Origin: Neisseria sp.
GTDB lineage: Bacteria; Pseudomonadota; Gammaproteobacteria; Burkholderiales; Neisseriaceae
Reading direction: 5' to 3'
Length of the DNA stretch: 24,000 nt
Assembly (NCBI GenBank): GCA_030531795.1
Contig: JAUNMN010000009.1
Coordinates: 27,883 to 51,882, forward strand
In this document: piece by piece, positions 1-24,000 of the stretch
Numbering within the stretch: the stretch's first letter is position 1
Layout of the letters: every line of letters starts with the position of its first letter
Position numbers and translations under genes: made by a program
The notes under the pieces: model-generated
The model's input: only the letters and a program-made list of their open reading frames with translations
What the model was told of the DNA's origin: nothing
Database searches by the model: none

Positions 1-1423
1 TCATCAAATGAAAACCTGGCATAATCGTGCCGCCCAAATAGTGATTGTCCGCGCTTAACGCGTCCACCGTAACCGCCGTGCCGCAGCTCACGACCACACA
101 CGCATTTTGGCTCACGCCGCGCGCACCCAACACATTAAACCATCTGTCCGCGCCGTGTTCCGCTGGATTGCGATAGTGGTTTTTAATCCCCAAAGCGTTT
201 GCCATAGACGACAACCATTGCACTTCACTGCCCAAGGCTTCCGCCACCAAAGCTTTTTTCTCGTCGCCACACACCGCGCAACCGATGATGCGCACATCAG
301 CCGCGCCGTATTCCAGCCAATCGTCGCGCAAAGCCTGCAAATCGCGATACGGCTTGCGTTGCACCTCGCCCAAACGCTGATTGCTGACCCAAGCCCACTT
401 GAGCTGGCTGTTGCCGCCGTCCAATAACAAAATGCGTTCGTCTTTTTTCACTTGCGCAGACGGCACAACATCGCACGGACGCAAACTGATTTCACCGCTC
501 ACCACATTTTGCACGCCCGATGCCGTCTGCAAACGCAATGAACCGTCGCCGTTCACGCCCAAAACCTTGCCTTCCAGCAACAATTCGCCCTGATGCGACA
601 AACGCACATCGCGCAAATAATCACGGTTTGCCCGTTCATATTCCGCAACAAACGGTGCAAAACCCTGCGTTTCAAACGCCGCAAACGCCTGTGCCAGTTC
701 CGCCAAAATCGCGTTCAACACCGTCAAAACCTGCAGCTTTTGTCCGCCTTGCGCCTGAATCGACGTAACATCGGGCAACTCTTTGGGCAGCACAAAATTC
801 AAACCAATGCCCACCACCGCAACTGTTTTGCCAGCCTGTCGCACCGTTTCAATCAAAATGCCGCCCAACTTGTCCTTGCCTGCCACCAAATCGTTTGGCC
901 ACTTGATTTGCGCCGCCACATTCACGCTCGCCAAAGCGCGCTGACACGCCAAAGCCGTCAGCAGAGCCAAAGCCCCAAGTTGCGCCTGCGATTGTTCAAA
1001 CGCCCAGCCCAAGCTGAACATCAAACACTCGCCCGCCCTGCTTTGCCACGCCTTGCCTTGTCGTCCGCGCCCTTTCGTTTGACTGTGCGCCACGCACAAA
1101 GCGCGATGCGCCGCATTCGCATCTTCACGCGCTAAAGCCAGCAACTCATCATTGCTCGACACACACTCATGCTGCAAACGCGCCTGCCACCCCAAAGCCG
1201 CTGCCGATTCGCACAAAGTCGCTTCGTCCAACACCGCCAAAGGACGCACCAAACGCCACCAGCCATCGCGCTGACGCAACAAACCGCGAATGTGGCTGGG
1301 CTGAACCTGCCACAAACCATTCAAATGTTGCGGTTTGATGTCCAATTGTTTTGCCAAAAACGCAATATGCTTTTCCGTGCCGTCTGCCAAAAGAGCCAGT
1401 AAACGCCAGTGTATCGCCTGCAT
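1..1423 (-). CDS. birA: Bifunctional biotin-[acetyl-CoA-carboxylase] ligase / type III pantothenate kinase (BirA-CoaX fusion); the 3' end runs off the window
   Basis: This gene is absent from the ORF track because its stop lies outside the window. The reverse-strand reading frame is open from the ATG at 1423-1421 to position 2. My translation begins [34 protein letters not shown] and contains the BirA motif [10 protein letters not shown] and KWPNDL. It continues into CoaX-type motifs: [27 protein letters not shown] and GGTIMPG. The plus-strand ORFs listed over this region are R/Q-rich antisense artefacts. Confidence 0.85.
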
Positions 1424-1629
1424 TACACCGATTCCCTAGCCGCGCCACGCGCCGAATGAATATGAGAGAAAACGCTTTGAGCGCAAATTTGAGTGCAACC
1501 TTGAGTGGAAAAAAGAAAAGAAATCAGCATTGCCTAGGCTTTCAAAAAATAAGACCGAAATGATACCGAATAAGCAAGATTGATGAAAGCACAAATGCCG
1601 TCTGCAATCTGCGTTTGCCCTGATTTTCA

Positions 1630-1659
1630 TTGCCCAAAACGTAAACTTTCGGATACAAT
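1630..1659 (+). promoter_or_regulatory. Candidate sigma70-type promoter for the toxin-antitoxin pair
   Basis: TTGCCC at 1630-1635, an 18-nt spacer, then TACAAT at 1654-1659, about 28 nt upstream of the ATG at 1687. This is a pattern match only. Confidence 0.3.
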
Positions 1660-1686
1660 CGCCCTTATTTTGCTTCGTCCAAAATC

Positions 1687-1986
1687 ATGTACGTCATTGA
1701 AGAAACCGAAATCTTTGCCAACTGGCTAGAAAGCTTGAGCGACCCACTCGCCATTGTGCATTTTGTGAAGCGCATTGAACGAGCAAGATTAGGCAATTTT
1801 AGCGACAGCAAATCCGTTGGCGATGGTGTATTTGAAATGCGCATCACACAAGGCAAAGGCTATCGGGTGTATTACGCCCGAAAAGGAAAAATCACTTATT
1901 TACTGATTTGTGGCGGAGACAAATCCACCCAAGCAAACGACATTCAACAAGCCAAAAAACTTTGGCAACACATCAAGGAGCAATGA
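1687..1986 (+). CDS. Type II toxin, RelE/ParE-superfamily addiction module killer protein (HigB-like)
   Basis: The 99-aa product is MYVIEETEIFANWLESL...GDGVFEMRI..GKGYRVYYARKGKITYLLICGGDKSTQANDIQQAKKL. It matches the remembered pattern of the HI1419-type killer family (G.G..E.R...G.GYRVY.......I.LL.GGDKS.Q..DI..A). Its stop lies 1 nt before the antidote start. Confidence 0.85.
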   Translation: MYVIEETEIFANWLESLSDPLAIVHFVKRIERARLGNFSDSKSVGDGVFEMRITQGKGYRVYYARKGKITYLLICGGDKSTQANDIQQAKKLWQHIKEQ

Positions 1987-1987
1987 A

Positions 1988-2269
1988 ATGAATATTCGTG
2001 AATTTGATGCCACGCGTTATTTGAAAAACGATGAAATGATGGCGGCTTATTTGGCTGCTGTGTTAGAAGATGGCACAAGCGAAGAATTTATTCAGGCATT
2101 GAACGTTGTGGCACGCGCCAAAGGGATGAGCGAGCTTGCTGAAAAAACAGGCATCGGGCGCGAAAGTCTATACAAAACCTTGTCTAGCGAAAAGCCGCGA
2201 TTTGATACCATTTTAAAAATCATTCACGCTTTGGGTTTGAATTTTGGCATTGTTGCCAAAACCGCTTAA
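1988..2269 (+). CDS. Type II antitoxin, HTH addiction module antidote protein (HigA-like, HI1420-type)
   Basis: I chose the start at ATG 1988 (MNIREFDATRYLKNDEMMAAYLAAVLEDG...) over the longer listed ORF from 1910, which would overlap the toxin out of frame. The HTH segment is MSELAEKTGIGRESLYKTLS. The C-terminus FDTILKIIHALGLNF is typical of this family. Confidence 0.85.
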   Translation: MNIREFDATRYLKNDEMMAAYLAAVLEDGTSEEFIQALNVVARAKGMSELAEKTGIGRESLYKTLSSEKPRFDTILKIIHALGLNFGIVAKTA

Positions 2270-2277
2270 CAATAAAA

Positions 2278-2313
2278 ATGCCGTCTGCGACTGATAAACG
2301 TTGCAGACGGCAT
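2278..2313. terminator. Inverted DUS-pair hairpin shared by the convergent antidote gene and the AbrB-type antitoxin gene
   Basis: ATGCCGTCTGCG at 2278-2289 and TGCAGACGGCAT at 2302-2313 form a roughly 11-bp stem with T-rich flanks on both strands. The right arm overlaps the stop codon (2313-2315) of the minus-strand gene. Confidence 0.7.
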
Positions 2314-2528
2314 TATTTTGTCCAGTTTTCTTGAATATCCCGTTCAATGATGTCTTGATTTTGAGATGCGGCGGCGATGAAGTTATCCCATGTTCGTGGG
2401 CGAGCGGATAAGACAACATCGCCATTTTCATCGCGGCGGATAAACACGCTATCGCCATCAAATTTAAAAGCGGCAGGCAAACGAACGGCTTGGCTGTCGC
2501 CATTGGTAAAGAGTTTGGCGGTTTGCAT
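2313..2528 (-). CDS. AbrB/MazE/SpoVT-fold antitoxin (VapB/VagC-like) with no adjacent toxin gene
   Basis: The 71-aa product MQTAKLFTNGDSQAVRLPAAFKFDGDSVFIRRDENGDVVLSARP has the swapped-hairpin antitoxin N-terminus (K.F.NG.SQAVR.P..F.F). No PIN or other toxin ORF lies on either side. Confidence 0.75.
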   Translation of the reverse strand: MQTAKLFTNGDSQAVRLPAAFKFDGDSVFIRRDENGDVVLSARPRTWDNFIAAASQNQDIIERDIQENWTK

Positions 2529-2653
2529 GATTTACTCCTTTTCAATTTTGATTGGTATAAGAATTATTTGAGATTGTTTGGTTTGTGTCAATGCAAAAGC
2601 GGCGATGCACGCAAAGGCAAGCAAATAGAAAATGTGCAGACGGCAAGCAGAAT

Positions 2654-2685
2654 AAAAAAAGAGCCTGCGTGAGCAGACTCTTTTT
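2654..2685 (-). terminator. Rho-independent terminator of the porin gene
   Basis: Minus-strand RNA reads AGAGUCUGC-UCAC-GCAGGCUCU followed by U7, a 9-bp stem. The single non-Watson-Crick pair is G-U on the minus strand and C-A on the plus strand. The hairpin lies 15 nt downstream of the porin stop. Confidence 0.7.
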
Positions 2686-2699
2686 CGCTAATCAGATGA

Positions 2700-3767
2700 T
2701 TAGAATTTGTGTACCAAGCCAACCAAACCAGCTGTAGTTTTGGTTTTGCCTTCGCCAGTAGAGTTCAAAGATGTATCAACACCGTTTTCTTTCAACCAGC
2801 CTGCTTGTGCAAATGCAGTTGTGCGTTTAGAGAAATCGTAATCCACGCCTACAACAACTTGTTCGTATTCGCTGTCGTTTTGTTTCTTACCAGTCGCGAT
2901 ATCTTTTGCTTTGAAACCGTGAGCGTAAGACACTTTAGGCGTTACGTTACCGAATGAGTACGCACCAGTTACAGCAACTTCGTGAACTTTACGAGCGTCG
3001 CCCCAACCTTTAGCAAATTGGTAGCCAACAGTTGCTGCGATGTTGTTTGCGTTGTAACCACCTTCTACGCGGTGAACTTGTGCATCACCTGTATGTGTTT
3101 TACTAGCTGCATCTTTATAGCTATAGCCTTCTTTCTTCAGACCAAAACCATATTTAGCGAAGAAGCCAGCGTTTTCGTAGTTCAAACCAGCGTAGTAAGC
3201 AGAAGTATCGCCTTTATCATTTGCATCTGGTTTGTATTCGCTACGACCAGTGTCAGCTTGGTTGTCGCGTGGAACGTATTGTACGTTACCGCTGAAACCT
3301 GCCACTACTGGAGAATCGTAGCGTACAGAAACTACTTTCTCACCAGTGCGAGTGAATTTGCTCAAGCCCAAAGCTTTGTTCTTGTAAATCCATGGATCAA
3401 CTTGACCCATATCGTCCAAAGCAGTACCTACTTTACCTGCTTTGATAGTACCAGCTTGGCTTTCCAAACCGATGTAACCCAAACGGCTTGCCCAGCGTGA
3501 ATCAGTACCAGCAACAGAAGTACTTTGCTCTAATTTCCAAATTGCGTTCAAGCCGTTGCCCAAATTCTCATGACCTTTGAAGCCGATGCGTGAACCCAAA
3601 TCTTGGATTTGAGTGGTTACAGGTGTTTCTTTTTTCTTATCGTTCCAGCCAGTTTGTTTAGTTTGGCTAACTTCAACACCAGCGCGGATTTGACCATACA
3701 AAGTTACATCTGCAACTGCTGCAGTTGACAAAGCTGCCAAAGACAAAGCAATCAGAGTTTTTTTCAT
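2700..3767 (-). CDS. por: Neisserial-type trimeric porin (major outer membrane protein, PorB-like)
   Basis: The 355-aa product has the signal peptide MKKTLIALSLAALSTAAVA followed by DVTLYGQIRAGVEVS, the classic neisserial porin N-terminus. It has alternating beta-strand composition and a C-terminal ...GLVGLVHKF with terminal Phe. Confidence 0.93.
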   Translation of the reverse strand: MKKTLIALSLAALSTAAVADVTLYGQIRAGVEVSQTKQTGWNDKKKETPVTTQIQDLGSRIGFKGHENLGNGLNAIWKLEQSTSVAGTDSRWASRLGYIGLESQAGTIKAGKVGTALDDMGQVDPWIYKNKALGLSKFTRTGEKVVSVRYDSPVVAGFSGNVQYVPRDNQADTGRSEYKPDANDKGDTSAYYAGLNYENAGFFAKYGFGLKKEGYSYKDAASKTHTGDAQVHRVEGGYNANNIAATVGYQFAKGWGDARKVHEVAVTGAYSFGNVTPKVSYAHGFKAKDIATGKKQNDSEYEQVVVGVDYDFSKRTTAFAQAGWLKENGVDTSLNSTGEGKTKTTAGLVGLVHKF

Positions 3768-4206
3768 TGCTGTATTCCTTTTCTATGTTTAAGAAAGAAA
3801 CTTAAATCAGAGATGTTTTGTTCACCCCTTGAATTAAGCTTTGGTATTCATCGCTGCGGGTACAGCGATTTCATGGCTGTAATATAAATGCTTAAACGCA
3901 AAAAAACAAACTCAATTGCGGATTTTTCTTGCTAACCTAGAGAAAATCTGTTGTTTTTTGGCAACATGGAATTTTTATTCTTATATTTTTCAAAATCTTA
4001 TTGATATTTTTTATTTGCATTTTTTTGTTGTTGTTTTGTGTTGTTTTTTTGCACATTCGGCTGAAAACGGGGATTTGACTCGAAAAAATGGTGCGCAAAT
4101 CGGGAAAACAGTGAAGCGCAAAGGCTGATTTTTGGGGTTTGAGAGCGGTTTTTGGCTGTTTGTGCGCTGACTACTCATGATTTGTGCAAGTGTAAAGTGA
4201 CAAAAA

Positions 4207-4248
4207 ATGCCGTCTGCAACTGATTATTTCAGATGTGCAGACGGCATT
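4207..4248 (-). terminator. Inverted DUS-pair terminator after gcvP
   Basis: ATGCCGTCTGCA at 4207-4218 and TGCAGACGGCAT at 4237-4248. On the minus strand the hairpin is followed by T6. Confidence 0.75.
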
Positions 4249-4250
4249 TT

Positions 4251-4291
4251 GGTTTAAACGCGGTTTAAACTGGGTTTAAAGGCGTTTAGGG
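4251..4291. repeat. Direct repeats of GGTTTAAA with 11-bp period: three good copies plus one degenerate copy
   Basis: GGTTTAAACGC / GGTTTAAACTG / GGTTTAAAGGC / GTTTAGGG starting at 4251, 4262, 4273 and 4284. The first two units contain the 8-bp palindrome GTTTAAAC. Confidence 0.8.
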
Positions 4292-4310
4292 TTCAGCAAG
4301 CCATGCTGGT

Positions 4311-7157
4311 TTATTCGTAGTTGTCGATGCTTGGGCATGAGCAAACCAAGTTGCGGTCGCCGTATACATCGTCTACGCGATTGACGCTTGGCCAGAATTT
4401 GTTTTCACGCACATAAGGCAATGGGAAAACGGCTTCTTCGCGGCTGTATGGACGCGTCCACTCGCCATCGGTTACGTTTGCCGCGGTGTGCGGCGCGTTG
4501 CACAATGGGTTGTTATCCGCTGGCCATTCGCCGTTTTGCACCTTCAAGGCTTCTTGCTTGATTTGTTTCATGGCGGCGATGAAGCGGTCTAACTCGGCTT
4601 TGCTTTCGCTTTCGGTCGGCTCAATCATCAAAGTGCCTGCCACTGGGAAAGACATGGTTGGCGCGTGGAAGCCATAATCCATCAGGCGTTTGGCGATGTC
4701 TACTTCAGTTACGCCGCTTTCGGCTTTCAATGGACGCAAATCGATGATGCACTCGTGTGCCACGCGACCGTTTTTACCTGTGTACAACACGGGATAGTCG
4801 CTGCTCAATTGTTTGGCGACGTAGTTCGCGTTGAGCAAGGCGTTTTCGGTTGCTTGACGCAAGCCTGTTTTGCCCATCATGGTGATGTACATCCATGTAA
4901 TCGGCAAGATGCTGGCTGAACCGTAAGGCGCGGCAGAAACGGCACTCATGCCTGCAGTTGCGCCTGCCACTGGGTTCACCACATGGCTAGGCGCGAACGG
5001 CGCTAAATGTGCTTTCAAACCGATTGGACCCATGCCAGGACCGCCGCCGCCGTGTGGAATACAGAAGGTTTTGTGCAAGTTCATGTGCAACACATCTGCG
5101 CCGACTTCGGCTGGCTGCATGATGCCGACTTGGGCATTCATGTTCGCGCCGTCCATGTAAACTTGACCGCCGTTGTCGTGAATGATGCGACAAATGTCGC
5201 GAATGCCCTCTTCATACACGCCGTGGGTTGATGGATAAGTAATCATCAATGCACCCAAATTGTCGCGGTGTTGCTCGGCTTTGGCTTGCAAGTCGGCGAT
5301 GTCCACATTACCCAACTCGTCTGTGTTCACGACTACCACTTTCATGCCCAACATTTGTGCGGTTGCAGGGTTCGTGCCGTGTGCCGAACGCGGAATCAAA
5401 CACACATCGCGGTTAGGCTGACCGTTTGCCGCGTGGAAACGGCGAATCGCCAACAAACCTGTGTACTCGCCTTGTGCACCTGAATTTGGCTGAATCGCAA
5501 TCGCGTCAAAGCCTGTAATCGCTTTGAGTTGCTCTTGCAAGCCTGTAATCATTTCCAAATAGCCGCGCGTTTGTTCGGCTGGAGCAAACGGATGAATTTG
5601 ACTGAATTCCGCCCAAGTTACAGGCAACATTTCGGCGGTTGCGTTCAATTTCATGGTACAAGAACCGAGTGAAATCATGCTGCGGTTCATCGCCAAGTCG
5701 CGCTCTTCCAGTTTTTTCAGATAGCGCAACATTTCGTGTTCGGTGTGATAACGATTGAACACGGGATGCGACAAAATCGCGTCGGTGCGCAACAGTGCAG
5801 ACGGCAACTTGCCCGCCACTTCGCTTGGCAACACGCCTGCTTTGCCTGTGAACAATCGCACCAAAGCGGCAAAATCTTCGGCTGAACTTTCTTCGTGGAA
5901 TGCCACCGCCAACACGTTTTCATTCACTTGACGCAAATTGTAACCAGCTGCCAAGGCGTTTTGATAAATCTCGCCTGCTTTCGCTCCGCAATCTAAAGCA
6001 ACGGTGTCAAAGAACACGTTGTGTACTAATTGGATGCCGTCTGCAGTTACCGCGTCAGCGAACGCTGAAGCCAAAGCGTGAATGCGGTTGGCAATGCGTT
6101 TCACGCCTTCAGGGCCGTGGTAAACCGCGTACATGCCTGCCAAGTTCGCCAGCAAAACTTGTGAAGTACAAATATTTGAGTTGGCTTTTTCGCGGCGAAT
6201 GTGTTGTTCACGCGTTTGCAATGCCATGCGCAAAGCAGGTTTGCCCGAAGCGTCTTGCGACACGCCGATGATGCGCCCAGGGGCGTTGCGTTTGTCTGCG
6301 TCTTTGAATGTGAAATACGCTGCGTGTGGACCACCAAAACCCATAGGCACGCCGAAACGTTGGGTGTTGCCCAAGGCGATGTCTGCACCTAAAGACGCTG
6401 GCGATTTGAGCAAGACCAAGCTCATCACGTCTGCCGCCACGGCAACCACCGCGCCTTTGGCTTTCACTGCGGCAATCGGTGCCGCCAAATCGGCAACGTC
6501 GCCGTCTTTGCCAACGTATTGGAACAATGCGCCGAAGAAATCGCCATTTTCAGCAGCGGCAAAATCGCCCACCACCAACTCAAAGCCAAAATATTCGGCA
6601 CGGGTTTTCATCACATCTAAAGTTTGTGGCAACACGCGTTCGTCCACAAAATATTGATTCGATTTAGATTTGCTTACGCGTTTTGCCATTGCCATCGCTT
6701 CGGCGGCGGCAGTTGCTTCATCCAACAAAGACGCGCCAGCCAACTCATGACCCGTCAAATCGATGCACATTTGTTGGAAGTTTAACAAAGCTTCCAAGCG
6801 ACCTTGTGCGATTTCGGCTTGATACGGCGTGTAAGCGGTGTACCAACCTGGGTTTTCCAACACATTGCGCAAAATCACATTTGGCAAACGCGTTGGGTAG
6901 TAGCCCAAACCGATATACGATTTGTTCACCACGTTTTTGCTGGCAATGGCTTTGAGTTTCGCCAAAGCGTCGGCTTCGCTCAATGAATCAGGCAAATCCA
7001 ACTCTGCAGACGGCATACGCACGCTTTGTGGCACGGTGTTGCTCACAAAACTTTCCATGCTTTCTTCGCCCAAAGCCGCCAACAAAGCTGGCTGGTCTTT
7101 GAAGCTGATGTGGCGTGAAACAAATTCAGCAGAATTGAATAATTCGTTTAATTTCAT
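4311..7157 (-). CDS. gcvP: Glycine dehydrogenase (aminomethyl-transferring), glycine cleavage system P protein
   Basis: The 948-aa single-chain P protein is collinear with remembered GcvP. It shows [22 protein letters not shown] and the PLP-lysine region [16 protein letters not shown]. Confidence 0.97.
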
Positions 7158-7306
7158 GTTTTTTCCTCTAGAAAATAAAAGAGTGCTTTTGGCAAATTAA
7201 GTCAGCGCAATCCACGCCGCCCCATTTTTGAATAAACCAGCGATGTTTTGCCCACACAGGCTTACTCAAAAACGCGGCTCAAACGCATTTGCCCCAACAA
7301 ACAAGC

Positions 7307-7335
7307 AAAAAAAGCTGCCTGACAAACAGGCAGCT
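7307..7335 (-). terminator. Rho-independent terminator or attenuator between gcvH and gcvP
   Basis: A perfect 9-bp stem, AGCTGCCTG (7313-7321) with CAGGCAGCT (7327-7335), has a 5-nt loop. On the minus strand it is followed by T7 (7307-7313). It begins 11 nt after the gcvH stop. Confidence 0.7.
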
Positions 7336-7345
7336 CTCATCTTCA

Positions 7346-7729
7346 TTAACCGATTTCGGCTGCGTATTGTTCAGCAGACAACAAGCCGTCTAAATCTGCA
7401 GCGTTAGCAGGTTTCACGCGGAAGAACCAGCCTGCGCCGTATGGCTCGCTGTTTGCCAAATCAGGGCTGTCTACCAAAGCCTGATTGATTTCTACCACTT
7501 CGCCCGCAATCGGTGCGTACACATCAGAAGCGGCTTTCACAGACTCAACCACGCCTGCTTGCTCGTCTGCATCCAAGTTTGCACCCACTTCTGGCAACTC
7601 AACAAACACGATGTCGCCCAATAATTCTTGCGCGTGTTCGGTGATGCCCACAGTTACTGTGCCGTCTGCTTCTGCACGCAACCACTCGTGGCTGGCAACG
7701 TATTTTAATTCTGCTGGAATATTGCTCAT
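7346..7729 (-). CDS. gcvH: Glycine cleavage system H protein (lipoyl carrier)
   Basis: The 127-aa product carries the lipoyl-lysine motif [18 protein letters not shown] and the N-terminal YVASHEWL. Confidence 0.97.
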
Positions 7730-7829
7730 GGTTTGTTCTCCGTATTAAGCATAAAGGTTTTAAGGTTTACAAGCGATGAAACAGCCGTTCAAAACAAAAA
7801 TCAGCCATTCCCTTGCTTTGGATATTCAC

Positions 7830-7862
7830 GATGCCGTCTGCAGTTTACCAGCACACGGCATC
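7830..7862 (-). repeat. DUS-containing hairpin between gcvT and gcvH with no adjacent T-run
   Basis: GATGCCGT (7830-7837) pairs with ACGGCATC (7855-7862) across a 17-nt loop. The left arm is a full ATGCCGTCTGCA DUS. No U-tract follows on either strand, so terminator function is doubtful. Confidence 0.5.
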
Positions 7863-7881
7863 GCCAATTGTGTCATTCAAA

Positions 7882-8979
7882 TCAATCAAATTGTTTTTTG
7901 CCATTGCGTACAAACGGCAATTTCAACACGCGCACGTCCACTTCTTTGCCGCGAATCAACACTTTCGCGCTGTCGCCTTCAAAGTTTTTCGGCACACGCG
8001 CAATCGCGATAGACTGTTTCAAGCTCGGCGAGAACACGCCGCTGGTGGTGATGCCTTTGCCTTCTGGCGTAATCACTTCCATGCCGTCGCGTAAAATGCC
8101 GCCTTTGTCCAACAACAAGCCAACTTGTTTCACGTCCACGCCGCGTTCTTTCAAAGCCAACAAAGGTGCTTTGCCCACGAAATCGCGACTTTCGTCTTTC
8201 AAATCAACCGTCCAGCCCATGCCCGCTTGCAAAGGACTGGTGTCGTCGTCCATGTCGTTGCCATACAAATTCATGCCTGCTTCCATACGCAAAGTGTCGC
8301 GCGCACCCAAACCGCAAGGCTGCACGCCTGCTTGACGCAAAGCCGCAAAAAACGCGTTCGCTTCAGCCGCTGGCAAAATCACTTCCACGCCCTCTTCGCC
8401 TGTGTAGCCTGTGCGTGCCACAAACCAGTCGTTGCCCAAGTCTGCGCCTTGAAACACCGCCAAATTGTTCACCACGTCTGTCCACTCAGGTTTTACGGTC
8501 AATAATTTTTCAATGGCTTTAGGACCTTGCACCGCCAACATACCCAAGTCGTAACGCGGTGTTAAAGTGATGCCAAATTCTGCGCCCACTTTAGCAAACT
8601 GCGCCGAGTCTTTTTCACGCGTCGCGCCATTAGACACGATGCGGTATTGCGTTTCGGCTTCGTTGGTGCGATACACGATTAAATCGTCAATCACGCCGCC
8701 ATTGTCGTTCAACATTGCCGAATACAAAGCCTTGCCGACAAAAGACAATTTTTGCACGTCATTTGCAATCAATTTGCGGAAAAAGGCTTTGGCGTTGTCG
8801 CCCGTAACGTCTGTTACCAACATATGCGACACGTCAAACATGCCTGCGTCGGTGCGCACGGCTTCGTGTTCTTGGATTTGCGAACCGTAGTTCACAGGCA
8901 ATTCCCAGCCAGCAAAATCAATCAATTTGCCGCCTGCGTCTTTATGAGCTTGATTAAATGGGGTGGTTTTGAGGGTCAT
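7882..8979 (-). CDS. gcvT: Aminomethyltransferase, glycine cleavage system T protein
   Basis: The 365-aa product begins [53 protein letters not shown], the canonical GcvT N-terminus. A GGAG RBS sits upstream. Confidence 0.97.
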
Positions 8980-9034
8980 TCAAATCTCCTTTTGGACAAA
9001 ACAAGGGTGTTGCGTTCACTTTTCACGCGACCCT

Positions 9035-9243
9035 ATCTGTCCTTGAACCTGAGATTTTCGTGCCGTCTGCAGTTCAATCAACGATGCAAACCGCCTTTTC
9101 CCCTTCGGTGGACGCAGCCGCGTCTCTCTCCAGATGTGTTTTTTGACTATCCAGTCCTTTTGCCTGAGCGATTTAAGGGTAATCTGCGCCTTCGGCGGCT
9201 GCTTGAAAGGTTTTGCAAACCACAAGCAACGCTCTCCTGAATA
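9035..9243 (-). promoter_or_regulatory. Tandem-aptamer glycine riboswitch in the gcvT leader
   Basis: Minus-strand aptamer 1 reads CAGGAGAGCG...GCCGCCGAAGGCGCAG...CGCTCAGGCAAAAGGAC. Aptamer 2 reads TCTGGAGAGAGACGC...GTCCACCGAAGGGGAAAAGG...TCTCAGGTTCAAGGACAG. These are the conserved GGAGAG / ACCGAAGG / CUCAGG..AAGGAC cores, and they sit upstream of a glycine cleavage operon. A candidate expression-platform hairpin lies at about 9004-9034 and is followed by UGUUUUG. Confidence 0.88.
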
Positions 9244-9250
9244 TTTGGCG

Positions 9251-9279
9251 ATTATCGCACAATCGCTAACAACTGCAAA
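9251..9279 (-). promoter_or_regulatory. Candidate promoter of the riboswitch-gcvTHP transcript
   Basis: On the minus strand: TTTGCA (9279-9274), a 17-nt spacer, then GATAAT (9256-9251). This places a start site a few nt before the first aptamer. It is a pattern match only. Confidence 0.4.
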
Positions 9280-9507
9280 CGTTTCTTTACGCTTTTCGCG
9301 TTTTATCACAAAATTGCCATTTTTTAGTGTGTTTAACGCATTTAATCGCGTTTACTGATTTTTTATTTTAAAAAAATTCTGTTTTTGGTGTATTGTGTGT
9401 TATGAAAATTTACTTTATATTTCGTTCATCAGAACAAATCGCTTCATTTTTAGGCAAAAATTAAAAATGAATATTTCAACACTGAAAAGAGAATAAAGGA
9501 AATCATC

Positions 9508-9996
9508 ATGTCACAAACCATCACTTTAGATAAAACCGATTTAAAAATTTTGCAAGTTTTGCAAAGCAATGGTCGCCTAACCAATGTGGAGCTTTCAGAA
9601 CGCGTTGCCTTGTCGCCATCGCCTTGCTTGCGCCGTTTGAAGCAGCTGGAAGACGCGGGCATTATTCGCCAATACGCCGCTTTGCTCTCGCCCGTGCATG
9701 TGAATTTGAGTTTGCAAGCCTTTATTCGCGTATCGATTGACAAAGCCAGCGAAGCGCGTGAACAGTTTGCCGACGCAGTGCAAACGTGGCCAGAAGTATT
9801 GAGCTGCTTTGCTTTGACGGGCGAAACCGATTATTTGTTGCACACCTTCTTTTCAGACATGAACGCCTTCTCGCGCTTTGTGTTGGAAACCTTGCTGTCG
9901 CACCCAGGCGTGCAAGATGCCAAATCCAGCTTCGTGTTAAAAGAAATCAAAAACACCACCGCTTTGCCTTTGAGCCACTTGCAAAGCGAAGCGTAA
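9508..9996 (+). CDS. lrp: Lrp/AsnC-family transcriptional regulator
   Basis: The 162-aa product has the N-terminal wHTH LDKTDLKILQVLQSNGRLTNVELSERVALSPSPCLRRLKQLEDAGIIRQY and a C-terminal RAM-type domain (LTGETDYLLHTFFSDMNAFSRFV). It is divergent from the gcv operon. Confidence 0.9.
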   Translation: MSQTITLDKTDLKILQVLQSNGRLTNVELSERVALSPSPCLRRLKQLEDAGIIRQYAALLSPVHVNLSLQAFIRVSIDKASEAREQFADAVQTWPEVLSCFALTGETDYLLHTFFSDMNAFSRFVLETLLSHPGVQDAKSSFVLKEIKNTTALPLSHLQSEA

Positions 9997-10019
9997 ACCG
10001 TTTACGCATATTGCTTACC

Positions 10020-10065
10020 GATGCCGTCTGCAACTCAAAACTGCAGACGGCATCATGTTTTTCAT
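10020..10065 (+). repeat. Left copy of a direct repeat: DUS-pair terminator after lrp plus about 10 bp of flank
   Basis: GATGCCGTCTGCAACTCAAAACTGCAGACGGCATCATGTTTTTCAT. The hairpin is at 10021-10053 and is followed by T5. Compare the right copy at 11817-11866. Confidence 0.8.
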
Positions 10066-10243
10066 AGCCTTGTTCACGCCATTCAAATTTTATTAAATCA
10101 TTAATTTATTCAATATCTTAACTTATTTCACACTAAAAATCCCACACTTGCCCTATTGCCATATCCGCGCGACACAATTACATTACGCCAAACTACAATC
10201 GCCACAAAATGCTTATTTTCCAACAGCTTGTAGGAGGTAAATC

Positions 10244-10315
10244 ATGTACACAATGTTTTATCTTGACGCTCAGTGGTTTAATCTCGACCACCAGCTGGTT
10301 TGCTGTTTTCCATAA
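10244..10315 (+). CDS. tnaC: TnaC-like tryptophanase operon leader peptide (23 aa)
   Basis: This ORF is too short for the ORF track. TAGGAGGT lies 5 nt upstream of ATG 10244. The peptide is MYTMFYLDAQWFNLDHQLVCCFP followed by stop. The W-F-N-(I/L)-D core and a Pro as last codon match E. coli TnaC (..KWFNIDNKIVDHRP-stop) with identical spacing: Trp to Asp is 4 and Trp to Pro is 12. It ends 72 nt upstream of tnaA. Confidence 0.75.
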   Translation: MYTMFYLDAQWFNLDHQLVCCFP

Positions 10316-10333
10316 TTTCCTTTTTTGCAAATA

Positions 10334-10367
10334 GTTGCGCCATGTTTTTCGTGGCAACGATTTTTTT
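10334..10367 (+). terminator. Weak candidate intrinsic terminator or attenuator in the tnaC-tnaA spacer
   Basis: GTTGCGCCA (10334-10342) pairs imperfectly with TGGCAAC (10352-10358), with one bulge. It is followed by GA and T7 (10361-10367). The stem is short and the loop is 9 nt, so this is low confidence. Confidence 0.3.
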
Positions 10368-10387
10368 ATCGCAAAAAAGGAAAATCC

Positions 10388-11803
10388 ATGAATACGTTTA
10401 AACATCTCCCCGAACCTTTTCGCATTCGCGTGATTGAACCCGTGAAACGCACCACGCGTGAATACCGTGAACAAGCCATTTTGCGCGCAGGCATGAATCC
10501 ATTTTTGTTAGACAGCGAAGATGTGTTCATCGATTTGCTCACCGACAGCGGCACAGGCGCGATTACTCAAGAAATGCAGGCGGCAATGTTGCGCGGCGAC
10601 GAAGCCTACAGCGGCAGCCGCAGTTATCACACTTTATGCAAATCGGTTAAAGACATTTTTGGCTACGACTACACCATTCCCACTCATCAAGGACGCGGTG
10701 CAGAACAAATCTATATCCCTGTTTTGATTCGAAAACGCGAGTTGGAAAAAGGTTTAGACCGCAACAAAATGGTGGTGTTTTCCAACTATTTTTTTGACAC
10801 CACGCAAGGACACAGCCAAATCAATGGTGCAACGGTGCGCAATGTGTACACCGCCGAAGCGTTTGACACCGCCGTTAAAGCCGATTTCAAAGGCAATTTT
10901 GATTTGGAGGCGTTGGAGCAAGGCATTTTGGAAGTGGGCGCAGCAAACGTGCCTTATATTGTCGCCACGATTACCTGCAACTCGGCTGGCGGTCAGCCTG
11001 TGTCAATCGCCAACCTAAAAGGCATGTATGCCATCGCCCGTAAATACGATATTCCTGTGGTGATGGATTCGGCGCGTTTTGCGGAAAATGCTTATTTTAT
11101 TCAGCAACGTGAAGCCGAATTCCAAAGCAAAAGCATCGCCGAAATCACGCTCGAAGCCTATCAATACGCCGATTTGCTGGCGATGTCGGCGAAAAAAGAT
11201 GCCATGGTGCAAATGGGCGGTTTGCTGTGTTTCAAAAACCAAGAAATGCTGGACGTATACACCGAATGCCGCACACTTTGTGTGGTGCAAGAAGGTTTTC
11301 CGACTTATGGTGGCTTGGAAGGCGGCGCGATGGAACGTTTGGCGGTGGGTTTGCACGACGGTATGCGTGAAGACTGGCTGGCGTATCGCATTGCGCAAGT
11401 GCAGTATTTGGTGGACGGTTTGGAAGCCATCGGCGTTGTGTGTCAGCAAGCTGGCGGTCATGCTGCGTTTGTGGACGCAGGCAAATTGTTGCCACACATT
11501 CCCGCTGAACAATTTCCTGCGCAGGCGTTGGCGTGTGAATTGTATAAAGTGGCAGGCATACGGGCGGTAGAAATCGGTTCGTTTTTGCTTGGACGCGACC
11601 CGAAAACAGGTTTGCAATTGCCTTGCCCAGCCGAGTTGCTGCGTTTGACGATTCCGCGTGCCACTTATACCCAAACGCACATGGATTTCATCATTGAAGC
11701 CTTTGCCAAAGTGAAAGAAAACGCACAGAACATCAAAGGTTTAACGTTCACTTACGAACCTAAAGTCTTGCGTCATTTCACGGCTTTATTGAAAGAAGTG
11801 TAA
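10388..11803 (+). CDS. tnaA: Tryptophanase (tryptophan indole-lyase)
   Basis: I chose the start at ATG 10388 (AAGGA RBS), giving 471 aa: [28 protein letters not shown]...[19 protein letters not shown]...[18 protein letters not shown]...[15 protein letters not shown]...[19 protein letters not shown]. It is nearly collinear with remembered gammaproteobacterial TnaA and has the same length as E. coli TnaA. The listed ORF start at 10325 adds 21 implausible residues. Confidence 0.95.
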
Positions 11804-11816
11804 AGCCAAAACGTGT

Positions 11817-11866
11817 GATGCCGTCTGCAACTCAAAATCGCAGACGGCATCAAATGTGTTTTTCAT
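11817..11866 (+). repeat. Right copy of the direct repeat: DUS-pair terminator after tnaA plus flank
   Basis: GATGCCGTCTGCAACTCAAAATCGCAGACGGCATCAAATGTGTTTTTCAT. In the 35-bp core it differs from the left copy only by a CT/TC dinucleotide swap. A 4-bp indel precedes the shared TGTTTTTCAT. Confidence 0.8.
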
Positions 11867-11963
11867 CATCATTTTGTGAACAAAAGTTTACCACCTTCGC
11901 ATTGTCCACACGCACACTAATAATGCTAAAATCGCCTTTTTTTCTGACGCTTTCACCCGATTT

Positions 11964-12548
11964 ATGTCCATCAATCCAGAACAAATCCGCGAACACACCC
12001 AACAATGGCTGGAAAAAGCCGTGATTGGTTTGAATTTATGCCCGTTTGCCAAAGCACCGTATGCCAAAAATCAGGTGCGCATTGTGGTAAGCCAAGCCAA
12101 GCACAGCGATGCGTTTTTGGAAGACCTCGACCGCGAATTGCAATTCATTGCGGCAACACCAGCCGATGAATGCGAAACGACTTTGCTGGTTCACCCCACT
12201 TTATTCGGCGACTTTTTGCAGTTTAACGATATGTTGGACTTTGCCGAACAAGCGATTGAAGATAACGATTTGCTCGGTGTGATTCAAATCGCGCCGTTTC
12301 ACCCCGATTTTCAATTTGATGGCACCGAAGCCAGCGACATCAGCAATTACACCAACCGCTCGCCCTACCCAACTTTGCACTTAATCCGCGAAGCCAGTAT
12401 TGAAAAAGCCGCCCAAGCCTTTCCCGACCCTGCGGCGATTTTTGAACGCAACATCGCTTTGTTGAAAAAAATGGGCAAAGCAGGCTGGGACGCGCTGGAT
12501 TTGCCGTCTGCAGACGGCATCGCCAAACAAACGGAACATTCATCATGA
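11964..12548 (+). CDS. DUF1415-family protein, function unknown
   Basis: The 194-aa product contains WLEKAVIGLNLCPFAKAPY...IAPFHPDFQF...NYTNRSPYPTLHLIRE, as remembered for DUF1415 proteins of beta- and gammaproteobacteria. Its stop overlaps the next start (ATGA). Confidence 0.75.
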   Translation: MSINPEQIREHTQQWLEKAVIGLNLCPFAKAPYAKNQVRIVVSQAKHSDAFLEDLDRELQFIAATPADECETTLLVHPTLFGDFLQFNDMLDFAEQAIEDNDLLGVIQIAPFHPDFQFDGTEASDISNYTNRSPYPTLHLIREASIEKAAQAFPDPAAIFERNIALLKKMGKAGWDALDLPSADGIAKQTEHSS

Positions 12549-12907
12549 TTATGCGTTCGGTGTTTGGCGTGTTGGGCGCACTTGCTTTGATTTTGGGCAT
12601 CATCGGCTTGTTTTTGCCCGTGATGCCGACCACGCCATTTATTCTGCTTGCCGCCGCTTGCTGGGCAAAAGCGTCGCCGCGCTTTCACGCATGGCTGCGC
12701 AATCATCCGCGTTTTGGCGTGATGGTGCAAAACTGGGAATCGGGACGCATCGTGCCGCGTCGCGCCAAATATTTGGCGTTTACCATGATGACGGCTTCAT
12801 GCGTGTTTTTGTGGTTTACCATGCTCGAGCGTTGGTATCTGCCTGCCGCCGCCACGCTGATTTGCCTTGCAACCGCGCTGTGGATGTGGCGCTTACCAGA
12901 ACAATAA
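12545..12907 (+). CDS. ybaN: YbaN-family inner membrane protein (DUF454)
   Basis: The 120-aa product contains LGIIGLFLPVMPTTPFILLAAACWAKASPRFHAWLRNHPRFG, the YbaN/DUF454 signature. It has predicted TM helices and is translationally coupled to the upstream gene. Confidence 0.85.
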   Translation: MIMRSVFGVLGALALILGIIGLFLPVMPTTPFILLAAACWAKASPRFHAWLRNHPRFGVMVQNWESGRIVPRRAKYLAFTMMTASCVFLWFTMLERWYLPAAATLICLATALWMWRLPEQ

Positions 12908-12948
12908 AACTTTCATTTTCAAATGTTTAAATAAACACTCTCAAAGCC

Positions 12949-12968
12949 ATGCCGTCCGCAGACGGCAT
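12949..12968 (+). terminator. Compact DUS-derived hairpin after ybaN
   Basis: ATGCCGTC-CGCA-GACGGCAT forms an 8-bp stem with a 4-nt loop. The downstream T-tract is weak (TTTGCTTT). Confidence 0.55.
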
Positions 12969-13126
12969 TTGCTTTATGTAAACAAAGGCTAACATTGACT
13001 AGCCCTATCTTAACTTTTTGATTACAATCTCTATTCATCGTGTGGCAAATTTGCGATTTTCATCGCCAGCCACACATGTTCAATAAAACTATAAAACTTT
13101 GTTTTATCAAAAGAAAAGGAATAACA

Positions 13127-14545
13127 ATGCGTATTCAAACCGCCTTGCTTCCCCTGCTGCTTTCTCCAGTAACATGCTTTGCCGCAGGTATGCCAAATGG
13201 CGCAGAACTCAGCTTATTATGGGGTTTACCCTTCGCCCTCATCTTACTTTCTATCGCCACAGGGCCGCTCTTTTTCGCCCACATCTGGCATCATCATTTC
13301 GGCAAAATCACCGCCGCATGGACTTTGGTTTTCTTGCTTCCTTTCATTGTTTTTTATGGTTTTGGTGCTGCAGTCGGCACAGTTGCCCATGCCCTCGTTG
13401 AAGAATACATTCCCTTTATTTTATTGCTGTTGGCTTTGTACACCGTGTCGGGCGGCATTTTGGTGTGGGGCAATTTACACGGTAGCCCCAAACTCAACAC
13501 CGCCATTCTCGCCATTGGCACGGTTTTGGCTTCCATCATGGGGACAACGGGCGCAGCCATGCTGATGATTCGCCCTTTGCTCAAAGCCAACGACAACCGC
13601 AAACACCGCGTACACGTTGTTGTGTTCTTCATTTTCTTGGTTGCCAACATCGGCGGCGGTTTAACCCCACTGGGCGACCCACCTTTGTTCTTGGGCTTTT
13701 TGAAAGGCGTGGATTTCATGTGGACGGTGCAACATATGTTGCCACCCGTGTTAATCAGCAGCGTGATTTTGCTCACCGTGTTTTACTTTTTAGACCGCTA
13801 CTTCTTCTCTAAAGAAGACGAAATTGAAGCCAAAGACCCCACCCCCGACAGCAAATTGCAAATTTTCGGCAAATGGAATTTCTTGCTGTTGGCAGCGATT
13901 GTGTCGGCAGTGTTGATGTCGGGCATTTGGAAGCCGAATGTCGAATTCGATATTTTGGGCAGCCATTATGCTTTGCAAAACTTGGTACGCGATGTGATTT
14001 TGCTTGCCATCACTTTCATTTCTTTGAAAATCACCCCCAAACAAGTGCGTGCTGGCAACGAATTTAACTGGGACCCGATTTTGGAAGTGGGCAAACTGTT
14101 CTTGGGCATTTTCATCACCATCGCCCCCGTGATTGCCATTTTGAAAGCAGGCGAAGCAGGACATTTCGCAGGCTTGATTTCGCTAGTACACAACGAAGCA
14201 GGGCAACCGATTAACACCATGTATTTCTGGATGACGGGTTTGCTCTCGGCATTTTTGGACAATGCCCCAACCTATCTCGTCTTCTTCAATATGGCAGGTG
14301 GCGATGCCGCCTCATTGATGACAGGCGCACTGTTCCACACCCTGCTTGCCATTTCGATGGGTTCAGTGTTTATGGGTGCATTAAGTTACATCGGTAATGC
14401 ACCGAATTTCATGGTCAAAGCCATTGCCGAACAACGCGGCGTGGCGATGCCAAGTTTCTTCGGCTACATGGCTTGGTCGTTCGGCATTCTCGTGCCATTA
14501 TTCTTATTGCATACTTTGATTTTCTTTGTGTGGCAAGTGTTCTAA
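13127..14545 (+). CDS. Polytopic inner-membrane transporter, ArsB/NhaD-superfamily (annotated in relatives as a putative sodium:proton antiporter)
   Basis: I chose the start at ATG 13127 (AAAGGA RBS), giving 472 aa that begin MRIQTALLPLLLSP. The protein is highly hydrophobic with at least 10 predicted TM segments and motifs such as GGGLTPLGDPPLFLGF and FLDNAPTYLVFF. Substrate is not determinable from sequence. Confidence 0.65.
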   Translation: MRIQTALLPLLLSPVTCFAAGMPNGAELSLLWGLPFALILLSIATGPLFFAHIWHHHFGKITAAWTLVFLLPFIVFYGFGAAVGTVAHALVEEYIPFILLLLALYTVSGGILVWGNLHGSPKLNTAILAIGTVLASIMGTTGAAMLMIRPLLKANDNRKHRVHVVVFFIFLVANIGGGLTPLGDPPLFLGFLKGVDFMWTVQHMLPPVLISSVILLTVFYFLDRYFFSKEDEIEAKDPTPDSKLQIFGKWNFLLLAAIVSAVLMSGIWKPNVEFDILGSHYALQNLVRDVILLAITFISLKITPKQVRAGNEFNWDPILEVGKLFLGIFITIAPVIAILKAGEAGHFAGLISLVHNEAGQPINTMYFWMTGLLSAFLDNAPTYLVFFNMAGGDAASLMTGALFHTLLAISMGSVFMGALSYIGNAPNFMVKAIAEQRGVAMPSFFGYMAWSFGILVPLFLLHTLIFFVWQVF

Positions 14546-14551
14546 ACGCCG

Positions 14552-14617
14552 ATGCCGTCTGCAAACTGAAATCGTCTCTTGCTTTGTTCATGAGCCTTTT
14601 TCAGGTGCAGACGGCAT
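14552..14617 (+). terminator. Wide-spaced inverted DUS pair after the transporter gene
   Basis: ATGCCGTCTGCA at 14552-14563 and TGCAGACGGCAT at 14606-14617 are followed by T6. The 42-nt spacer makes a large loop. Confidence 0.55.
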
Positions 14618-14729
14618 TTTTTATCGTTCATTTTCAAAATCATTCACGCGTTTGGTACGCCAAATAAATGACGCGAAACCTTGTCCGCGCCAACAAAAAA
14701 ATCCAACCCAACATTGAACACCACAAGCC

Positions 14730-15371
14730 ATGACACCCTACCTTCCATCTGAAACCCTAATCATCTACACCCTAGACATGATAGGCGTGTTTGCTTGCGC
14801 CGTGGCGGCGACGGTGTTGGCTAAACGTTTGAATTTAGACATTTTCGGCGCGTTACTCGTGTCTTTTGTGGGTTCAATCGGCGGCGGCACTTTGCGCGAT
14901 TTGCTGCTCAATCGCCACCCCGTTTTTTGGCTACACGATTTAAGCTATTTTCATTTGATTGTTGCCACATCATTGATTGTTCAAGTTTTTTATCATCAAT
15001 TTGAAAAACTAGACCGCGCGATGCGTTGGTTTGACGCTTTGGGTTTGGCGGCGTTCACCGTTATCGGCTTGGAAGCCGCGCTGGCAAAGGCGATGCCGAT
15101 TCCGATTGCCGTGATGATGGGGATTATGACCGCCGTCGTTGGCGGCATTTTGCGCGACGTGATTTGTCGGCAACTGCCGCTACTGTTGCACAAAGAAATC
15201 TACATCACCGCCGCGTTTGTCGGTTGCCTGTTTTATCTGGTGCTGCAATATTTGGGCGTTTCGCTGTGGCTGCGCGACACCGCCACTTTGCTGCTGATTT
15301 TCACTTTGCGTATGCTGGCGATTTATCGGCAATGGAATTTGCCCAACATCACTTTACCGCCGAAAAATTAG
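14730..15371 (+). CDS. Trimeric intracellular cation channel (TRIC)/UPF0126-family membrane protein (YadS-like)
   Basis: The 213-aa product has two internal repeats, each with the glycine-rich motif (SIGGGTLRDLLL and VVGGILRDVI), and about 7 TM segments. Confidence 0.8.
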   Translation: MTPYLPSETLIIYTLDMIGVFACAVAATVLAKRLNLDIFGALLVSFVGSIGGGTLRDLLLNRHPVFWLHDLSYFHLIVATSLIVQVFYHQFEKLDRAMRWFDALGLAAFTVIGLEAALAKAMPIPIAVMMGIMTAVVGGILRDVICRQLPLLLHKEIYITAAFVGCLFYLVLQYLGVSLWLRDTATLLLIFTLRMLAIYRQWNLPNITLPPKN

Positions 15372-15394
15372 TTTCGCATACGCTGTAAACAAAA

Positions 15395-15458
15395 ATGCCG
15401 TCTGCAATTTCAAACGACTCCCGTTTTACTCACAGGAGGGTTGAATCGCAGACGGCAT
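15395..15458. terminator. Inverted DUS pair shared by convergent genes (TRIC channel and L,D-transpeptidase)
   Basis: ATGCCGTCTGCA at 15395-15406 and CGCAGACGGCAT at 15447-15458, with T-runs on both outer flanks. Confidence 0.6.
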
Positions 15459-15500
15459 TTTGATTTCAGATTCAAACGAAATTCAAATCAAAGCCCAACA

Positions 15501-16535
15501 TCAAAACAAATTGTCCATGCTCACTTGCGAAGCGGCTTCGTTTTTCGGCGTTGCCACAGGTTTCGCCACATCGCTCTTCACTACTGGATTTTTGTTTGAC
15601 GCGGTTTTGGCTGGCGAAGCAGCGGCTGTCGCTTTTTTCGCAACCGACGACACCGCGCTCGCTGGCGCGTTTTCCGCTTCGGTGTTCACTTCCACGCCGC
15701 CATCCATGTTTTCAGCAGGCGCAGACGGCACCACTTTCGGCATCGCTTTCGCTTTGCTGTACGCGCCACTGCCGCTTGTCCATTGCACCGACTTCAAATC
15801 GCCCGCAACGCTCGCCTTGCCTTTGCCGCAACTCACGCACACCAACGCGCCCGTTTTCGCTTTCAGCACCGCGTCCACTTGCTTGTTGTTTACGGTTTTG
15901 CCATTGGCTTTTGCCCACGCCGCAATGCTCTTGCGCAAAGCCGTAGTGTCTAAATTTTTCTTGTTATACGGGTCGCGATACGCCGCCAGCCACAATTGAT
16001 TTTTGCTGTCCACATTCAACGCCGCCATTTGGTAAATCACGTCTGCAGGCGAACCAGTTGCGATGCGGTCGGCAAATTCCAAAGCATCAGGCGATTTCAT
16101 GCGCACACAACCGTGGCTGCGCACACCAGGCACGCTGCTCGGCGCGTTTGTGCCATGAATGCCCAAACCCAGTTTCGGGTCGCCCAAACGCACAAACACA
16201 GGACCAAGCGGATGACCAGGTTCGCCGTATTTGATGGTTTTCTTACCGTCGTTGCGTTCTTTTTGAATCGATTTGGGAATGTGCCAAGTCGGTTTATACG
16301 CCTTGCCGCCGATGACGTGCGAACCCAAATTCGTTTGCGTAATCGCCTTGCCCACGGCAACTTGATAAATTTTGGTCAATTTGCCATCGGTGTACAAAAA
16401 CAAACGCTGTTGCGGAATATTGATGACAACGTGTTGCCCTTCGGCATTTGGCGACACATCAGGCAAAGAAGTATTGGCAAACGCTGCGCTGCTCAAAAAT
16501 GCAGCGGCGGTCGCAAAAATGATTTTTTTCATCAT
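15501..16535 (-). CDS. Periplasmic L,D-transpeptidase (YkuD domain) with a long low-complexity C-terminal extension
   Basis: The 344-aa product has the signal peptide MMKKIIFATAAAFLSSAAFA. The catalytic region is GIHGTNAPSSVPGVRSHGCVRM (H..SHGC.R). The last roughly 100 aa are rich in A/K/P/S/V. Confidence 0.88.
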   Translation of the reverse strand: MMKKIIFATAAAFLSSAAFANTSLPDVSPNAEGQHVVINIPQQRLFLYTDGKLTKIYQVAVGKAITQTNLGSHVIGGKAYKPTWHIPKSIQKERNDGKKTIKYGEPGHPLGPVFVRLGDPKLGLGIHGTNAPSSVPGVRSHGCVRMKSPDALEFADRIATGSPADVIYQMAALNVDSKNQLWLAAYRDPYNKKNLDTTALRKSIAAWAKANGKTVNNKQVDAVLKAKTGALVCVSCGKGKASVAGDLKSVQWTSGSGAYSKAKAMPKVVPSAPAENMDGGVEVNTEAENAPASAVSSVAKKATAAASPAKTASNKNPVVKSDVAKPVATPKNEAASQVSMDNLF

Positions 16536-16663
16536 GCTTTAAGTGGTTTAGGGAAGAAAAATAGTGCGCTATCATACCGTAAAAGCGCAAAATTGTGCGA
16601 AAATATCGGCTTTTCGCCAGCGTTTGTGGCGAAATTTCAGCATAAAAACCACAAAGATTCGCC

Positions 16664-17974
16664 ATGAACCCAAACCAGCCACTCGCCCACATTGACAATT
16701 TAGATTACGAAGGTCGCGGCATTGCCCGCATCGACGGCAAAACCGTGTTCATTCAAGGGGCGATGCCACAAGAAACCGTGCAATTTCAAATCGTTAAACA
16801 ACATAAAGGTTTTGACGAAGCAATCGCCACCAAAATCATTCACGCTTCGCCTTTTCGGCGCACGCCGCCCTGTCCGCATTTTGGTGTGTGTGGCGGTTGT
16901 GCCTTGCAACACATCAATGACGATGTGCAGACGGCATTGAAACAACGCATTGCCGAAGAACAATTGCAGCGCATCGCCCAAGTTCGCCCCAGCCATTTTC
17001 TGCCTGCGATACACGGCATCGCGTGGCATTATCGCCAGCGGGCGCGTTTGAGCGTGGCAAGCGAAAAAGGCAGTTGCCGCATCGGTTTTCAAGCCAAAAA
17101 AAGCCATCAAATCATCAATATCGATTCGTGTTTGACTTTATCGCCTGCACTCAATCGTGCTTTGCCTGTGTTGCAAAAATACCTCAAAAGCATCGCCCAC
17201 GCCCTGAAACTGCGTTACATCGAACTTGCAGACGGCAAGGATTTAAGCGTTGCCTTGCTGGCGATGAACCACACGCCCACGCCACACCAGCAACGCATCT
17301 TGCATGATTTACACAAAGCACTACAACAAACAGGCAAAGCGTGGCGAATCGACCTGCAAATCGGCAAGCAGCCAGCGTTTGCCTTACAAGAAATGGCGAA
17401 AATTTTGAGCTACGAATTGCCCGAATTTGACATCATCATGCCCTATCAGCCCAGCGATTTTACCCAAGTCAACGCCCAAACCAACGCACTGATGGTGTCG
17501 CGTGCCATGCGTTTGCTTGAACCACAACACCATGAAAACATTGCCGATTTGTTTTGTGGCTTGGGTAATTTCACTTTACCGCTTGCCAAAAGTGGCGCAA
17601 AAGTGTTGGCGATTGAAGGCTTGCCCTCTTTGATTGAACGCGCCAAACACAATGCTCAACGCAATCGTCTGCACAACATCGATTTTCGGGTTGGCGATTT
17701 GTTTGACACCACGCCCGAAACCGTCGCATCTTGGGGCAAGTTGGACAAAATGTTGCTCGACCCGCCGCGCGCTGGCGCGTATGCCTTGGTGCAAGCATTG
17801 CACGCGCCATTTTTGCCCAAACGCATCGTGTATGTGTCGTGCAACCCAGCCACATTCGCGCGCGATGCGGCGGTTTTGGTGGGCAAAGGTTATCGGTTCA
17901 CTGCGTCTGGAGTGATGAATTTGTTCCCCCAAACCGCCCACATTGAAAACATCGCCGTATTTGATTTGGCGTAA
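16664..17974 (+). CDS. rlmD: 23S rRNA (uracil1939-C5)-methyltransferase
   Basis: The 436-aa product has an N-terminal TRAM domain, the Fe-S cysteine cluster CPHFGVCGGCALQH, the SAM motif DLFCGLGNFTLPLA, and catalytic YVSCNPATFARD. Confidence 0.92.
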   Translation: MNPNQPLAHIDNLDYEGRGIARIDGKTVFIQGAMPQETVQFQIVKQHKGFDEAIATKIIHASPFRRTPPCPHFGVCGGCALQHINDDVQTALKQRIAEEQLQRIAQVRPSHFLPAIHGIAWHYRQRARLSVASEKGSCRIGFQAKKSHQIINIDSCLTLSPALNRALPVLQKYLKSIAHALKLRYIELADGKDLSVALLAMNHTPTPHQQRILHDLHKALQQTGKAWRIDLQIGKQPAFALQEMAKILSYELPEFDIIMPYQPSDFTQVNAQTNALMVSRAMRLLEPQHHENIADLFCGLGNFTLPLAKSGAKVLAIEGLPSLIERAKHNAQRNRLHNIDFRVGDLFDTTPETVASWGKLDKMLLDPPRAGAYALVQALHAPFLPKRIVYVSCNPATFARDAAVLVGKGYRFTASGVMNLFPQTAHIENIAVFDLA

Positions 17975-17980
17975 GAACAC

Positions 17981-18001
17981 GTGCCGTCTGCAGACGGCAT
18001 C
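17981..18001 (+). terminator. Overlapping palindromic DUS pair after rlmD
   Basis: TGCCGTCTGCAGACGGCA at 17982-17999 is a perfect 18-bp palindrome centred on CTGCAG. The nearest T-run (TTTTTT) is about 12 nt downstream, so terminator activity is uncertain. Confidence 0.5.
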
Positions 18002-18068
18002 GCGTATTGTTTTTTGCCACGCAAGCCGATAAACTGAAAGCCTTTTTCCAATCCATAAGGAGCATCAC

Positions 18069-18611
18069 ATGAGCCGTTTGCAGATTGAAAACACCGTTTG
18101 CATTGTGGTAGACATTCAAGAGCGTTTGACCGCTGTTTTGCACGAAGCCGATGATTTTGTTGAAAAAAGCAGCGTTTTATTGCAAGGTTTAAACGCTTTG
18201 GGCATTGCCCACATCATCACCGAGCAATACCCAAAAGGTTTGGGCAACACTTTGGCTCAAATCAAAGAACTTTGCCCCGACAGCCCCGTGATTGAGAAAA
18301 CCCGATTTTCGGCGTTTTTAAGCGAAGTTGAGGCATTTTTGCAGCAAAAACAAGCGAAAAATGTGATTATTATCGGTGCAGAAGCCCACGTTTGTATGCT
18401 GCAAACCGTGCAAGATTTGCAAGCCGCTGGCTACACCGCCTACATTCCATTTGAATGCACCACTTCGCGCAGTCCGCTCAATAAAGCCAACGCTTTGCAA
18501 CAAATGCAAGCGGCTGGCGCGGTGGTCAGCAATGTGGAAAGCCTGTTGTTTGCCTTGCTGGAAGATGCCAAACATCCTGCTTTCAAAACTATTTCCAAGT
18601 TAATTCAATAA
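18069..18611 (+). CDS. Isochorismatase-family (cysteine) hydrolase
   Basis: The 180-aa product contains VVDIQERL near the N-terminus, IIIGAEAHVCMLQT with the catalytic Cys context, and the overall family fold pattern. Confidence 0.85.
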   Translation: MSRLQIENTVCIVVDIQERLTAVLHEADDFVEKSSVLLQGLNALGIAHIITEQYPKGLGNTLAQIKELCPDSPVIEKTRFSAFLSEVEAFLQQKQAKNVIIIGAEAHVCMLQTVQDLQAAGYTAYIPFECTTSRSPLNKANALQQMQAAGAVVSNVESLLFALLEDAKHPAFKTISKLIQ

Positions 18612-18624
18612 TTTATCTAAAAAA

Positions 18625-18653
18625 GCAGATGCCGTTTCGCAGACGGCATCTGC
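18625..18653 (+). terminator. Degenerate DUS-derived hairpin after the hydrolase gene
   Basis: GCAGATGCCGT (18625-18635) pairs with ACGGCATCTGC (18643-18653), an 11-bp stem with a 7-nt loop. The U-tract is weak. Confidence 0.55.
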
Positions 18654-18666
18654 TTGCCTTTGTCTC

Positions 18667-19176
18667 ATGAACACACAAAATTTCCGCATTCAAATCGCCC
18701 AAGCAAGCGATTTAGCCGACATTGTCGCGATTTACAACAGCACCATTCCCACTCGCCAAAGCACCGCCGATTTGCAGCCCGTTTCGGTCGAGTCGCGCCG
18801 CGCTTGGTTTGAAGCACACAACGAAAAACGCCCGATTTATGTGGTCAAAAACGCTGAAAATCAGCTGCTGGCTTGGGGCAGTTTCAGCGATTATTATCCG
18901 CGCGACGCTTATCACATCAGCGCGGAAATCAGCGTGTATGTTGGCGAACAGGCACGCGGACAAGGTTTAGGCAAAACCTTACTGCAATTCATGTTGCAAC
19001 AAGCGCCGAGTTTGGGAATACGCAATGTGTTGGCGGTGATTTTTGCCCACAATGCCGCCAGCATCGCGCTGTTTGAACAAGCAGGTTTTGCCAAGTGGGG
19101 GCATTTGCCGAAAGTGTGCGATTTGGAAAATCAGCTGGCGGATATTGTGATTTTGGGCAAATGTTTGGCGGATTAA
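18667..19176 (+). CDS. GNAT-family N-acetyltransferase, phosphinothricin/methionine sulfoximine acetyltransferase-like
   Basis: The 169-aa product contains IRIAQASDLADIVAIYNSTI...STADLQPVSVESRRAWF and the acetyl-CoA loop RGQGLGKTLL, which is the pattern of the PAT subfamily. Confidence 0.82.
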   Translation: MNTQNFRIQIAQASDLADIVAIYNSTIPTRQSTADLQPVSVESRRAWFEAHNEKRPIYVVKNAENQLLAWGSFSDYYPRDAYHISAEISVYVGEQARGQGLGKTLLQFMLQQAPSLGIRNVLAVIFAHNAASIALFEQAGFAKWGHLPKVCDLENQLADIVILGKCLAD

Positions 19177-19196
19177 AGCTATTAAAAGCATAAAAA

Positions 19197-19262
19197 ATGC
19201 CGTCTGTGACTGAAAGGAATCCCATAGCGAAGCTATAGGGGCGTTTCATTTGCAGACGGCAT
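19197..19262. terminator. Inverted DUS pair between the convergent GNAT gene and pepN
   Basis: ATGCCGTCTGTG at 19197-19208 and TGCAGACGGCAT at 19251-19262. T6 follows on the minus strand, serving pepN. A nested small imperfect hairpin lies at 19219-19242. Confidence 0.6.
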
Positions 19263-19282
19263 TCGTTTAGCCAAAAATCGTT

Positions 19283-21910
19283 TTACGCCAAAATCTTATG
19301 CACAATTTCGCTCACATCTTTTGACAAATTCGCTTTGCTGGCAATGCTTTGTAAAGCGGTTTTCATCAAAGTTTGGCGTTGCGGTTCGAGGCGTTGGCAA
19401 ATATCGAACGCTTGCACCAAACGCGCCGCAACTTGTGGATTAAATTCATCAATTTGCATCACTTTTTCAGCAATAAATTGATAACCTGTGCCGTCTGCAG
19501 CGTGAAAAAATGGTACATTGCGTGTGAACGTCCCCAACAAAGCGCGTGCTTTATTCGGGTTTTCCAAACTGAATTGCGGATGGTTCAGAGCATTTTGCAC
19601 GCGTTCAAAAGTGTCAGCTCGATGGCTGCTCGCCAACAAAATAAAATATTTGTCCATCACCAAAGCCTCATCGGCAAATTTGTTGGCGAAGTTTTCCAGC
19701 AATTCATCGCGTTGGCTGCTGGCGTGGTGGTTCACCGCCGACAACACGCCCCACTCGTGGGTCATGTTTTTTGCCATTTCTGCATAATTTTCAAATGCTT
19801 GTTGCATATATTCATCGGGTTTTGCACGCAATAAATAAGCGCGGCAAGTGTTACGCAAACTGCGCCAAGCCGCTTGCTCTGGCTCGTACTCATAAGGTTG
19901 CACCAAATCGGCGTTTTCTTCCGCCTGTTTCGCCGCTTGGTTGAGCTGAGCAAATTCGTTGGCAAACTCGCTGGCAATCGTATTTAACAAGGCTTCACGC
20001 GCTTGATGCACGCGAACGGGTTGAATTTGCTCACGTCCGTCCCACAATTCGGCTGCAGTCGGCAATTGCAACAGCAACGCCTTAAACGCAGGGTCAATAT
20101 CCGCTTGTAAGACATTGCGTAAAGCGGCGAACAAGCCAGTGTGTTGCGGCAAATCTTCTTGATTTTCTAATGCTTTTTCATTAGCAGCAACCGCGCGGCG
20201 CAACAAGGTTTGCCCTGCTTCCCAACGGGCAAACGCATCTGTGTCGTGGGCAAGCAACAATGCCAAATCGGCATCGCTGTAATCGTATTGCAGATGCACG
20301 GGTGCAGAAAAACCGCGCAACAAAGACGGCACAACTTCTTCACAAACTCCATACAAAACAAAGTCTTGTTCGTCTTGGTTTAAGGTCAACACCGCCTCGG
20401 CTTGTGCCGTGCCGCCTGCACTTAGTTTAAACGGCACAAGTTCGCCTTGGCGATTGAGCAAGGCAATTTTCAGAGGCATTTGCATCGCTTTTTTCTCTGC
20501 CATATCGGGCGTGGCTGGCGTGGTTTGGCTCACGCGCAAACGGTATTGCCCATTATCTGCCTGCGTTTGCACGCGTACGGTTGGCGTGCCTGCTTGGCTG
20601 TACCACAAGGCAAATTGTTCAAAATCCACGCCATTCGCATCCGCCATCGCCAAACGAAAATCATCGCAAGTAACCGCCTGTCCATCATGGCGTTGGAAAT
20701 ACAATTTCATGCCCTTTTGGAAACCTGCTTCACCCAAAAATGTGTGATACATACGCACCACTTCCGCGCCTTTTTCGTACACGGTCATGGTGTAAAAATT
20801 GTTCATTTCTTCGTATTGTGCAGGGCGAATCGGGTGTGCCATCGGGCCTGCGTCTTCGGGAAATTGATGCTGACGCAAATAGCTCACGCCTTCAATGCGG
20901 CGCACTGCGCGACTGGCTCTATCGCCCGAAAACTCTTGGTCGCGGAACACGGTCAAACCTTCTTTCAGCGACAACTGAAACCAGTTGCGACAGGTTACGC
21001 GGTTGCCCGTCCAGTTGTGAAAATACTCGTGCGCCACCACGCTCTCCACGCCTTCAAAATCGGCATCGGTGGCGGTTTGGCTGTTGGCAAGCACAAATTT
21101 GGTGTTGAAAATATTCAAACCCTTGTTTTCCATCGCGCCCATATTGAAATCGCCCACCGCCACAATCATGTAGCGGTCTAAATCGTATTCCAAACCGAAG
21201 CGCGACTCGTCCCAAGCCATCGCGTTTTTCAGCGATTCCATCGCGAAACCCACTTTGTCCGCGTCCGCTGCACGGGTGTAAAAATCCAAAGAAATTTCGC
21301 GTCCGCTCATTGTCGTAAACGTGTCGTGAGTTAAGGTCAAATCGCCTGCCACCAAGGCAAACAAATAACTCGGTTTTTTAAACGGGTCGTACCATTTTGC
21401 CCAGTGTTTGCCGTCTGCAGTTTGCCCTGAATCCTGCAAATTGCCGTTAGACAACAACACAGGATAGCTTTTGGCATCGGCAATAATCGTGGTCGTGAAC
21501 ACCGACATCACGTCTGGGCGGTCGGGATAGAACGTGATTTTACGAAAACCTTCGGGTTCACATTGCGTGTACAAATTGCCACCCGAAGCGTACAAACCCA
21601 TTAAAGATTTGTTTTCATTTGGATAAATTTTGGTTTGCACGCTCAAATCAAAAGCTGCAGACGGCACATTGTGCAAACGCAAACTTTCGGCGTTTAACTC
21701 GTAATCCTGCCACGCTTCGCCATCGATTTGCACGCCCAACAACTCCGCCGAACCGTCTAGCTGCAAGGTTGGCTTGCTGTTTTGCGGCAACACACGCAAA
21801 GTCGCCTGCACAATGGTGTGCGTTTCTTCAATTGTGAACACCAAATCGGTGCTTTCCACCAAAAAATCAGGTGCTTGATAATCTTTCAAATAATGTACGG
21901 TTTTGCTCAT
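19283..21910 (-). CDS. pepN: Aminopeptidase N (M1 family zinc metallopeptidase)
   Basis: The 875-aa product has the GAMEN exopeptidase motif and the zinc site [13 protein letters not shown]...[11 protein letters not shown]. Confidence 0.96.
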
Positions 21911-21944
21911 TTTGCTCTCTTGATTAAACTTAAAACAATAAACA

Positions 21945-21981
21945 ATGCCGTCTGCAGTTTTCTAAACACTGCAGACGGCAT
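21945..21981 (-). terminator. Inverted DUS pair after fabG, inside the short pepN upstream region
   Basis: ATGCCGTCTGCA at 21945-21956 and TGCAGACGGCAT at 21970-21981. Confidence 0.65.
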
Positions 21982-21993
21982 CTCATTTGTTCA

Positions 21994-22740
21994 TTAAGGC
22001 ATCAACATGCCGCCATTGACGTGCAAAGTTTGCCCTGTAATGTAGCTGGCTTGCTCAGAAGCCAAAAACAACACCGCGTTGGCAATGTCTTGCGCTTCGC
22101 CGAATTTACCCAAAGCGGTTTGCGCTTCAAAAGTTTTGCGCACTTCCTCAGGCAAAGCGCGCGTCATGTCGGTGTCGATAAACCCAGGGGCGACGCAGTT
22201 GACCGTGATGCCACGCGAACCGACTTCACGCGCCATTGATTTGGCAAAACCGATTAAACCCGCCTTCGCCGCCGCGTAGTTCGCCTGCCCCGCATTGCCC
22301 ATCGCGCCGACCACAGAAGTGATGTTAATGATGCGACCCGAACGCTGCTTCATCATGCCGCGCAACACCGCCTTGCTGGCACGGAACACCGATTTCAGGT
22401 TTACCTGCATAATCTCGTCCCACTCTTCTTCTTTCATGCGCATCAATAAGTTATCGCGCGTGATGCCAGCGTTGTTCACCAAAATATCCAGTTTGCCGAA
22501 CTCTTTTTCAATGTCTGCAATCAAAGTTTCAATCGAATTCGGTTCAGCCGCATTCAAAGCACGACCCGAGCCGCCCCATTGCGCCAAACGCTCGCCAATC
22601 GCCGCCGCACCGCTGTCGCTGGTTGCCGTGCCAATCACCGTTGCCCCAGCTTGTGCCAAAGTATCCGCAATCGCCGCACCAATGCCGCGACTCGCACCCG
22701 TTACCAAAGCAATCTTGCCACTCAAATCTTGCAAAGCCAT
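21994..22740 (-). CDS. fabG: 3-oxoacyl-[acyl-carrier-protein] reductase
   Basis: The 248-aa product is collinear with remembered E. coli FabG: GKIALVTGASRGIG, ILVNNAGITRDNLLMRMK, GQANYAAAKAGLIGF, YITGQTLHVNGGM. Confidence 0.93.
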   Translation of the reverse strand: MALQDLSGKIALVTGASRGIGAAIADTLAQAGATVIGTATSDSGAAAIGERLAQWGGSGRALNAAEPNSIETLIADIEKEFGKLDILVNNAGITRDNLLMRMKEEEWDEIMQVNLKSVFRASKAVLRGMMKQRSGRIINITSVVGAMGNAGQANYAAAKAGLIGFAKSMAREVGSRGITVNCVAPGFIDTDMTRALPEEVRKTFEAQTALGKFGEAQDIANAVLFLASEQASYITGQTLHVNGGMLMP

Positions 22741-22793
22741 TATTCCACCTCAAAAACGAAAAAACGCATTATTTCAAAAAACACAATGCAAAG

Positions 22794-23336
22794 CTAGTCA
22801 AAACAAGGCAAATCCGCCAGAAACTGTCCCGCCAAATCCTTCGCCGACAAACTCGGCTCGCCCTGCAATTGCCAATCCACCGCCACCGTTGGGTCGTTCC
22901 AAATCAAAGAATGTTCCGCATTCGGATTGTAATAATCCGTGCATTTATACACAAACTCCGCCGACTCACTTAACACATAAAAACCATGCGCAAAACCTTC
23001 AGGCACCCACAATTGTCGCTTATTTTCTGCCGACAAAATTTTGCCCACCCATTGCCCAAACGTTAGCGAAGAACGGCGTAAATCCACCGCCACATCCAAC
23101 ACCGCCCCAGACACCACACGCACCAACTTCCCCTGCGTGTTTTCCGTTTGAAAATGCAAACCACGCAAAACACCTTTTACCGATTTGCTGTGATTTTCCT
23201 GCACAAACACCCGATTTGCCACATTTTCCCGAAACCATTCATCACGAAACGTTTCCATAAAAAAACCACGCTCATCGCCAAACACACGCGGCTCAATGAT
23301 TTTCACATCAGCGATTTTTGTATCAATCATTTGCAT
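22794..23336 (-). CDS. rfbC: dTDP-4-dehydrorhamnose 3,5-epimerase
   Basis: The 180-aa cupin contains FGDERGFFMETF, NHSKSVKGVLRGLHFQ, GKLVRVVSGAVLDVAVDLR and FAHGF. Confidence 0.93.
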   Translation of the reverse strand: MQMIDTKIADVKIIEPRVFGDERGFFMETFRDEWFRENVANRVFVQENHSKSVKGVLRGLHFQTENTQGKLVRVVSGAVLDVAVDLRRSSLTFGQWVGKILSAENKRQLWVPEGFAHGFYVLSESAEFVYKCTDYYNPNAEHSLIWNDPTVAVDWQLQGEPSLSAKDLAGQFLADLPCFD

Positions 23337-23386
23337 TGATTAAACCCTTTAAAATAAAACCAAATATTCTCAAATCCACTTAAATA

Positions 23387-23650
23387 CTATGATTCAGGCA
23401 AATTGAAAGGAATATAAGGCAGAATATCCAAAATATACTTCACCCAATTTTCAAAACCGTATTTTTCATAAATTGCAGACGGCAACAGCATATAAGGTTT
23501 CGCTAAAAATTCATCTATTCTTGTCAAATTATATCGTAAATTCAAAGTCTCTACTTTAAACCCAAGCATTTCCAAATTAGCAATCAAAGAATTAAAAATA
23601 CCATGATGATTTGGCATACCCAAAAGAATAGTCTTATTCAACCCAATCAT
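23387..23650 (-). CDS. Small hypothetical protein (87 aa) in an AT-rich polysaccharide-type locus; its C-terminal roughly 30 aa are paralogous to the upstream ORF
   Basis: ATG start with a GGGGAG RBS 7 nt upstream. The C-terminus YEKYGFENWVKYILDILPYIPF aligns with KEKYSFGNWIKYILDIQPHVSL of the ORF at 23714-24000. The N-terminus reads MIGLNKTILLGMPNHHGIFNSLIANLEMLGFKV. Function is unknown. Confidence 0.5.
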   Translation of the reverse strand: MIGLNKTILLGMPNHHGIFNSLIANLEMLGFKVETLNLRYNLTRIDEFLAKPYMLLPSAIYEKYGFENWVKYILDILPYIPFNLPES

Positions 23651-23713
23651 TTTTTGACTCCCCTACTACGAATCAATTTCACGACCTAATCTCATCAAAT
23701 CTTAAAGATATTT

Positions 23714-24000
23714 TTATTTCAGCAATGATAACGAGACATGTGGCTGAATATCTAAAATATATTTAATCCAATTTCCAAAAGAATATTTTTCTTTAATGTG
23801 CTGCTCAATAGGTACAAATGGTGTGGTTAAAAAATGTTCAAATGCTTGCACATCAATCTCGCCGTTTTCCCAAACAAATACATTGGATTCATGATATAAA
23901 TCATAATCCTTAACCTTAACATTATTAGTGATAAGTTTTTTATTGTAGTGAATGGATTCAAAAAAGCGAAATGACAAACCATTATGTTCTGCTTTGACAA
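23714..24000 (-). CDS. C-terminal part of a larger protein, possibly glycosyltransferase-like; the 5' end lies beyond the window
   Basis: The listed start at 23977 is a TTG codon, and the frame stays open upstream to position 24000 (...VKAEHNGLSFRFFESIHYNKKLITNN...). The true start is therefore outside the window. The segment is AT-rich and co-oriented with rfbC. The family assignment is only a guess. Confidence 0.5.
   Translation of the reverse strand, partial: VKAEHNGLSFRFFESIHYNKKLITNNVKVKDYDLYHESNVFVWENGEIDVQAFEHFLTTPFVPIEQHIKEKYSFGNWIKYILDIQPHVSLSLLK

Follow-up and report, generated by a model that had tools for sequence, protein, structure and literature searches.

In E. coli and Proteus, tryptophanase is encoded in tnaCAB operons that are induced by tryptophan and controlled by means of the leader peptide TnaC. 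In Neisseria, tnaA is sporadic and counts as atypical of the family, N. leonii being an indole-positive species (PMC11316581). Neisserial minimal mobile elements (MMEs; Saunders & Snyder 2002; Snyder et al. 2007) are defined, in the version cited by PMC3082526, as alternative cassettes occupying one site among strains and exchanged via the homology of the flanking genes. Neisseriaceae are also known to carry terminators built from inverted repeats of DUS, and the 10-mer GCCGTCTGCA has been described for N. animalis as the 'aniDUS' dialect (bioRxiv 10.1101/2025.10.24.684340).

The locus considered here lies in a stretch of 24,000 nucleotides from a Neisseria metagenome-assembled genome (MAG), the whole of which is referred to as the window, and consists of a tnaC-tnaA cassette bracketed by two direct copies, T1 and T2, of a DUS-pair hairpin. 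Like MMEs, it presents whole-gene foreign cargo between two conserved genes of a transformable Neisseria, occupied or empty among relatives, and uses no integrase, transposase or tRNA target. Synteny of the flanks, with gcvT/lrp to the left and DUF1415-DUF454 to the right, is kept in three relatives (the Neisseria MAG L032, the Logan contig L033 and N. leonii), and only tnaC and tnaA stand between the repeats, with neither mobility genes nor transposon-like ends. In contrast to MMEs, however, the site is seen only as occupied or empty, among different species and with no alternative cargo, and the cargo is bounded by a direct terminator duplication matching at 46/50 nt, a feature which does not belong to that definition of MMEs. 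Campbell-type or target-site-duplication islets share with this locus the host direct repeat on both sides and, in principle, the possibility of precise excision, but no recombinase, att core, transposase or terminal inverted repeats accompany the repeats here, and the duplicated unit, a whole DUS-pair terminator hairpin with its U-tract, is far longer than the target-site duplications of transposons. No transposase, integrase, tRNA or terminal inverted repeat was found at the cassette, the hairpins themselves apart, and Rfam and tRNA scans revealed no known RNA family or tRNA at its junctions. An insertion by a transposon or IS element was rejected on the lack of a transposase and of terminal inverted repeats inside the direct repeats, and on a duplication length of 46-50 nt.

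The islet is real and MME-like, with a terminator duplication. The reading preferred here, with a probability of roughly 0.65, is that tnaC-tnaA represents a self-contained, horizontally acquired cassette inserted at the DUS-pair terminator of lrp, the terminator having been duplicated locally.

The repeated DUS-pair hairpin

The features of the locus, in the coordinates of the window, are as follows.

9508-9996, + strand: 'lrp', gene for an Lrp/AsnC-family regulator, the left conserved flank (Pfam AsnC_trans_reg and HTH_24)
10020-10065, + strand: T1, left repeat copy, sequence GATGCCGTCTGCAACTCAAAACTGCAGACGGCATCA TGTTTTTCAT
10156-10184, + strand: tna promoter-like site TTGCCA-17-TACATT (consensus scan)
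10244-10315, + strand: tnaC, leader peptide gene, translation MYTMFYLDAQWFNLDHQLVCCFP and stop
10316-10383, + strand: structure of the tnaC-tnaA spacer (predicted fold, z -5.24; strands 100% complementary)
10388-11803, + strand: tnaA, tryptophanase gene, intact, 471 aa (TIGR02617 equivalog, Pfam Beta_elim_lyase)
11817-11866, + strand: T2, right repeat copy, sequence GATGCCGTCTGCAACTCAAAATCGCAGACGGCATCA AATG TGTTTTTCAT
11896-11932, + strand: promoter-like sites of DUF1415, downstream of T2 (consensus scan only)
11964-12548, + strand: DUF1415 gene, the right conserved flank (Pfam)
12545-12907: DUF454 gene, after DUF1415 (Pfam)
13040-14545: CitMHS_2 gene, after DUF454 (Pfam)

The first-pass annotation had reported near-identical direct terminator copies at 10020-10065 and 11817-11866, and both are present with exactly these coordinates and sequences. 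T1 and T2 match at 46/50 nt and are told apart by a CT/TC dinucleotide swap and an indel of 4 nt, the longest exact run common to both being 21 nt and the spacing from T1 to T2 1797 nt. T1 is composed of a 13-bp stem (10020-10032/10042-10054), a 9-nt loop ACTCAAAAC and the tail A-TGTTTTTCAT; it contains two perfect aniDUS and is the presumed terminator of lrp. T2, which presumably terminates tnaA and begins 13 nt past the stop of that gene, forms a hairpin of the same type with the loop AACTCAAAATC, the 4-nt insertion AATG and the same tail TGTTTTTCAT, one of its aniDUS being perfect and the second carrying one mismatch (GCCGTCTGCG). The folding energies of the two RNAs are -24.6 kcal/mol (z -5.35) for T1 and -27.6 kcal/mol (z -6.15) for T2. 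UUUUU runs follow both stems, that of T1 beginning 3 nt past the stem; in T2 the insertion, together with an upstream ACGU, lengthens the stem, and the U-run then directly abuts it. A terminator scan called neither hairpin because their loops of 9-11 nt exceed the limit of the tool.

Local alignment of the two regions yields the block of 46/50 nt at a score of 71, compared with 17.4 +/- 2.4 for shuffles (z = 22), and no similarity past either end of the block. The window has two matches to the 36-mer at up to 3 mismatches, whereas no such pair turned up in 100 dinucleotide shuffles, and a repeat search of the window returned the T1/T2 family at 94% identity over 36 nt.

As a type, the hairpin is ordinary: in common with the inverted-repeat DUS terminators described for Neisseriaceae, both copies are inverted DUS pairs that lie shortly downstream of stop codons and lead into U-runs. 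The unusual aspect is that neighbours with a common loop and tail bracket a foreign cassette. The window belongs to the aniDUS dialect, the CTG-core 10-mer GCCGTCTGCA, a putative uptake signal here, being over-represented (30 copies in 24 kb, with 0 copies of GCCGTCTGAA). A DUS-free stretch of 1.76 kb is weakly unusual, with P about 0.1 as estimated from the DUS density of the window. There are 10 inverted DUS pairs in the window and a common loop is found only in T1 and T2, which also reach the highest hairpin-pair score (71), the other 44 pairs having a mean of 31, an sd of 7.5 and a maximum of 54. The earlier statement that every other DUS-pair terminator differs in both spacer and flanks is upheld for the loops, none of which matches another, but for the flanks it holds in degree and not absolutely, because a few pairs (2276 vs 21943, 2276 vs 4205 and 2276 vs T1) show partial likeness in flank or loop.

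Semi-global scoring of loops and flanks did not discriminate, and was replaced by local alignment and by a comparison of loops within and between loci. In about 180 kb of Neisseriaceae loci, 3/125 within-locus hairpin pairs have similar loops, and similarity at the level of T1/T2 is reached by 0 of about 1249 non-orthologous between-locus pairs. Near-identical DUS hairpins are found by preference as close neighbours, which favours local duplication over a dispersed family. A second cassette between DUS-pair hairpins, here 95% identical, was found at the locus L026, where 3.4 kb encode a LysR regulator, an alcohol dehydrogenase and a luciferase-like oxidoreductase.

It is highly improbable that the ACTCAAAA-loop hairpin instead has many genomic copies, two of which happen to flank tnaCA as members of a dispersed family or by chance. 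Such a family would agree with the flank, loop core and tail that the hairpins at 2276 and 21943 have in common, with the related loops of 2276 and T1, and with a repeat count that covers the 24-kb window of the source genome only. However, just two copies are present in these 24 kb, and they are consecutive, and it is close neighbours, not hairpins of separate loci, whose loops tend to resemble each other. Searches elsewhere gave matches at chance level: among 185,579 species genomes, which do not include the source MAG of the window, the 18-mer TGCCGTCTGCAACTCAAA has 17 random matches in unrelated taxa and one in Neisseria, a number about that expected by chance. The single Neisseria match, which speaks for the family, is a hairpin of the MAG L017 at an unrelated locus with a loop starting ACTCAAAAC. 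The 20-mer has 0 matches in JGI metagenomes, viral contigs contain 2 chance matches only, both without hairpins, and no further copy of the repeat is present in the 55 loci that were compared. For a CREE-like dispersed family, the count is 2 copies in the 24-kb window and one loosely related hairpin across the GTDB species genomes.

Mis-assembly, by which the tna contig of another organism would have been joined at DUS repeats in the metagenome, is barely credible. The window does derive from a MAG and Logan contigs do break at DUS hairpins, but an independent Logan assembly (L001) equals window positions 10024-14635 at 100%, with 0 mismatches over 4612 nt, and reproduces the order T1(part)-tnaCA-T2-DUF1415-DUF454-CitMHS_2, confirming the right junction and the adjacency of T1 and tna; the lrp-T1 junction is known from the MAG contig alone. 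The codon use of tnaA and the dialect of both hairpins also match the host, and T1 and T2 offer at most 21 exact bases in common for such a join.

Content and origin of the tna cassette

A survey of ORFs and domains bears out that the segment between the repeats holds only the tna leader and tnaA: it comprises the tna promoter, tnaC and tnaA, the remaining ORFs being frame overlaps inside tnaA. The cassette resembles the tnaCAB operons of E. coli and Proteus in the order of leader and tnaA, in the TnaC signature W-x3-D-x7-P-stop, and in a TnaA that scores 950.9 bits on the TIGR02617 equivalog (cut-off 825.8). The residues W11, D15 and P23-stop of TnaC align with W12, D16 and P24-stop of E. coli and are invariant in 6 leaders, the TIGR02616 score of tnaC being 16.3, under the cut-off of 23.55. 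The TTG and TTAC positions of the promoter are likewise invariant in 5 aligned tna leaders from Neisseria and Cardiobacteriaceae. Unlike the E. coli operon with its adjacent tnaB, the cassette has no tnaB beside tnaA, and no Trp_Tyr_perm gene occurs anywhere in the window; tnaB is present at other tna loci of Neisseria and Cardiobacteriaceae.

The spacer between tnaC and tnaA sets this leader further apart. It measures 72 nt and is strongly structured (z -5.2), whereas the E. coli spacer of 220 nt has a z of -0.14 and an unpaired Shine-Dalgarno sequence. Right after the tnaC stop, a 13-nt anti-Shine-Dalgarno strand (10316-10328) pairs perfectly with the strand containing the tnaA Shine-Dalgarno sequence (10371-10383), and inside the helix lie a small hairpin (10339-10355) and, after it, a U-run. 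No such helix exists in the E. coli spacer, and the window spacer is not of the long unstructured E. coli type that serves Rho-dependent termination. Going by the predicted fold, the leader appears to use Shine-Dalgarno sequestration, and in so compact a leader the stalling of TnaC may act via unmasking of the Shine-Dalgarno sequence rather than via Rho.

TnaA is of gammaproteobacterial type, being 86% identical to TnaA of E. coli and Pasteurellaceae, and nests in a mixed clade of Cardiobacteriaceae and Neisseria. Its phylogeny, which had been put forward as a check on the insertion, disagrees with the species tree, and tna genes occupy three different loci in three Neisseria lineages, namely lrp|DUF1415, beside pnp, and beside putA, where the nearest TnaA (L035) is found together with tnaB. 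The GC, GC3 and codon use of tnaA are indistinguishable from those of host genes and are thus uninformative on the recency of transfer. Third positions are saturated relative to all known relatives, with 55% third-position identity to the nearest, and this, together with the host-like composition, indicates that the original acquisition is old. From these sequence comparisons, the divergence of the repeats, roughly 4-8% (copies about 92-96% identical), appears far younger than the foreign acquisition, and an age gap of this kind would be compatible both with one event and with later homogenisation by gene conversion or a second move of the cassette.

Homogenisation after insertion is an unlikely explanation of the pair. 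It would require that the cassette brought, or acquired afterwards, an unrelated DUS-pair terminator of its own, and that loop and tail were then copied from one of the two neighbouring hairpins to the other, by gene conversion or template switching that started from the identical 13-nt DUS arms. An ameliorated and synonymously saturated tnaA between near-identical repeats would be accounted for in this way, and DUS-pair hairpins flank other Neisseria tna loci as well: at three loci the operon has one about 180-196 nt upstream of tnaC, and at other Neisseria tna loci they also follow the operon, in the host's own dialect. As flanking hairpins are the norm at Neisseria tna loci, they provide a possible substrate for conversion. 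The common block, however, takes in 11-15 nt of tail (TGTTTTTCAT) beyond the right arm, a part without arm homology to guide conversion, the homology of the arms extends over 13 nt only, and other neighbouring hairpins of the window, at distances of 843-1929 nt, have not been homogenised.

The lrp-DUF1415 site in relatives

The 'lrp' gene is divergent from gcvT-gcvH-gcvP, and its product has the NCBIfam Lrp equivalog as best match, scoring under the cut-off of that model. An Rfam scan also placed a glycine riboswitch upstream of gcvT, as expected. Orthologues of lrp at 84-91% adjoin DUF1415 in L032, L033 and N. leonii, and in all three, N. leonii being represented by complete genomes, tna genes are absent from the conserved gcvT/lrp-DUF1415-DUF454(-CitMHS_2) site. 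Coordinates of empty sites are given below.

L032: lrp 1321-1794, DUF1415 1942-2517
N. leonii, L039/L040: lrp 8001-8489, DUF1415 8557-9126

In a blastn alignment, the unmatched interval is about 2.0 kb long in the window but 190 nt in L032, corresponding to an indel of about 1.83 kb next to a repeat spacing of 1797 nt. In 2/3 of these relatives, L032 and N. leonii, the lrp-DUF1415 spacer of 67-147 bp contains a single DUS-pair hairpin, with another loop and in the GCCGTCTGAA dialect. The first-pass annotation had predicted an empty site with one copy of the window's terminator; the site is indeed empty in the three relatives that keep synteny and has a single hairpin in two, but these hairpins differ from T1/T2 in loop and dialect. 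Since T1 and T2 are alike but unlike the orthologous hairpins of the relatives, the duplication is younger than the split from those lineages. Comparison of the sequences following T1 and T2 with the post-hairpin spacers of L032 and L033 gave no signal above shuffles as to which copy is the original, the intergenic sequence being too diverged for telling. In N. chenwenguii, N. animalis and B. denitrificans, lrp is not adjacent to DUF1415, making these genomes unusable as empty sites, and none of the 12 DUF1415 loci returned from metagenomes has lrp upstream or adds to the picture of site occupancy; the lrp-DUF1415 site exists only in a subclade.

The empty sites might also have arisen by loss, three lineages (L032, L033 and N. 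leonii) having each reduced an old T-tnaCA-T arrangement to one hairpin when its repeats recombined, though this is very unlikely. Exactly one DUS-pair hairpin, as seen in L032 and N. leonii, is what excision between two terminators would leave. N. leonii is indole-positive (PMC11316581), so its lineage has had tna genes; unlike the window, it has an empty lrp-DUF1415 site, and its tnaA therefore lies elsewhere. Loss would, however, require at least 3 independent events, and it has against it the likeness of T1 and T2 to each other and not to the relatives' hairpins, the position of tna at other loci in other Neisseria with most relatives lacking it, and the nearest TnaA (L035) residing beside putA with tnaB.

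Probable insertion at the lrp terminator

Under the preferred reading, insertion of a foreign cassette at the lrp terminator, a unit comprising its own promoter, the TnaC arrest-peptide leader, the structured 72-nt spacer and tryptophanase would have entered the short lrp-DUF1415 intergenic region of a Neisseria lineage of the aniDUS dialect. The lrp terminator would thereby have come to exist twice in direct orientation, at lengths of 46 and 50 nt, with T1 ending the lrp transcript and T2 ending that of tnaA and insulating DUF1415, which would have its own promoter. The duplication would be a local one, most likely produced alongside the insertion or relocation of the cassette by recombination at the hairpin, and duplication and insertion may have been a single event in which no mobility gene took part. 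Two routes can be envisaged, the first being single-crossover integration of a circularised molecule of cassette and terminator and the second homology-facilitated illegitimate recombination, in which the DUS arms would anchor the transforming DNA; the same repeats might also permit excision. The longest exact match of 21 nt is short for a RecA-mediated crossover, which counts against the model. Of the original proposal that the cassette was inserted at the lrp terminator, the insertion itself is supported by the empty sites, the foreign phylogeny and the different tna loci, while a single copy of a T1/T2-type hairpin was not seen in the three empty-site relatives.

More tentatively, DUS-pair terminators might be preferred points of capture or insertion for foreign cassettes and be duplicated meanwhile, transposase-free modules excising as circles and re-inserting at other DUS terminators. 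This rather unlikely generalisation is prompted by the L026 cassette, by the enrichment of similar hairpins among neighbours and by the hairpins upstream of tnaC at three loci. If it is true, terminator-cargo-terminator modules with uptake signals at both ends would constitute a general vehicle for islets, beyond the MMEs that depend on flank homology.

The cassette is a tidy and fairly ordinary gene-insertion scar. It provides a case, resolved to the base pair, of a naturally transformable bacterium that fixed foreign indole production, a metabolic and signalling trait considered atypical for Neisseriaceae, without mobility genes. The scar of an insertion can be a duplicated DUS-pair terminator and, if this is general, such duplications could serve as a marker for recent islets in Neisseria, and DUS, terminators and gene gain would be mechanistically linked.

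Paired hairpins around tnaC-tnaA

The tnaC-tnaA cassette occupies the interval between an Lrp/AsnC-family regulator gene (lrp) and a DUF1415 gene.

Features of the locus (window positions)
left of lrp, minus strand: gcvP, gcvH and gcvT
9508-9996: lrp
10020-10065: hairpin T1
10156-10184: promoter-like site upstream of tnaC
10244-10315: tnaC
72 nt: tnaC-tnaA spacer
10388-11803: tnaA
11817-11866: hairpin T2
11964-12548: DUF1415 gene, then DUF454 and CitMHS_2

TnaA scores above the tryptophanase equivalog cut-off and TnaC carries the Trp/Asp/Pro-stop signature with the spacing of E. coli; the order of promoter-like site, tnaC, spacer and tnaA agrees with the first-pass annotation, which placed only the tna leader and tnaA between the hairpins. 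T1 and T2, each formed by two inverted DNA uptake sequences (DUS) and presumed to be terminators, are so placed that each would end one transcript, and promoter-like sites for DUF1415 are found 3' of T2. Between the divergent gcvT and lrp genes, 5' of gcvT, is an aptamer of the glycine riboswitch family (RF00504, 57.5 bits; 9142-9249, minus strand), and a perfect small palindrome, GCGTAAACCGTTTACGC (9991-10007), overlaps the lrp stop codon just 5' of T1.

Local alignment joins T1 and T2 in a single block of 46 versus 50 nt (z = 22), their likeness ending abruptly on both sides, and a 36-nt core, with as many as 3 mismatches allowed, has two copies in the window and none in shuffles, bearing out the claim of near-identical direct copies bracketing the cassette. 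The claimed differences, a dinucleotide swap and a 4-nt indel, likewise agree with the alignment, being an adjacent CT/TC in the loop and an insertion ahead of the common TGTTTTTCAT tail. In T2 this insertion and an upstream ACGU lengthen the stem up to the start of the U-run (fold energies -24.6 kcal/mol for T1, -27.6 for T2). An independent Logan assembly, identical to window 10024-14635, has part of T1, tnaCA, T2 and DUF1415 in the same order, which is therefore not a MAG artefact. As each hairpin is near-palindromic, the two also form an inverted repeat, with 81% complementarity between 10020-10055 and 11816-11851.

All DUS in the window belong to the GCCGTCTGCA dialect (30 copies in 24 kb, against none of GCCGTCTGAA), named aniDUS in N. 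animalis (2025 preprint, bioRxiv 10.1101/2025.10.24.684340). T1 and T2 are the sole loop-sharing pair among the ten inverted DUS pairs and rank top at 71 in an all-against-all hairpin alignment (other pairs: mean 31, maximum 54). The distinctness claimed for the remaining pairs holds by degree, weaker flank or loop likeness linking hairpin 2276 with 21943, 4205 and T1. Hairpins 2276 and 21943 have non-arm sequence in common (5' AACAATAAA, loop core TAAAC, tail ATTTGTyCA; 2264-2320 and 21931-21990), and the loop start ACTGA recurs in 2276, 4205 and 19195 (the latter two at 4193-4250 and 19183-19265); 2276 and 4205 flank a porin gene. Such sequences suggest that the DUS-pair terminators of the window are evolutionarily related modules. 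Overlapping inverted DUS, possible as aniDUS ends in TGCA, also form a 16-18-nt perfect palindrome, TGCCGTCTGCAGACGGCA, of which the window has three examples (12502-12519, 17982-17999, 12950-12967), one imperfect; one overlapped DUS falls within the coding 3' end of DUF1415.

Whether T1 and T2 belong to a dispersed family or to a local duplication was addressed by searches and loop comparison. An 18-mer of DUS plus loop, scanned against species genomes other than the source genome, gave 17 matches in unrelated taxa, about as many as chance would give, and also one hairpin, with loop ACTCAAAACAACAACC, at a different locus of a Neisseria MAG; the repeat had no match in JGI metagenomes and chance matches only in viral contigs. 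Among 53 DUS-pair hairpins with loops of at least 11 nt from ~180 kb of non-redundant Neisseriaceae loci, loops were similar in 3 of 125 within-locus pairs (T1/T2, one pair in the Neisseria locus L026 and a tandem duplication in N. animalis), and similarity at the T1/T2 level was reached by none of ~1249 between-locus pairs, orthologous positions left out. Near-identical DUS hairpins are therefore a phenomenon of neighbours, and on this comparison a local duplication is more likely than a dispersed family. The 235-bp N. animalis units (L003, 1832-2036 and 2067-2271) are 94% identical with a full DUS-pair hairpin each, so local terminator duplication happens without any cargo. The L026 hairpins (41-82 and 3425-3466, also in L027-L029) are 42-nt copies, AAAA..AAAATGCCGTCTGAATCATCATTTCAGACGGCATTT, 95% identical with identical loops; flanking a 3.4-kb segment of three genes (LysR, Zn-alcohol dehydrogenase, luciferase-like), they provide a second example of the hairpin-bracketed cassette architecture. 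They are of the GCCGTCTGAA type, while past position 5595 of the 13.4-kb locus nearly every DUS is wadDUS (CCTGTCTGAA), and a small hairpin, TTTTCAGGCAGGCTGAAAA, lies just within each end of the segment.

The tna leader

The 13 nt just 3' of the window's tnaC stop (UUUCCUUUUUUGC) are perfectly complementary to the Shine-Dalgarno (SD) strand of tnaA (GCAAAAAAGGAAA), the duplex enclosing a small hairpin (10339-10355) followed by a U-run.

Leader regions compared
window: 10313-10390
L035, Neisseria: 272-380
L038, Cardiobacteriaceae-like contig: 230-325
L030, Cardiobacteriaceae MAG: 744-806
L025, Neisseria: 5891-6006
L041, E. coli: 369-597

Four further leaders, from Neisseria and Cardiobacteriaceae, are predicted to form the same closing helix as an MFE or centroid feature, its strands varying in sequence with complementarity kept. 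In all five lineages the tnaC-tnaA spacer is short (54-107 nt) and the duplex better than in shuffles (fraction 0 to 0.034). The E. coli leader, in contrast to the 72-nt spacer and helix of the window, has an unstructured 220-nt spacer without the helix, the corresponding duplex being no better than in shuffles (fraction 0.21). A ribosome arrested at the stop codon of tnaC would sit over the anti-SD strand and unmask the SD, so that tryptophan induction here may act by SD unmasking and not only by Rho blocking, possibly with anti-termination at the internal hairpin as an added effect; a brief literature search did not find this idea for tna induction.

Origin of tnaA

Enterobacterial, Pasteurellaceae and Vibrio enzymes share 86% identity with TnaA. 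Closest to it, both at 92%, are the proteins of L038, which has no DUS, and L035, with GCCGTCTGAA DUS, followed by L030 (90%) and L025/L026 (88%; wadDUS dialect). A neighbour-joining tree places it as sister to L035 within a clade interleaving Cardiobacteriaceae and Neisseria, which adjoins the Pasteurellaceae and Enterobacterales clades, and elsewhere in Neisseria tnaC-tnaA-tnaB stands beside pnp (L025/L026) or putA (L035-L037). The tnaA phylogeny is thus incongruent with the species tree, as a horizontally gained cassette had been expected to be, and the tna pattern is that of genes acquired horizontally and integrated independently, and not one of vertical descent. Since tnaA GC3 follows the host in every lineage and third-position identity is only 50-65% between any two, the transfers are old or the donors unsampled.

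Correia-like repeats (TATAGCGGATTAAC...GTTAATCCGCTATA), accompanied by minimal-loop wadDUS pairs, lie on both sides of the pnp-adjacent tnaCAB (L025 5340-5630/8684-8963; L026 5330-5630/8684-8847), a variable region, as the upstream genes differ between the two loci. Repeated-motif arrays (..TCTCAnnATAAGCGCTTAT..) surround tnaCAB in L030 and L038, again without DUS. The L025, L030 and L032 MAGs share the accession series JAUN..., and two Logan runs are adjacent (SRR24915803, SRR24915807), which suggests a common habitat for those Neisseria and Cardiobacteriaceae whose TnaA are related.

Empty sites and candidate routes of insertion

Three relatives have no tna genes between lrp and DUF1415: a Neisseria MAG, L032 (gcvT / lrp - DUF1415 - DUF454 - CitMHS_2 - Gly_transporter), a Logan contig, L033 (gcvH-gcvT / lrp - DUF1415 - CitMHS_2), and N. 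leonii in two complete genomes (gcvH-gcvT / lrp - DUF1415 - DUF454), whose site is empty despite an indole-positive phenotype called atypical for the family by its describers (PMC11316581). The lrp-DUF1415 spacer of 147, 159 and 67 nt, respectively, holds exactly one DUS pair in L032 and N. leonii, and one DUS plus another hairpin in L033. By blastn, window 8207-9973 and 11990-12738 align with L032, and between these blocks ~2016 nt of the window stand against 190 nt of L032, close to the 1797-nt T1-T2 spacing. An empty site with one terminator, as predicted, is thus found in L032 and N. leonii. The relatives are, however, distant (73-79% nucleotide identity, GCCGTCTGAA dialect, loops unrelated to that of T1/T2), and none of them shows an ancestral copy of the T1/T2 hairpin itself; intergenic DNA is too diverged in the L032/L033 spacer alignment to signal which of T1 and T2 is original. 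N. chenwenguii, N. animalis and Bergeriella denitrificans are uninformative on the empty site, the gene before their DUF1415 being DUF2868 or prmA and not lrp.

The window presents a cassette without mobility genes at a conserved site, with a terminator of the resident type directly duplicated (46/50 nt) at its two ends. This supports the earlier proposal in part: insertion between conserved neighbours, together with a terminator duplicated there. Neither a transposase nor a tRNA nor terminal inverted repeats accompany the cassette, which is not a transposon, integron cassette or tRNA-targeted island. On the simplest inference, the duplication would have arisen along with insertion or relocation of the cassette, candidate routes being single-crossover integration of a circular molecule of cassette plus terminator, or homology-facilitated illegitimate recombination with the DUS arms as anchor. 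The main rival, later gene conversion making two neighbouring hairpins alike, is favoured by the age mismatch between a tnaA transfer that looks old and hairpins that, unlike the diverged tnaA, differ by only ~2 substitutions and one indel; however, the likeness reaches past the DUS arms into the tail, and other neighbouring hairpins of the window are not homogenised. Excision by recombination between T1 and T2 is possible in principle and should be rare because they are identical over no more than 21 nt in a row; such recombination could in principle also invert the cassette.

The cassette resembles a minimal mobile element of Neisseria, but the species compared here differ only in whether the site is occupied or empty, and terminator duplication is a feature of this cassette, not of those elements. 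tnaC-tnaA is a small islet gained horizontally, and terminator-bounded cassettes are possibly a new variant.

Follow-up and report, generated by a model that had tools for sequence, protein, structure and literature searches.

The window analysed here is a 24,000-nt stretch of DNA from a Neisseria sp. MAG. A porB RNA, a glycine riboswitch and 30 copies of an uptake-sequence-like 10-mer have been identified in it, all of which fit a Neisseria chromosome. In its central part the window hosts a tryptophanase gene, tnaA, preceded by a short co-oriented reading frame resembling the tnaC leader. The features of this locus are listed below in the order in which they are met, with positions given in window coordinates.

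10020-10055, plus strand: left 36-nt direct repeat, an inverted pair of the uptake-sequence variant GCCGTCTGCA able to form a hairpin; putative terminator of the Lrp/AsnC gene and left edge of the cassette (repeat search, blastn self-match).
10156-10184, plus strand: candidate sigma-70-type promoter (TTGCCA, 17 nt, TACATT), a consensus match only.
10231-10238, plus strand: tnaC Shine-Dalgarno (SD) region TAGGAGGT, core AGGAGG at 10232-10237, 5 nt before the ATG (direct reading of the sequence).
10244-10315, plus strand: tnaC-like leader ORF, 23 codons plus TAA, encoding MYTMFYLDAQWFNLDHQLVCCFP.
10274-10276, 10286-10288, 10310-10312 and 10313-10315, plus strand: codons for W11, D15 and P23 (CCA), and stop codon (TAA), from the translation.
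10316-10328, plus strand: candidate anti-SD arm TTTCCTTTTTTGC, running from the first base after the tnaC stop; one half of a 13-nt inverted repeat, 100% complementary.
10334-10367, plus strand: inner hairpin (10334-10361, -9.5 kcal/mol) followed by six U residues (10362-10367); candidate weak intrinsic terminator or pause signal.
10371-10383, plus strand: 3' arm GCAAAAAAGGAAA including the tnaA SD (AAGGA, 10377-10381, 6 nt before the ATG), from the inverted repeat and folding.
10388-11803, plus strand: tnaA, tryptophanase of 471 aa, lysine motif present (TIGR02617, Pfam Beta_elim_lyase, GenBank MDO4997650.1).
11817-11852, plus strand: right copy of the 36-nt uptake-sequence hairpin, 94% identical to the left copy; putative terminator of tnaA and right edge of the cassette.

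The tnaC-tnaA cassette measures approximately 1.8 kb and is comprised between the two 36-nt direct repeats. It is preceded directly by a gene encoding a Lrp/AsnC regulator, and followed by core genes (DUF1415, DUF454, CitMHS_2). The identity of the tnaA product is secure, as it scores 950.9 bits against the TIGR02617 tryptophanase model (cut-off 825.8, equivalog level). It shares 84-90% identity with tryptophanases from Cardiobacteriaceae, Pasteurellaceae and Enterobacteriaceae. Relatives exceeding 90% identity were found neither in genome and metagenome collections, nor in 90%-clustered protein collections; the best match is 90% identical in genome contigs and 87% in metagenome contigs, and the 90% cluster to which the protein belongs has one member. 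A further locus, L081, is the same DNA from the same run. The cassette lacks tnaB, a gene carried by the related loci L002, L004 and L066. The absence of tnaB, the flanking uptake repeats, the insertion site and the degree of identity of TnaA point to horizontal acquisition of the cassette, and suggest that the putative sensor was acquired together with the enzyme.

The leader ORF has the codons ATG TAC ACA ATG TTT TAT CTT GAC GCT CAG TGG TTT AAT CTC GAC CAC CAG CTG GTT TGC TGT TTT CCA TAA. The ATG at 10244 is the first possible start, because an in-frame TAA is located upstream of it at 10238-10240, and the spacer separating the leader stop from the tnaA start is 72 nt long (10316-10387). An overlapping 41-codon ORF in another frame (10209-10334), devoid of a ribosome-binding site and of conservation, was discarded. 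Support for the promoter is weak, since three such sites were found when 2.7 are expected. Translated in all six frames, the window contains W-x3-D-x7-P-stop a single time; the expectation per shuffled 24 kb is 0.06 occurrences. Similarly, a leave-out HMM was trained on 52 distinct leaders from other tnaA loci, omitting the window itself. Among 928 stop-to-stop segments of the window, this HMM singled out the leader ORF as the sole significant match (E 1.8e-4), the runner-up standing at E 2. The leader ORF is not a chance reading frame. No Pfam match to the leader peptide was obtained, and nothing was detected by Rfam at the leader at either gathering or permissive thresholds; weak Rfam matches to a microRNA and to the rpsL sRNA were set aside, as they merely reflect the hairpin. 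GenBank accessions are consecutive for GcvT, the Lrp/AsnC regulator (MDO4997649) and the tryptophanase (MDO4997650), and hence no annotated protein lies between the regulator and the enzyme. The initial annotation had described an unlisted ORF at 10244-10315, 72 nt upstream of tnaA, with a strong ribosome-binding site 5 nt before the ATG, and with W11, D15 and P23-stop spaced as W12, D16 and P24-stop in E. coli; the sequence, its translation and the GenBank record all agree with this description.

Residues 10-23 of the leader peptide align to positions 9-22 of the 22 positions of the NCBIfam model TIGR02616 (tnaC_leader), with an E value of 0.0078 and a score of 16.3 bits. The curated cut-off of the model is 23.55 bits, and a score below it explains why the ORF carries no annotation. 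Nine comparison leader peptides, E. coli TnaC included, score 25.7-44.3 bits, all above the cut-off. The profile search that had been proposed as a check thus returned a match in the correct TnaC register, at a score that fails the curated threshold. We read the peptide as a divergent member of the TnaC family rather than as a non-member. Residues critical in E. coli TnaC are Trp12, Asp16, Ile19 and Pro24 (PMC8429421). Their counterparts in the window leader are W11, D15, L18 and P23, all present or conservatively replaced. The correspondence between the two peptides is as follows.

E. coli W12, window W11: critical residue.
E. coli F13, window F12: F13 stacks on C2611 (PMC8429421).
E. coli N14, window N13: N14 contacts A2058 (PMC8429421).
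E. coli I15, window L14.
E. coli D16, window D15: critical residue.
E. coli I19, window L18: the position tolerates medium hydrophobic residues only (PMC8429421).
E. coli V20, window V19.
E. coli R23, window F22: R23F raises tryptophan sensitivity, and Phe is found in "several" natural homologues (PMC8429421).
E. coli P24, window P23: critical residue.

The features that mark a TnaC leader, namely an own ribosome-binding site and a co-oriented tnaA, the W-x3-D-x7-P spacing, proline as last sense codon and the contact residues, are all found at the locus. The likeness to E. coli TnaC concerns the location of a short co-oriented ORF directly upstream of tnaA, the WFN(I/L)D core, the identical spacing of W, D and terminal Pro, the latter being the last sense codon in both peptides, and the retention of F13, N14, V20 and a medium hydrophobic residue at position 19. 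In turn, the window leader has 23 codons rather than 24, an unrelated N-terminal half, HQ (16-17) and CCF (20-22) in place of the NK (17-18) and DHR (21-23) of E. coli TnaC, and ends at UAA rather than UGA. Q17, C20 and C21 are unusual, relatives having K/R and F/F at these positions. The two loci differ also in the spacer, which is 72 nt long, includes a predicted SD-masking helix and lacks rut and boxA elements in the window, and is 220 nt long in E. coli. Moreover, the host is a betaproteobacterium, and tnaB is missing, unlike in the E. coli tnaCAB operon.

Comparative data were drawn from 80 tnaA loci, taken from one-genome-per-species contigs out of 266 relatives found. An upstream ORF with the W-x3-D-x7-P pattern precedes tnaA at about 70 of these 80 loci of other species, which include Enterobacteriaceae, Pasteurellaceae, Vibrionaceae, two Cardiobacteriaceae MAGs, another Neisseria sp. 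MAG and an Alysiella MAG. The nearest peptides, of the type WFN[LIV]DHKLS[AF]FFP, have been identified in Cardiobacteriaceae (loci L001 and L002), in the other Neisseria MAG (L004), and in Glaesserella, Mannheimia indoligenes and Actinobacillus indolicus. More broadly, the nearest sequence clade is made by TnaC leaders ending in FFFP from Pasteurellaceae, Cardiobacteriaceae and Neisseriaceae (L001-L010, L066, and AAB96578 of H. influenzae, a known homologue outside Enterobacteriaceae). The window leader shares with them WFN[LIV]DH(K/Q)L...FP, a penultimate Phe and a short spacer (50-140 nt), but FFFP-ending leaders score 25.7-42.5 bits on TIGR02616, above the cut-off that the window peptide (WFNLDHQLVCCFP), the most divergent of its clade, does not reach. 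Many Pasteurellaceae leaders feature 2-6 extra codons after Pro, as does P. vulgaris TnaC; the window leader has none. In the P. vulgaris peptide, tryptophan is reported to block elongation rather than release (PMC2772470).

At the DNA level, window and relatives resemble each other in the tnaA coding sequence only (72-81% identity), and leaders are unalignable by blastn. W, D and P are constant in all leaders, and D, P and F are encoded by varying codons (GAC/GAT for D, CCA/CCC/CCG/CCT for P, TTT/TTC for F), and L/I residues are also maintained by synonymous codons. The constancy of critical residues through synonymous codons, in leaders unalignable as DNA, denotes that it is the peptide that is conserved, and not the DNA. 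Among the loci compared, with TnaA identities of 90% at most, conservation as foreseen in the initial annotation is observed at the peptide level: the motif recurs at other tnaA loci, its residues are maintained by synonymous codons, and the surrounding leader DNA has diverged. The claim that the ORF had not arisen by chance found confirmation as well, in the frequency of the motif (1 against 0.06 expected), the leave-out HMM (E 1.8e-4) and the leaders at about 70 of 80 loci. As originally surmised from the sequence, the ORF can be assigned to the known TnaC family, of which it is a new, divergent member; this assignment is supported by its location, the spacing of the motif, the profile match and the conservation seen across tnaA loci. 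The claim of novelty held in part. The ORF is a new and divergent member, but leaders of another Neisseria sp. MAG and of an Alysiella MAG already pass the TIGR02616 cut-off, so that the notion of an undescribed TnaC in Neisseriaceae holds only weakly. The peptide very probably is a functional TnaC-type sensor, which would stall in a tryptophan-dependent manner on the Neisseria ribosome.

The spacer between tnaC and tnaA deserves attention of its own. All its 72 nt are predicted to fold into a single hairpin of -27.5 kcal/mol (z -4.3), a stability attained by none of 200 shuffled sequences. The closing helix is a perfect 13-bp duplex, in which 10316-10328 pair with 10371-10383. Neither 200 shuffled versions of the arm nor any other 24-nt window upstream reached the energy of the arm duplex (-17.3 kcal/mol). 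The arm is not a dispersed repeat. According to partition-function folding, the probability that the tnaA SD is unpaired is 0.014-0.02 in the free leader, which means that the SD is 98-99% paired, and rises to about 0.37-0.48 when 10295-10325 are held single-stranded, in predictions that ignore co-transcriptional folding and proteins. With Pro23 in its P site, a ribosome would cover roughly this segment, which includes most of the 5' arm. The leader is thus predicted to carry a hallmark of attenuators, an SD sequestered in a helix, the other arm of which lies at the footprint of the arrested ribosome. These folds suggest that the coupling of an anti-SD/SD helix to TnaC is a new feature relative to E. 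coli, from which translational unmasking could follow. In the E. coli spacer, L4 binding is the only reported effect on TnaA translation. A literature search for SD sequestration in tna leaders retrieved no case; older work describing the tna leaders of H. influenzae and P. vulgaris was outside its reach.

A plausible scenario is the following. In the free mRNA the pairing of 10316-10328 with 10371-10383 would turn the whole spacer into one hairpin, and keep the SD hidden. At high tryptophan, free L-tryptophan bound in the exit tunnel and the nascent TnaC chain, acting in cis, would block release at Pro23-UAA. The ribosome would park there, sitting over 10295-10325 and most of the 5' arm; with the arm so occupied, the helix could not form, and tnaA would become translatable. 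At low tryptophan the ribosome would terminate and leave, the hairpin would re-form, and tnaA would be switched off. Rho could in addition target tnaA mRNA that is not being translated, with polarity as a secondary effect on transcription. Chances are slightly in favor of translation as the main readout of the parked ribosome, by direct unmasking of the tnaA ribosome-binding site and not by way of Rho.

The logic would be the one of a well-known set of leaders. In SecM-secA, MifM-yidC2, ErmCL-ermC, cat-86 and cmlA the arrested ribosome opens a helix hiding the SD of the next gene. The output proposed for the window would be of this type, and its two-arm design resembles in particular the cat and cmlA leaders. 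The analogy is one of mechanism, not of family membership: there is no sequence relationship, the ligand would be tryptophan rather than a secretion force or an antibiotic, and arrest would occur at a stop codon. SpeFL-speF is closer in its biology, since a leader peptide senses a small molecule (ornithine), and the stalled ribosome controls a catabolic/decarboxylase gene, but differs in having a Rho-dependent output, an unrelated peptide and another ligand.

The same design may be traced in the three nearest relatives with a leader ending in Pro-stop. Their spacers are closed likewise, by arms differing in sequence from those of the window. In L001, UAGUCCUCUUG pairs with CAAGAGGAUUA, and the predicted probability that the SD is unpaired moves from 0.002 to 0.49 under the ribosome footprint. 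The corresponding values are 0.011 and 0.29 in L002, where GUCCUCUU pairs with AAGAGGAU, and 0.018 and 0.48 in L004, where AUCCUCUUU pairs with AAAGAGGAU. By comparison, no switch is predicted for the E. coli locus L037 (0.42 to 0.43). The arms of L001, L002 and L004 share the sequence TCCTCTT, and the three helices may consequently represent one evolutionary event, and not three. Leaders of the Glaesserella type continue for some codons beyond Pro, and their AAAUCCU/AGGAUUU complement lies within this extension, just 3' of the arrest codon. In general, complementarity between the region following Pro and the SD is stronger at loci whose spacer is at most 130 nt long than at those with longer ones, which all exceed 140 nt and mostly measure at least 200 nt (Mann-Whitney p ~1e-4, uncorrected for phylogeny). 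Short-spacer loci of Haemophilus and Rodentibacter exhibit only weak complementarity of this kind. A family-wide clustering of the best SD partner at the Pro codon, visible also in some long-spacer loci of Kluyvera and Klebsiella, was discounted as an effect of codon composition. Phe-Phe-Pro-stop codons (TTTCCNTAA) are anti-SD-like by composition, CCN-TAA and TTT-CCN being intrinsically complementary to SDs of the TTAAGG type, and the enrichment near the Pro codon is biased for this reason. The bias does not apply to the window, because its arm is entirely non-coding.

Whether the output is indeed translational must be weighed against the classical E. coli/Proteus scheme, in which the arrested ribosome shields a rut site adjoining the tnaC stop codon, and thereby blocks Rho loading (PMC12360218; PMC10941005). 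According to this scheme, the hairpin would be incidental, or serve as an RNA polymerase pause synchronising transcription and tnaC translation. Experiments have established no other mechanism for TnaC than the Rho-dependent output (PMC12360218; PMC10941005), the L001 and L002 spacers are C-rich and G-poor (C/G 1.9-2.9) and look rut-like, and a hairpin followed by a run of U resembles hairpin-dependent pause signals. The window spacer has a different make-up. Rich in U and base-paired along almost its entire length, it has a C/G ratio of 1.1 in the 60 nt that follow the stop codon; a boxA search of the spacer was negative, with at least 4 mismatches out of 12. Judged by sequence features alone, the rut, boxA and long spacer of E. 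coli-type attenuators are all missing. Being short (72 nt), U-rich, poor in C over G, strongly structured (-25 to -27 kcal/mol) and devoid of a boxA-like element, the spacer should be a poor Rho loading site. Moreover, a Rho-dependent output leaves unexplained both the perfect 13-bp complementarity between the post-stop region and the SD, and its recurrence in L001, L002 and L004. We regard the classical scheme as unlikely at this locus.

Less likely still is that the spacer hairpin acts regardless of tnaC stalling, mainly as an intrinsic terminator/attenuator, an mRNA stabiliser or a temperature-sensitive mask of the SD. The inner stem at 10334-10361 (-9.5 kcal/mol) directly precedes six U residues, as in a terminator, but its base is made of weak G-U, U-A and U-G pairs, and inspection of tnaC by eye revealed no antiterminator partner for it. 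U-rich strands pairing with the SD are reminiscent of fourU-type RNA thermometers, but a full hairpin of -25 kcal/mol is far too stable to work as one. A hairpin independent of tnaC is at odds also with the 5' arm starting exactly after the stop of an arrest-type ORF, and with the same placement in relatives. Finally, that the ORF is a decaying remnant of an acquired tnaCAB leader, with tnaA constitutive or controlled by the adjacent Lrp/AsnC-family regulator, could accommodate the most divergent peptide of the clade (16.3 against 25.7-44.3 bits), the loss of tnaB and the regulator gene directly upstream, but is the least probable hypothesis, given the intact reading frame, the strong ribosome-binding site, the presence of all critical residues and of the Pro-stop ending, and a perfect anti-SD/SD helix which would be expected to erode quickly if not under selection.

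Direct unmasking of the tnaA SD by the parked ribosome may extend beyond the window. In the clade including the window Neisseria sp. MAG, the second Neisseria sp. MAG and the two Cardiobacteriaceae MAGs, TnaC may have exchanged Rho-dependent antitermination for a Rho-independent unmasking of the tnaA ribosome-binding site, all within a switch of about 150 nt. We put forward this generalization tentatively, its chances being a little short of even.

TnaC is the textbook example of a ribosome sensing a small molecule by way of the nascent chain. To our knowledge, all mechanistic TnaC studies concern the Rho-dependent system of E. coli or Proteus. The family assignment is by itself a modest result, which adds one more unannotated member to a known leader family, and indicates that divergent members like the window leader escape the curated tnaC model. 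The predicted anti-SD/SD helix, located exactly at the arrest site, is of greater interest than the occurrence of TnaC in Neisseriaceae, and is suggested by structure prediction and by a few related loci. If the scenario is correct, the sensor and output modules of arrest peptides would be interchangeable, one sensor having been swapped in nature between transcriptional and translational platforms, and the locus would provide a compact, Rho-independent part for tryptophan biosensors. It would also explain how the switch could be transferred into hosts with a different Rho/Nus machinery, in this case Neisseria.

The ribosome-binding site of tnaC, the 23-codon TnaC-like leader ORF upstream of the tryptophanase gene tnaA, is itself engaged in a predicted fold (10225-10275, + strand), in which it pairs with tnaC codons 5-7 (AGGAGGUAAA with UUUUAUCUU, -9.2 kcal/mol). 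Judged from this fold, the pairing might limit or time the translation of tnaC. Further upstream, the 5' UTR stretch UUAUUUUCC (approximately 10213-10221) is the predicted alternative partner of the tnaA SD when the leader is folded with the footprint of the stalled ribosome held single-stranded.

Pairings of the tnaA SD are also predicted in other tna leaders. At some long-spacer enterobacterial loci, found among Klebsiella, Cedecea and Kluyvera (L024, L029, L035, L026, L028 and L043), the best predicted partner of the SD is the Pro-stop codon region, approximately 250 nt away, as exemplified by CACATCCCTTAATAG with TTAAGGGCTGT, and CCGTCCTTAACTCC with TTTAAGGATGAC. These predicted pairings may either be an artefact of codon composition, or represent a weak long-range form of the masking predicted in the window. 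Many of the TnaC-like leaders of Pasteurellaceae (L003, L006-L010, L012-L014, L017-L020, plus others) run 2-6 codons beyond the conserved Pro, as in ...FFFPLNPLA and ...FYFPIIY, and the C-terminal extensions differ even among strains of one species (IIY, IIR, IIH, IIC, IIL, IIN). In having codons after Pro, the extended leaders resemble the TnaC type of P. vulgaris, in which elongation, not release, is blocked by tryptophan.

Two RNA elements and a regulatory gene reside in the DNA upstream of the tna leader:

2700-3767, - strand, porin gene
3829-3890, - strand, porB RNA (RF03042, 44.4 bits), upstream of the porin gene
4311-8979, - strand, gcvT-gcvH-gcvP genes
9142-9249, - strand, glycine riboswitch aptamer (RF00504, 57.5 bits), upstream of gcvT-gcvH-gcvP
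9508-9996, + strand, Lrp/AsnC-family regulator gene, directly 5' of the tna leader and on the same strand

The Lrp/AsnC regulator could provide a second amino-acid-responsive layer of control on tnaA; alternatively, it may be part of the divergent gcv operon. The intergenic DNA around the glycine riboswitch is strongly AT-rich (28% GC at 9250-9549). The porB RNA ahead of the porin gene fits a Neisseria origin of the DNA.

Motif counts in the 24-kb window gave 30 copies of the 10-mer GCCGTCTGCA, mainly in the form ATGCCGTCTGCA, 39 copies of TGCCGTCTGC, and none of the canonical Neisseria uptake sequence GCCGTCTGAA. The repeats look like a dialect of the DNA uptake sequence ending in CA, not AA. 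Uptake-sequence-like copies are scattered across the window, and frequently form inverted pairs that fold into terminator hairpins. Two of them lie at the edges of the tnaC-tnaA cassette:

10020-10055 and 11817-11852, 36-nt direct repeats of the uptake-sequence hairpin, 94% identical, bracketing the cassette

Uptake-sequence repeats reportedly border the tna cluster of H. influenzae as well. The tnaB permease gene, which adjoins tnaA in a Cardiobacteriaceae MAG (L002), another Neisseria sp. MAG (L004) and a relative with an FFFP-ending leader (L066), is absent from the cassette in the window. The flanking repeats and the missing tnaB thus suggest that the cassette was acquired horizontally by transformation, tnaB having been lost later, or never brought along.

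Follow-up and report, generated by a model that had tools for sequence, protein, structure and literature searches.

A tnaC-tnaA cassette without tnaB, bracketed by duplicated uptake-sequence hairpins, in an uncultured Neisseria predicted to produce indole

How does a Neisseria come to carry a tryptophanase gene of the gammaproteobacterial type together with a TnaC-like leader and no adjacent tnaB permease gene, and what would such a locus do for its host? The question is raised by a 24-kb stretch of DNA, here called the window, in which an intact tnaA gene of foreign origin is inserted with its leader between an Lrp/AsnC-family regulator gene (lrp) and a DUF1415 gene. No tnaB accompanies it, and a native Mtr-like permease is encoded elsewhere in the genome. 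We propose that, in an old event, a Neisseria of the N. animalis group would have captured tnaC-tnaA horizontally between lrp and the DUF1415 gene, and that a resident uptake-sequence hairpin terminator would have been duplicated, leaving one copy on each side of the cassette. The source would be the tnaCAB operon of a clade now found in other oral Neisseria and in Cardiobacteriaceae, with tnaB left behind or deleted at or after capture. A native Mtr-type permease encoded elsewhere would then import tryptophan, which TnaA would split into indole, pyruvate and ammonia, and the organism would be indole-positive. Taken as a whole, this account of a functional captured cassette that has dropped tnaB and relies on Mtr-type import in an indole-positive organism is, in our judgment, likely to be correct.

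The window sits on a 53.7-kb contig of a draft genome of 1.67 Mb (G000; 68 contigs with scaffold gaps, 86% complete, contamination 0.11%), which belongs to a genus of 97 species genomes in a family of 176. It contains a PorB_Neis-type porin gene (2700-3767) and 30 copies of the uptake sequence GCCGTCTGCA. Across the genome, the 12-mer ATGCCGTCTGCA is present in 1243 copies, versus only 10 of the canonical GCCGTCTGAA; copies of the 12-mer in the window include those at 10022-10033 and 11819-11830. Inverted pairs of uptake sequences (DUS) number 279 in the genome, and their loops are nearly all unique. The GCCGTCTGCA form is the 'aniDUS' dialect described for Neisseria animalis (2025 preprint, bioRxiv 10.1101/2025.10.24.684340), from which we conclude that the host is an uncultured member of the N. 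animalis group within Neisseria. The Neisseriaceae background assumed in a preliminary description of the window is thus borne out by the placement of the genome in genus and family, by the porin, and by the uptake sequences of both window and genome. The features of the locus are collected in Table 1.

Table 1. Features of the tna locus and its flanks, in window coordinates.
Feature	Position	Strand	Basis
lrp, Lrp/AsnC-family regulator gene; native left flank, outside the acquired DNA	9508..9996	+	NF008370
Left inverted-DUS hairpin; lrp terminator and left border of the insertion	10020..10055	+	direct repeat family D1
Candidate sigma-70 promoter for tnaC-tnaA, TTGCCA-17-TACATT	10156..10184	+	consensus scan, 9/12 positions
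tnaC-like leader ORF, 23 codons, MYTMFYLDAQWFNLDHQLVCCFP-stop	10244..10315	+	translation, W-x3-D-x7-P-stop pattern
tnaC-tnaA spacer, 72 nt, structured	10316..10387	+	predicted RNA fold
tnaA, tryptophanase (tryptophan indole-lyase), 471 aa	10388..11803	+	TIGR02617, E. coli TnaA alignment
Right inverted-DUS hairpin; right border of the insertion	11817..11852	+	direct repeat family D1
DUF1415 gene; native right flank	11964..12548	+	PF07209, 240 bits

The identity of the enzyme is clear. The tnaA frame is free of stops over its 471 codons, and its product scores 950.9 bits with the tryptophanase equivalog model TIGR02617 (EC 4.1.99.1; curated cut-off 825.8 bits), covering profile positions 1-467 of 467. 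The tyrosine phenol-lyase model TIGR02618 gives 470.9 bits, below its cut-off of 720.7, and the Pfam Beta_elim_lyase family is matched as well. Alignment with the crystallised E. coli TnaA (PDB 2c44) runs from end to end at 925 bits without a gap, with 406 of 471 residues identical (86%), and the window protein keeps every one of Y74, D137, R230, K269, K270, Y307, R419, H463 and F464 (E. coli numbering); the catalytic roles of these residues, including that of the PLP-binding lysine, we take to be those of established enzymology. The near-collinearity with gammaproteobacterial-type TnaA that had been remarked from the window alone therefore holds over the full length, and the N- and C-terminal strings then quoted are found in this product. 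Against its relatives, tnaA shows a dN/dS of 0.026-0.035; such strong purifying selection since the gain argues that the gene is in use. Furthermore, trpB and trpE were found in the source genome, so that TnaA would be catabolic rather than a stand-in for tryptophan synthesis. [quoted passage not shown]

Both genes flanking the cassette are native. The lrp product scores 138.5 bits with the Lrp model NF008370, which is below the cut-off of that model. Its orthologues (87-90% identity) adjoin those of the DUF1415 gene (69-78% identity) in three relatives (G098, G101 and G067), where the site is empty and reads lrp, a single DUS hairpin, DUF1415. The filled site of the window reads lrp, hairpin, tnaC, tnaA, hairpin, DUF1415. 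Its two hairpins form a 36-nt direct repeat, 94% identical, that brackets tnaC-tnaA, and their loop variant is found in only 3-4 of the 279 DUS hairpins of the genome. The right hairpin starts 14 nt downstream of the tnaA stop codon, with no remnant of tnaB in between. The gain of the cassette therefore came after the divergence from G098 and G101; otherwise these two lineages have cleanly lost it. The four Neisseria tna loci occupy four different chromosomal sites: lrp-tnaCA-DUF1415 in the window, tnaCAB-putA in the nearest relative (L101), luciferase-like gene-unnamed ORF-tnaCAB-pnp in G096/L105, and M48 peptidase-tnaCA-YfiH-like-uvrB in G067.

The distribution of the enzyme is equally patchy. 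A TnaA above the TIGR02617 cut-off is encoded by just 6 of the 176 Neisseriaceae species genomes: three in the genus of the host (the source genome, G067 and G096), two in genus g9 (G021 and G022) and an Alysiella-labelled MAG (G156). The window protein is 84-87% identical to the TnaA of Pasteurellaceae, Enterobacteriaceae and Vibrionaceae and thus belongs to the gammaproteobacterial-type radiation, as the preliminary description had it; its closest relatives, however, are not the Enterobacteriaceae named there. The nearest homologue (P0005/L101) comes from another Neisseria, whose contig carries 4-5 canonical DUS; it is 92% identical to the window protein and pairs with it at 93/91 support. 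Cardiobacteriaceae TnaA are 89-92% identical, and the closest named sequences are Cardiobacteriaceae MAGs. In trees rooted on tyrosine phenol-lyases, which have a poorly supported backbone and a very long branch at the root, Neisseriaceae sequences occupy at least three places. The window TnaA is placed with uncultured Neisseria and with Cardiobacteriaceae, the sequences of g9 and Alysiella are joined to each other, and that of G067 lies inside rodent Pasteurellaceae; Cardiobacteriaceae, Pasteurellaceae and Vibrionaceae sequences are interleaved with those of Neisseriaceae. AU tests, on groups chosen after a first tree had been viewed, reject a single clade for all nine Neisseriaceae TnaA sequences (p = 0.00016) and likewise for a set of five Neisseria sequences drawn from the lineages of the window, P0005 and G096, with G067 left out (p = 0.0019).

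No signal of foreign composition was found in tnaA when its GC, GC3 and codon-usage likelihood were compared with the genome: GC is 0.494 (genome mean 0.495), GC3 is 0.537 (genome mean 0.536), and the codon-usage fit lies at the 82nd percentile. This host-like composition rules out a recent transfer and leaves transfer as such untouched; the comparison, which had been suggested at the outset as a check on foreign origin, thus gave no foreign signature, and we take this to reflect an old event and not a refutation. The nearest homologue shows only 80% nucleotide identity, a dS of about 1.7 or more and a dN/dS of 0.035. Together with the host-like GC3 and codon usage, this divergence indicates a gain that is old and fully ameliorated. 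Given the weak backbone of the tree, its long-branch root and the saturated dS, we claim no donor; as the nearest homologues are from Neisseria and Cardiobacteriaceae, the immediate source was probably a co-resident oral bacterium. Horizontal acquisition of tnaC-tnaA is well supported by its patchy occurrence, its incongruent tree, the empty site in relatives and the flanking direct repeats, while the direction and mechanism of transfer are what we infer from this picture.

The short ORF upstream of tnaA is a putative leader of the TnaC type. Its motif, W11-x3-D15-x7-P23-stop, is common to E. coli TnaC and to the leaders upstream of tnaA in the nearest relatives, and its WFNxDH signature is shared with the latter; its score with the TnaC model TIGR02616 is 16.3 bits, below the cut-off of 23.55. 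The 72 nt between tnaC and tnaA compare with 220-266 nt in Enterobacteriaceae and with the 54-107 nt usual in the subclade of the window and in G067, and could hardly accommodate a rut site or Rho pause sites. RNA from 10300-10400 has a predicted MFE of -27.5 kcal/mol (z = -4.3, 200 shuffles). In the predicted fold, a U/C-rich stretch directly downstream of the tnaC stop codon pairs with the tnaA Shine-Dalgarno sequence, and this outer helix encloses a hairpin with a U7 run that was flagged as terminator-like and resembles an intrinsic terminator. At high free tryptophan, a ribosome would stall at the end of tnaC; held at the stop codon, it would disrupt the outer helix and make the tnaA ribosome-binding site accessible, so that tnaA would be expressed. 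Read in this way from its sequence, tnaA would be inducible by tryptophan.

In E. coli, tnaCAB is subject to TnaC-mediated, Rho-dependent attenuation and transcribed from a CRP-dependent promoter. The window resembles this operon in its TnaA (86% identical, with catalytic residues conserved) and in the W-x3-D-x7-P-stop spacing of its leader. It differs in the absence of tnaB, in the 72-nt spacer, in a leader that scores below the TIGR02616 cut-off, and in a predicted fold over the tnaA ribosome-binding site in place of the long Rho-type spacer of about 220 nt. The switch in the window may thus be a translational, or an intrinsic-terminator, version of the E. coli one. As to the candidate promoter of Table 1, the consensus scan around tnaC gives no more sigma-70 matches in the region than in shuffles, and the assignment is a putative one. 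A second, weaker direct repeat (10129-10157 and 11913-11941; 29 nt, 72%) has an offset of 1784, nearly equal to the 1797 between the two DUS hairpins. What was duplicated may at first have been the entire lrp-DUF1415 spacer with the promoter of DUF1415 in it; in that case, a diverged copy of this native promoter may now drive tnaC.

Among 80 related loci, 76 encode a TnaB homologue directly downstream of tnaA, and the window truly departs from them in having none there. No Trp_Tyr_perm gene was found in the window, and the next gene after tnaA is indeed the unrelated DUF1415 gene, as the preliminary description had stated. Within the TnaA/TnaC subclade of the window, tnaB is kept wherever the flank suffices to tell (L001, L002, L004 and L101-L105); the ancestral cassette therefore most likely had it. 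The view that only sensor and enzyme had been retained or acquired is accurate for the locus itself, with its tnaC and tnaA, but not for the genome, which encodes a single member of the Trp_Tyr_perm family: an Mtr-like permease on contig C68 (L092; G000:C68:33046-34406, minus strand). This permease scores 426 bits with TIGR00837, above the cut-off; its best model is the Mtr-type NF007789, at 420 bits and below the equivalog cut-off of 515, which makes tryptophan its presumed substrate. Orthologues with 74-88% identity are present in 82 of the 97 genomes of the genus, marking the gene as native. The gene is split in the assembly, and we considered and rejected a frameshifted pseudogene: what looks like a frameshift is a scaffold gap of 100 N, to either side of which about 19 codons are duplicated, an assembly artefact. 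We assume the gene to be intact. An AroP-type permease (PF00324) was sought in the draft genome without a match, and a search for mtr, tnaB and aroP homologues, as had been advised, thus returned the Mtr-like gene alone from a draft whose 86% completeness could leave another permease or a further copy of tna unassembled.

To judge from these sequences, the native Mtr-like tryptophan permease probably covers for the missing tnaB and would be the one that supplies TnaA with its substrate. Among the six TnaA-positive genomes, the source genome and G067 have the native Mtr-like permease and no tnaB, and G096 and G156 have tnaB and no such permease; G021 and G022 have neither and must import tryptophan otherwise. 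This partition is suggestive of complementarity between Mtr and tnaB, although six related genomes are too few for a test. Gammaproteobacterial-type tnaA genes without tnaB are also seen in other betaproteobacteria, namely in a Pelistega sp. MAG (L077; Alcaligenaceae) and in the two g9 genomes (L085/L098 in G021 and L086 in G022).

The preliminary description regarded Neisseriaceae as classically indole-negative and predicted an indole-producing neisserial organism. Such a Neisseria is already on record with Neisseria leonii, an indole-positive species from rabbit whose tnaA is 81.1-81.3% identical to that of E. coli (Int J Syst Evol Microbiol 2024, PMC11316581). One of our genomes, G067 (complete, 2,206,085 bp, regional GC 56-57%), fits N. 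leonii, including in its DUS type (AG-DUS) and in the identity of its TnaA to that of E. coli (80.9%). Like the source genome, it belongs to Neisseria and has a gammaproteobacterial-type TnaA, a TnaC-like leader set off from tnaA by a short spacer (69 nt in G067), no tnaB (none within 6 kb in G067) and a native Mtr-like permease, the only one of this kind in G067. The acquisition was nevertheless a separate one: the G067 TnaA is 81% identical to that of the window and nests with rodent Pasteurellaceae, its tna genes lie between the M48 peptidase and YfiH-like genes, next to uvrB, and its lrp/DUF1415 site is empty. The hosts also differ in GC (57% in G067, 48% in the host of the window) and in DUS dialect. 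Since N. leonii is indole-positive and G067 has the same layout, this analogy is the best available evidence that the layout of the window would yield indole.

Nearer to the window in sequence are the tnaCAB loci of uncultured Neisseria and Cardiobacteriaceae (L101, L105/G096, L001, L002 and L104), which belong to its TnaA subclade with 87-92% identity and share the leader signature RWFNxDHKLSxFFP and spacers of 54-107 nt. Unlike the window, they have retained tnaB, and their places in the chromosome are different ones; G096 lacks the native Mtr-like permease that the source genome has. The classical parallel is offered by Haemophilus influenzae, another naturally transformable mucosal bacterium that gained tna horizontally; its tna cluster is the subject of Martin et al. 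(J Bacteriol 1998, 'evidence for horizontal gene transfer'). The tna island of H. influenzae is reportedly flanked, according to the same authors, by direct repeats containing the uptake signal sequence, which would parallel the duplicated DUS hairpin of the window. The sampled Haemophilus loci differ from the window in keeping tnaB, and host family and uptake sequence differ as well.

Could tnaA have been present in the ancestor of Neisseriaceae and then been lost from nearly all lineages? Such vertical inheritance would agree with the fully host-like composition of the gene and with a nearest homologue on a contig bearing canonical Neisseria DUS, joined to the window protein at 93/91 support. 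It is nevertheless very improbable, as it has to be reconciled with a gene present in 6 of 176 genomes, with AU tests that reject monophyly for the family and also for the window, P0005 and G096-type set without G067, with four Neisseria loci at four sites and an intact, single-hairpin empty site in three relatives, and with the interleaving of Cardiobacteriaceae, Pasteurellaceae and Vibrionaceae among the Neisseriaceae sequences. The outcome that would have told against the preliminary description, closest homologues that are vertically inherited betaproteobacterial enzymes, is countered by the same distribution, AU result (p = 0.00016) and empty sites. A segment from a co-occurring Cardiobacteriaceae or Pasteurellaceae might also have been mis-joined into a Neisseria contig during assembly or binning, as the draft state of the genome, with its 68 contigs, scaffold gaps and 86% completeness, and the Cardiobacteriaceae MAGs as closest named TnaA would allow. 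This we find scarcely credible: tnaA is flanked to its left and right on the 53.7-kb contig by Neisseria genes and aniDUS, the junctions lie within the DUS hairpin of the host, present here in duplicate, estimated contamination is 0.11%, and tnaA has the GC3 and codon usage of the host, whereas the Cardiobacteriaceae genes reach a GC3 of 0.76-0.79 and are only 76-78% identical at the nucleotide level. A search for sequencing runs containing the locus, as a source of junction-spanning or expression reads, returned none.

With a horizontal gain of an authentic gene as the preferred reading, there are alternatives concerning its use and its source. TnaA also catalyses beta-elimination of cysteine and serine as well as the reverse synthesis of tryptophan, and an intact tnaA might then have a role other than indole signalling, be it desulfhydrase or deaminase activity on cysteine and serine, the supply of nitrogen and pyruvate, or the conversion to tryptophan of indole that neighbours have made. 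These known side reactions, the annotation of close homologues as 'cysteine desulfhydrase' in some sources, and a tryptophan flux that could be limited without a dedicated low-affinity tnaB speak for such a role. We think it improbable in view of the presumed tryptophan-sensing leader of the TnaC type, kept and conserved with its clade, of trpB and trpE, which make salvage of indole unnecessary, and of N. leonii, which has the same layout and a positive indole test (PMC11316581). Concerning the source, the cassette may have come from a donor that already lacked tnaB, with no loss in the lineage of the window. Loci of this kind exist (G067, G021, G022, Pelistega and three Vibrionaceae), and in the window only 14 nt separate the tnaA stop codon from the right junction, without a tnaB remnant. 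However, the loci that lack tnaB fall in other TnaA clades, and the flank-sufficient members of the subclade of the window all have tnaB (L001, L002, L004, L101-L105); we regard a tnaB-less donor as unlikely, if worth keeping in mind, and favour capture from a tnaCAB operon.

Beyond the window, a Neisseria sp. bearing tnaCAB (P0015; L105-L108) has a TnaA 87% identical to that of the window and contigs rich in both GCCGTCTGAA and CCTGTCTGAA; as it occurs in 96 blocks of the metagenome collection, tnaA-carrying Neisseria are not rare in the sampled communities. Other Neisseriaceae have different beta-eliminating lyases (L087 in G154, L088 in G172 and L089 in G152): two are tyrosine phenol-lyases, with TIGR02618 scores of 935 and 846 bits, above the cut-off, and one is of the NF009709 tryptophanase subfamily. 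One of the tyrosine phenol-lyase genes adjoins a permease gene of the Trp_Tyr_perm family. Phenol or indole production may be scattered more widely in Neisseriaceae.

A broader and more tentative idea, which we put forward as possible rather than likely, is that oral Neisseriaceae have captured tna repeatedly, at least 3-4 times, from co-resident, indole-positive Pasteurellaceae or Cardiobacteriaceae, by transformation and at duplicated DUS hairpins, with tnaB kept only where Mtr is absent. If this were true, uptake-sequence hairpins would serve generally as landing pads for newly gained genes, and selection in Neisseriaceae of animal mouths would have favoured indole production recurrently. 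The understanding of tryptophanase itself is unchanged by the locus described here. Its site, with one uptake-sequence hairpin in relatives and two flanking the tna cassette in the window, provides a useful before-and-after case of gene addition in competent bacteria. The window also adds a second, independently acquired tnaC-tnaA cassette without tnaB in Neisseria, after that of N. leonii, and the further tnaCAB-bearing Neisseria and Alysiella-group genomes suggest that indole production would have been gained several times in animal-associated Neisseriaceae. Indole is a signal between species and towards the host, and diagnosis uses the indole test as a key in which Neisseriaceae are scored as negative.
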